This document shows positions 1 to 64,000 of a stretch of DNA of 64,000 nt, piece by piece. The stretch lies in assembly GCF_054482525.1 (NCBI RefSeq), contig NZ_CM137006.1, one strand, 5' to 3'. Position 1 is the first letter of the stretch; the number at the start of each line of letters is the position of its first letter. The notes below the pieces were generated by a model. It was given only the letters and a program-made list of their open reading frames with translations. It ran no database searches and had not been told where the DNA came from. The position numbers and the translations under genes were made by a program.

Positions 1-1325
<1,325 letters not shown>

Positions 1326-1349
1326 TAAACTGTAGCAGGAAGGAACAGC

Positions 1350-4022
1350 ATGACAGATGTAACGATTAAAACGCTGGCCGCAGAGCGACAGACCTCCGTG
1401 GAACGCCTGGTACAGCAATTTGCTGATGCAGGTATCCGGAAGTCTGCTGACGACTCTGTGTCCGCACAAGAGAAACAGACTTTGATTGACCACCTGAATC
1501 AGAAAAATTCAGGCCCGGACAAATTGACGCTGCAACGTAAAACACGCAGCACCCTTAACATTCCTGGTACCGGTGGAAAAAGCAAATCGGTACAAATCGA
1601 AGTCCGCAAGAAACGCACCTTTGTGAAACGCGATCCGCAAGAGGCTGAACGCCTTGCTGCGGAAGAGCAAGCGCAGCGTGAAGCGGAAGAGCAAGCCCGT
1701 CGTGAGGCAGAAGAATCGGCTAAACGCGAGGCGCAACAAAAAGCTGAACGTGAGGCCGCAGAACAAGCTAAGCGTGAAGCTGCTGAACAAGCGAAACGTG
1801 AAGCTGCGGAAAAAGACAAAGTGAGCAATCAACAAGACGATATGACTAAAAACGCCCAGGCTGAAAAAGCCCGCCGTGAGCAGGAAGCTGCAGAGCTCAA
1901 GCGTAAAGCCGAAGAAGAAGCGCGTCGTAAACTCGAAGAAGAAGCACGTCGCGTTGCTGAAGAAGCACGTCGTATGGCGGAAGAAAACAAATGGACTGAT
2001 AACGCGGAACCGACTGAAGATTCCAGCGATTATCACGTCACTACTTCTCAACATGCTCGCCAGGCAGAAGACGAAAGCGATCGTGAAGTCGAAGGCGGCC
2101 GTGGCCGTGGTCGTAACGCGAAAGCTGCGCGTCCGAAGAAAGGCAACAAACACGCTGAATCAAAAGCTGATCGTGAAGAAGCACGCGCAGCAGTACGTGG
2201 CGGTAAGGGCGGAAAACGTAAAGGTTCTTCGCTGCAGCAAGGCTTCCAGAAGCCTGCTCAGGCCGTTAACCGTGACGTTGTGATCGGCGAAACCATCACC
2301 GTTGGCGAACTGGCGAACAAGATGGCGGTTAAAGGCTCTCAGGTCATCAAAGCGATGATGAAACTGGGCGCAATGGCAACCATCAACCAGGTTATCGATC
2401 AGGAAACCGCACAGCTGGTTGCTGAAGAGATGGGCCACAAAGTTATCCTGCGTCGTGAAAACGAGCTGGAAGAAGCGGTAATGAGCGACCGTGACACGGG
2501 TGCAGCGGCTGAACCGCGTGCGCCGGTTGTGACCATCATGGGTCACGTTGACCACGGTAAAACCTCTCTGCTGGACTACATTCGTTCAACGAAAGTGGCC
2601 TCTGGCGAAGCGGGCGGCATTACCCAGCACATTGGTGCATACCACGTTGAAACTGAAAACGGCATGATCACCTTCCTGGACACCCCGGGGCACGCCGCGT
2701 TTACTTCAATGCGTGCTCGTGGTGCGCAGGCAACGGACATCGTAGTCCTGGTTGTTGCTGCCGACGACGGCGTAATGCCGCAGACCATCGAAGCAATCCA
2801 GCACGCGAAAGCGGCGCAGGTTCCGGTGGTGGTTGCAGTGAACAAGATCGATAAACCAGAAGCCGATCCGGATCGCGTTAAGAACGAACTCTCCCAGTAC
2901 GGCATCCTGCCGGAAGAGTGGGGCGGTGAAAGCCAGTTCGTACATGTGTCTGCGAAAGCGGGTACTGGTATCGATGAGCTGCTGGACGCTATCCTGCTGC
3001 AGGCGGAAGTTCTGGAACTGAAAGCGGTACGTAAAGGTATGGCGAGCGGTGCGGTTATCGAATCCTTCCTCGATAAAGGTCGTGGTCCGGTTGCTACCGT
3101 TCTGGTACGTGAAGGTACTCTGCACAAGGGCGATATCGTTCTGTGTGGCTTCGAATACGGTCGTGTTCGTGCGATGCGTAACGAACTGGGTCAGGAAGTG
3201 CTGGAAGCGGGTCCGTCCATTCCGGTGGAAATCCTCGGCCTGTCCGGCGTTCCGGCTGCGGGTGATGAAGTTACCGTTGTACGTGACGAGAAGAAAGCGC
3301 GTGAAGTTGCACTCTATCGTCAGGGTAAATTCCGCGAAGTTAAACTGGCACGTCAGCAGAAATCTAAACTCGAGAACATGTTCGCCAATATGACCGAAGG
3401 CGAAGTTCACGAAGTGAACATCGTCCTGAAGGCAGACGTACAGGGTTCCGTGGAAGCTATCTCCGACTCCTTGCTGAAACTGTCTACTGACGAAGTTAAA
3501 GTGAAGATCATCGGTTCTGGCGTAGGTGGTATCACCGAAACCGACGCTACCCTGGCTGCGGCGTCCAACGCCATCCTGGTTGGCTTCAACGTACGTGCTG
3601 ATGCCTCTGCACGTAAAGTGATTGAAGCGGAAAGCCTGGATCTGCGTTACTACTCCGTCATCTATAACCTGATCGACGAAGTGAAAGCGGCAATGAGCGG
3701 TATGCTGTCTCCGGAACTGAAACAACAGATTATCGGTCTGGCGGAAGTTCGTGACGTATTCAAATCACCGAAATTTGGTGCCATCGCAGGTTGTATGGTT
3801 ACCGAAGGTGTGGTTAAACGTCACAACCCGATCCGCGTTCTGCGCGACAACGTGGTTATCTACGAAGGCGAGCTGGAGTCCCTGCGCCGCTTCAAAGATG
3901 ACGTTAACGAAGTCCGTAACGGTATGGAATGTGGTATCGGCGTTAAGAACTACAACGACGTCCGCACTGGCGATGTGATCGAAGTGTTCGAAATCATCGA
4001 AATCCAACGTACCATCGCTTAA
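1350..4022 (+). CDS. infB: Translation initiation factor IF-2
   Basis: 890-aa ORF; GTP-binding motifs ([17 protein letters not shown]); charged repetitive N-terminal region; position after nusA. Confidence 0.97.
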
Positions 4023-4035
4023 GGTTGTCTGGGTT

Positions 4036-4113
4036 GTAGGCCGGATAAGGCTTTTACGCCGTATCCGGCAGCCGTTGCCTGATGCGACGCTCGCGCGTCT
4101 TATCAGGCCTACA
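4036..4113. repeat. REP/BIME palindromic elements (two inverted REP units)
   Basis: gtaggccggataagg...gccgtatccggca and gcctgatgcgacgc...cttatcaggcctac palindromes in the infB-rbfA spacer. Confidence 0.8.
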
Positions 4114-4142
4114 CAGCCCTTTCCACCTGAGATTAATTTTAA

Positions 4143-4172
4143 AAGGGGCTATGGCCCCTTTTTTGTCAGGAG
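4143..4172 (+). terminator. GC hairpin plus T-run (attenuating terminator-like structure) just upstream of rbfA
   Basis: ggggctatggcccc followed by ttttttg; overlaps rbfA ribosome-binding region. Confidence 0.45.
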
Positions 4173-4180
4173 AATTTATT

Positions 4181-4582
4181 ATGGCGAAAGAATTTGGTCG
4201 CCCGCAGCGCGTAGCGCAGGAAATGCAAAAAGAGATCGCTCTCATCCTGCAGCGTGAAATTAAAGATCCTCGTCTGGGCATGATGACCACCGTTTCCGGT
4301 GTCGAAATGTCTCGCGACCTGGCGTATGCCAAAGTATATGTAACGTTCCTCAACGACAAAGATGAAGACGCGGTTAAAGCGGGCATCAAAGCGTTGCAGG
4401 AAGCTTCTGGTTTCATCCGCAGCCTGCTGGGGAAAGCGATGCGCCTGCGTATCGTGCCGGAACTGACCTTCTTCTACGACAACTCGCTGGTTGAAGGGAT
4501 GCGCATGTCAAACCTGGTGACCAGCGTGGTCAAACATGACGAAGAACGTCGTGTTAACCCGGACGACAGCAAGGAGGACTAA
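4181..4582 (+). CDS. rbfA: Ribosome-binding factor A (30S maturation)
   Basis: [20 protein letters not shown]... 133 aa; start chosen at ATG 4181 preceded by AGGAG rather than the longer track ORF from 4082. Confidence 0.93.
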
Positions 4583-5526
4583 TGAGTCGTCCTCGTCGTC
4601 GCGGTCGCGACATTAACGGCGTTTTGTTGCTGGATAAACCGCAGGGTATGTCCAGCAATGATGCGCTGCAAAAAGTGAAACGGATTTATAACGCCAACCG
4701 TGCCGGGCATACCGGTGCGCTGGACCCGCTGGCAACTGGCATGTTGCCAATTTGCCTCGGGGAAGCGACGAAGTTTTCCCAGTATCTGCTGGACTCCGAC
4801 AAACGTTATCGGGTGATTGCGCGTCTTGGACAGCGTACCGATACGTCTGACGCCGATGGACAAATCGTTGAAGAACGTCCGGTAACCTTTAGCGCAGAGC
4901 AACTGGCGGCGGCACTGGATACTTTCCGTGGCGATATCGAACAGATCCCATCGATGTATTCAGCACTGAAATACCAAGGCAAAAAACTGTACGAATATGC
5001 GCGTCAGGGCATTGAAGTACCGCGTGAAGCGCGCCCGATTACCGTTTATGAATTGCTGTTTATTCGCCACGAAGGCAATGAGCTGGAGCTGGAAATTCAC
5101 TGCTCAAAAGGCACTTATATCCGCACCATCATTGATGACCTGGGTGAAAAACTCGGTTGTGGCGCGCATGTTATTTACCTGCGTCGTCTGGCGGTAAGTA
5201 AATATCCGGTTGAACGGATGGTGACCCTGGAACATCTGCGTGAACTGGTTGAACAAGCCGAACAGCAGGATATTCCAGCCGCGGAGTTACTTGATCCATT
5301 ACTGATGCCAATGGACAGTCCAGCTTCGGACTACCCGGTGGTGAATCTTCCGTTAACGTCTTCTGTTTACTTCAAAAATGGTAACCCGGTTCGTACATCC
5401 GGTGCGCCGCTGGAAGGACTGGTTCGCGTTACAGAAGGTGAGAACGGCAAGTTTATCGGTATGGGCGAAATTGACGATGAAGGCCGCGTCGCGCCTCGTC
5501 GCCTGGTGGTTGAATACCCGGCGTAA
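4582..5526 (+). CDS. truB: tRNA pseudouridine(55) synthase
   Basis: 314-aa ORF, TruB family motifs ([12 protein letters not shown]); 1-nt overlap with rbfA stop. Confidence 0.96.
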
Positions 5527-5578
5527 TGTTAACCGTCTTGCGATAACAGGTCGCTACGAGTAGAATACTGCCGCTTAA

Positions 5579-5944
<366 letters not shown>

Positions 5945-5960
5945 TTCTTGCGAGTTTCAG

Positions 5961-5990
5961 AAAAGGGGGCCTGAGTGGCCCCTTTTTTCA
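5961..5990 (+). terminator. Rho-independent terminator after rpsO
   Basis: aaaagggggcctgagtggcccc followed by tttttt. Confidence 0.85.
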
Positions 5991-6190
5991 AGCTGACGGC
6001 AGCAATTCACTGGAAACTAATGTATTGTTGCTATGAATGATCTTCCGTTGCAGAGGTTCGCGCGGCTAATGAGAGGCTTTACCCACATTGGGCTGGGTTA
6101 GGGTTGTCATTAGTCGCGAGGATGCGCAGAAGATCGGGTATTAACACCAGTGCCGTAAGGTACTGTCTAAGAAAGAGAAAGGATATTACA

Positions 6191-8326
6191 TTGCTTAATC
6201 CGATCGTTCGTAAATTCCAGTACGGCCAACACACCGTGACTCTGGAAACCGGCATGATGGCTCGTCAGGCTACTGCCGCTGTTATGGTTAGCATGGATGA
6301 CACCGCGGTATTCGTTACCGTTGTTGGCCAGAAAAAAGCCAAACCAGGTCAGGACTTCTTCCCACTGACCGTTAACTATCAGGAGCGTACCTACGCTGCT
6401 GGTCGTATCCCGGGTAGCTTCTTCCGTCGTGAAGGCCGCCCAAGCGAAGGCGAAACCCTGATCGCGCGTCTGATTGACCGCCCAATTCGCCCGCTGTTCC
6501 CGGAAGGCTTCGTCAACGAAGTTCAGGTTATCGCCACCGTGGTTTCTGTTAACCCGCAAGTTAACCCGGATATCGTCGCGATGATTGGTGCTTCCGCAGC
6601 ACTGTCTCTGTCTGGTATTCCGTTCAATGGTCCGATTGGTGCTGCCCGCGTAGGTTACATCAATGACCAGTACGTACTGAACCCGACTCAGGACGAGCTG
6701 AAAGAGAGCAAACTGGATCTGGTTGTTGCCGGTACTGAAGCCGCTGTACTGATGGTTGAATCTGAAGCTGAACTGCTGAGCGAAGACCAGATGTTGGGCG
6801 CAGTAGTGTTCGGTCATGAACAACAGCAGGTTGTCATTCAGAACATCAATGAACTGGTGAAAGAAGCCGGTAAACCGCGTTGGGACTGGCAGCCGGAGCC
6901 GGTAAACGAAGCGCTGAACGCGCGCGTTGCTGCACTGGCTGAAGCTCGTCTGAGCGATGCTTACCGCATCACCGACAAACAAGAGCGTTATGCGCAGGTT
7001 GATGTCATCAAATCTGAAACCATCGCGACGCTGCTTGCTGAAGATGAAACCCTGGACGAAAACGAACTGGGTGAAATTCTGCACGCTATCGAGAAAAACG
7101 TTGTTCGTAGCCGCGTACTGGCAGGCGAACCGCGTATCGACGGTCGTGAAAAAGATATGATTCGTGGTCTGGATGTGCGTACTGGCGTGCTGCCGCGTAC
7201 TCACGGTTCTGCGCTGTTCACCCGTGGTGAAACTCAGGCGCTGGTTACCGCAACGCTGGGTACTGCACGTGACGCGCAAGTTCTTGATGAACTAATGGGC
7301 GAACGTACTGACACCTTCCTGTTCCACTACAACTTCCCTCCGTACTCAGTAGGCGAAACCGGCATGGTCGGTTCTCCGAAGCGTCGTGAAATTGGTCACG
7401 GTCGTCTGGCGAAGCGCGGTGTGCTGGCAGTCATGCCGGATATGGACAAATTCCCGTACACCGTACGTGTTGTGTCTGAAATCACTGAATCCAACGGTTC
7501 CTCTTCTATGGCTTCCGTGTGCGGCGCGTCTCTGGCGCTGATGGACGCAGGTGTGCCAATCAAAGCTGCTGTTGCGGGTATCGCAATGGGTCTGGTGAAA
7601 GAAGGCGACAACTACGTTGTACTGTCTGACATTTTGGGCGACGAAGATCACCTGGGCGATATGGACTTCAAAGTTGCGGGTTCCCGCGACGGTATCTCTG
7701 CATTGCAGATGGATATCAAAATTGAAGGTATCACCAAAGAGATCATGCAGGTTGCGCTGAACCAGGCTAAAGGTGCGCGTCTGCATATCCTGGGCGTAAT
7801 GGAACAGGCGATCAACGCGCCGCGCGGCGATATCTCTGAGTTCGCTCCGCGTATCCATACCATCAAGATCAACCCGGACAAGATCAAAGACGTTATCGGT
7901 AAAGGCGGTTCTGTTATCCGTGCTCTGACCGAAGAAACTGGCACCACCATCGAAATCGAAGATGACGGTACTGTGAAGATCGCAGCGACCGACGGCGAGA
8001 AAGCGAAACATGCTATTCGTCGTATCGAAGAGATCACTGCAGAAATCGAAGTGGGCCGCGTCTACAATGGTAAAGTGACCCGTATCGTTGACTTTGGCGC
8101 ATTTGTTGCCATCGGCGGCGGTAAAGAAGGTCTGGTACACATCTCTCAGATCGCTGACAAACGCGTAGAGAAAGTGACCGATTACCTGCAGATGGGTCAG
8201 GAAGTACCGGTGAAAGTTCTGGAAGTTGATCGCCAGGGCCGTATCCGTCTGAGCATTAAAGAAGCGACTGAGCAGTCTCAACCTGCTGCAGCACCGGAAG
8301 CTCCGGCTGCTGAACAGGGCGAGTAA
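6191..8326 (+). CDS. pnp: Polynucleotide phosphorylase (PNPase), UUG start
   Basis: 711 aa from TTG at 6191 ([15 protein letters not shown]...); RNase PH, KH and S1 domains; track ORF from 6104 is an upstream in-frame extension. Confidence 0.95.
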
Positions 8327-8335
8327 GGTTGCCAT

Positions 8336-8365
8336 TTGCCCTCCGCTGCGGCGGGGGGCTTTTAA
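8336..8365 (+). terminator. Rho-independent terminator after pnp
   Basis: gccctccgctgcggcggggggc hairpin followed by tttt. Confidence 0.7.
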
Positions 8366-8434
8366 CCGGGCAGGACGCCTTGTTAGCAACCGGGAACAGG
8401 ACGTTCATTCAACCGTGGTCTTCGGGAGTGGGAA

Positions 8435-9319
8435 ATGAAGCCTTTTTTGCGCTGGTGTTTCGTTGCGACAGCACTTACGCTTGCAGGATGCAGTAATACT
8501 TCCTGGCGTAAAAGTGAAGTCCTCGCGGTACCATTGCAACCGACTTTACAGCAGGAAGTGATTCTGGCACGTATGGAACAAATCCTTGCCAGTCGGGCTT
8601 TAACCGATGACGAACGCGCACAGCTTTTATATGAGCGCGGAGTGTTGTATGATAGTCTCGGTCTGAGGGCATTAGCGCGTAACGATTTTTCGCAAGCGCT
8701 GGCAATCCGACCGGATATGCCTGAAGTATTCAATTACTTAGGCATATATTTAACGCAGGCAGGCAATTTTGATGCTGCCTATGAAGCGTTTGATTCTGTA
8801 CTTGAGCTTGATCCAACTTACAACTACGCGCACTTGAATCGCGGGATCGCATTATATTACGGCGGTCGTGATAAGTTAGCGCAAGATGATCTGCTGGCGT
8901 TTTATCAAGACGATCCCAATGATCCTTTCCGTAGTCTGTGGCTTTATCTCGCCGAGCAGAAGCTCGATGAGAAGCAGGCTAAAGAAGTGTTGAAACAGCA
9001 CTTCGAAAAATCGGATAAGGAACAGTGGGGATGGAACATTGTCGAGTTCTACCTGGGCAACATTAGCGAACAAACGTTAATGGAAAGGCTCAAGGCGGAC
9101 GCAACGGATAACACCTCGCTCGCTGAGCATCTCAGTGAAACCAACTTCTATTTAGGTAAGTACTACCTAAGTCTGGGGGATTTGGACAGCGCCACGGCAC
9201 TGTTCAAACTGGCGGTTGCCAACAACGTTCATAACTTTGTTGAGCACCGATACGCATTGTTGGAATTATCGCTCCTGGGCCAGGACCAAGATGACCTGGC
9301 AGAATCGGACCAGCAATAG
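8435..9319 (+). CDS. nlpI: Lipoprotein NlpI (TPR repeats)
   Basis: 294 aa; lipobox LTLAGC in signal peptide; TPR-like repeats. Confidence 0.95.
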
Positions 9320-9425
9320 CTGACGTACACATCAGCCCGTAATCTTTTTTGATTGCCATCACCTTAACGGGTGAGGGCGTTGTTGTTCGTTAATACACCT
9401 ACTTTGAGCCGGTTCACACTTTTCA

Positions 9426-9506
9426 ATGAAAATTGCTGATCAATTTCATGATGAGTTATGTAGACTGGCCGCCATTAATTTTGAGGCACACGTACTACAT
9501 GGCTGA
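9426..9506 (+). CDS. yrbN: Small protein YrbN (26 aa)
   Basis: atg aaa att gct gat caa ttt... translates [26 protein letters not shown]; stop overlaps deaD start. Confidence 0.5.
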
Positions 9507-11400
9507 ATTCGAAACCACTTTTGCAGATCTGGGCCTGAAGGCTCCTATCCTTGAAGCCCTTAACGATCTGGGTTACGAAAAACCATCTCCAATTCAGGCA
9601 GAGTGTATTCCACATCTGCTGAATGGCCGCGACGTTCTGGGTATGGCCCAGACGGGGAGCGGAAAAACTGCAGCATTCTCTTTACCTCTGCTGCAGAATC
9701 TTGATCCTGAGCTGAAAGCACCACAGATTCTGGTGTTGGCACCGACCCGCGAACTGGCGGTACAGGTTGCTGAGGCAATGACGGATTTCTCTAAACACAT
9801 GCGCGGCGTAAACGTGGTTGCCCTGTACGGCGGCCAGCGTTATGACGTGCAATTACGCGCCCTGCGTCAGGGGCCGCAGATCGTTGTCGGTACTCCGGGC
9901 CGTCTGCTGGATCACCTGAAACGTGGCACTCTGGACCTTTCTAAACTGAGCGGTCTGGTTCTGGATGAAGCTGACGAAATGCTGCGCATGGGCTTCATCG
10001 AAGACGTTGAAACCATTATGGCGCAGATCCCGGAAGGTCATCAGACCGCTCTGTTCTCTGCAACCATGCCGGAAGCGATTCGTCGCATTACCCGCCGCTT
10101 TATGAAAGAGCCGCAGGAAGTGCGCATTCAGTCCAGCGTGACTACCCGTCCTGACATCAGCCAGAGCTACTGGACCGTCTGGGGTATGCGTAAAAACGAA
10201 GCACTGGTACGTTTCCTGGAAGCGGAAGATTTTGATGCGGCGATTATCTTCGTTCGTACCAAAAACGCGACTCTGGAAGTGGCAGAAGCTCTTGAGCGTA
10301 ACGGCTACAATAGCGCCGCGCTGAACGGTGACATGAACCAGGCGCTGCGTGAGCAGACACTGGAACGACTGAAAGATGGTCGTCTGGACATCCTGATTGC
10401 GACCGACGTTGCGGCCCGTGGCCTGGACGTTGAGCGTATCAGCCTGGTAGTTAACTACGATATCCCGATGGATTCTGAGTCTTACGTTCACCGTATCGGT
10501 CGTACCGGTCGTGCGGGCCGTGCTGGCCGTGCGCTGCTGTTCGTTGAGAACCGTGAGCGTCGTCTGCTGCGTAACATTGAACGCACCATGAAGCTGACCA
10601 TTCCGGAAGTTGAACTGCCGAACGCAGAACTGCTGGGCAAACGTCGTCTGGAAAAATTCGCCGCTAAAGTACAGCAGCAGCTGGAAAGCAGCGATCTGGA
10701 TCAATACCGTGCACTGCTGAGCAAAATTCAGCCGACTGCCGAAGGCGAAGAGCTGGATCTCGAAACTCTGGCCGCCGCACTGCTGAAAATGGCACAGGGT
10801 GAACGTACTCTGATTGTTCCGCCAGATGCGCCGATGCGTCCGAAACGTGAATTCCGTGACCGTGATGACCGTGGTCCGCGCGATCGTAACGACCGTGGCC
10901 CGCGTGGTGACCGTGAAGATCGTCCGCGTCGTGAACGTCGTGATGTTGGCGATATGCAGCTGTACCGCATTGAAGTGGGCCGCGATGATGGTGTTGAAGT
11001 TCGTCATATCGTTGGCGCGATTGCTAACGAAGGCGACATCAGCAGCCGTTACATCGGTAACATCAAGCTGTTTGCTTCTCACTCCACCATCGAACTGCCG
11101 AAAGGTATGCCGGGTGAAGTGCTGCAACACTTTACGCGTACTCGCATTCTCAACAAGCCGATGAACATGCAGTTACTGGGCGATGCACAGCCGCATACTG
11201 GCGGTGAGCGTCGTGGCGGTGGTCGTGGTTTCGGTGGCGAACGTCGTGAAGGTGGTCGTGAAGGCGGTCGTAACTTCAGCGGTGAACGCCGTGAAGGTGG
11301 TCGTGGTGATGGTCGTCGTTTTAGCGGCGAACGTCGTGAAGGCCGCGCTCCGCGTCGTGATGACTCTACCGGTCGTCGTCGTTTCGGTGGTGATGCGTAA
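9499..11400 (+). CDS. deaD: ATP-dependent DEAD-box RNA helicase DeaD/CsdA
   Basis: [13 protein letters not shown]...; motifs [25 protein letters not shown]; Arg/Gly-rich repetitive C-terminus; start at ATG 9499. Confidence 0.95.
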
Positions 11401-11425
11401 TCATCGCTGAACAGCGAACACAATC

Positions 11426-11502
11426 TGTAAAATAATATATACAGCCCCGATTTGTACCATCGGGGCTTTTTTTCTGTCTTTTGTACTCGTGTACTGGTAC
11501 AG
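11426..11502 (+). promoter_or_regulatory. mtr promoter region with TyrR-box-like and TrpR-operator-like palindromes
   Basis: tgtaaaataatatataca (TGTAAA-N6-TATACA) and tgtactcgtgtactggtacag upstream of mtr. Confidence 0.55.
11444..11473 (+). terminator. Rho-independent terminator after deaD
   Basis: gccccgatttgtaccatcggggc followed by tttttttc. Confidence 0.75.
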
Positions 11503-11553
11503 TGCAATGCATAACAACGCAGTCGCACTATTTTTCACTGGAGAGAAGCCCTC

Positions 11554-12798
11554 ATGGCAACACTAACCACCACCCAAACGTCACCGTCGCTGCTTGGCGG
11601 CGTGGTGATTATCGGCGGCACCATTATTGGCGCAGGGATGTTTTCTCTGCCTGTGGTCATGTCCGGGGCGTGGTTCTTCTGGTCAATGGCGGCGCTGATC
11701 TTTACCTGGTTCTGTATGCTGCATTCCGGCTTGATGATTCTGGAAGCTAACCTGAATTATCGAATCGGTTCTAGTTTTGACACCATCACCAAAGATTTGC
11801 TGGGCAAAGGCTGGAATGTAGTCAACGGCATTTCCATTGCCTTTGTGCTCTATATCCTGACTTACGCCTATATTTCTGCCAGCGGTTCGATTCTGCATCA
11901 CACCTTCGCGGAGATGTCGCTAAACGTCCCTGCACGGGCAGCTGGATTTGGTTTTGCACTGCTGGTAGCGTTCGTGGTGTGGTTGAGTACGAAAGCTGTC
12001 AGCCGGATGACAGCAATTGTGCTGGGGGCGAAAGTCATTACTTTCTTCCTCACCTTCGGCAGCCTGCTGGGGCATGTACAGCCTGCGACATTGTTCAACG
12101 TCGCCGAAAGCAATGCGTCTTATGCGCCGTATCTGCTGATGACACTGCCATTCTGTCTGGCATCGTTTGGTTATCACGGTAACGTGCCGAGCCTGATGAA
12201 GTATTACGGCAAAGATCCGAAAACCATCGTGAAATGCCTGGTGTACGGTACGCTGATGGCGCTGGCGCTGTATACCATCTGGTTGCTGGCGACGATGGGC
12301 AACATCCCTCGTCCGGAGTTTATCGGCATCGCCGAGAAGGGCGGTAACATTGATGTGCTGGTACAGGCATTAAGCGGCGTGCTGAACAGCCGTAGCCTGG
12401 ATCTGCTGCTGGTCGTGTTCTCAAACTTTGCGGTAGCAAGTTCGTTCCTTGGCGTAACGCTGGGTTTGTTTGACTATCTGGCAGATCTGTTTGGTTTCGA
12501 TGACTCGGCTATGGGCCGCTTGAAAACAGCATTGTTGACCTTTGCACCGCCTGTTGTGGGTGGTCTGCTGTTCCCGAATGGATTCCTGTACGCCATTGGC
12601 TATGCTGGCTTAGCAGCTACCATCTGGGCGGCAATTGTACCGGCGCTGTTGGCCCGCGCATCGCGTAAACGCTTTGGCAGCCCGAAATTCCGCGTCTGGG
12701 GCGGTAAGCCGATGATTGCGCTGATTCTGGTGTTTGGCGTCGGCAACGCACTGGTGCATATTTTATCGAGCTTTAATTTGCTGCCGGTGTATCAGTAA
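11554..12798 (+). CDS. mtr: Tryptophan-specific permease Mtr
   Basis: 414-aa polytopic membrane protein, aromatic amino acid permease family. Confidence 0.95.
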
Positions 12799-12858
12799 TT
12801 GAACGAGCCGGATGAGCAGTTTTCATCCGGCAATAATTCACAAGTACACGAGATGGTA

Positions 12859-13389
12859 TCAAATAAACCCCTGTTTATTATAAAGTTCTTCAGCGAGAGT
12901 TTCCCCGTGCTCATCGAAAAAAGCATCGGCGATAGTTAAATTTTCTGCCTTAGGATTTGCCGTTATTTTGCTACCATTGGCATCAAATTCGAGCGCGATA
13001 GCGGTCTCCGAACCCCACCAGTAATAATAAATTAGCGCAAAATTATTTTCCCCTGGCGTAATAAACTTCTCGATTCTCCGCACACAGGCCATGAGTGGCA
13101 TGAAGATTTCATAGCTCTCTGAGAGAAATATGTGATCCATCGTGACTATCTGTGTTTCTTTATTAAAGTTGATATGTTCGGCATAAATATTCTTTTCACT
13201 TTCACCAGAATTACAAGCTGCAAGATTGTTAAGCATTTTTGCAGGATCGCCGTACAACCGCTGCTTCTCGATAAACCATGGTAACCAGTCGTCATAGTCT
13301 TTGATATTTGTTGCTGGTGAATGGAAAAACTTCTCGAGGTTACTCTCGGTAATATGTGCATGAAGAAAAAAGGAAGCCGGTTCACTCAT
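12859..13389 (-). CDS. Hypothetical protein, 176 aa, no recognisable motif (orphan ORF in AT-rich islet)
   Basis: Clean ATG-start ORF with plausible RBS; AT-rich codon usage unlike flanking genes; no signal peptide; not part of the K-12 gene order as I know it. Confidence 0.6.
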   Translation of the reverse strand: MSEPASFFLHAHITESNLEKFFHSPATNIKDYDDWLPWFIEKQRLYGDPAKMLNNLAACNSGESEKNIYAEHINFNKETQIVTMDHIFLSESYEIFMPLMACVRRIEKFITPGENNFALIYYYWWGSETAIALEFDANGSKITANPKAENLTIADAFFDEHGETLAEELYNKQGFI

Positions 13390-13547
13390 GATGATTTTCT
13401 CTGGTAATAAGTCGATTTGTTCATTTCTCTGTTTGGTGATGATAAAACGATGACTATTTTATAAAAGTACAGAACTGGACCTTTCATCTATTTCATATCA
13501 TAAGAAAATATATACAAGAACTGGCTCAGAATAAGCGGAATACGAAA

Positions 13548-14267
13548 ATGGGGCGTAAAGGACTACTTGCTATTGTATTGTTGAGCCTGTTTATCGCCAT
13601 GATTTTTCAATTTTTCTGGCCTGCCCCACACGATGAGCACGTTTTCCTGCTGGTTGAAAAACCTGTCGTACCGTCTTTAAAAATCATTCACGCCGGCGAC
13701 CAGTTATTTATCCGCATTCTGAAAGCGGAAGATAAGCTGGAACTGTGGGCAAGCACCAACAACAAGCCTTACGAACTCTATAAAACCTGGACTATATGCG
13801 CGTGGTCTGGTGGCTTAGGGCCAAAGCACAAACAGGGGGATGGTAAAAGCCCGGAAGGTTTTTATGCCACCAACAAAGGGTTACTTAACCCAAACAGTCG
13901 CTATCATCTGGCATTTAATATTGGTTACCCGAATGCTTACGATCGGGCAAACGGCTACACCGGTGATTTCATTATGGTTCACGGAAACTGCCTTTCGGCG
14001 GGCTGCTATGCCATGACCGATGCTGGTATTGAAGAGATTTATCAACTGGTGGCGCAGGCGCTGAATAGCGGGCAGAAGAGCGTGCCGGTGCATATCTTCC
14101 CGTTTGCGATGAACGAAGAAAATATGCGCCAGGCGCAGGTATGGCCGGAATATAATTTCTGGCGTATGTTGAAGCCCGGCTATGATTACTTTGAAAAAAA
14201 TCGCCGATTGCCAACCATCACCATTGAAAACCGGCGTTATAAAATCAGCCCAACAACTCATCCTTAG
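13548..14267 (+). CDS. YafK/DpaA-like L,D-transpeptidase-fold protein (YkuD domain) with N-terminal signal/anchor
   Basis: 239 aa; hydrophobic N-terminus; YkuD catalytic motif HGNCLSAGC; long-range similarity to E. coli YafK (…SGGLGPK…[10 protein letters not shown]…[11 protein letters not shown]…GCYAM…PGYDYFE…). Confidence 0.75.
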
Positions 14268-15252
14268 CATCCATCGCCAGTTCAAACGAATGCAGGCGCG
14301 CCTGGTGATCGAAAATCTGCCCGTTAACCATAATCTCATCGGCGTCGGTTTCGCGCAGGATCGACTGCAAGCCGTGACGCACTTTCGCTTTATCGCCCAC
14401 CAGCGACATACTCAGCGCCTGCTGCACGCCATACTGCTCGGACGGTGACCAGAACTGATCCATATTTTGAATCGGCGGCGGTAGTTGCCCGGTTTCGCCA
14501 CGGCGTAGTTTCACAAAGGCTTGCTGCATTGAGGTAAAGAGAAATTCAGCGTCGCGGTTGCTGTCGGCGGCGATAATATTGATGCACACCATCGCATACG
14601 GTTTTTCCAGCCGAGCCGACGGTTTGAAGTTACTGCGATAAAGATGCAGCGCCTGGAACAACATATCCGGCGCGAAGTGTGAGGCAAACGCAAACGGCAG
14701 ACCAAGCTGCGCCGCCAGTTGCGCACTGTAAAGGCTGGAGCCTAACAACCATACGGGGATTTTTTCGCCATAGCCTGGTACCGGGCGCACATGTGGATTG
14801 GGATCGCGGGCGTCAAACCAGTCCACCAGCTCCGCGACATCGCGGGGGAAATTATCAATATCGCCGCTCATATGACGACGTAGAGCCATCATGGTTCGCT
14901 GGTCACTACCCGGAGCACGACCCAGCCCCAAATCGATTCGCCCCGGATAGAGCGTATTAAGCGTGCCGAACTGTTCGGCGATCACCAATGGTGAGTGATT
15001 AGGCAACATCACGCCGCCAGACCCCAGATGCAGCGTAGTGGTATTCGCCGCCAGATAGCCAATCAAAACTGATGTTGCAGCACTGGCAATGCCAGTCATA
15101 TTGTGGTGTTCTGCCAGCCAGTAGCGATGATAGCCGCGCTTTTCAGCCAGACGGGCGAGATCGAGAGAGTGGGAGAATGCTTCTCGCGCTGAAGAACCTT
15201 CGGGAATGGGGGCCAGATCGAGTAGCGAAAACGGAATGGTTTTATCAGTCAT
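14245..15252 (-). CDS. yhbW: Luciferase-like monooxygenase YhbW
   Basis: 335-aa [22 protein letters not shown]...; bacterial luciferase-like family. Confidence 0.93.
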
Positions 15253-15332
15253 AACAGCTCACTTTGTTACCGATTAATCTTTAATACTGCATTAAAGAGT
15301 AGTTAAAGTTGTTAACAAAGTGAGCTATATAC

Positions 15333-16211
15333 TTACGCTTGCAGCTCCAGCCCGGCCAGCCGCCGCCAGTAGCCGTTACAATCGCTGTTTGCCGTCAACG
15401 GCAGTGGTGCAGCGCCATTTTCATTGGCGCGGAAGGCGTCGAGCATTGCGAAAGTGTCAGTACCCTGCGGTGACAGGCGGACCACATCGACCAGCCCCTG
15501 CATGGATGTCAGCTCGTTACCGAGGTTGTAAACGTAGCCGCTCATGGTCTGAATGCCATTGAGTACAAACACTTGTTGGTTTTCCTGCGATAGCACGTTG
15601 CGCCCGTTCGGATACTTAATGCAGCAGGTTTCACACTCATCTTTCGGGCGGTCTTCCGAACGCGCGGTAAAGCAGCGGGCGGAGTAGGCCAGCGGCAGAT
15701 GACCGTAGCTCAGGACTTCCACTTCAAACTGGTTGCGAATGCCCAGCTCATCGCACTGATTAAGCAGATTCACCAGCCAGTCGCGGGATAGCTCCACCGG
15801 CATACACCAGCGCATCATGCCCTGTTTAAGCAATATTTTCAGCGTCACCGCGTTGTAGCAGTTCAGCGCATGTCCGGCGACGAACGGCAGTTTGCGTTCA
15901 GCGCACATATTCACCACGCCGAGATCGCTGGCTTCAATCAGAAACTCACCGTTCTCAACATAGCGTTTCAGTTCGCCCAGTTCAGAGGATGCCTGCACCA
16001 GCGCCAGCGTGGAGAGCACAATCTGCTTACCACTTCCGGCGAGTGATTTTGCCATCTCCAGCCAGTCGCCAACTTTGGTTGCCCGGCGCTTGCTGCATAC
16101 CGCTTCACCAAGATAAATCACGTCGGCGCTGCTGGCGGCGGCCTGCTGATAAAATTCTTCCAGCGTCTCTTTTGGCCAGTACCACAGCACTGGCCCTAAG
16201 GAATATTTCAT
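15333..16211 (-). CDS. ubiV: U32-family protein UbiV (O2-independent ubiquinone biosynthesis)
   Basis: MKYSLGPVLWYWPKETLEEFYQQ...; 292 aa from internal ATG of track ORF. Confidence 0.9.
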   Translation of the reverse strand: MKYSLGPVLWYWPKETLEEFYQQAAASSADVIYLGEAVCSKRRATKVGDWLEMAKSLAGSGKQIVLSTLALVQASSELGELKRYVENGEFLIEASDLGVVNMCAERKLPFVAGHALNCYNAVTLKILLKQGMMRWCMPVELSRDWLVNLLNQCDELGIRNQFEVEVLSYGHLPLAYSARCFTARSEDRPKDECETCCIKYPNGRNVLSQENQQVFVLNGIQTMSGYVYNLGNELTSMQGLVDVVRLSPQGTDTFAMLDAFRANENGAAPLPLTANSDCNGYWRRLAGLELQA

Positions 16212-16219
16212 TGCTTTTC

Positions 16220-17215
16220 TCACTGCCATTTACGGTGATACGCGCCAAGGGTGGTCTGCGTGCCTTCGGACATCGACCCGAGCGTCTCCATCCACGCGCT
16301 TTGCGGTACGAAGTTTTGCGGATCGGCCTTACAACGGTCGATAGCCTGACGCCAGACTTTCGCCACCTGGCTGACATACGCCGGGCTACGCTGGCGGCCT
16401 TCAATTTTCACCGAAGCAATATTCGCTGCCATTAACTCCGGCAGCAGTTCCAGGGTATTGAGACTGGTGGGTTCTTCCAGCGCGTGATAGCGCTCGCCGT
16501 CCACCAGATAACGCCCTTTACACAGCGTCGGATAACCTGCGTTTTCGCCGTCCTGATAACGGTCGATCAGCACTTCGTTCAGGCGGGATTCCAGCCCCTG
16601 CGGCGTTTGCTGCCAGCGCACGAAGCGAGCCGGAGAACATGCACCGACGGTGTTGGGCGATTCACCCGTCAGATATGACGACAGATAGCAACGGCCTTCC
16701 GACATAATGCACAGGCTGCCGAAAGCAAAGACTTCCAGTGGTACAGGCGTGACCCGCGCCAGTTGTTTCACCTGATGAATCGACAACACGCGCGGCAGCA
16801 CCACGCGGGCAACGTCAAAATGGCGATGATAAAAGTTAATCGCCTCTTCATTGGTCGCCGAAGCCTGCACTGACACATGACGCTCAATATGCGGGTAACG
16901 CTCGGCGGCGTACTCCAGCATGGCGAGGTCGGCGAGGATCAGCGCGTCGGCACCCAGCTGCGCCGCCATATCCACGGCGCGCTGCCAGCGGGCGTAACCG
17001 TCCGGGTGCGCAAAAGTGTTAATCGCGATGTGAAGTTTGCGGCGATGTTGATGGACAAAACTCACCGCTTCCTGCAATTTTTTCTCGGTAAAGTTAAGGC
17101 CGGCGAAGTGACGGGCATTGGTATCATCTTTTAGCCCGATATAAACAGCATCTGCGCCGTTTTCGATGGCCGCCTTAAGCGCCGGGAGATTTCCGGCAGG
17201 GCAGAGCAGCTCCAT
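16220..17215 (-). CDS. ubiU: U32-family protein UbiU
   Basis: MELLCPAGNLPALKAAIENGADAVYIG...; 331 aa; 8-bp spacing to ubiV. Confidence 0.9.
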   Translation of the reverse strand: MELLCPAGNLPALKAAIENGADAVYIGLKDDTNARHFAGLNFTEKKLQEAVSFVHQHRRKLHIAINTFAHPDGYARWQRAVDMAAQLGADALILADLAMLEYAAERYPHIERHVSVQASATNEEAINFYHRHFDVARVVLPRVLSIHQVKQLARVTPVPLEVFAFGSLCIMSEGRCYLSSYLTGESPNTVGACSPARFVRWQQTPQGLESRLNEVLIDRYQDGENAGYPTLCKGRYLVDGERYHALEEPTSLNTLELLPELMAANIASVKIEGRQRSPAYVSQVAKVWRQAIDRCKADPQNFVPQSAWMETLGSMSEGTQTTLGAYHRKWQ

Positions 17216-17423
17216 AATTTTTCCTGAAGGTTGCGCTATCAAAGCGCAAAAATGTTAACGAACTGGGATTTTAGTTAACCTTGCTGCGACAATTTTTGAT
17301 TTAAGGCAGTTAAAGTTGTATTGGTGGTAGCAGCAATTTCATATGGAATTGTTGATTTATACCGCTATGTTATTTTTCTGATATGGCAAAATAGGATGAT
17401 TGTTGAAACAGGGAGTAAAACTC

Positions 17424-17948
17424 GTGTTGGATAAACTGCGTTCCCGTATTGTGCATTTGGGGCCATCTCTGTTGAGTGTACCGGTAAAACTGACGCCATT
17501 TGCGCTAAAACGCCAGGTTCTTGAGCAGGTCTTAAGCTGGCAATTCCGTCAGGCGCTGGATGATGGCGAGCTGGAGTTTCTTGAAGGCCGCTGGTTAAGT
17601 ATTCATGTGCGTGATATTGACCTGCAATGGTTTACCTCGGTGGTGAATGGCAAACTGGTCGTTAGCCAGAACGCGCAAGCTGATGTGAGTTTTAGTGCCG
17701 ACGCCAGCGATCTGCTGATGATTGCGGCGCGTAAACAAGATCCGGATACGCTCTTCTTCCAGCGTCGGCTGGCGATTGAAGGCGATACGGAGCTGGGGCT
17801 GTATGTGAAAAACCTGATGGACGCCATTGAACTGGAGCAAATGCCGAAAGCCTTACGCATGATGCTGCTGCAACTGGCGGATTTTGTTGAGGCGGGAATG
17901 AAAACCGCGCCTGAAACCAAACAGACATCGGTAGGTGAACCATGCTAA
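17424..17948 (+). CDS. ubiT: SCP2-domain protein UbiT (YhbT)
   Basis: …LDKLRSRIVHLGPSLLSVPVKLTPFALKR…; likely GTG start at 17424 (track ORF begins 17400); divergent from ubiU. Confidence 0.8.
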   Translation: MLDKLRSRIVHLGPSLLSVPVKLTPFALKRQVLEQVLSWQFRQALDDGELEFLEGRWLSIHVRDIDLQWFTSVVNGKLVVSQNAQADVSFSADASDLLMIAARKQDPDTLFFQRRLAIEGDTELGLYVKNLMDAIELEQMPKALRMMLLQLADFVEAGMKTAPETKQTSVGEPC

Positions 17949-18445
17949 TTCGAGTAGAAATTCCCATTGATGCGCCGGGTATTGATGCCCTGCTGCGTCG
18001 TTCATTCGAAAGTGATGCGGAAGCGAAGCTGGTTCACGATCTGCGTGAAGATGGCTTTCTGACGTTGGGGCTGGTGGCGACAGATGACGAAGGTCAGGTC
18101 ATTGGCTATGTGGCATTTAGTCCGGTTGATGTGCAGGGCGAAGACCTGCAATGGGTCGGCATGGCACCGTTGGCGGTTGATGAAAAATACCGTGGACAGG
18201 GGCTGGCACGCCAACTGGTCTATGAAGGACTCGATTCGCTTAATGAGTTCGGCTATGCCGCAGTGGTGACGCTGGGCGATCCGGCGCTGTACAGTCGTTT
18301 CGGCTTTGAGCTGGCGGCGCATCACGATCTGCGTTGTCGCTGGCCGGGCACTGAAAGCGCCTTCCAGGTACATCGTTTAGCGGATGACGCGCTGAACGGC
18401 GTAACCGGTCTGGTTGAGTATCACGAGCACTTCAATCGCTTTTAA
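17942..18445 (+). CDS. yhbS: GNAT-family N-acetyltransferase YhbS
   Basis: 167-aa ORF, acetyl-CoA binding motif region ([10 protein letters not shown]). Confidence 0.9.
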
Positions 18446-18734
18446 TCTTTGGGGTTTGCAGGCTGCTCAACAGTTCTGCAAACCCTGCGCCTTTCGCTAC
18501 CAGACGTTCTTTTTGCCGTTTGGTCAGTTGCTTAACGCGATATTCTGCCCGTAACGCCAGCGAACGATCGCCCACTGGCGCGGAAAACGCCAGCGTTAGT
18601 TCTCCTTTCCCGCGCAGTGCTTTCGCCCCTTTGCCGCTTTGGTGCTCCTTATAGCGGCGTTCGACATCCGTGGTGATCCCGGTATAAAGCTTATTATCGG
18701 CGGTACGGATCAAGTAAAGAAACCAGGGTGTCAT
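18432..18734 (-). CDS. yhbQ: GIY-YIG domain protein YhbQ
   Basis: 100-aa ORF with GIY-YIG-type motif ([15 protein letters not shown]…). Confidence 0.9.
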
Positions 18735-18784
18735 CGTCTGTGTCGCATGTTAAGGTCAGGCCCACAGTATAAAAGAGAACAGTT

Positions 18785-19207
18785 ATGGAAACACTCACCG
18801 CCATCAGCCGTTGGATGGCAAAACAACATGTTGTCACCTGGTGTGTGCAGCAGGAAGGGGAATTGTGGTGCGCCAATGCCTTTTATCTTTTTGATGCGCA
18901 GAAAGTTGCCTTCTACATTTTGACGGAAGAAAAAACGCGCCACGCGCAGATGAGTGGGCCGCAGGCGGTAGTTGCCGGAACGGTAAACGGTCAGCCGAAA
19001 ACGGTAGCGTTAATTCGCGGCGTGCAATTTAAAGGCGAGATCCGCAGACTGGAAGGTGAGGAAAGCGACCTCGCACGCCAGGCGTACAATCGACGCTTTC
19101 CGGTTGCCAGAATGCTGTCGGCCCCGGTGTGGGAAATCCGGCTCGATGAAATCAAATTCACCGACAACACGCTGGGCTTTGGTAAAAAAATGATCTGGCT
19201 ACGTAAC

Positions 19208-19228
<21 letters not shown>
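18785..19228 (+). CDS. yhbP: UPF0306 protein YhbP
   Basis: 147-aa [22 protein letters not shown]... Confidence 0.88.
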
Positions 19229-20489
<1,261 letters not shown>

Positions 20490-20561
20490 TTATTCCCAAG
20501 AATTGATAGTGAGCGTAATATTCACGCGCTCAATTATCATAACTTATTCCTGGGGAATGCT

Positions 20562-21602
20562 ATGACTGGTCAGTCTTCATCTCAGGCGGCAACGCCCATT
20601 CAGTGGTGGAAACCCGCGCTTTTCTTTCTCGTTGTCATTGCTGGTCTCTGGTATGTGAAATGGCAACCTTACTACGGCAAAGCGTTTACTGCTGCCGAAA
20701 CCCACAGTATCGGTAAATCTATCCTTGCGCAGGCGGATGCTAATCCGTGGCAGGCGGCGTTGGATTACGCGATGATCTATTTCCTCGCGGTATGGAAAGC
20801 GGCGGTGCTGGGGGTGATCCTCGGTTCGTTGATTCAGGTGCTGATCCCGCGTGACTGGTTGCTGCGTACGCTTGGGCAATCGCGCTTTCGCGGCACGCTG
20901 CTGGGAACGCTGTTTTCGCTGCCGGGCATGATGTGTACCTGCTGTGCGGCTCCGGTCGCGGCGGGAATGCGTCGCCAACAGGTATCGATGGGCGGGGCGC
21001 TGGCATTCTGGATGGGGAATCCGTTGTTAAACCCGGCGACGCTGGTGTTTATGGGGTTTGTCCTCGGTTGGCAATTTGCCGCGATTCGTCTGGTTGCAGG
21101 CCTTGCGATGGTGTTGCTGATTGCGACGCTGGTGCAAAAATGGGTGCGTGAAACACCGCAAACGCAGGCTCCGGTCGAAATTGACATACCGGAAGCGCAG
21201 GGCGGATTTTTTAGCCGCTGGGGCAGGGCGCTATGGACGCTTTTCTGGAGTACGATCCCGGTTTACATCCTTGCAGTACTGGTGTTGGGTGCCGCTCGCG
21301 TCTGGTTATTCCCCCATGCCGATGGTGCTGTCGATAACAGCCTGATGTGGGTGGTGGCGATGGCGGTAGCGGGATGCTTGTTTGTCATTCCCACGGCGGC
21401 AGAAATTCCAATTGTACAAACGATGATGCTGGCAGGCATGGGAACCGCTCCGGCGCTGGCATTGTTGATGACGCTCCCGGCGGTGAGTTTGCCGTCACTG
21501 ATTATGTTGCGTAAAGCGTTCCCGGCGAAAGCCTTATGGCTGACGGGGGCGATGGTGGCAGTGTCTGGTGTGATTGTCGGCGGGCTGGCGCTGTTGGTTT
21601 GA
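20562..21602 (+). CDS. yraQ: Predicted permease YraQ
   Basis: 346-aa polytopic membrane protein. Confidence 0.9.
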   Translation: MTGQSSSQAATPIQWWKPALFFLVVIAGLWYVKWQPYYGKAFTAAETHSIGKSILAQADANPWQAALDYAMIYFLAVWKAAVLGVILGSLIQVLIPRDWLLRTLGQSRFRGTLLGTLFSLPGMMCTCCAAPVAAGMRRQQVSMGGALAFWMGNPLLNPATLVFMGFVLGWQFAAIRLVAGLAMVLLIATLVQKWVRETPQTQAPVEIDIPEAQGGFFSRWGRALWTLFWSTIPVYILAVLVLGAARVWLFPHADGAVDNSLMWVVAMAVAGCLFVIPTAAEIPIVQTMMLAGMGTAPALALLMTLPAVSLPSLIMLRKAFPAKALWLTGAMVAVSGVIVGGLALLV

Positions 21603-21616
21603 TTTGAGGGAAAACA

Positions 21617-21700
21617 TGTCGGATGCGTCGTAAACGCCTTATCCGACCTACGGTTTGCATCGTTGTAGGCCTGATAAGACGCGGCAAGCGTCGCATCAGG
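21617..21700. repeat. REP/BIME palindromic elements
   Basis: cggatgcgtcgtaaacgccttatccgacctac … gtaggcctgataagacgcggcaagcgtcgcatcaggc. Confidence 0.8.
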
Positions 21701-21714
21701 CATTACAAGGGCTG

Positions 21715-22290
21715 CTATTTAATAAACGTAAACGCCGTGGTTACCCGCTTCACGCCGCTTACCCGGCTGGCAATATCTGCCGCCGCTTTCGCTTCACGTT
21801 CAGTCACTAGCCCCATCAGGAACACTTCACCGTTTTCGGTGGTCACTTTCACGTTGGACGATTTCACCAGGTCGCTGGTTAACAGCTGCGAACGCACTTT
21901 GGTGGTGATCCACGTATCGTTAGACGCTTCGCCCAGACCAATCGGCTGGCCCTGACGAATCTCGTTATACACTTCGTTGGCACCGTCGACGCCCATCGCA
22001 ATTTGTTTAGCGCGAGCCGAAAGTTCAGCGTTTGGTGACTGCCCAACCAGCAGCACTTTGCCCTGATACGCCGTGACATTAATACGGGTTTCTTTCTTTA
22101 TCTGTTCGTCTTTCGACAATGCGCTGTTTACGCGCACTTCCAGGGTACCATCGTCTACCTGGGTGCCGACACTGCGTGGGTCAGTTGCGGCTTTGGTACC
22201 CACAGCAGCGGTACCCACTACGGCAGCGGCAACACAACCTTGCAACAGCAGCGCGGAAAGAAGGACTGCGATTGGCGATAATGCCTTCAT
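21715..22290 (-). CDS. dolP: Outer-membrane lipoprotein DolP (YraP), dual BON domains
   Basis: 191 aa, lipobox LLQGC, two BON-like repeats. Confidence 0.93.
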   Translation of the reverse strand: MKALSPIAVLLSALLLQGCVAAAVVGTAAVGTKAATDPRSVGTQVDDGTLEVRVNSALSKDEQIKKETRINVTAYQGKVLLVGQSPNAELSARAKQIAMGVDGANEVYNEIRQGQPIGLGEASNDTWITTKVRSQLLTSDLVKSSNVKVTTENGEVFLMGLVTEREAKAAADIASRVSGVKRVTTAFTFIK

Positions 22291-22299
22291 GTATTCTCC

Positions 22300-22890
22300 T
22301 TAAACATCCTGGTGAGGGAAAAGCGTGTTATCGATCAGATCGCACAGGCAATTTACCGTCAGCATATGCATCTCCTGAATGCGAGCACTACGATGCGAAG
22401 GAATGCGGATCTCCACATCCTGTGGCCCTAACAAACCTGCAAGTTCACCGCCGTCATAGCCGGTTAATGCCACAATGGTCATATCACGCGTAACGGCAGC
22501 TTCTACCGCTTTTACAATATCGCGGCTGTTGCCACGGGTGGAAATGGCTAACAATACATCTCCCGCATGACCCAGCGCCCGCACCTGTTTTGCATACACT
22601 TCATCATGTAAGCGATCGTTGGCAATCGCCGTTAAGACAACATTATCAGTATTTAGTGCAATGGCAGGTAAGCTGGGCCGCTCCGTTTCGAAACGGTTGA
22701 TCATGCTGGCAGCAAAATGCTGTGCATTGGCAGCGGAAGTTCCATTACCACAACAGAGGATTTTGTTGCCATTGAGCAGAGACTGAACCAGCGTCATGGC
22801 TGCACGGGAGATGGCATCCGGAAGCGCCTCTGCCGCCGCAATTTGAGTTTGAATGCTTTCAGTGAAGCAAGCTTTAATTCTTTCTTGCAC
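22300..22890 (-). CDS. diaA: DnaA initiator-associating protein DiaA (SIS domain)
   Basis: 196-aa [26 protein letters not shown]... Confidence 0.93.
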
Positions 22891-22909
22891 GCTAATCCTT
22901 AAACCTTAA

Positions 22910-23305
22910 TTATGAGTGGTCATTAAAGGCATCCTTAATCCACTCAACCTCATTCCCGGTGAAGGCTACCACATCGAACCGGCAATCCACAGTATCAAAA
23001 CTCCCATTATGACGCGCGAGCCACAAGCGGGCAGTCTGTAATAATTTGTGTTGTTTGCTGCGGGTCACACTGGCTGCCGCGCCGCCATAAAGCGCAGAGC
23101 GGCGGTAACGCACCTCAACAAAAACGGTGGTCCGGCCTTCACGCATTATCAGATCGATCTCGCCGCCACGCTCGTTCACGTTAGCGGCGATAAACCGCAG
23201 TCCTTTGCCTTCCAGCCAGCGACGCGCTTGTGCTTCCCACGCATCGCCGGTCTGTTTGGTGGTTAACTGGCGGGGACTACCTGACCTTGTTGGTACTGTA
23301 GCCAT
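22910..23305 (-). CDS. yraN: UPF0102 protein YraN
   Basis: 131-aa ORF; conserved position between diaA and lpoA. Confidence 0.88.
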
Positions 23306-25299
23306 GATAACTTCCTGTTAATCACGCAATCCGGGTTAGCCGTCAGACTTCCGGTATTACCGTTGATTTCAAAACCCTGAACCTGGCGCATTTGTGAGAA
23401 ATGATTTGTCAACGACCAGGCATCGACGCCCATCGCATACATGCGAGCCAGCGAATAATCGTTGTTCACCGCGCTGAGCGCCTGCTGCATTAACGGCAGA
23501 TTACCGCCTGCCAGCATCGGGATTTCGCTGTACTGCAAGCCTTCCATCTCCAGACGGAAATCCGGGCCTGCGGTGCCTTGTGCGCTGCGGGAACTGGCGT
23601 ACAGCGTTGCACCGCTCTGGCTACCGTTACGCATGGCGATCATCGGTTTGATAAAAGCGATTTCACCCGGCGTTGCCACAATGTAGACCGCATCGACACG
23701 ACCGCCATTATTGGTGAACTGGTCATCGGTTGGCGTGGTTTGCAGCGTTGGATTGTTGGTCGTCATGCCGGAGTCGGTTGTCGCTCTGGGAGTAATCGGG
23801 CTACCCGTTAAAGCAATACCAGAACCGCCGTTAACACCCGCGCGTAATTCGCTGGTGGAACCAAATTTTTGTTGCAGAACGGTGCCGCCACCCAGTTTCT
23901 GCCACTCTTGCGCAAACGCATTGGCTACGCGATCGCCCAATGAACTACGTGGGATCAGCACCAGCGGCGCTTGTTTACCCTGGTCACGAATATGACGCGC
24001 AGCATCGCGCGCTTCGTCTTCTGGTGAAAGCGCGAAGTAACAAATATTGACGCGGTTTTCGATATTCTCCGGCTGGTTCAGTGCCAGCACGTTCAGCGGG
24101 GTGTTGCTCTTCAGCAACTCTTCAACGTTATTTTTCAGCAACGGGCCGACCACAATACTCGCGCCATCCTGTTGAACCTGGTTGAGGATCTGGCTAAGTG
24201 GTTGTGATGATGTATCGTAGATTTTCAGCTCTGCGGATGGATTCGCAGGTGCGCTTACCGCTGCGGTGGTTGCCGCCGGGGCGTTTACAGGCACCGGCTG
24301 GGCCGCAGGTTGTTCACCGGTCAGATCGCTAACCGAGGCTTGTGCCGGGCTGGCAACGCCATCCACGGTTTGCGGCTGAGGTTGTTCTGCTACGTCTGCG
24401 GCAGGTGCGGCAGCTACCTGAGTCGCCACTGGCTGAGTGCCGATATTTTTCGCCGCTTCAAAGCCTTGCTGAATAGTGCGACCAAATACCGCTGCCTGGC
24501 CATTCAGTGGCAAAAGCAGGGCGATTTTGTTGGTCGATGCGGGTTTAAACGCTTTTACGTTAACCAACTGCGTTGGCAGCATTTTCGCGCCCGGGTTGTT
24601 CGGATAACGTTTCTGCCAGTCGGCGATCCCGGCTTTCATCATGTCGGGATCGTTACGGTTATCAAACCAGATGCGCTGCAGATCCAGCCAGCCTTGCAGA
24701 ATATTTTCGTCGGCATTGATCACCAGCGTATTCGCCTGTTCCTGAGTCATGGAGGAGAGCGCCTGCCAGGTTGCGTCAATATTCTGCTGCTTTTCTTTCG
24801 CGCCGAGCAGCGGTTCCTGAGCAATTAACGCGCGCAGTAAATCAATGGAAGGACGCCCCTGGCTGGCATCGATTTTTACCTGCCAGTAACGCGCTTGCTG
24901 GTTTTGTTCTAAATCTGCAGGTGTGATTTTCGCCAGCAAGTTTTGCGCGCCAGCAAAATCTTTCTGCGCCAGTTTAATCTCTGCCGCCAGCAGTGTTTTC
25001 TCGCGACGCTGAGAATCGTTCAGTTCTTGCGGTAGTTGGTTAAACAACTCCACCGCCTGTCCGGTTTTACCTTCTTTCACCAGTGCACGAATGGCGAGTA
25101 ATTGCCAGTTGATCCTGGTATCATCAGAGCTTTGCTGCATCTGTTGCAGGTAAAAGGCAGAATCAGCCTGCGCCGTGCCCTGCATATAAGCAGTGGACTG
25201 ATCGGGAGTATGGGTGCCACAACCGGCGAAAATCAGGGCTGCCAGAACAACAGGCAGACAACGCGCGGCTTTCAAACGAGAAAATGTTGAGGGTACCAT
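23263..25299 (-). CDS. lpoA: Penicillin-binding protein activator LpoA (lipoprotein)
   Basis: [28 protein letters not shown]…; 678 aa from internal ATG; lipobox. Confidence 0.92.
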
Positions 25300-25363
25300 A
25301 ATGTATCCAGTGATATTTTTTTTACGCAATGCTCAATATTAAATCGGCAAAACGGACGACACA

Positions 25364-26227
25364 ATGAAACAACACCAATCGGCGGATAATTCTCAGGGCC
25401 AGCTTTACATTGTACCGACGCCAATCGGCAATCTGGCGGATATCACCCAGCGTGCGTTGGAGGTATTACAGGCCGTTGATCTGATTGCCGCCGAGGATAC
25501 GCGTCACACCGGTTTATTGCTGCAACATTTTGGGATTAATGCTCGGTTGTTTGCGCTGCACGACCATAACGAACAACAAAAAGCCGAAACGCTGCTGGCG
25601 AAGCTGCAAGAGGGGCAAAACATTGCGCTGGTTTCCGATGCCGGAACGCCGCTAATTAACGATCCTGGCTACCATCTGGTGCGTACCTGCCGTGAAGCGG
25701 GGATTCGCGTGGTGCCGCTACCCGGGCCGTGTGCTGCTATCACTGCGTTAAGCGCCGCGGGTTTACCATCCGATCGTTTTTGTTATGAAGGCTTTTTACC
25801 TGCCAAATCAAAAGGCCGCCGTGATGCGCTAAAAGCCATTGAAGCGGAGCCGCGCACGCTGATTTTTTATGAATCTACCCACCGTCTGTTAGATAGCCTG
25901 GAAGATATCGTTGCGGTATTAGGCGAATCCCGCTACGTCGTTCTGGCGCGTGAGCTGACCAAAACCTGGGAAACCATTCACGGCGCGCCCGTTGGCGAGC
26001 TGCTGGCGTGGGTCAAAGAAGATGAAAACCGTCGCAAAGGCGAAATGGTACTGATTGTCGAAGGCCATAAAGCACAGGAAGAAGACTTACCCGCCGATGC
26101 CCTGCGCACGCTGGCGCTGCTACAGGCAGAACTGCCACTGAAAAAAGCGGCGGCGCTGGCAGCAGAAATTCACGGCGTGAAGAAAAATGCGCTGTATAAG
26201 TATGCACTGGAGCAGCAGGGAGAGTGA
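25364..26227 (+). CDS. rsmI: 16S rRNA (cytidine1402-2'-O)-methyltransferase RsmI
   Basis: 287-aa ORF, tetrapyrrole-methylase fold motifs ([15 protein letters not shown]). Confidence 0.93.
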
Positions 26228-26276
26228 TTACAGGCGTCGCAGCAGGAATAGCGTTGCAACGCCTGTAGCAGGCGAG

Positions 26277-27044
26277 TTAACGACGACACATCTCATCAAT
26301 CATGCATGTGAAATAGTTATGCAGCCATAAAAATGAAGCCGGGATAGCGGTAGAGACTTTAGCCGTGAGAAAACGTTCTGTCGCATCCTGCTTTCCTTCG
26401 CCAGTCACCAGTAACAAAACTTCGTGGGCATTGAGAATATCCTTCAGGCCTAAGGTGATCCCACGAGTCACGGGACGGCCCGCGGTTTTTAACATCTCAT
26501 GTTGCTGTGTTCTGGCATCAAGTTGACTGATATGGCAGGCCGGTTGCAGGCTTTCTCCCGGTTCGTTCAGCCCAAGATGACCGTTTTTCCCCAACCCGAG
26601 AACGCATAAATCCAGACCGCCTTTGCGCGCAATCAGGTGCGTTACCCGTTCGCACTCTGTCTCATTTATCTCTTCGGAGCGAAAGCTGATGAGCTGGTCT
26701 TCACGCAGCCCCAGCGGCTGCACGATATGCTGTTGCAGGAAAGTTTCGCAGGTACCAGGCATAGTTAATGGCAGATCCACCCATTCGTCGAGCTTCACGA
26801 AGGTGAGCTGGCTGACATCAACCTGCTGCTGGTGGATTTTTTCTACCAGATAATGATACGTCAGTAATGGCGTGGCTCCGGTCGCCAGGCAAATCACTGC
26901 ATCCGGTTTGCTACGGATCACTGCCAATAAATATTCGCTGGCACGTTCACTTAACGCCATATAGTTTTCAACTTGCTGAAGGGTTTGCACAGGATGAAAT
27001 TCCTTAAGTAAAGAGGCACCACCAGACGCAGTGCCTCGTTCCAT
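26277..27044 (-). CDS. agaI: Putative galactosamine-6-phosphate deaminase/isomerase AgaI
   Basis: 255-aa ORF, NagB/GlcN6P-deaminase-like; last gene of aga cluster. Confidence 0.88.
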   Translation of the reverse strand: MERGTASGGASLLKEFHPVQTLQQVENYMALSERASEYLLAVIRSKPDAVICLATGATPLLTYHYLVEKIHQQQVDVSQLTFVKLDEWVDLPLTMPGTCETFLQQHIVQPLGLREDQLISFRSEEINETECERVTHLIARKGGLDLCVLGLGKNGHLGLNEPGESLQPACHISQLDARTQQHEMLKTAGRPVTRGITLGLKDILNAHEVLLLVTGEGKQDATERFLTAKVSTAIPASFLWLHNYFTCMIDEMCRR

Positions 27045-27836
27045 TTACAAAATGCCGAATGCGGAACAAACAATAGAGAGCACAAAAGTCACGCCGATTA
27101 ACAGCACCGGATGCGCTTTTTTCACCCGCAGGAAGTAATACATCAGCAGGGTGTAGGCCATCGGTAAAATATTCGGGAAGACTTTATCGAAGAAATCCTG
27201 CTGCAGCGCGACGCTGTGGGTACTGTCGATGGCAAACGATGTCACCACGTTAATATGCACATACGAAGCGATCAGCCCGCCGATTACTGTGATCCCGAGG
27301 ATGGTTGCCGAACGGGCAATCATCTGCGAGTTCTCTCGCACTTTATCGATCGCCTTCACGCCGACTGAATAACCGACGTGGGTCCAGCCGACGCGCAGGA
27401 AAAAGATAAGCAGGTAAACGGCGAAAAATAGAATCGGCCCCAGCAGGTTTCCCTGGCTGGCAAATGATGAGCAAATCCCCGCCATAATCGGCAACAAAGT
27501 GAACCAGAAAATCGCATCGCCAATCCCGGCGATTGGGCCAAACAGTGCCACTTTGAGGCCTTTAATGGTGTCGCGGTTTTCTCCTTTTTCTTCCATCGAA
27601 ATTAATAACCCCATCAGGAATCCGACCAGATTCGGGTGGGTATTAATAAATTCGAGGTTATCTTTCATCGCCGCGCTTAGGCCCGGTTTGTCGTCCTTAT
27701 AAATCTTTTTCAGGATCGGCAACATCGCCCAGGTAAAACCGCCCGCCTGCATCCTTTCGTAGTTAAAGCTTGCTTGTAGCAGTGACGAACGAAAGCCCAG
27801 ACGGGTGATATCTTTTTTACTGATTTCAGATCCCAT
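27045..27836 (-). CDS. agaD: PTS galactosamine-specific EIID
   Basis: MGSEISKKDITRLGFRSSLLQASFNYERMQ… 263 aa from internal ATG; mannose-family IID. Confidence 0.9.
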   Translation of the reverse strand: MGSEISKKDITRLGFRSSLLQASFNYERMQAGGFTWAMLPILKKIYKDDKPGLSAAMKDNLEFINTHPNLVGFLMGLLISMEEKGENRDTIKGLKVALFGPIAGIGDAIFWFTLLPIMAGICSSFASQGNLLGPILFFAVYLLIFFLRVGWTHVGYSVGVKAIDKVRENSQMIARSATILGITVIGGLIASYVHINVVTSFAIDSTHSVALQQDFFDKVFPNILPMAYTLLMYYFLRVKKAHPVLLIGVTFVLSIVCSAFGIL

Positions 27837-28629
27837 TGCTGTAGTCCTCTTCTTCATTTTTACTGGCAACGGGCTGCGGTTGCGCTTGCTGCCGGGATTT
27901 CGCATTGAAAAACTCATACACCGCAAAGCCTGCACCCAGTACGGCAACCGGCAACAGGTTGCTGACCTGGATGTAGCAAACAAACAGGAAGCCAGCGATC
28001 AGGTAAGGGATATATTGCGCTTTGAACATCACGCGCAGCAGCAAGCCAAAACCAACGGCAGGCAGAATACCACCAGCCACTTCAAAGCCGTGGGTCAGCC
28101 AGGCGGGCATCGCTTTCACCAGCGCCTGCATCGCCCCTTGTGCCAGGTAAGTACAGAGGAACGCAATCACCGCATACGCTGAAGCGACGATGAGCATCGT
28201 TGTCCAGTTAAGTCGGGAAAACGCTGCCGTATCCGCCTCTTTCGCGCATTTATCGGCTTTGGTCATAAATAATGAGAAAGCGGAATAGAAGAACAGAATG
28301 ACGTACTGCATTAACAAACTAAACGGCAGGCCAAGACCAATTGCCGTTTTGGCATCAACGCCCGTAGACCATGCAATGACGGTGGTCATCAGACCCGCCA
28401 TAATCGGGTTGGGCGGCTGAACACCACCTGCAGGGGTTAATCCGGCGAAAGCCAACTCTGTCAGACCACCGGTAATTAAGCCAGTCTGAATATCACCGAG
28501 AATAGCGCCAGTTAGGGTACAAACGATTATCGGGCGGAATAAAAATAAGGCTTCCAGCCAAAAATCAATCCCCAGAAAGAAAACTAACGCCGCCAGGGAT
28601 AATCCCTGGAGTAGGGTTATTTCATGCAT
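27826..28629 (-). CDS. agaC: PTS galactosamine-specific EIIC
   Basis: 267-aa membrane ORF, mannose-family IIC; 11-bp overlap with agaD. Confidence 0.9.
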   Translation of the reverse strand: MHEITLLQGLSLAALVFFLGIDFWLEALFLFRPIIVCTLTGAILGDIQTGLITGGLTELAFAGLTPAGGVQPPNPIMAGLMTTVIAWSTGVDAKTAIGLGLPFSLLMQYVILFFYSAFSLFMTKADKCAKEADTAAFSRLNWTTMLIVASAYAVIAFLCTYLAQGAMQALVKAMPAWLTHGFEVAGGILPAVGFGLLLRVMFKAQYIPYLIAGFLFVCYIQVSNLLPVAVLGAGFAVYEFFNAKSRQQAQPQPVASKNEEEDYSNGI

Positions 28630-28667
28630 TTTTATTACCTCAAACCAATATTAAGGCGATTTTAGAT

Positions 28668-29144
28668 TTAGTCAGGGATTTGTTCTTTTTGATCGCCAGG
28701 GACGTCCTGAATGAAAACATTCACGCCACGTTGTTTAATAAAACGTAAGTCCGTGAGATCCTGGTCATCGACATAAACTTTACTGCTGATTTGCTTTTTC
28801 CCTTCCGAGAAATGCATATTGCCGACGTTGACATCTTTCAGGTCAATGCCACCTTCTACCAATTTACGTACCGTTTGTGGCGTACGGCAAATCAGGAAGA
28901 TCTTTTGATGCGGTGCAGCTTTGCCGATGACATTAATGGTTTTTTCGATAGTAAAGAAACGAATGCCAAAGCCGTAGGTTTCCGCGGTAATACCCATTAA
29001 TTTCTGTTGAATATCATCGTTAGCGACAACATCATCCACGACTACCAGCAGATTTGCACCGATGGTAGATGTCCAGGTCACACCAACCTGGCCATGAACC
29101 AGACGGTTATCAATACGGGTTAAGAGAATATTTGGACTGCTCAT
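28668..29144 (-). CDS. agaB: PTS galactosamine-specific EIIB
   Basis: 158 aa, mannose-family IIB (LTRIDNRLVHGQV). Confidence 0.9.
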   Translation of the reverse strand: MSSPNILLTRIDNRLVHGQVGVTWTSTIGANLLVVVDDVVANDDIQQKLMGITAETYGFGIRFFTIEKTINVIGKAAPHQKIFLICRTPQTVRKLVEGGIDLKDVNVGNMHFSEGKKQISSKVYVDDQDLTDLRFIKQRGVNVFIQDVPGDQKEQIPD

Positions 29145-29310
29145 TGTGTAATCCTCACCATAAAGTTGAATAATATAATCTTTTTAAATATATTATTGTT
29201 GCGGTATTGTACTGATGTATTTATTAAGGTTTAGTTATCTCCTTTACCATTAAGGCACTCCCCGATATTAATCGGGAAGTACATTGGGATAAATCATAAA
29301 AAACTAATGA

Positions 29311-30183
<873 letters not shown>

Positions 30184-31338
30184 TTATGCCTGCCACGGAT
30201 GAATGATTACGCCTTGCACCACGCGGTTAACGGTGCCACTGGCTGATGGGGTATCCGGCGTATTGCCCATGTGCAGCGACTGCATCAGTGCAAACGTCTG
30301 GGCGTACATCAGGAAGCAAAATGCCTGCTCAACGTCGATAAAGTGACGGGACGGCGGCAGGATGATATGTGGACCGGCGGTAATAACGTCGTTGCTTTCC
30401 GCGGCGATAGCGATTACGCGCATCGCCTGGTTATCGCGGCGAAGTTCAGCCAGCAGATCAAGATCATACTGACGGGTGTAAGGGTGGCTGGAGACAAATA
30501 CCACCACCAGCGTTTCGTTATCGACCAGCGATTTCGGGCCATGACGGAATCCGGTCGGGGAATCATAAAAGGCCGCCAGTTTACCCGCCGTCAGTTCCAG
30601 TACTTTCAGCGCCGACTCGCGTGCTGCGCCCTGTAAGCCACCGCTGCCGAGATAAACGATCCGTTTCCACGGTGCGTAACCAAACACACCTTCGCTGAAA
30701 TCGCCCAGTGAGGTCAGGATCGCCTGGCAACGATCCGCCACGTCGCGGAAGCTCTGGCTATTGATCGTCTCAGGTGCGAAAACCGCGAGGCAGCTGGCCA
30801 TCATGGTGGTAATGCTGCTGGTCATCGCAAAGCCGCGATCGTGCGTTTCTGCGGGCATCAGCAGGGCAAACGCGTTGTCGCTGTTGATCGCGTTTTGGTA
30901 AAGAGCGCCCGCTTCGTTGCAGGTGATCGGCAGGTGATAGCATTCTGGTACAAATTGATTTGCCAGTTCCACGGCGGCGACGCTTTCCGGGCTGTTGCCG
31001 GATCGACCGAAGGAGATCAACAGTAGCGGATGAGCTGGATTCAGGTAGTCCATCGGATTAGTGACCAGATCGGTGGTCGGTACGGCGCTGAAGTTTTTAC
31101 CGGTATGGCTGGCGAGCCACGGCGCGATGATGTCACCGATAAATGCCGAGGTTCCGGCTCCGGTCAGGATTACCCGCAGATTCTCTTTGAGCAGTAACGG
31201 TTCAAGGAAGTTATTGAGCGCGGAACGTAGCGCGTCGATGTTGGTGAGTGAACGGATCCATGCGCGAGGCTGATGGCGGATCTCTTCTTCAGTCCATGTA
31301 CCGGTTGCGGCAGCAGCAGGGGTGTAATTTTCTGGCAT
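30184..31338 (-). CDS. agaS: Putative sugar isomerase/deaminase AgaS (SIS domains)
   Basis: 384-aa ORF with tandem SIS domains. Confidence 0.92.
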   Translation of the reverse strand: MPENYTPAAAATGTWTEEEIRHQPRAWIRSLTNIDALRSALNNFLEPLLLKENLRVILTGAGTSAFIGDIIAPWLASHTGKNFSAVPTTDLVTNPMDYLNPAHPLLLISFGRSGNSPESVAAVELANQFVPECYHLPITCNEAGALYQNAINSDNAFALLMPAETHDRGFAMTSSITTMMASCLAVFAPETINSQSFRDVADRCQAILTSLGDFSEGVFGYAPWKRIVYLGSGGLQGAARESALKVLELTAGKLAAFYDSPTGFRHGPKSLVDNETLVVVFVSSHPYTRQYDLDLLAELRRDNQAMRVIAIAAESNDVITAGPHIILPPSRHFIDVEQAFCFLMYAQTFALMQSLHMGNTPDTPSASGTVNRVVQGVIIHPWQA

Positions 31339-31391
31339 AACTCAATCCTTAGTCTGATGAACTTGACGTCGGGCGTTGTCGCTTTCGCTTA

Positions 31392-31520
31392 CCTTTCGTT
31401 TCATTTCACTTGGTGATGTCTTTCGTTGATTAAAATCTATAGAAAAGAAACTGAAAGTTCAATGGAGAAAAAAGAAATAAAACGAAATTTGTGATCATTG
31501 AAAGAAAAGACAAGGGAAGA
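31392..31520. promoter_or_regulatory. agaS promoter with AgaR-operator-like repeats
   Basis: cctttcgtttcatttcacttgg fits the AgaR operator pattern; further ctttcgtt/aaacgaaa copies nearby. Confidence 0.6.
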
Positions 31521-31557
31521 TTAAAGGATTGCGTAATGACGTCGCTATGTTCACCGA

Positions 31558-31615
31558 TTGCCGGATGCGGCGTACCGTAGGTCGGATCAGACGCGTTAGC
31601 GTCGCATCCGACACC
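31558..31615. repeat. REP palindromic element pair
   Basis: gccggatgcggcgtaccgtaggtcggatcagacgcgttagcgtcgcatccgacac. Confidence 0.75.
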
Positions 31616-31688
31616 GCTGCACAGATCAAAAAGAAAGAAAAAGAAAGGCCTTACGGGGGAAGTGAAGGCCCAATAATGGAGCAAACCA

Positions 31689-32822
31689 TCAAAACGAAGC
31701 TAATTGACCCTGAATCCAGATTTGTTGCACATGCAGCCCGCTATCCAGCGCAACGACGCTGGCGCGTTTGCCCGGTTTAAGCGATCCCAGAACACCATCA
31801 ACACCCAGCATTCGCGCCGGATGCAGCGACGCCATATGGATGGCTTCCGCAGGCGTTACGCCCGTTAACTCGACCATGTTGCGCACTGCTGCATCGACAG
31901 ATAGCGTACTGCCCGCCAGCCCACCGGACGCGGTACGGACAACGCCACCGTGCATCTGCACTTCTTCGCCACATAACGTATAGCGACCATCCGGCATCCC
32001 AGCTGCCTGCATCGCGTCGGTGATCAGTACGATTCTCTCTTTCGCACAGCAACAACACAGCGACATCGCCGCCGGATGCACATGATGACCATCGGCTATC
32101 AGTTCCAGCCAGGCGCGCTTGTCCGTTAATCCCGCGCCAACCATTCCCGGTTCGCGGTGATGTAAACCTGTCATCCCGTTATAGCAATGCACCAGGCCGT
32201 CGGCACCAGCATCAAATGCGGCGCGGGTTTGTTGCCAGGTCGCCGCGCTATGCCCCAGCATCACCCTTACGTTTTGCTGTTTAAGATGGCGGATGGCCTG
32301 CAATGCCCCTTCTTTTTCCGGTGCCAGCGCTACCACGCGCAAGGTGTGCTGAGAAACGGCAATCAATTGATCCAGCTCGGCAATTTCAAGCTCGCGAAAC
32401 AACTCCGGCGGATGCGCGCCTTTATTCTGCGGCGTGAAGTACGGTCCTTCGAGATAACTCCCCAGCACTTGCGCACCAGGTCCGCCGCGTTGGCAACGTT
32501 GAGCAATACGTTTCAGCGCCGCATGAATGGTATTAAGCGGCGCGGTTACGGTGGTCGGTAACCAACTGCCGACACCTTCGCGTGCCTTGTGCATTGCCAG
32601 CTTGTCGAGTACATCCGGCGCGTCATCCATTACATCAACGCCCGCACCACCATGTACATGGGTGTCGATGTAAGCGGGGCAGAGCAGTTCCGCATCGCGT
32701 TCAGTCACGCCCACTGGAATCGGTTCGATTGCTGCGATTACACCGTCAGCAATACGCAACTGATGGTCATCGAGCCATCCCTCTTCAGTCAGCAGCCTTC
32801 TGGCGCGCAGAACGTGTGTCAT
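31689..32822 (-). CDS. agaA: N-acetylgalactosamine-6-phosphate deacetylase AgaA (full length)
   Basis: MTHVLRARRLLTEEGWL…; about 377 aa; NagA-like metal-binding motifs; intact here. Confidence 0.9.
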   Translation of the reverse strand: MTHVLRARRLLTEEGWLDDHQLRIADGVIAAIEPIPVGVTERDAELLCPAYIDTHVHGGAGVDVMDDAPDVLDKLAMHKAREGVGSWLPTTVTAPLNTIHAALKRIAQRCQRGGPGAQVLGSYLEGPYFTPQNKGAHPPELFRELEIAELDQLIAVSQHTLRVVALAPEKEGALQAIRHLKQQNVRVMLGHSAATWQQTRAAFDAGADGLVHCYNGMTGLHHREPGMVGAGLTDKRAWLELIADGHHVHPAAMSLCCCCAKERIVLITDAMQAAGMPDGRYTLCGEEVQMHGGVVRTASGGLAGSTLSVDAAVRNMVELTGVTPAEAIHMASLHPARMLGVDGVLGSLKPGKRASVVALDSGLHVQQIWIQGQLASF

Positions 32823-33253
32823 ATTCCTTCCTCGACCGGACATTCTTCATGGCAGCGGCCTAACTCGTCTACCAGACTGGTCAGCCCACGGTGTCCACAC
32901 TCCAGCGCCTGCACACGGAACTCTTCACCGCTTAACCCTTCGCGCTCCAGCACCATCTCCAGTAGCAGTTGCAAATTGGTGCCGGTGATCACTTCACAGC
33001 CCGGTTTTTGCATCGCCAGCGTTGAAGCTACGCGAAACGGCGTGCCGCCCAGCAAATCTGTCAGAAAAACAATGCCGTCTTCACAATCCAGTTGGGCGAT
33101 GGCCTCTTCAAGCTGCGATGTAAGCAGCGCGGTGCTTGAGGTTTCGGGAAAATCGATGGCAATAAACTGCGATTGATCGCCGAGGATTTGCTTCATTGCT
33201 TTTTCCATGCCACTGGCAAACCCGCCATGCCCTGTCAAAATAATACTTAACAT
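32819..33253 (-). CDS. agaF: PTS N-acetylgalactosamine-specific EIIA
   Basis: 144 aa, mannose-family IIA (MLSIILTGHGGFASG). Confidence 0.88.
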   Translation of the reverse strand: MLSIILTGHGGFASGMEKAMKQILGDQSQFIAIDFPETSSTALLTSQLEEAIAQLDCEDGIVFLTDLLGGTPFRVASTLAMQKPGCEVITGTNLQLLLEMVLEREGLSGEEFRVQALECGHRGLTSLVDELGRCHEECPVEEGI

Positions 33254-33270
33254 CTAATACCTCATTGTAT

Positions 33271-34155
33271 TTAAAGGAAATGGCAGAATTTACCGACGAT
33301 ACCGAGAACCACGGTAACTGCAATCAGGCGCAGCGGACTCCAGCCGCGGCGTACCAGCCAGAACATGGTCAGGGTGTAGACCAGCGGTAAGAAGGCAGGC
33401 ATCAGTTTGTCGATAACATCAGCCTGTAACTTAACCACTGCGTCGCCCGCTGTGATTTCCAGCGTGGTGCTTAAACGAACATAGGTTGCCACCAGCGCGC
33501 CGATTACCGTCATCCCAACGATAGACGCAGCATGGCCGACTTTTTTGGTATTCGCTTTAATGAGTGGAATCGCCGCCACGCCCATGCGGTAAGCATAATG
33601 CGCCAGACCAAAACGCAGCCCCAGGTGTACCACGTTGAACAGCACAATAAAGACGACTGCGCCAAGAATAGAGCCTTGTAGCGCGAGGCTTGCGCCTATC
33701 CCGCCACAAATCGGCAGTAGCGTCAGCCAGAACATCGCATCGCCAATCCCGCCAAGTGGCGCACCGACGGCAATTTTGGTGCTCTGAATACTGTTAACGT
33801 CCTGCTTAGAACGCTCCATAGCAAGGATAATGCCGATAACAAACGTCACCAGAAACGGATGGGTATTGAAGAAACCCATATGCCCCTTCATGGCGCGCGC
33901 CAGGTCGCGTTTATTAGTGTGGATCTTTTTCAGAGCAGGCAGCAGACCGTACAACCAGCCGGAAGCCTGCATACGTTCGTAGTTAAAAGACGCTTGTAAC
34001 AGCATGGAACGCCAGGCGACGCGGTTGATATCTTTTTTCGTCAGCTCCGCGCCAATGCTCTGATCTTCATACACGTTTTCATTGACGCCAGTCAGCAATG
34101 TTTCTTCGTTTTCACTGACGTTCGGCAGGGTGGTTTGATTAGATGCCATCTTCAA
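33271..34155 (-). CDS. agaE: PTS N-acetylgalactosamine-specific EIID
   Basis: 294-aa membrane ORF paralogous to agaD. Confidence 0.88.
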   Translation of the reverse strand: MKMASNQTTLPNVSENEETLLTGVNENVYEDQSIGAELTKKDINRVAWRSMLLQASFNYERMQASGWLYGLLPALKKIHTNKRDLARAMKGHMGFFNTHPFLVTFVIGIILAMERSKQDVNSIQSTKIAVGAPLGGIGDAMFWLTLLPICGGIGASLALQGSILGAVVFIVLFNVVHLGLRFGLAHYAYRMGVAAIPLIKANTKKVGHAASIVGMTVIGALVATYVRLSTTLEITAGDAVVKLQADVIDKLMPAFLPLVYTLTMFWLVRRGWSPLRLIAVTVVLGIVGKFCHFL

Positions 34156-34918
34156 ATTCCTCTTTCTGTGCCGCAGGTTGAGTCGGTTCAGGAGATTTAC
34201 GCAGCAGGTCGATCAGCGCCATCGCCAGCGCGGCGGCAGCAATAGCCAGCACCGGTAACTTGAGCCAGGCTGCGGCAACAAAGCCCAGGATGAAGTAGGG
34301 GATGTAGACGTTTTTCATCATGATTTTCAGCAGTACGGCAAAACCGATCGCTGGCATGATGCCGCCCGCGACGCCGAGGCCGTCGATTAATCGTTGCGGC
34401 AGGACATCAATGATGGTTTTGGCATGTTCTGCGCCGAAGTAGATAGGCAGGAAAGCGCAGAGAAAATAGAAAGTGCCGAGTGCCAGCAGTGCCAGATAGT
34501 TCACGCGTTCAATGCCGCGAGTATCGGCGTTCTCTGCCATCCGGTCACAGCGGGACATTACGCCAGACATCACCGAGAACAGGAAGGTAATCCCCATCTG
34601 TACTGCGACAGCGAAAGGTACGGCGACACCGACTGCGACATCGGGTTTCACGCCAGTAGTAATGGCAAACGCCGTGCCGACGATAGTACCGATAATCACG
34701 TTAGGCGGCTGTGCGCCCGCCAGCGGGGCCAGCCCCATCCACACCAGTTCCAGCGTACCGCCGGTTAAAATACCGGTATGCAGATCGCCAAGTACCAGCC
34801 CGACTAACGGGCCGAGGACCACCGGGCGGTGCATATGGGTTAGGCCGTTAAACATATCCAGGCCAGCGATAAAGGCGATAATGCCCAACGCGAATGCCTG
34901 CAACAGACTGATTTCCAT
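34139..34918 (-). CDS. agaW: PTS N-acetylgalactosamine-specific EIIC (full length)
   Basis: 259-aa membrane ORF paralogous to agaC. Confidence 0.88.
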   Translation of the reverse strand: MEISLLQAFALGIIAFIAGLDMFNGLTHMHRPVVLGPLVGLVLGDLHTGILTGGTLELVWMGLAPLAGAQPPNVIIGTIVGTAFAITTGVKPDVAVGVAVPFAVAVQMGITFLFSVMSGVMSRCDRMAENADTRGIERVNYLALLALGTFYFLCAFLPIYFGAEHAKTIIDVLPQRLIDGLGVAGGIMPAIGFAVLLKIMMKNVYIPYFILGFVAAAWLKLPVLAIAAAALAMALIDLLRKSPEPTQPAAQKEEFEDGI

Positions 34919-34928
34919 GATGAATCCC

Positions 34929-35402
34929 TCAAAGTAATTTAAAGAGGTCCACTGCAGGCTCTGTCGGGACGCCCTGAACGAAGCATTCCACCCCAGCGGC
35001 TTTCAGGTCGTTAAATGCTGCAATATCGCCCGCATCTACAGAAACCGTTTTGGCGATTTGTTGCTTGCCATTGGCGTAGTGCATATTGCCAACGTTAATG
35101 CGATTCACCGGAACGCCACCTTTCACCAGCGTCAGGAAATCGGCAGGTGTTTTACAAACCAGCAGGATTTTCTGTCGATCGGCGGCGCGATGAATGTTGT
35201 CGATGACTTTTTGCAGCGTCCAGAAACGTACGGCGATCCCTTCTGCCAGTACCATTTCCATCAGGTTTTGTTGTACCGGATCTTCGGCAACCTCATCGTT
35301 GGCTACCAGCACCAGATTTGCCCCCGCAAATCCGACCCACTGAACGCCGACCTGACCGTGAATCAAGCGTTCATCAATCCGGCTTAAAACAATATTTGGC
35401 AT
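34929..35402 (-). CDS. agaV: PTS N-acetylgalactosamine-specific EIIB
   Basis: MPNIVLSRIDERLIHGQVG… 157 aa from internal ATG. Confidence 0.9.
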   Translation of the reverse strand: MPNIVLSRIDERLIHGQVGVQWVGFAGANLVLVANDEVAEDPVQQNLMEMVLAEGIAVRFWTLQKVIDNIHRAADRQKILLVCKTPADFLTLVKGGVPVNRINVGNMHYANGKQQIAKTVSVDAGDIAAFNDLKAAGVECFVQGVPTEPAVDLFKLL

Positions 35403-35424
35403 AGCGTGTTCCTCTTTGTTTTGC

Positions 35425-36705
35425 TTATTGGCCTTCACAGGCTGTGTGGTACTGCGCCAGGATGTCCTGAATATGGTTGATAATGAGTTCCCGTGGCGTT
35501 GGCTGCAGCTCGCCGGAGCGAACTTTCACGTATTGCAGCGGCAAATACTGGCTGATGAGCGGTAGCGGAATTGGTGAATCCGCCAGATTACGAACCAGAT
35601 GAGCGAAAGCGTCATCAATCTGGCTGTCCGGCCAGTAATAGCGCACGCGATCCGAGTAGCTATAACCACGTGCCAGACGACGCGCGTTGCCGTCACCGTG
35701 GTAGTGGCTTTGCCAGTATTCCGGGCGGTCGAGCATCACGTTTTCCAGTACCTGACGCAGACCGGAACAGGCTTTCGCTGGCACCAGTTCTTCTTCAATC
35801 GCCGCCAGAGAGAACAGAGCTTCACGCAGGGCGAAGGTCAGCGCCGGGCCAACTTTCAGAATGGCAAAGTGGTCAATCACCAGCTGGCGCAGCGATTGCG
35901 GCGTTTGATAATCGGTAGAGTGCGCTTCGAAAATCAGCGTTTCGTAGTTTTCGACCATCTGGCTTAAGGCGCTCGCTTTGGCGGGCTGATAATCAATAAC
36001 GTTGGTGTGATCGAATTCGACGCCGGGTTGTACCACCAGAGCAATGATGCGTGGCCAGATGGCACTCAGACCTTGCTTTTCAAAGGCGTGACGATGGGCT
36101 TCCAGCGTGGCGCGGGCGGCATCCGGCGTGGTGACCGCCAGCTCGCTTAAGGTTTCATGCGCGCCGCCAGGTACCGGCACTTCGGTACCAATGACATACT
36201 CCAAATCGGCTTCGCCAAAGTGTTCACGACAGGTTTCTTCCGCCACTTTCGCCAGACGTGCGGCGCGTTCAGCCACGATGTCATCAGTTAAGGGAACCGG
36301 ATCATCCTGACAGGACATGCTGCAATCAAGGTGAATTTTTTTGAATCCTGCCGCCACGTAGCTTTTAATCAAATCATCGGCATTGGCCATTGCCTGAGCG
36401 GCAGGCAGGTTTTGCCAGCGGTTTGGACCCAGATGGTCGCCACCCAGAATCAACGCATCCTGTGGGAAATTCAATGAGTCGGCGAGCTGACAAACAAAGC
36501 CGCGAAAATCGGCGGGCGTCATTCCGGTATAGCCGCCGAACTGGTCTACCTGATTGGAGGTTGCTTCAATCAGTAACGGCGTTTGGTTTGCACTGGCGTA
36601 GCGGATTGCAGCCTCCAGCACCAGCGGATGTGCGGAACAAACGGCATAAATTCCATTTGTTTTGCCCGCTTTGTGCTGTCTCACCATTTCTGTCAGATGT
36701 TTCAC
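35425..36705 (-). CDS. kbaZ: Tagatose-bisphosphate aldolase non-catalytic subunit KbaZ
   Basis: 426-aa ORF, GatZ/KbaZ family. Confidence 0.92.
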
Positions 36706-36953
36706 TTTCCTCTCCAGTTCAGATTACTGCGATATTAATCTTTCGTTTTGTTTCAGTTGATACTGCGCCATGGTGAGATAAAAATAAAACGAAAGATAAT
36801 GGTTTTCTGATCTGATTCACAAAAGAAACATAATGAAAGCCACTGAAACGAGAGTAGCTTGCGCCAATGGGTAAGGTGGGCTTGCATTTGCTTAATAGAA
36901 AGGCGTTAATAGGCAAAACGAAATGAAACGAAAGTTTTACGAAAGGACTTACT
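36706..36953. promoter_or_regulatory. Divergent kbaZ/agaR promoter region with multiple AgaR-operator-like repeats
   Basis: ctttcgttttgtttcagttga plus inverted copies aaaacgaaag and aaacgaaatgaaacgaaagtttt. Confidence 0.6.
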
Positions 36954-37763
36954 ATGAGTAATACCGACGCTTCAGGTGAGAAGCGAATGACAGGCACCAG
37001 CGAGCGACGAGAACAGATCATTCAGCGTCTGCGACAGCAAGGGAGTGTGCAGGTTAACGATCTGTCGGCATTGTATGGCGTATCTACTGTGACGATCCGC
37101 AACGATCTGGCGTTTCTGGAAAAGCAGGGGATCGCTGTGCGTGCCTATGGCGGCGCGTTGATCTGCGATAGCACGACGCCGTCAGTCGAGCCATCAGTGG
37201 AAGATAAAAGCGCGCTGAATACCGCAATGAAACGCAGCGTTGCGAAAGCTGCCGTTGAGTTGATTCAGCCAGGTCATCGGGTGATCCTCGATTCCGGGAC
37301 CACCACTTTTGAGATTGCTCGTCTGATGCGCAAGCACACTGACGTAATTGCGATGACCAACGGTATGAACGTAGCTAATGCGTTGCTGGAAGCGGAAGGC
37401 GTTGAGCTGCTGATGACCGGCGGGCATTTGCGCCGTCAGTCGCAATCTTTTTACGGCGATCAGGCTGAACAATCGCTGCAAAATTACCACTTCGATATGC
37501 TGTTTCTTGGCGTAGATGCGATCGATCTGGAGCGCGGCGTCAGCACGCATAATGAAGATGAAGCCCGTTTAAACCGCCGGATGTGCGAAGTTGCGGAACG
37601 GATCATCGTGGTCACCGATTCCAGTAAGTTCAATCGTTCCAGTTTACATAAGATCATTGATACTCAACGTATCGACATGATCATTGTTGATGAAGGCATT
37701 CCTGCGGATAGTCTGGAAGGACTGCGAAAGGCTGGGGTTGAAGTGATTCTGGTCGGGGAGTGA
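36954..37763 (+). CDS. agaR: DeoR-family repressor AgaR
   Basis: 269 aa, N-terminal HTH ([23 protein letters not shown]) and DeoR C-terminal domain. Confidence 0.93.
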
Positions 37764-37817
37764 GAAAGGGTGCCCGCTGGTCAACACGAATGCGTTCGGC
37801 GGGCATTGTGAACACCA

Positions 37818-38282
37818 TCAATGGGTTTCTTCTGTCTCTCGGGTGAGGGTTTCCCAGTCGGCAGGAGGATGTCCTCTTTTTAACATTTTGCTGAATACGG
37901 TATAGGCATCTGTTTTTTTACCGTAGGTGCGCAGAGTGTTTTCATCGTTCATCCATCCCAGAATGATGACTTTCTCTTTTTCACTATAACGAAAGAAGAG
38001 ACGATAACGACCAGCACCAAATTTTACCCGTGACCAGTCTTTATTTTTCCCAGAGCCTAACGACTTGCCATGACGGAATGCCGGTGATGATGGATTGACC
38101 GTGATATGCTCCTCAATCACTTTATGGACTACCGCCAATAACTTTGTGGCGGCTTTTCTCTGATAATTTTCAGGATCTTTTCCCTTTAATGTCTCGACTT
38201 CGGCAACTAAAGCGTCGTAGGTTTCCTGAAAACAGGGATGAGCATATAGCGCCCAACCATTAACCCTTTGTGGAAAATCCAT
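37818..38282 (-). CDS. yhaV: Toxin YhaV (ribosome-dependent mRNA interferase)
   Basis: 154-aa ORF; start overlaps prlF stop. Confidence 0.9.
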   Translation of the reverse strand: MDFPQRVNGWALYAHPCFQETYDALVAEVETLKGKDPENYQRKAATKLLAVVHKVIEEHITVNPSSPAFRHGKSLGSGKNKDWSRVKFGAGRYRLFFRYSEKEKVIILGWMNDENTLRTYGKKTDAYTVFSKMLKRGHPPADWETLTRETEETH

Positions 38283-38617
38283 TATTCGTCGTCGCCAATC
38301 TCATCATCAATGTTGACGTCCATGCCAGCGACAAGTTTCTTTCCTTGTTGAATGTTGAATGGACGAGTTTTTTGCGGGTTGTTCTGGATATCTGCATCCA
38401 GAAAACGCAAAAATGCATTCATAGTATGATCCTCCTGTTCATCTCCCAGTCGGCACATAAATACTTGCCCACCAGGCAGAATTTCGTAATGAATGCTGTC
38501 CTGGCCTGGCTTCAGTTTTAAGGCCTCACGCACTGGCGCGGGGATAGTTGTTTGTCCGCGTATCGTGACCTTTGATTCAGTGGTCAGTACAGCGTGAGAG
38601 CGAGCATTAGCGGGCAT
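38282..38617 (-). CDS. prlF: Antitoxin PrlF (SohA), AbrB/SpoVT-type
   Basis: 111-aa ORF MPANARSHAVLTTESKVTIRGQTTIPAPVREAL…, acidic C-terminus. Confidence 0.9.
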   Translation of the reverse strand: MPANARSHAVLTTESKVTIRGQTTIPAPVREALKLKPGQDSIHYEILPGGQVFMCRLGDEQEDHTMNAFLRFLDADIQNNPQKTRPFNIQQGKKLVAGMDVNIDDEIGDDE

Positions 38618-38765
38618 GATTCACTGTCCTTTTACAGCCTGTTTTCTGCTCAAATTATAAGCTTGAACTAAGGTAATGCAAATGCATTATTAATGGACGT
38701 GGGGGCTTTAAACAATAAAAACATGGCACTAAGGCCATGTTTTGCGAGGGACGTTCCAAAAGAAA

Positions 38766-40337
38766 TCAGGTCACCGGTGCCGGGTTAAACACCGCCAGCT
38801 GGTTATGCAGTCCCCATTGATCTGAGAAGGTTTTCTTCTTCCCGCTGGCGACGTCGAGAATAAAGTGGAACAACTTCCAGCCCACCTCTTCAATAGTTTC
38901 TTCGCCGGTAGCGATGGTGCCCGCATTAATATCCATTAAATCAAACCAGCGGTTCGCCAGCTCGGTGCGGGTCGCCATTTTAATGACGGGTACCGCCATC
39001 AGGCCGTATGGCGTACCACGACCGGTCGTAAACACTTGCACGGTGATACCCGAAGCCACCTGTTGCGTGCCACAGACAAAATCGCTGGCTGGCGTCGCGG
39101 CGTAAATTAATCCGCGTTTAGTCGGGCGTTGACCGGGCGACAGCACTTCAACAATTGCACTTTTACCCGATTTAGCAATGGAGCCGAGCGCTTTCTCCAC
39201 CACGTTTGCCAGACCGCCTTTCTTGTTGCCCGGCGAAGGGTTGGCGCTGCGGTCGGTTTTTCCCATATTGAGATAGTTATCGTACCACTCCATCTCCTCC
39301 AGCAGCCGTTTGCCGACCTCTTCGTTCACTGCGCGTGGTGTCAGCAGATGGATCGCGTCACGCACTTCCGTGACTTCTGAAAACATCACCGTTGCGCCGC
39401 AGCGCACCAGTAGATCAGACGCATAGCCAACCGCCGGGTTTGCCGTTACGCCAGAAAACGCATCGCTACCGCCGCACTGCATGCCGACAACCAGTTCTGA
39501 AGCCGGACAGGTTTCTCGCTGCCGTTGATTCAGTTTGTGCAAATGGCGTTCGGCGACCTGCAAAATATCCTAGACCATGGACTGAAAACCGACATGCTTT
39601 TCATCCTGCAAACTGACAATGCTGGCGCTTTCTACTGGAATAGCTTGCACATCATCCGTTCCAGTCAGCAGGCGCTCAGGCTGCAACTTTTCACAACCCA
39701 GACCAATCACCATTACTTCGCCGCCAAAGTTAGGGTTCAGCGAAATATTGTGGATGGTACGAATAGGCACAACTGCCGCCGGTGCGTTAATCGCCACGCC
39801 ACAACCGTACAAATGATTCAGCCCCACCACGCCATCGACGTTCGGGTATTTCGGTAGCAGATCGCGTTCAATGATTTTTACTACATAGTCCACCACGCCT
39901 GCCACACAGTGGACGCTGGTGGTGATGCCGAGCAGGTTTTTGGTGCCCACGCTGCCATCGGCATTGCGATAGCCCTCAAAGGTGTAACCTTCAAGCGGCG
40001 GTAAGGGTTCCGGGACTTTGGTTGCAAGTGGCAGCGTGTGTAACGGCGGCGCTTCCGGTAGTACAACCATTGATTCGTCGATCCAGCTTCCGCGTGGGAT
40101 TGCGCGCACGGCGTAACCAATCACTTCGCCATAACGAATAATTTCACCATTAGCCGGAATGTCCAGCAATGCGACTTTATGCCCCTGGGGAATATGTTCA
40201 ATTAATTCCAGCCCATCCGGAAAACGCGTTCCTGCTTTCAGGCCATTATCATTAACAATAATTGCCACATTATCTGTGTCGTGAACTTTTATATAAAACG
40301 CAGTTGGCGTTTCTTGTCTGATTTCGATGTTGGCCAT
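38766..40337 (-). pseudogene. garD: Galactarate dehydratase GarD interrupted by an in-frame amber codon
   Basis: Two collinear ORFs in the same frame; minus-strand reading …[16 protein letters not shown]… with TAG at 39570..39572; no frameshift. Confidence 0.8.
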
Positions 40338-40711
40338 TGTGCAATATTCTCCAGCCAGGGGTTATTAAAATGAGGACCTGGTCTCATTTAAAAATAAATG
40401 ACTTCATTGGGTGAAATAAGAATGTCAGGAGTTTAAAGGCAGAAATGTGATCAATGTCAATCATTTCAGGGATTGCAGTGCCGCGCGGTAAGGTAAAGCG
40501 CAAATCTGTGCTTTAGCGCGCAACCTTATGTGCATATGCTCAAAATAATATTTAAATAGTACTGATTAAATTAGCATTTGCACAATGATTATTATTCTCC
40601 CGCTGCTTATACTAATTCCCGAGTTCATTGTCGTAACGGCATAAATAAAACTCATAAATAACACCTTCCCCATAATAATAAAAATCAGCATAAGTACCCG
40701 AGGTAAATAAA

Positions 40712-42046
40712 ATGATTCTGGACACCGTTGACGTAAAAAAGAAAGGCGTGCATACCCGCTATTTAATATTACTGATTATTTTTATTGTTACCGCCGTTAA
40801 CTACGCCGATCGTGCAACGCTGTCTATTGCTGGTACCGAAGTGGCAAAAGAGTTGCAGTTAAGTGCGGTTTCGATGGGTTACATCTTCTCTGCTTTTGGC
40901 TGGGCCTACTTGCTGATGCAAATCCCCGGCGGCTGGCTGCTTGATAAGTTTGGTTCGAAAAAAGTTTACACCTACAGCCTCTTTTTCTGGTCGCTATTCA
41001 CCTTCCTGCAAGGCTTTGTTGATATGTTCCCGCTGGCCTGGGCAGGGATCTCCATGTTCTTTATGCGCTTTATGCTGGGGTTCTCGGAAGCGCCATCATT
41101 CCCGGCGAACGCCCGTATTGTCGCCGCCTGGTTCCCAACGAAAGAACGTGGTACTGCCTCCGCCATCTTTAACTCGGCGCAATATTTCTCGCTGGCGCTC
41201 TTTTCGCCGCTGCTTGGCTGGCTGACTTTCGCCTGGGGCTGGGAGCACGTCTTTACCGTTATGGGGGTAATTGGTTTTGTGCTGACGGCGCTGTGGATCA
41301 AGTTGATTCATAACCCGACAGATCACCCACGTATGTCTGCGGAAGAGCTGAAGTTTATCTCAGAAAATGGCGCGGTGGTCGATATGGACCACAAAAAGCC
41401 GGGCAGTGTGGCAGCAAGCGGTCCCAAACTGCATTACATCAAGCAATTGCTCTCTAACCGCATGATGCTGGGCGTATTTTTCGGACAATATTTTATCAAC
41501 ACCATCACCTGGTTCTTCCTCACCTGGTTCCCAATTTATCTGGTGCAGGAAAAAGGCATGTCGATTCTGAAAGTGGGTCTGGTCGCCTCGATTCCGGCAC
41601 TGTGTGGCTTTGCGGGCGGCGTGCTGGGAGGTGTCTTCTCGGATTATCTGATCAAACGCGGTTTGTCCCTGACCCTGGCACGTAAGCTACCGATTGTGCT
41701 GGGAATGTTGCTGGCTTCCACCATCATCTTATGTAACTACACCAACAACACCACGCTGGTGGTCATGCTGATGGCGCTGGCTTTCTTTGGCAAAGGATTT
41801 GGTGCGCTGGGCTGGCCAGTGATTTCTGACACCGCGCCGAAAGAGATTGTTGGTCTCTGCGGCGGCGTCTTTAACGTCTTTGGCAATGTTGCCTCCATTG
41901 TCACTCCACTGGTGATTGGCTATCTGGTAAGTGAACTGCACTCCTTCAATGCAGCACTGGTTTTCGTGGGATGTTCAGCGCTGATGGCGATGGTCTGCTA
42001 CCTCTTCGTAGTTGGCGACATTAAACGTATGGAATTGCAGAAATAA
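40712..42046 (+). CDS. garP: Galactarate/glucarate MFS transporter GarP
   Basis: 444-aa 12-TM MFS ORF. Confidence 0.93.
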   Translation: MILDTVDVKKKGVHTRYLILLIIFIVTAVNYADRATLSIAGTEVAKELQLSAVSMGYIFSAFGWAYLLMQIPGGWLLDKFGSKKVYTYSLFFWSLFTFLQGFVDMFPLAWAGISMFFMRFMLGFSEAPSFPANARIVAAWFPTKERGTASAIFNSAQYFSLALFSPLLGWLTFAWGWEHVFTVMGVIGFVLTALWIKLIHNPTDHPRMSAEELKFISENGAVVDMDHKKPGSVAASGPKLHYIKQLLSNRMMLGVFFGQYFINTITWFFLTWFPIYLVQEKGMSILKVGLVASIPALCGFAGGVLGGVFSDYLIKRGLSLTLARKLPIVLGMLLASTIILCNYTNNTTLVVMLMALAFFGKGFGALGWPVISDTAPKEIVGLCGGVFNVFGNVASIVTPLVIGYLVSELHSFNAALVFVGCSALMAMVCYLFVVGDIKRMELQK

Positions 42047-42061
42047 GCAAAGGTATAAGCG

Positions 42062-42832
42062 ATGAATAACGATGTTTTCCCGAATAAATTCAAAGCCGCA
42101 CTGGCTGCGAAACAGGTACAAATTGGTTGCTGGTCAGCACTCTCTAACCCGATTAGCACTGAAGTTCTTGGTTTGGCTGGGTTTGACTGGCTGGTGCTGG
42201 ATGGCGAACATGCGCCAAACGATATCTCCACGTTTATTCCGCAGTTAATGGCCCTGAAAGGCAGCGCCAGCGCGCCAGTAGTGCGAGTGCCGACCAACGA
42301 GCCGGTAATTATTAAGCGTCTTCTGGATATCGGTTTCTATAACTTCCTGATTCCTTTTGTAGAAACAAAAGAGGAAGCAGAGCAGGCGGTGGCATCAACC
42401 CGTTACCCACCGGAAGGCATTCGCGGCGTCTCCGTTTCTCACCGCGCCAATATGTTTGGCACCGTGGCGGATTATTTCGCTCAGTCGAACAAGAACATCA
42501 CCATTCTGGTCCAGATAGAAAGTCAGCAGGGCGTAGATAACGTCGATGCCATTGCCGCTACCGAAGGTGTAGACGGTATCTTCGTCGGCCCCAGCGATCT
42601 GGCTGCGGCATTAGGCCATCTCGGCAATGCCTCGCACCCGGATGTACAAAAAGCAATTCAGCATATTTTTAACCGTGCCAGTGCGCACGGCAAACCCAGC
42701 GGTATCCTCGCACCGGTCGAAGCCGATGCGCGTCGTTATCTGGAATGGGGTGCGACGTTTGTGGCTGTCGGTAGCGATCTCGGCGTCTTCCGCTCTGCCA
42801 CTCAGAAACTGGCTGATACCTTTAAAAAATAA
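42062..42832 (+). CDS. garL: 5-keto-4-deoxy-D-glucarate aldolase GarL
   Basis: 256-aa ORF, HpcH/HpaI aldolase family. Confidence 0.93.
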
Positions 42833-42867
42833 CCACCACCGCAACAAGAGAGATGATTGATATGACT

Positions 42868-43752
42868 ATGAAAGTTGGTTTTATTGGCCTGGGGATTATG
42901 GGTAAACCAATGAGTAAAAACCTTCTGAAAGCAGGTTACTCGCTGGTGGTTGCTGACCGTAACCCAGAAGCTATTGCTGACGTGATTGCTGCAGGTGCAG
43001 AAACAGCCTCTACGGCTAAAGCGATCGCTGAACAGTGCGACGTCATCATAACCATGCTGCCAAACTCCCCTCATGTGAAAGAGGTGGCGCTGGGTGAGAA
43101 TGGCATTATTGAAGGCGCGAAGCCAGGTACGGTATTGATCGATATGAGTTCTATCGCACCGCTGGCAAGCCGTGAAATCAGCGAAGCGCTGAAAGCGAAA
43201 GGCATTGATATGCTGGATGCTCCGGTGAGCGGCGGTGAACCGAAAGCTATCGACGGTACGCTGTCAGTGATGGTGGGTGGCGACAAGGCTATTTTCGACA
43301 AATACTATGATTTGATGAAAGCGATGGCGGGTTCCGTGGTGCATACCGGGGAAATTGGTGCAGGTAACGTTACCAAACTGGCGAATCAGGTCATTGTGGC
43401 GCTGAATATTGCCGCGATGTCAGAAGCGTTAACGCTGGCAACCAAAGCGGGCGTTAACCCGGATCTGGTGTATCAGGCAATTCGCGGTGGACTGGCGGGC
43501 AGTACCGTGCTGGATGCCAAAGCGCCGATGGTGATGGACCGCAACTTCAAGCCAGGCTTCCGTATTGATCTGCATATTAAGGATCTGGCGAATGCACTGG
43601 ATACTTCCCACGGCGTCGGCGCGCAACTGCCGCTCACAGCTGCGGTTATGGAGATGATGCAGGCACTGCGAGCAGATGGTTTAGGAACGGCGGATCATAG
43701 CGCTCTGGCGTGCTACTACGAAAAACTGGCGAAAGTCGAAGTTACTCGTTAA
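42868..43752 (+). CDS. garR: Tartronate semialdehyde (2-hydroxy-3-oxopropionate) reductase GarR
   Basis: MKVGFIGLGIMGKPM… NAD-binding GxGxxG; internal ATG of track ORF. Confidence 0.92.
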   Translation: MKVGFIGLGIMGKPMSKNLLKAGYSLVVADRNPEAIADVIAAGAETASTAKAIAEQCDVIITMLPNSPHVKEVALGENGIIEGAKPGTVLIDMSSIAPLASREISEALKAKGIDMLDAPVSGGEPKAIDGTLSVMVGGDKAIFDKYYDLMKAMAGSVVHTGEIGAGNVTKLANQVIVALNIAAMSEALTLATKAGVNPDLVYQAIRGGLAGSTVLDAKAPMVMDRNFKPGFRIDLHIKDLANALDTSHGVGAQLPLTAAVMEMMQALRADGLGTADHSALACYYEKLAKVEVTR

Positions 43753-43848
43753 TGACGTCGTGCCCGGATGGCGTATTGCAATCCGGGCCTGGAATCCAGG
43801 CCGAATAAGAGAAACGCCCTCCGGCGTCATGTGGTAACAGGCATAGGT

Positions 43849-44994
43849 ATGAAAATCGTAATCGCCCCAGACTCTTATAAAGAAAGTTTATCTGCCAGCG
43901 AGGTTGCGCAGGCGATAGAAAAAGGATTTCGGGAAATTTTTCCTGATGCACAGTACGTTTCTGTTCCGGTTGCCGATGGTGGCGAAGGAACGGTGGAAGC
44001 GATGATTGCAGCTACCCAGGGTTCTGAACGTCACGCCTGGGTTACAGGGCCGCTGGGCGAGAAAGTGAATGCCAGTTGGGGGATCTCCGGCGATGGCAAA
44101 ACCGCGTTTATTGAAATGGCGGCGGCCAGTGGACTGGAACTGGTACCTGCGGAAAAACGTGATCCACTCGTGACCACTTCACGCGGCACAGGCGAGTTAA
44201 TCCTACAGGCGCTGGAGAGCGGCGCGACAAACATTATTATCGGCATTGGCGGCAGCGCCACAAATGATGGCGGCGCAGGCATGGTACAGGCGCTGGGGGC
44301 GAAATTATGCGACGCCAACGGCAATGAAATTGGTTTTGGCGGTGGTAGCCTTAATACTCTGAATGATATTGATATTTCCGGCCTCGATCCGCGCTTAAAA
44401 GATTGCGCCATTCGTGTCGCTTGTGATGTCACCAATCCGCTGGTGGGCGATAACGGCGCATCGCGCATCTTTGGCCCACAAAAGGGAGCCAGTGAAGCGA
44501 TGATTGTCGAGCTGGACAATAACCTCTCTCACTATGCCGATGTCATTAAAAAAGCGCTGCATGTTGATGTGAAAGATGTCCCCGGCGCAGGAGCTGCGGG
44601 CGGTATGGGCGCGGCGCTGATGGCGTTTCTTGGTGCGGAACTGAAAAGTGGTATTGAAATCGTCACGACGGCGCTGAATCTGGAGGAACATATTCACGAT
44701 TGTACGCTGGTGATCACCGGTGAAGGGCGTATTGACAGCCAGAGTATTCACGGCAAGGTTCCGATTGGCGTTGCAAACATGGCAAAAAAGTACCATAAAC
44801 CGGTGATTGGCATTGCGGGTAGCCTGACCAATGATGTTGGCGTTGTACATCAGCATGGCATTGATGCGGTCTTCAGCGTATTGACCAGCATTGGTACGTT
44901 GGACGAAGCATTCCGCGGGGCTTATGACAATATTTACCGTGCTTCACGTAATATCGCCGCGACACTGGCGATTGGAATGCGCAACGCGGGGTGA
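43849..44994 (+). CDS. garK: Glycerate 2-kinase GarK
   Basis: MKIVIAPDSYKESLSASEVAQAIEKGF… 381 aa from internal ATG. Confidence 0.92.
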   Translation: MKIVIAPDSYKESLSASEVAQAIEKGFREIFPDAQYVSVPVADGGEGTVEAMIAATQGSERHAWVTGPLGEKVNASWGISGDGKTAFIEMAAASGLELVPAEKRDPLVTTSRGTGELILQALESGATNIIIGIGGSATNDGGAGMVQALGAKLCDANGNEIGFGGGSLNTLNDIDISGLDPRLKDCAIRVACDVTNPLVGDNGASRIFGPQKGASEAMIVELDNNLSHYADVIKKALHVDVKDVPGAGAAGGMGAALMAFLGAELKSGIEIVTTALNLEEHIHDCTLVITGEGRIDSQSIHGKVPIGVANMAKKYHKPVIGIAGSLTNDVGVVHQHGIDAVFSVLTSIGTLDEAFRGAYDNIYRASRNIAATLAIGMRNAG

Positions 44995-45026
44995 CAAGGG
45001 CGCGCAAACCCTCTATACTGCGCGCC

Positions 45027-45403
<377 letters not shown>

Positions 45404-45412
45404 GATTTACGT

Positions 45413-45436
45413 AAAAACCCGCTTCGGCGGGTTTTT
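45413..45436 (+). terminator. Rho-independent terminator after rnpB
   Basis: aaaaacccgcttcggcgggttttt. Confidence 0.85.
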
Positions 45437-45508
45437 GCTTTTGGAGGGGCGGAAAGATGAATAAATATCAACGGTATTAATAATAGATTTTGTAAGAAGT
45501 TATTAAGT

Positions 45509-46696
45509 CTATATTGCATTTAAAAGGTCGTAATCATACGTATAGTCCTCTCTGGTATAATATTGCTTCTCTGAGTTATAAGCTTCATATGTATTATATT
45601 TTACGACTTCAAAGCAATTGTCTGGAGAATTTTCGTCTTTCTCGAGTGTATTATCTGGAAGGAATTCCTCTGAGCTAGAGTCCTCTATGTTTAAATCTGT
45701 ATTGTAATTAATTTTTGGATCGATTAGATAAGCATTTCCTTTGACGCTTTCATAATCTTTAATGATTATATCGATGTAATAATCTATTTTTTCTGATGAG
45801 AATGCTTTCATCTCTGGTAATCTAATTCTGTTCAAGTAATTGTTAATTTTCGATGAGCTTTTATATATTTCTTTTGTTAATTCATTTTCTAATTCATCTG
45901 TTAGAGTTGCTCTTGGTATAGATTCTATAATTGCAAGTCTCATAATTTTTAATTGTTCTTCGGTAATATCTCCAAGCGCATTTAAACAACTTTCGACAAG
46001 CTTAATTTTTTCTTCAGAATACATATCGTTAATGCTTGTTATAACAGGCGTTATTTTTAGTAAATAATCCCATGAGATTGTGGCGTTTTGTTTTGAACTA
46101 ACGAAATTTACCTGAAACATGTTGGCATTAGTAAAATCTGTGTCATCCAATTTAAAAGGGTTTAAAATTGTATTGGCCATATGTTTATCTGTAAAATCAT
46201 AAAGTTCTAAATCGACATTCCGTAAGTCCAGAGAGGATAGATCAACTATACCTCCAGTCCCACAACTAAAGATTACGTTCAACCTCCTGATTTCATTGTA
46301 AATGTCTTTCAATGGGCAATTAACATTGATATTGCCTGTGGATATTTCCTGGTTTTTTAACGGTTCATTAATTGTAAGTTCACAGGTATTGTCTGATCGT
46401 TGAATAATTCGGGCGTTATAACCAAAAAAATCCAGACGAAGAGACGAATCATTATAAAGAATTACATTTTGTAAGTACGCTAATTCTTTTTGAAAATCAC
46501 CAGTGATAATGCATTTCCCACCTGGTTGTAACGCGTTAAGTAAAGTGACCATTTGAACAGAGGTCTGTTTTAGTTTTTCTATGCCTGGTGCTAGTGCTTC
46601 GAGGTTATTTCCTATGGGGCTTTCAGGAAGATCATTCATTTTTCGACGGGCTAAATCACAACTAATATCATTACCAATTGATGAAACAGGGGACAT
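45509..46696 (-). CDS. yhaC: Uncharacterised protein YhaC
   Basis: 395-aa ORF in strongly AT-rich DNA, Asn/Ile/Lys-rich. Confidence 0.85.
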   Translation of the reverse strand: MSPVSSIGNDISCDLARRKMNDLPESPIGNNLEALAPGIEKLKQTSVQMVTLLNALQPGGKCIITGDFQKELAYLQNVILYNDSSLRLDFFGYNARIIQRSDNTCELTINEPLKNQEISTGNINVNCPLKDIYNEIRRLNVIFSCGTGGIVDLSSLDLRNVDLELYDFTDKHMANTILNPFKLDDTDFTNANMFQVNFVSSKQNATISWDYLLKITPVITSINDMYSEEKIKLVESCLNALGDITEEQLKIMRLAIIESIPRATLTDELENELTKEIYKSSSKINNYLNRIRLPEMKAFSSEKIDYYIDIIIKDYESVKGNAYLIDPKINYNTDLNIEDSSSEEFLPDNTLEKDENSPDNCFEVVKYNTYEAYNSEKQYYTREDYTYDYDLLNAI

Positions 46697-46717
46697 TATT
46701 TTATCCTTTATAAATAA

Positions 46718-47278
46718 TCAATAAAAATCATTATTAAAATGATCGGGTGAAAAAAAGAGAATTTGCCAACAATCTGTAGGAATGGAGGTTTTATTAAAGT
46801 ACGTAGGGGGGGTTAAGATGGCTTCTTTTCGGGTGAATTTTGCACAATACTTAGAAATCGTCTCCTTAATACACTCCAGCTCTTTTTTATTGACGGCTGA
46901 GCAAGTACATTGTTCGCCAAAAGGTGCAAAAGTGCCTACATCTAATGTTTGTATGATATAATCGTCATGTTCTCCTGTAGAAATATCTATGATGAATGGA
47001 CTCATATTTTCCGGTTGGATTCGGATCATGACAGAAGGAACATCGCCTTGATAGAAATTCAATGCAGTAATTGCAGATAATACTCTCCGCAGTTCATTAC
47101 TTATACTGTATATTTTATTAACGTCATTGGTGGAGACAATTTCTGCAAACTTTCTTTTTACCGTCCAATAATCAATATTTCTGTTGTGATTGTTAACCAC
47201 TGCGTGCATTGGTGGGATTGAAGGGTGAAAAATATGTGCAATTGGGAAGCCTTTCATTGATGCCAGCCTTGTCATCAT
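46718..47278 (-). CDS. yhaB: Uncharacterised protein YhaB
   Basis: MMTRLASMKGFPIAHIFHPS…; start uncertain (track ORF extends to 47317). Confidence 0.75.
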   Translation of the reverse strand: MMTRLASMKGFPIAHIFHPSIPPMHAVVNNHNRNIDYWTVKRKFAEIVSTNDVNKIYSISNELRRVLSAITALNFYQGDVPSVMIRIQPENMSPFIIDISTGEHDDYIIQTLDVGTFAPFGEQCTCSAVNKKELECIKETISKYCAKFTRKEAILTPPTYFNKTSIPTDCWQILFFSPDHFNNDFY

Positions 47279-47512
47279 GACAAACAATAATAGATGCTTA
47301 TTTTCCTCGCACGGCACTTTCGCACTATCAAAAAACGCTCATTTACCCGGCATTACAGTAAACGAAGCAACATTCTGTGGCCTACGCCGATCAAAAGCTC
47401 TGTGAAAATTCCCCTTGTTGTCTTTGGCAGACCTTATCGCGGCGACCAGCAATTATTCGTTTTGTGATCCTCAACACAAAATGCTATTCGTCGCCTATGA
47501 GGGGAGAGGAAT

Positions 47513-47731
47513 TTATGGAAAACGATTGCATTCACAAAATGACGTCCTGTCAGAAGAGAAAAAGTTGACGTTAATCAATTGTTCGAGATGATCAATACCT
47601 GTATTCGAAATTTTAAAATATTGATAAAATAAATGTTTGTTCTCCAACAAATAACGTGAAAAAATGTGACGTGCCGCATTATTTATCGCTGAAAATGGTT
47701 TATTTATAATAAAATTTGAGAACTTGCTCAT
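47513..47731 (-). CDS. tdcR: tdc operon activator TdcR (short form)
   Basis: MSKFSNFIINKPFSAINNAARHIF…; the open frame extends upstream to 47869. Confidence 0.7.
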   Translation of the reverse strand: MSKFSNFIINKPFSAINNAARHIFSRYLLENKHLFYQYFKISNTGIDHLEQLINVNFFSSDRTSFCECNRFP

Positions 47732-48045
47732 TAAATTTAACTCAAATTTTGCCTGGTAATTATCCGGTAATTGCTTGAAATATGGTCTCAGCCCCTTTTT
47801 TGTATTAACCACATAACGAATGATGTTATCGCCATAAAATATGGTTATCCCCGTCATTTTTTTTGACAAAAATCAGGGTTTATGCTGATTTTTATACTTT
47901 AACTTATTGATATATAAAGATATTTAATTGAAATAACGATGCCCTGGAAAGTATTGAAAGTTAATTTGTGAGTGGTCGCACATATCCTGTTCATTTCATT
48001 TTGATACACTTCATGCCGTCAATGAGGTAATTAACGTAGGTCGTT

Positions 48046-48984
48046 ATGAGCACTATTCTTCTTCCGAAAACGCAGCACCTGGTAGTCTTTCAGGAAGTCA
48101 TTAGAAGTGGCTCTATCGGCTCGGCTGCAAAAGAATTAGGGTTAACTCAACCGGCCGTCAGTAAAATCATTAACGATATTGAAGATTATTTTGGCGTGGA
48201 ATTAGTGGTGCGGAAAAATACCGGTGTAACATTAACACCTGCCGGTCAATTGTTACTCTCCCGTTCCGAATCCATTACCCGTGAAATGAAAAATATGGTT
48301 AATGAGATAAGCGGTATGTCTTCTGAGGCGGTGGTGGAAGTCTCATTTGGTTTTCCTTCATTGATTGGTTTTACTTTTATGTCCGGGATGATCAACAAGT
48401 TCAAAGAGGTGTTCCCGAAAGCGCAGGTTTCTATGTATGAAGCGCAACTGTCTTCGTTCTTACCGGCAATCCGCGACGGTCGACTGGATTTTGCGATTGG
48501 TACGTTAAGCGCAGAAATGAAGCTTCAGGATTTACATGTTGAGCCGCTGTTCGAGTCCGAGTTTGTGCTGGTAGCCAGTAAGTCCCGAACATGCACCGGC
48601 ACCACCACGCTGGAGTCGTTGAAGAACGAACAGTGGGTGTTGCCACAAACCAATATGGGGTACTACAGCGAGCTACTTACTACGTTACAAAGAAATGGCA
48701 TCAGTATTGAAAACATCGTTAAAACCGACTCAGTCGTGACAATTTATAATCTTGTTCTCAATGCTGATTTCTTAACTGTAATTCCTTGTGATATGACATC
48801 ACCTTTTGGTTCAAATCAATTTATTACTATTCCGGTTGAAGAAACATTACCTGTGGCACAATATGCCGCGGTATGGTCGAAAAATTATCGTATTAAAAAA
48901 GCAGCATCGGTTTTGGTGGAATTAGCCAAAGAGTATTCATCTTATAATGGGTGTAGACGAAGGCAATTAATTGAAGTTGGTTAG
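48046..48984 (+). CDS. tdcA: LysR-family activator TdcA
   Basis: 312 aa, N-terminal HTH (GSIGSAAKELGLTQPAVSKIINDIE). Confidence 0.93.
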   Translation: MSTILLPKTQHLVVFQEVIRSGSIGSAAKELGLTQPAVSKIINDIEDYFGVELVVRKNTGVTLTPAGQLLLSRSESITREMKNMVNEISGMSSEAVVEVSFGFPSLIGFTFMSGMINKFKEVFPKAQVSMYEAQLSSFLPAIRDGRLDFAIGTLSAEMKLQDLHVEPLFESEFVLVASKSRTCTGTTTLESLKNEQWVLPQTNMGYYSELLTTLQRNGISIENIVKTDSVVTIYNLVLNADFLTVIPCDMTSPFGSNQFITIPVEETLPVAQYAAVWSKNYRIKKAASVLVELAKEYSSYNGCRRRQLIEVG

Positions 48985-49082
48985 TTATTTGTTTTTATTT
49001 AAACATAAATAATCCACCTGTCTGTTTTGCAGGTGTCGGTTACGGTTACCTACATATTTAATTCAGGCTAAGAGGTTTTATA

Positions 49083-50072
49083 ATGCATATTACATACGAT
49101 CTCCCGGTTGCTATTGATGACATCATTGAAGCAAAACAACGACTGGCTGGGCGAATTTATAAAACAGGCATGCCTCGCTCCAACTATTTTAGTGAACGTT
49201 GCAAAGGTGAAATATTCCTCAAATTCGAAAACATGCAGCGTACCGGTTCATTTAAAATTCGTGGCGCATTTAATAAATTAAGTTCACTGACCGATGCGGA
49301 AAAACGTAAAGGTGTAGTGGCCTGCTCTGCGGGCAACCATGCGCAAGGGGTTTCGCTCTCCTGCGCGATGCTGGGTATCGACGGTAAAGTGGTGATGCCA
49401 AAAGGCGCGCCGAAATCCAAAGTAGCGGCAACGTGCGACTACTCTGCAGAAGTCGTTCTGCATGGTGATAACTTCAACGACACTATCGCTAAAGTGAGCG
49501 AAATTGTCGAAATGGAAGGCCGTATTTTTATCCCACCTTATGATGATCCGAAAGTGATTGCTGGCCAGGGAACGATTGGTCTGGAAATTATGGAAGATCT
49601 CTATGATGTCGATAATGTGATTGTGCCAATTGGTGGTGGCGGTTTAATTGCTGGTATTGCGGTGGCAATAAAATCTATTAACCCGACCATTCGTGTTATT
49701 GGCGTACAGTCAGAAAACGTTCACGGCATGGCGGCTTCTTTCCACTCCGGAGAAATAACCACGCACCGAACTACCGGCACCCTGGCGGATGGTTGTGATG
49801 TCTCCCGCCCGGGTAATTTAACTTACGAAATCGTTCGTGAATTAGTCGATGACATCGTGCTGGTCAGCGAAGACGAAATCAGAAACAGTATGATTGCCTT
49901 AATTCAGCGCAATAAAGTCGTCACCGAAGGCGCAGGCGCTCTGGCATGTGCTGCATTATTAAGCGGTAAATTAGACCAATATATTCAAAACAGAAAAACC
50001 GTCAGTATTATTTCCGGCGGCAATATCGATCTTTCTCGCGTCTCTCAAATCACCGGTTTCGTTGACGCTTAA
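49083..50072 (+). CDS. tdcB: Catabolic threonine dehydratase TdcB
   Basis: 329 aa, PLP-binding motif (SFKIRGA). Confidence 0.95.
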
Positions 50073-50090
50073 TTAATTCGTTGAGGATAG

Positions 50091-51425
<1,335 letters not shown>

Positions 51426-51450
51426 TCCGTAACTCAGGATGAGAAAAGAG

Positions 51451-52659
51451 ATGAATGAATTTCCGGTTGTTTTGGTTATTAACTGTGGTTCGTCTTCGAT
51501 TAAGTTTTCCGTGCTCGATGCCAGCGACTGTGAAGTATTAATGTCAGGTATTGCCGACGGTATTAACTCGGAAAATGCATTCTTATCCGTAAATGGGGGA
51601 GAGCCAGCACCGCTGGCTCACCACAGCTACGAAGGTGCATTGAAGGCAATTGCATTTGAACTGGAAAAACGGAATTTAAATGACAGCGTGGCCTTAATTG
51701 GCCACCGCATCGCTCACGGCGGCAGTATTTTTACCGAGTCCGCCATTATTACCGATGAAGTCATTGATAATATCCGTCGCGTTTCTCCACTGGCACCCCT
51801 GCATAATTACGCCAATTTAAGTGGTATTGAATCGGCGCAGCAATTATTTCCTGGCGTAACTCAGGTGGCGGTATTTGATACCAGTTTCCACCAGACGATG
51901 GCTCCGGAAGCTTATTTATACGGCCTGCCGTGGAAATATTATGAAGAGTTAGGTGTACGCCGTTATGGTTTCCACGGCACGTCGCACCGCTATGTTTCCC
52001 AGCGCGCACATTCTTTGCTGAATCTGGCGGAAGATGACTCCGGCCTGGTTGTGGCGCATCTTGGCAATGGCGCGTCAATCTGCGCAGTTCGCAACGGTCA
52101 GAGTGTTGACACTTCAATGGGAATGACGCCGCTGGAAGGCTTGATGATGGGTACCCGCAGTGGTGATGTCGACTTTGGTGCGATGTCCTGGGTCGCCAGC
52201 CAAACCAACCAGAGCCTGGGTGACCTGGAACGCGTAGTGAATAAAGAGTCGGGATTATTAGGTATTTCCGGTCTTTCTTCGGATTTACGTGTTCTGGAAA
52301 AAGCCTGGCATGAAGGTCACGAACGCGCGCAGCTGGCAATTAAAACCTTTGTTCACCGAATTGCCCGTCATATTGCCGGACACGCAGCCTCATTACGTCG
52401 CCTGGATGGAATTATATTCACCGGCGGAATAGGAGAGAATTCAAGTTTAATTCGTCGTCTGGTCATGGAACATTTGGCTGTATTAGGCGTAGTGATTGAT
52501 ACAGAAATGAATAATCGATCTAACTCTTTTGGAGAGCGAATTGTTTCCAGTGAAAATGCGCGTGTCATTTGCGCCGTTATTCCGACTAACGAAGAAAAAA
52601 TGATTGCTTTGGATGCCATTCATTTAGGCAAAGTTAACGCGCCCGCAGAATTTGCATAA
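51451..52659 (+). CDS. tdcD: Propionate/acetate kinase TdcD
   Basis: [23 protein letters not shown]… acetate kinase family. Confidence 0.93.
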
Positions 52660-52692
52660 TTTAGTTGAAGTATTGTAGAGAGATTATTTTTC

Positions 52693-54987
52693 ATGAAGGT
52701 AGATATTGATACCAGCGATAAGCTGTACGCCGACGCATGGCTTGGCTTTAAAGGTACGGACTGGAAAAACGAAATTAATGTCCGCGATTTTATTCAACAT
52801 AACTATACACCGTATGAAGGCGATGAATCTTTCCTCGCTGAAGCGACGCCAGCCACCACGGAATTGTGGGAAAAAGTGATGGAAGGCATTCGTATCGAAA
52901 ACGCAACCCACGCGCCGGTTGATTTCGATACTAATATTGCTACCACCATTACCGCTCATGATGCGGGATATATTAACCAGCCGCTGGAAAAAATAGTGGG
53001 CCTGCAAACGGATGCGCCATTAAAGCGTGCGCTGCATCCGTTCGGTGGCATTAATATGATTAAAAGTTCATTCCACGCCTATGGCCGTGAAATGGACAGT
53101 GAATTTGAATATTTGTTTACCGATCTGCGTAAAACCCATAATCAGGGCGTATTTGATGTTTACTCACCGGATATGCTGCGCTGCCGTAAATCTGGCGTAC
53201 TGACCGGTTTGCCAGATGGTTATGGTCGTGGGCGCATCATCGGTGACTACCGCCGCGTGGCGCTGTATGGCATTCGTTATCTGGTGCGTGAACGCGAACT
53301 GCAATTTGCCGATCTCCAGTCCCGTCTGGAAAAAGGCGAAGATCTCGAAGCCACTATCCGTCTGCGTGAGGAGCTGGCAGAGCATCGTCATGCGCTGTTG
53401 CAGATTCAGGAAATGGCGGCGAAATATGGCTTTGATATCTCTCGCCCGGCGCAGAATGCGCAGGAAGCGGTGCAGTGGCTCTACTTCGCTTACCTGGCGG
53501 CAGTGAAATCGCAAAATGGCGGCGCGATGTCGCTGGGTCGCACGGCATCGTTCCTCGATATCTACATTGAGCGCGACTTTAAAGCTGGCGTACTCAATGA
53601 GCAGCAGGCACAGGAACTGATCGACCACTTCATTATGAAAATCCGTATGGTGCGCTTCCTGCGTACGCCGGAATTTGATTCGCTGTTCTCCGGCGACCCA
53701 ATCTGGGCGACGGAAGTGATCGGCGGGATGGGGCTTGACGGTCGTACGCTGGTGACCAAAAACTCCTTCCGCTATTTGCACACCCTGCACACTATGGGGC
53801 CTGCACCGGAACCTAACCTGACCATTCTTTGGTCGGAAGAATTACCGATTGCCTTCAAAAAATATGCCGCGCAGGTGTCGATCGTCACCTCTTCCTTGCA
53901 GTATGAAAACGACGATCTGATGCGTACTGACTTCAACAGCGACGATTACGCGATTGCCTGCTGCGTCAGCCCAATGGTGATTGGTAAGCAAATGCAGTTC
54001 TTTGGTGCACGCGCTAACCTGGCGAAAACACTGCTGTACGCAATTAACGGCGGGGTAGACGAGAAGCTGAAGATTCAGGTCGGGCCGAAAACGGCACCGT
54101 TGATGGACGATGTGCTGGATTACGACAAAGTGATGGACAGCCTCGATCACTTCATGGACTGGCTGGCGGTGCAGTACATCAGCGCGCTGAATATCATTCA
54201 CTACATGCACGACAAGTACAGCTACGAAGCTTCGCTGATGGCGCTGCACGATCGTGATGTCTATCGCACCATGGCGTGCGGCATCGCGGGCCTGTCGGTG
54301 GCAACGGACTCCCTGTCTGCGATCAAATATGCCCGCGTGAAACCAATCCGTGACGAAAACGGCCTGGCGGTGGACTTTGAAATCGACGGTGAATATCCGC
54401 AGTACGGCAACAACGACGAGCGCGTAGACAGTATTGCCTGCGACCTGGTTGAACGCTTTATGAAGAAAATTAAAGCGCTGCCAACCTATCGCAACGCCGT
54501 CCCTACCCAGTCGATTCTGACTATCACTTCTAACGTGGTGTACGGCCAGAAAACCGGTAACACGCCAGACGGTCGTCGCGCGGGTACACCGTTCGCACCG
54601 GGCGCTAACCCGATGCACGGTCGTGACCGCAAAGGTGCGGTAGCCTCGCTGACGTCGGTGGCGAAACTGCCGTTCACCTACGCCAAAGACGGGATCTCGT
54701 ACACCTTCTCGATCGTGCCTGCGGCGCTGGGCAAAGAAGATCCAGTACGTAAAACCAACCTTGTCGGCCTGCTGGATGGGTATTTCCACCACGAAGCGGA
54801 TGTCGAAGGAGGTCAACACCTCAACGTCAACGTAATGAATCGGGAAATGCTGCTGGATGCCATCGAGCACCCGGAAAAATATCCTAACCTGACAATCCGT
54901 GTCTCTGGCTACGCCGTGCGCTTCAACGCACTGACCCGTGAACAGCAACAGGATGTTATTTCACGTACTTTTACCCAGGCGCTCTGA
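52693..54987 (+). CDS. tdcE: 2-ketobutyrate/pyruvate formate-lyase TdcE (glycyl radical enzyme)
   Basis: 764 aa; C-terminal glycyl-radical motif RVSGYAV. Confidence 0.95.
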
Positions 54988-55000
54988 CGCCGGAGGATGT

Positions 55001-55390
55001 ATGAAAAAGATTATCGAAACGCAACGTGCCCCAGGCGCAATCGGCCCTTATGTTCAGGGCGTTGATTTAGGCAGCATGGTCTTCACCTCCGGGCAAATTC
55101 CGGTTTGCCCACAAACCGGTGAGATCCCGGCTGATGTGCAAGATCAGGCGCGTTTAAGCCTCGAAAACGTCAAAGCGATCGTGGTTGCTGCCGGGCTGAG
55201 CGTGGGCGATATCATCAAGATGACCGTGTTCATCACCGATCTGAATGATTTTGCCACCATCAACGAAGTCTATAAGCAGTTCTTCGATGAGCATCAGGCG
55301 ACCTACCCGACCCGGAGCTGTGTGCAGGTTGCGCGTTTGCCGAAAGATGTGAAGCTGGAAATTGAAGCCATCGCAGTACGTAGTGCGTAA
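55001..55390 (+). CDS. tdcF: RidA-family enamine/imine deaminase TdcF
   Basis: MKKIIETQRAPGAIGPYVQGV… 129 aa from internal ATG. Confidence 0.93.
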   Translation: MKKIIETQRAPGAIGPYVQGVDLGSMVFTSGQIPVCPQTGEIPADVQDQARLSLENVKAIVVAAGLSVGDIIKMTVFITDLNDFATINEVYKQFFDEHQATYPTRSCVQVARLPKDVKLEIEAIAVRSA

Positions 55391-55461
55391 AGCCTCGTGA
55401 GCGGGACGGTCGCAAGGTCGTTCCGCTCCACTTCACTGAACGGCAATCCGAGGGTGTGGAT

Positions 55462-56826
55462 ATGATTAGTGCATTCGATATTTTCAAAATTGGGATTGGT
55501 CCCTCCAGTTCGCATACCGTGGGGCCAATGAATGCCGGAAAAAGTTTTATTGATCGGCTGGAAAGTAGCGGCTTATTAACCGCGACGAGCCATATTGTGG
55601 TCGATCTGTACGGGTCGTTGTCACTGACGGGCAAAGGCCATGCCACGGATGTCGCCATTATCATGGGACTGGCAGGAAACAGTCCGCAGGATGTTGTCAT
55701 TGATGAGATCCCTGCATTTATAGAGTTAGTAACGCGCAGCGGGCGGCTGCCAGTGGCATCTGGTGCGCATATTGTTGATTTTCCTGTAGCAAAGAACATT
55801 ATCTTCCATCCCGAAATGTTGCCTCGCCATGAGAACGGAATGCGGATCACTGCCTGGAAGGGACAGGAAGCGCTATTAAGTAAAACCTATTACTCTGTCG
55901 GCGGCGGGTTTATTGTCGAAGAAGAACACTTCGGCCTGTCGCACGATGTCGAAACGTCCGTACCTTACGATTTCCACTCAGCAGGTGAACTGCTGAAAAT
56001 GTGTGATTACAACGGCCTGTCTATATCTGGTCTGATGATGCACAACGAGCTGGCGCTGCGCAGCAAAGCGGAAATTGACGCAGGGTTTGCCCGTATCTGG
56101 CAAGTGATGCATGACGGTATTGAACGCGGGATGAACACTGAAGGCGTGCTGCCTGGTCCGCTCAATGTGCCGCGTCGTGCCGTAGCGCTGCGTCGTCAGC
56201 TGGTTTCCAGCGATAACATCTCTAACGATCCGATGAATGTCATCGACTGGATCAATATGTACGCGCTGGCGGTTAGTGAAGAAAACGCAGCTGGCGGGCG
56301 CGTGGTGACGGCACCGACTAACGGTGCGTGCGGCATTATTCCGGCAGTGCTGGCTTATTACGATAAGTTCCGTCGTCCGGTAAACGAGCGGTCAATTGCC
56401 CGCTATTTTCTGGCAGCGGGGGCTATTGGCGCGCTGTATAAAATGAACGCCTCCATCTCTGGCGCGGAAGTCGGCTGTCAGGGGGAGATTGGCGTGGCCT
56501 GTTCAATGGCGGCGGCAGGGTTAACTGAACTCCTGGGCGGCAGTCCGGCGCAGGTGTGCAATGCGGCGGAAATCGCGATGGAGCATAACCTTGGGCTGAC
56601 CTGCGATCCGGTTGCCGGACAGGTACAAATCCCGTGCATTGAACGTAATGCCATTAATGCCGTGAAAGCAGTAAACGCCGCGCGGATGGCGATGCGCCGC
56701 ACCTCGGCACCGCGTGTTTCACTCGATAAAGTGATCGAGACGATGTATGAAACCGGCAAAGATATGAACGATAAATACCGCGAAACATCACGCGGAGGAC
56801 TGGCCATTAAAGTGGTCTGCGGCTGA
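55462..56826 (+). CDS. tdcG: L-serine dehydratase TdcG
   Basis: [23 protein letters not shown]… Fe-S serine dehydratase family. Confidence 0.93.
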
Positions 56827-57100
56827 CATTGCTGTCAGCTTTCATCCTTGGGTGCACAAATGTGCACCTTTTTTTTGTGATCTGCCGCAAATAGAGAATG
56901 AATATTCTCTTGCGATTAATTTAGTAGAAAATTCTTATCCATCTCCGTTATTTCAAAGTCTTGATTGTGAAGATTTTCTCTGACCTCGCGCGTATCATTT
57001 CTTTATTCTAATAACTCGCCTGCAAAAACGTAGACCGCATATCGCCTTGATGCGGCTCGGAAAAAAATAATAAGCCCTACAAAATATTGAGCGAGAAATT

Positions 57101-58432
57101 ATGGAAATTGCATCGAATAAAGGCGTCATTGCAGACGCTTCGACCCCGGCGGGTCGTGTTGGAATGAGTGAGAGCGAGTGGCGAGAAGCGATCAAATTCG
57201 ACAGTACTGACACCGGCTGGGTGATTATGAGTATCGGGATGGCGATTGGCGCGGGGATTGTTTTTCTCCCGGTGCAGGTCGGTTTGATGGGATTGTGGGT
57301 ATTTTTGCTCTCATCGGTGATTGGTTACCCGGCAATGTATCTGTTTCAGCGGTTGTTTATTAATACGCTGGCAGAATCACCAGAATGTAAAGATTACCCG
57401 AGTGTCATTAGCGGTTATTTAGGTAAAAACTGGGGCATCCTGTTAGGTGCGCTCTATTTCGTAATGCTGGTGATTTGGATGTTCGTCTATTCCACCGCCA
57501 TCACCAACGATAGTGCTTCCTACCTGCATACCTTCGGCGTGACGGAAGGGTTGCTGTCAGACAGTCCCTTTTATGGTCTGGTACTGATTTGCATTCTGGT
57601 GGCGATCTCCTCACGCGGCGAGAAATTGTTATTCAAAATTTCGACGGGGATGGTGCTGACCAAGCTGCTGGTGGTCGCGGCGCTGGGCGTGTCGATGGTG
57701 GGAATGTGGCATCTGTATAACGTCGGTTCGCTACCGCCGCTGGGGCTGCTGGTGAAAAACGCCATTATTACGCTGCCGTTTACCCTGACGTCGATTCTGT
57801 TTATCCAGACGTTAAGCCCGATGGTGATCTCTTATCGCTCGCGGGAAAAATCAATTGAAGTGGCGCGGCATAAAGCATTGCGGGCAATGAATATCGCGTT
57901 TGGTATTTTGTTTGTCACCGTCTTTTTCTACGCCGTGTCGTTCACGCTGGCGATGGGACATGACGAAGCGGTAAAAGCCTACGAGCAGAATATTTCCGCG
58001 CTGGCAATTGCGGCGCAGTTTATTAGCGGTGACGGCGCAGCGTGGGTGAAAGTGGTCAGCGTCATTCTCAATATCTTTGCTGTAATGACTGCATTCTTTG
58101 GCGTCTATTTAGGCTTTCGCGAAGCAACGCAAGGGATCGTAATGAACATCCTGCGTCGCAAGATACCTGCCGAGAAGATTAACGAAAATCTCGTTCAGCG
58201 CGGCATCATGATTTTCGCCATTTTGCTGGCCTGGAGCGCCATCGTACTGAACGCCCCGGTGTTGAGCTTCACCTCTATCTGTAGCCCGATTTTCGGCATG
58301 GTAGGGTGCCTGATCCCGGCGTGGCTGGTTTACAAAGTACCGGCATTGCACAAATACAAAGGGATGTCTTTGTACCTGATTATCGTCACTGGTTTGTTGC
58401 TTTGTGTTTCTCCGTTCCTGGCATTTTCTTGA
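57101..58432 (+). CDS. cyuP: Putative cysteine/serine transporter CyuP (YhaO)
   Basis: 443-aa HAAAP-family membrane ORF paralogous to tdcC. Confidence 0.9.
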   Translation: MEIASNKGVIADASTPAGRVGMSESEWREAIKFDSTDTGWVIMSIGMAIGAGIVFLPVQVGLMGLWVFLLSSVIGYPAMYLFQRLFINTLAESPECKDYPSVISGYLGKNWGILLGALYFVMLVIWMFVYSTAITNDSASYLHTFGVTEGLLSDSPFYGLVLICILVAISSRGEKLLFKISTGMVLTKLLVVAALGVSMVGMWHLYNVGSLPPLGLLVKNAIITLPFTLTSILFIQTLSPMVISYRSREKSIEVARHKALRAMNIAFGILFVTVFFYAVSFTLAMGHDEAVKAYEQNISALAIAAQFISGDGAAWVKVVSVILNIFAVMTAFFGVYLGFREATQGIVMNILRRKIPAEKINENLVQRGIMIFAILLAWSAIVLNAPVLSFTSICSPIFGMVGCLIPAWLVYKVPALHKYKGMSLYLIIVTGLLLCVSPFLAFS

Positions 58433-58459
58433 TTTACCTGAAATTTTAAGGTTTTTAAT

Positions 58460-59770
58460 ATGTTTGATTCGACTTTAAATCCGTTATGGCAGCGTTACAT
58501 CCTCGCCGTTCAGGAGGAGGTAAAACCGGCGCTGGGGTGTACTGAACCGATTTCACTGGCGCTGGCGGCGGCGGTTGCTGCGGCAGAACTGGAAGGTCCG
58601 GTTGAACGTGTAGAAGCCTGGGTTTCGCCAAATCTGATGAAGAACGGTCTGGGCGTCACCGTTCCCGGCACGGGAATGGTGGGGCTGCCGATTGCGGCGG
58701 CGCTTGGGGCGTTAGGTGGAAATGCTAACGCCGGGCTGGAAGTGCTGAAAGACGCAACTGCGCAGGCAATTGCCGATGCCAAAGCACTGCTGGCGGCGGG
58801 GAAAGTCTCAGTTAAGATCCAGGAACCTTGCGATGAAATCCTCTTCTCACGCGCCAAAGTCTGGAACGGTGAGAAGTGGGCGTGTGTCACCATCGTCGGC
58901 GGGCATACCAACATTGTGCATATTGAGACGCACAATGGCGTGGTGTTTACCCAGCAGGCGTGTGTGACAGAGGGCGAGCAAGAGTCGCCGCTGACGGTGC
59001 TTTCCAGGACGACGCTGGCTGAGATCCTGAAGTTCGTCAATGAAGTCCCGTTTGCGGCGATCCGCTTTATTCTCGATTCTGCGAAGTTAAATTGCGCGTT
59101 ATCGCAGGAAGGTTTGAGTGGTAACTGGGGGCTGCATATTGGCGCGACGCTGGAGAAACAGTGTGCACGCGGTTTGCTGGCGAAAGATCTCTCTTCATCC
59201 ATTGTGATTCGTACCAGCGCGGCATCCGATGCGCGTATGGGCGGCGCTACGCTTCCGGCGATGAGTAATTCAGGCTCGGGTAACCAGGGGATCACTGCAA
59301 CAATGCCTGTGGTGGTGGTAGCAGAACACTTCGGGGCCGATGATGAACGGCTGGCGCGAGCGCTGATGCTTTCGCATTTGAGCGCGATTTACATCCATAA
59401 CCAGTTACCGCGTTTGTCTGCGCTTTGTGCCGCAACGACCGCAGCAATGGGGGCCGCCGCCGGGATGGCATGGCTGGTGGATGGGCGTTATGAAACCATC
59501 TCGATGGCGATCAGCAGTATGATCGGCGATGTCAGCGGCATGATTTGCGATGGTGCGTCGAACAGCTGCGCGATGAAGGTTTCGACCAGTGCTTCGGCTG
59601 CGTGGAAAGCGGTGTTAATGGCGCTGGATGATACCGCCGTGACCGGCAATGAAGGGATTGTGGCTCATGATGTTGAGCAGTCGATTGCCAACCTGTGTGC
59701 GTTAGCAAGCCATTCGATGCAGCAAACGGATCGGCAGATTATCGAGATTATGGCGAGCAAGGCCAGATAA
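58460..59770 (+). CDS. cyuA: L-cysteine desulfidase CyuA (YhaM)
   Basis: 436-aa [41 protein letters not shown]…. Confidence 0.9.
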
Positions 59771-59791
59771 ACGCCAGGTTTTGGGTATCGT

Positions 59792-59880
59792 GCCGGATGC
59801 GATGCTGGCGCATCTTATCCGGCCTACGAATTGCACAATTTGTTGATGTTGTTGGGTTTTGTAGGCCGGATAAGGCGTTT
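59792..59880. repeat. REP elements; the distal REP is interrupted by the IS element and resumes at 61314
   Basis: gccggatgcgatgctggcgcatcttatccggcctac … gtaggccggataaggcgttt | IS | gtttacgccgcatccggc. Confidence 0.8.
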
Positions 59881-60635
<755 letters not shown>

Positions 60636-60739
60636 ATCAGCATACTTGTCCTTAGCCTTCTGCAGTGACAGCTGGTAGTACAGCGTGCTTCTGGCCAGCC
60701 CTGCAGCCTTTAACAGGTCAGACTGGCAGTGTCCGCACC

Positions 60740-61261
60740 TCAGGCTCCGGATGACTTTCGTTTTTTCTCCAGCTCCTGGCGCTTTTTTTCCAGGAGATGC
60801 TCCTGCATGGCTTTCAGATATGCATTTTCTGCGCGAAGATAACGCAGCTCATTCTTCATCTCTTCCGGCGTCATGTTTGCCTCGTTTTCATGGGTATCAT
60901 CAGAACGGGTCATGCTTTTCTCCTTCCTGCGCCTGATAAAGGCCTCATTACCAGATTTGCGGTAGCCTTTTATCCAGTTTTTAACCGTGTTGTGGCTGGG
61001 AATGTTAAACCGGGCAGCTACCCGGGGTAGAGACTCAGAATGCCCGAGAGCATAAAGAACCACGCAAAGTTTATCTTCAGGAGAATAGCTACGCTTGTGT
61101 CTGCAATCCAGTGCCCGAGGACCGTGAAGAAGAAAAAGATTAATCCAGTGTGAGAGGCTGGTGTGAGAAAGTTGAAAGAGTTTTGCCGTAGAAATGATGC
61201 CTGCATGACCAGCCAGGTAGTGATTTACAGCGGCAAGTTTTACTTCAAATGAATGTTTCAT
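60740..61261 (-). CDS. insJ: IS3-family transposase OrfA (HTH), IS150 InsJ-like
   Basis: MKHSFEVKLAAVNHYLAGHAGIISTAKLFQLSHTSLSHWINLF… 173 aa. Confidence 0.88.
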   Translation of the reverse strand: MKHSFEVKLAAVNHYLAGHAGIISTAKLFQLSHTSLSHWINLFLLHGPRALDCRHKRSYSPEDKLCVVLYALGHSESLPRVAARFNIPSHNTVKNWIKGYRKSGNEAFIRRRKEKSMTRSDDTHENEANMTPEEMKNELRYLRAENAYLKAMQEHLLEKKRQELEKKRKSSGA

Positions 61262-61338
61262 AAACTGCACCTTCAGATGTCAGATTATGTCCAACATTTG
61301 GGGTGCAGTTCAGTTTACGCCGCATCCGGCACCTGTCT

Positions 61339-61503
61339 TTACGCGGTAGCTTCATCCTCGGCTAAACGCGTTTCAGCATCCGCGACGATGGCTTCCAGCT
61401 CGCTCAACATCTCTTCATAGCCAAAACTATTGGCGGTGCGAGCAGGTTCTTTCGCCACCACGGGCTTCACTGGCTGACGCTTTTTGGCCGATTTTTTACT
61501 CAT
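61339..61503 (-). CDS. yhaL: Small protein YhaL (54 aa)
   Basis: Manual translation of minus strand: MSKKSAKKRQPVKPVVAKEPARTANSFGYEEMLSELEAIVADAETRLAEDEATA; below track size cut-off. Confidence 0.6.
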   Translation of the reverse strand: MSKKSAKKRQPVKPVVAKEPARTANSFGYEEMLSELEAIVADAETRLAEDEATA

Positions 61504-61525
61504 CATCATCTCCCTGTAAAAACAA

Positions 61526-62227
61526 CTAGACAGGCAAATCTATCAGCAAAGCGCGCAGTGGGGAATCGGCAACCAGCGTAATGTTAGCCTCGTCACGAAT
61601 AAACGCCCCATCACCGCAGGTCAGCGCTGCTTTCTCTTCATAATGCGTAAGCGCATGAAATTTCCCGTGAATCGATTGCAAATACGCGCGTGGCCCATGC
61701 AACTGGAAATTCGCACTTTCGCCTTTGTCGAGCACAATATGATGCAGCCATACTTGCTGGCGCAATTGCAGGCTTCCCATCGCACCCTCTGGCGAGGCAA
61801 TTAATTGCTGCTTGCCCATATTAAGCGCCAGCTTTTGAATCAGCGGATTCTCTCGCTGCGGGCAGGCATCCAGCCAAAGCTGCATTCGCGTTAACGGTTT
61901 GTCTTTGCTGAGATTGTGTTCGCTATAGCTGACACCCGGCTGGGTAGAGAGCAGCAACACCTCACCAGCGCTGGCCTGAACATGATTGCCTTCGCTGTCG
62001 CGATACTCAGCTTCTCCATCCAGAATCACATTTAAAATATCGACTTTGGGATAGGTTCGCGGCTGAAAGGCGGCACCTGGGGCCAGCACTTCCTGGTTAA
62101 GCACGCGCAGGGAGGCATAGCCTAACAATTTCGGGTCGAAGTAGTGTCCAAAGGAAAAAGTATACCGGGCCTGCAACCATCCGTAGTCTGCTTGTCCACA
62201 CTGCCTGGCAGTTCGGGTAGTAATCAT
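61526..62227 (-). CDS. yhaK: Pirin-like cupin protein YhaK
   Basis: 233-aa ORF, bicupin/pirin family. Confidence 0.9.
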   Translation of the reverse strand: MITTRTARQCGQADYGWLQARYTFSFGHYFDPKLLGYASLRVLNQEVLAPGAAFQPRTYPKVDILNVILDGEAEYRDSEGNHVQASAGEVLLLSTQPGVSYSEHNLSKDKPLTRMQLWLDACPQRENPLIQKLALNMGKQQLIASPEGAMGSLQLRQQVWLHHIVLDKGESANFQLHGPRAYLQSIHGKFHALTHYEEKAALTCGDGAFIRDEANITLVADSPLRALLIDLPV

Positions 62228-62331
62228 AATTCTTGACCTCTCTTTACTTCCTTTTATGGTAAGGGGCTGGACGCTACATTGTTAGCCAGATATTCTGCCC
62301 GGTATGTTCAAATTTCCTGAATGAGAACGAA

Positions 62332-63228
62332 ATGGCCAAAGAAAGGGCATTAACGCTGGAAGCACTACGGGTTATGGACGCGATCGATCGCCGGGGCAGT
62401 TTTGCGGCGGCGGCGGATGAGCTGGGACGCGTGCCTTCCGCACTTAGCTACACCATGCAAAAACTGGAAGAAGAGCTGGATGTGGTGCTGTTTGACCGCT
62501 CGGGCCATCGCACCAAATTCACCAATGTCGGGAGGATGTTGCTGGAGCGAGGGCGCGTTTTGCTGGAAGCCGCAGATAAACTGACTACCGATGCGGAAGC
62601 CCTCGCGCGCGGTTGGGAAACGCATCTCACCATTGTGACCGAGGCGCTGGTACCGACACCTGCCTTTTTCCCGTTAATCGACAAACTGGCGGCAAAAGCC
62701 AATACCCAACTGGCAATTATCACCGAAGTGCTGGCGGGGGCGTGGGAACGGCTGGAGCAGGGGCGGGCGGATATTGTTATCGCGCCGGATATGCATTTTC
62801 GTTCCTCGTCGGAGATCAACTCGCGCAAGCTCTATACGTTAATGAACGTCTACGTTGCCGCGCCTGATCACCCGATTCATCAGGAGCCGGAACCGTTATC
62901 TGAAGTGACGCGCGTGAAATATCGTGGAATTGCGGTGGCGGATACCGCTCGTGAGCGCCCGGTGTTGACCGTACAGCTGCTGGACAAACAGCCGCGCTTA
63001 ACGGTGAGCACGATTGAAGATAAACGTCAGGCATTACTGGCGGGGCTTGGCGTGGCGACGATGCCGTATCCGATGGTTGAAAAAGATATTGCGGAAGGGC
63101 GGTTGCGTGTCGTCAGCCCGGAATCGACCAGCGAGATCGATATTATTATGGCCTGGCGTCGTGACAGTATGGGGGAAGCGAAATCCTGGTGTCTGCGGGA
63201 AATTCCCAAACTTTTTAGCGGAAAATAA
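62332..63228 (+). CDS. yhaJ: LysR-family transcriptional regulator YhaJ
   Basis: 298 aa, N-terminal HTH (GSFAAAADELGRVPSALSYTMQKLE). Confidence 0.92.
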   Translation: MAKERALTLEALRVMDAIDRRGSFAAAADELGRVPSALSYTMQKLEEELDVVLFDRSGHRTKFTNVGRMLLERGRVLLEAADKLTTDAEALARGWETHLTIVTEALVPTPAFFPLIDKLAAKANTQLAIITEVLAGAWERLEQGRADIVIAPDMHFRSSSEINSRKLYTLMNVYVAAPDHPIHQEPEPLSEVTRVKYRGIAVADTARERPVLTVQLLDKQPRLTVSTIEDKRQALLAGLGVATMPYPMVEKDIAEGRLRVVSPESTSEIDIIMAWRRDSMGEAKSWCLREIPKLFSGK

Positions 63229-63261
63229 TCGATTAAGCACCTTTTACAAGGTGCTTAATTA

Positions 63262-63630
63262 TTATTCTTGTTCCAGTTTCGGATCTGGTCCAAAGCGGTT
63301 TTCGCCTGGCGTACCCGCCTGGCAGTTAAAGACGATGATAATAAGCCAGCCGATAAACGGGATTAAGAATAGCAGTGCCCACCACGCCGAGCGGTCGGTG
63401 TCGTGCAGGCGGCGGAACTGAACCGCCCACCACGGTAAAAACACCAGAATACCGTAGATTGTCGTCAGGATGCCTTCGCCACCAGCGCGTTGCCAGCCTA
63501 ACATTTTATCCAGCAGCCCCAGCACGAACGTAAAGATGATGTTGACCAGAATAAACATCCAGTACTCTTTGCGCCGCGCACGACCCCGGAAACCGACATA
63601 ATTTTTTAGTACTTTCAGATACCAGTCCAT
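63262..63630 (-). CDS. yhaI: DUF805 inner-membrane protein YhaI
   Basis: …MDWYLKVLKNYVGFRGRARRKEYWMF… DUF805 signature; start uncertain (ATG at 63630 or 63651). Confidence 0.7.
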   Translation of the reverse strand: MDWYLKVLKNYVGFRGRARRKEYWMFILVNIIFTFVLGLLDKMLGWQRAGGEGILTTIYGILVFLPWWAVQFRRLHDTDRSAWWALLFLIPFIGWLIIIVFNCQAGTPGENRFGPDPKLEQE

Positions 63631-63761
63631 TTTTGCCTCAATTTTGCTCAATCACTTGTTTTTAAAGCAGCAAATTAAGAATAGACGTGAATGAAATGGC
63701 AGTAAATATTCGTTCAAGGAATTAATAAAGTGCCGTGAAGGCGCGCTAAGACTGATGACAA

Positions 63762-63869
63762 GCGCAAAATCGCCAGATGCGCTACGCTTATCTGGCCTAC
63801 GCGGCATTGTAACATATTGAATATAAACGTTTTGTAGGTTGGAAAAGACGTTCACGCCGCATCCGACAT
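63762..63869. repeat. REP-like palindromic elements
   Basis: gccagatgcgctacgcttatctggcctac … gtaggttggaaaagacgttcacgccgcatccgacat. Confidence 0.65.
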
Positions 63870-63896
63870 AAATAACACGCACTTAGCTAATAATCA

Positions 63897-63923
63897 GAGG
63901 CACCTCGTAAGGTGCCTTTTTTT
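63897..63923 (+). terminator. Hairpin plus T-run (Rho-independent terminator-like)
   Basis: gaggcacctcgtaaggtgcc followed by ttttttt. Confidence 0.5.
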
Positions 63924-64000
63924 AACCGAAGCGAACATCTCGTCCATGCGGTTCATCGAGATCCTGCCACGGACCAATTGAAATAATCCCCGTAGGGTTG

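Follow-up and report, generated by a model that had tools for sequence, protein, structure and literature searches.

A stem-loop just past the yqjG stop codon, conserved in position across Enterobacteriaceae, is probably a leaky intrinsic terminator in Escherichia coli

We analysed a 64-kb stretch of DNA (the window) whose final 800 nt are 100% identical to E. coli PCN033 and are present in 5422 of 5426 complete E. coli genomes. The minus-strand gene whose 3′ end had been suspected at the window edge proves, on extension into the PCN033 locus (L001; window position = L001 + 59199), to be yqjG, which encodes glutathionyl-hydroquinone reductase. Its CDS covers L001 4723-5709, and the part inside the window, 63922-64000, is likewise a 100% match to PCN033. 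The TAA stop codon lies at 63922-63924 and the translation ends in ...DEPHGRDVRFG*. In the extended locus yqjG is preceded by yqjF. The next gene downstream, co-directional with yqjG, is yhaH (63262-63630, minus strand), which encodes a DUF805 inner-membrane protein; tblastn places it downstream of yqjG on the same strand in most loci, at a distance of about 290 nt in Escherichia (292 nt here) and about 105-135 nt in most other genera. The stop of yhaJ is at 63228, and the hairpin studied here starts 669 nt further on, as the sequence-only reading had estimated (~670 bp downstream of yhaJ). Most of that interval is filled by yhaH, which the reading did not mention, and the true spacer is 63631-63921. 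K-12 MG1655 carries the identical hairpin, with its stem at 3252016-3252033 and the yqjG stop at 3252008-3252010, and the RefSeq record of that strain holds no annotation and no ncRNA between yqjG and yhaH.

Only one DUF805 gene (yhaH) separates yqjG from yhaJ here, compared to two in K-12 (yhaH and yhaI; 3305-4268 of the K-12 locus, L002), and some E. coli genomes carry IS1 together with two DUF805 genes in this interval. Elsewhere in the window, the transposase of IS1397 (IS3 family, with a programmed frameshift) lies between yhaL and cyuA, at about 59913-61261 (L001 714-2062), and a REP-like core is found at 61312-61328. The 69-nt gap between yqjF and yqjG, beyond the window, contains a 5-bp hairpin, GAGGAAGCTCCTC, followed by GTTTTT (L001 5735-5747). 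The terminator scan flags this hairpin on both strands, and it overlaps the likely ribosome-binding site of yqjG. It is probably a chance occurrence, but it could modulate yqjG translation. Landmine biosensors make use of DNT-responsive genes under YhaJ control, a group that includes yqjF-yqjG (PMC5031710); the YhaJ paper mentions neither yqjG nor an operon. A text search of the literature returned nothing relevant on a yqjG terminator, on yqjG together with yhaH, on yqjF-yqjG, or on the hairpin sequence in either orientation.

The 27-nt string GAGGCACCTCGTAAGGTGCCTTTTTTT is located exactly at 63897-63923. It had been described as a hairpin followed by T7, resembling a terminator, and folding upholds this description. 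The core stem-loop (63899-63916), which we assign to the minus strand as the probable 3′ terminator hairpin of yqjG, consists on the plus strand of a 7-bp, GC-closed stem (63899-63905 paired with 63910-63916, GGCACCT/AGGTGCC) and a 4-nt loop, CGTA. On that strand the stem can be extended into the T-run by A-T and G-T pairs. The plus-strand fold has a predicted energy of -14.0 kcal/mol, compared to a mean of -4.1 for 200 dinucleotide shuffles, none of which was equally stable (z = -4.96); for the complementary strand the values are -13.3 kcal/mol and z = -4.5. In the whole 64-kb window the core pattern GGCACCTNNNNAGGTGCC is found a single time, against an expectation of 0. In a consensus terminator scan the element is called solely on the minus strand, since the stem extension consumes part of the T-run on the plus strand.

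The yqjG strand reads GGU UAA AAAAA GGCACCU UACG AGGUGCC UCUGAUUAUUAGC, so that the stem starts 5 nt past the stop codon. The T7 of the plus strand (63917-63923) is an A7 on this strand and shares two bases with the TAA. The tail that follows the stem on the yqjG strand, UCUGAUUAUUA (63888-63898), is a weak U-tract and reads UCUGAUAAUUA in most E. coli.

Within E. coli, 4467 of 5426 genomes share the K-12 sequence of a 62-nt segment comprising the end of yqjG, the A7, the hairpin and the tail, and the allele of the window, with one substitution in the tail (GATTATT vs GATAATT), is found in 250; the segment occurs at one place per genome (median 1). The A7/T7 run is present in K-12 and in five other sampled E. 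coli. Among six genomes chosen to span 90-100% spacer identity, five have an unchanged stem. The sixth, ERL03-1416 (L006), has a 1-nt deletion in the 5′ arm (AAAAAAA-GCACC), and in the same strain the penultimate residue of YqjG is changed from Phe to Leu (CGC TTA GGT TAA). In E. coli KOr024 (L003, ~1437-1510) the A7|GG junction of the hairpin is the exact point at which an IS26 end, GGCACTGTTGCAAA, has been attached, with a truncated ptsP on the far side; this indicates an IS26-mediated rearrangement that destroys the hairpin.

Conservation beyond E. coli was assessed by scanning for the YqjG protein in one genome per species, which gave 80 loci from Escherichia, Citrobacter, Salmonella, Klebsiella, Enterobacter, Kosakonia, Kluyvera, Raoultella and other genera, and by searching each sequence for its best perfect hairpin within 45 nt downstream of the yqjG stop. 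In 67 of 81 sequences a perfect, GC-closed stem of 6 bp or more starts 4-11 nt past the stop; the same test succeeds in 8.7% of dinucleotide shuffles of those regions. Hairpins thus occupy the matching position after yqjG in 66 other species. The position is kept with many different stems: there are 37 distinct arm pairs (for example GGCACC/GGUGCC, GGGCAUC/GAUGCCC, GGGCGCG/CGCGCCC and GGCGUCC/GGACGCC), and each of the six basal pairs is occupied by 2-5 standard pair types. When 3′ arms are exchanged between species, pairing drops to 54%, a figure that shows only that the arms have diverged, the stems having been selected as perfect; the proper control is the comparison with shuffles. When 61 downstream regions were aligned with plain MAFFT, RNAalifold returned no consensus pairs, since stem families differ in the register of their arms. 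The seed alignment for a covariance model suffered from the same one-column shift, and per-sequence detection with shuffle controls was used instead.

The stem-loop of E. albertii, GGCACCCTTCGCGGTGCC, is identical in a Citrobacter metagenome-assembled genome, which supports the orthology of the Escherichia hairpin. MAFFT placed the hairpins of other genera against a segment at about 63725-63745 of E. coli, beside the conserved TTATTAATT, as though a decayed second copy of the hairpin lay there; this segment forms no real stem, and we rejected it. The stop-proximal hairpin is treated as the orthologue, and the remainder as an insertion, because both the sequence of that hairpin and its spacing from the stop agree with those in Citrobacter. 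We consider it likely, from these comparisons, that the hairpin is the E. coli orthologue of an intrinsic terminator of yqjG (probably of yqjF-yqjG) whose position is conserved across Enterobacteriaceae. The sequence-only reading had left room for something beyond a terminator of the adjacent gene. With the window extended, that room has essentially closed: the element is the 3′ stem-loop of yqjG, conserved in position.

The spacer into which the yqjG strand continues had been called REP-rich, and two REP-like elements are indeed found there. The first, at 63837-63878, closely follows the hairpin when the yqjG strand is read and contains an exact match to the REP core (CGGATGCGGCGTGAACG, 63849-63865). 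The second, GCCAGATGCGCTACGCTTATCTGGCCTAC at 63762-63800 (63772-63800 in a narrower delimitation), is inverted relative to the first and has 2 mismatches to a REP variant consensus. Both coincide with sub-threshold matches to naRNA4, a REP-derived model (20.8 bits for the first element). The hairpin shares with REP/BIME sequences an imperfectly palindromic character, an association with mRNA 3′ ends and the spacer itself. We rejected its classification as a REP: it is single in the window, and its orthologues include hairpins of genera whose corresponding locus lacks REPs.

Next to yhaH, an alignment of 12 genera reveals a conserved block (63631-63720, minus strand) with a promoter-like TTTACT-17-TATTCT and a presumptive 5′ UTR; the reading as a yhaH promoter is our own and corresponds to 8/12 consensus matches, below the threshold of the scan we used. 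Comparison of L011, L012, L021, L023, L030, L031, L039, L041, L068, L071 and L083 (at ~3510-3620) shows a promoter-like AATATTTAC..CATTCACGTCTATTCTTA, then a near-invariant CTTTAAAAACAAGTGATTGA..TGAGGC right before the ATG. A leader this strongly conserved is unusual for a DUF805 membrane-protein gene; the block could harbour a regulator site or act as a regulatory 5′ UTR. At the far end of yhaH, a 12-13-bp hairpin, GATTAAGCACCTTTTACAAGGTGCTTAATT, occupies 63231-63260 between the convergent genes yhaJ (plus strand, end 63228) and yhaH (minus strand, end 63262). Its core, GCACCT...AGGTGC, resembles that of the yqjG hairpin, and the terminator scan flags it on both strands. It is this hairpin, rather than the element at 63897-63923, that is the candidate for a bidirectional terminator of convergent genes in the neighbourhood.

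The distance between the yqjG hairpin and the yhaH block distinguishes Escherichia from the other genera. In the latter the block begins ~25 nt past the hairpin, and in Salmonella and Citrobacter it follows almost directly via TTATTAATT. In Escherichia ~170-190 nt, including the two inverted REP-like elements, separate the hairpin from TTATTAATT (63725-63898). The simplest reading of this arrangement is that an insertion in the Escherichia lineage, beside the hairpin, replaced the original U-rich tail. The portion of the spacer between the REPs is also its most variable segment within E. coli.

We scored the tails with a discriminant of the d'Aubenton-Carafa type, which combines hairpin and T-tract. 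Of the 67 hairpins, 22 qualify as terminators on the yqjG strand by this scale, which was combined with modern energies, is uncalibrated and serves for ranking only, and 15 of those 22 have a strong T-tract, as in Enterobacter (GGGCATC-AATA-GATGCCC-TTTTTTAA) and Yokenella (...TTTTTTAT). Salmonella and Citrobacter have the tail UUAUUAAU. Tails of the type AAUAAUUC or AAAUUAUU in Klebsiella and Kosakonia provide no U-rich tract on the yqjG strand, and the E. coli tail, UCUGAUUA, has 4 U in 8 positions (3/8 in K-12), with a T-score of 1.84 and a discriminant, again for ranking only, of -24.

These weak tails bear on whether the hairpin terminates transcription at all. It might be a non-terminating structure that, together with the REPs, shields yqjG mRNA from 3′ exonucleases while transcription continues into yhaH; shielding would then follow read-through and processing, or Rho-dependent termination further downstream. 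The weak yqjG-strand U-tracts of Escherichia, Klebsiella and Kosakonia speak for such a structure, and two REP elements, a type of sequence known to stabilise mRNA 3′ ends, follow directly. The tails of E. coli, Kosakonia and Klebsiella, the low E. coli score and the absence of the locus from published 3′-end tables make a stability hairpin conceivable, and the conserved feature could be of this kind rather than an efficient terminator. We nevertheless regard protection without termination as unlikely. Strong T-tracts stand at the same position and on the yqjG strand in 15 species, with 22 scoring as terminators, which argues that termination is the ancestral role, and yhaH has its own conserved promoter-like upstream block.

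The absence from 3′-end tables needs some qualification. No 3′ end was found at this locus, on either strand, in the Term-seq table of Adams 2021, in TERMITe 2025 or in the SMRT-Cappable-seq 2018 table, which cover abundant transcripts only; the tables were queried for yqjG and yhaH and, in addition, for b3102 (TERMITe) and the K-12 coordinate prefix 32520 (Term-seq). For a poorly expressed gene, such an absence is weak evidence.

The anatomy of the opposite strand raises a different question. Bidirectional intrinsic terminators, in which an A-tract, a hairpin and a U-tract follow one another, have been described between convergent genes by SEnd-seq-type studies. The present element resembles them in having an A-run upstream and a U-containing tail, so that both strands can form a hairpin followed by U's. 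It differs in that yqjG and yhaH are co-directional and in that the only strong tail faces a strand with no known transcript. The earlier proposal of a bidirectional terminator is compatible with the anatomy (perfect A7, hairpin, but a weak U tail) and does not suit the setting, given the co-directional genes and a T7 confined to E. coli.

A two-way terminator could act here mainly as an antisense insulator, stopping plus-strand transcription before it enters yqjG while being weak on the yqjG strand, a role that would be compatible with termination of yqjG. The antisense transcription might come from the REP/yhaH-promoter region or from read-through beyond yhaJ. A perfect U7 directly follows the 7-bp GC-rich stem on that strand, where E. 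coli has a T-score of 4.70 and a discriminant (a ranking value) of +27 vs -24 on the yqjG strand, and the A7 is present in all sampled E. coli as well as in the 4467 genomes that are K-12-identical over 62 nt. However, no annotated plus-strand transcript arrives at the hairpin, the flanking genes being co-directional, and yhaJ has a hairpin of its own at 63231-63260. A consensus scan from yhaH to yqjG found no plus-strand promoter-like site with at least 9/12 matches; when relaxed, it found a single 8/12 site, TAGACG-17-AATATT at 63682-63710, and this site is the yhaH promoter block read in reverse.

The comparison with relatives also speaks against an insulator. Opposite-strand scores pass in only three sequences, those of E. 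coli, Escherichia sp. E1V33 (marginally) and Trabulsiella guamensis, and E. coli alone among these has an uninterrupted run. Sister Escherichia species have TAG-ACAAA, TAA-ACAAA, TAG-TAAAA or TAA-CCACA vs TAA-AAAAA in E. coli, so that the run is broken within the genus (ACAAA, TAAAA, CCACA) and missing in other genera. On this distribution the T7 is a recent, E. coli-specific feature, and part of it is stop codon. Because it is interrupted in the sister species and shares two bases with the stop codon, a single C-to-A change, with no selection, would suffice to account for it. An insulating function is in our view a minor possibility.

A hairpin with U7 is also the typical 3′ module of enterobacterial small RNAs, and the sequence-only reading had suggested the end of an unannotated small transcript. 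Such a plus-strand transcript, an sRNA of the Hfq type or naRNA-like, or a message for a small protein, would run from the spacer across the REPs to the hairpin and its U7. Matches to isrD (RF01388) and STnc250 (RF01409), both Hfq-binding sRNAs of Salmonella, fall on the plus strand and share the terminal hairpin and U-run, and the REPs give matches to naRNA4. All Rfam matches to the element and the spacer are below the gathering score, however: isrD scores 21.5 bits against a gathering score of 37, STnc250 17.7 against 42, and only the generic terminator part is aligned. Identity with isrD was rejected, as its alignment covers a generic hairpin and U-run and nothing else.

Further evidence points the same way. 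The only plus-strand ORF inside the spacer has 21 aa, lies within a REP and is not plausible; a plus-strand ORF of 24 aa, which begins at the hairpin and extends into yqjG in antisense orientation, was also rejected. The inter-REP spacer is the part that varies most within E. coli, and the Term-seq table has no 3′ end here. In other genera only ~25 nt lie between the hairpin and the yhaH block, the REPs that would make up the body of the transcript are absent, and there is no U-run on the plus strand. With no promoter-like site of at least 9/12, no plausible ORF, no above-threshold Rfam match and no K-12 ncRNA, the suggestion of a small-transcript end loses its footing, and we regard a plus-strand sRNA or small-protein transcript as extremely unlikely.

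Remodelling in E. coli could in principle have combined these elements: the REP insertion would have displaced the U-tail and the C-to-A change beside the stop codon would have made the U7, so that the hairpin would act chiefly in the antisense direction, as an insulator of yqjG or as the 3′ end of an E. coli-specific, REP-containing, naRNA-like plus-strand RNA of ~100-200 nt. Such a change of function is very unlikely.

The preferred reading is that of a yqjG terminator. The hairpin is like the Rho-independent terminators of Enterobacteriaceae in having a GC-rich 7-bp stem and a tetraloop a few nucleotides past a stop codon at the end of a transcription unit, and the orthologues in Enterobacter, Yokenella, Pluralibacter and Trabulsiella have canonical U6-7 tracts. 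It is unlike them in that the U-tract on its own strand has degraded in E. coli (UCUGAUUAUU). A polymerase on the minus strand of the window would pass the yqjG TAA and transcribe GGCACCU-UACG-AGGUGCC, which would fold 5 nt past the stop, and then UCUGAUUAUU. The hairpin is expected to terminate yqjG transcription, in E. coli probably only partially because the U-tract is weak. It would also protect the 3′ end of yqjG mRNA and form a boundary between yqjG and the promoter region of yhaH, which runs in the same direction. The T7 is the complement of the stop codon and the five A's after it, giving the opposite strand, on which no transcript is known, the anatomy of a strong terminator.

The position relative to the stop codon, the stability of the fold, the conservation of that position with changed stems and the canonical U-tracts of other genera are observed; termination in E. 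coli, its efficiency and the operon structure we infer. Taken together, they make it quite probable that the element is a leaky terminator and 3′-end protector that divides yqjF-yqjG, probably an operon, from yhaH.

An unannotated hairpin of E. coli can thus be assigned a routine role, as a 3′ terminator or stability stem-loop of yqjG, and dropped as a candidate for a new RNA. It offers a documented case of a terminator that is conserved in position across the family, in which the stem has been kept while the tails have changed between genera and a REP insertion has arisen next to it in Escherichia. Knowledge of where the yqjF-yqjG transcript ends, and of whether it continues into yhaH, could aid the design of reporters for landmine biosensors.
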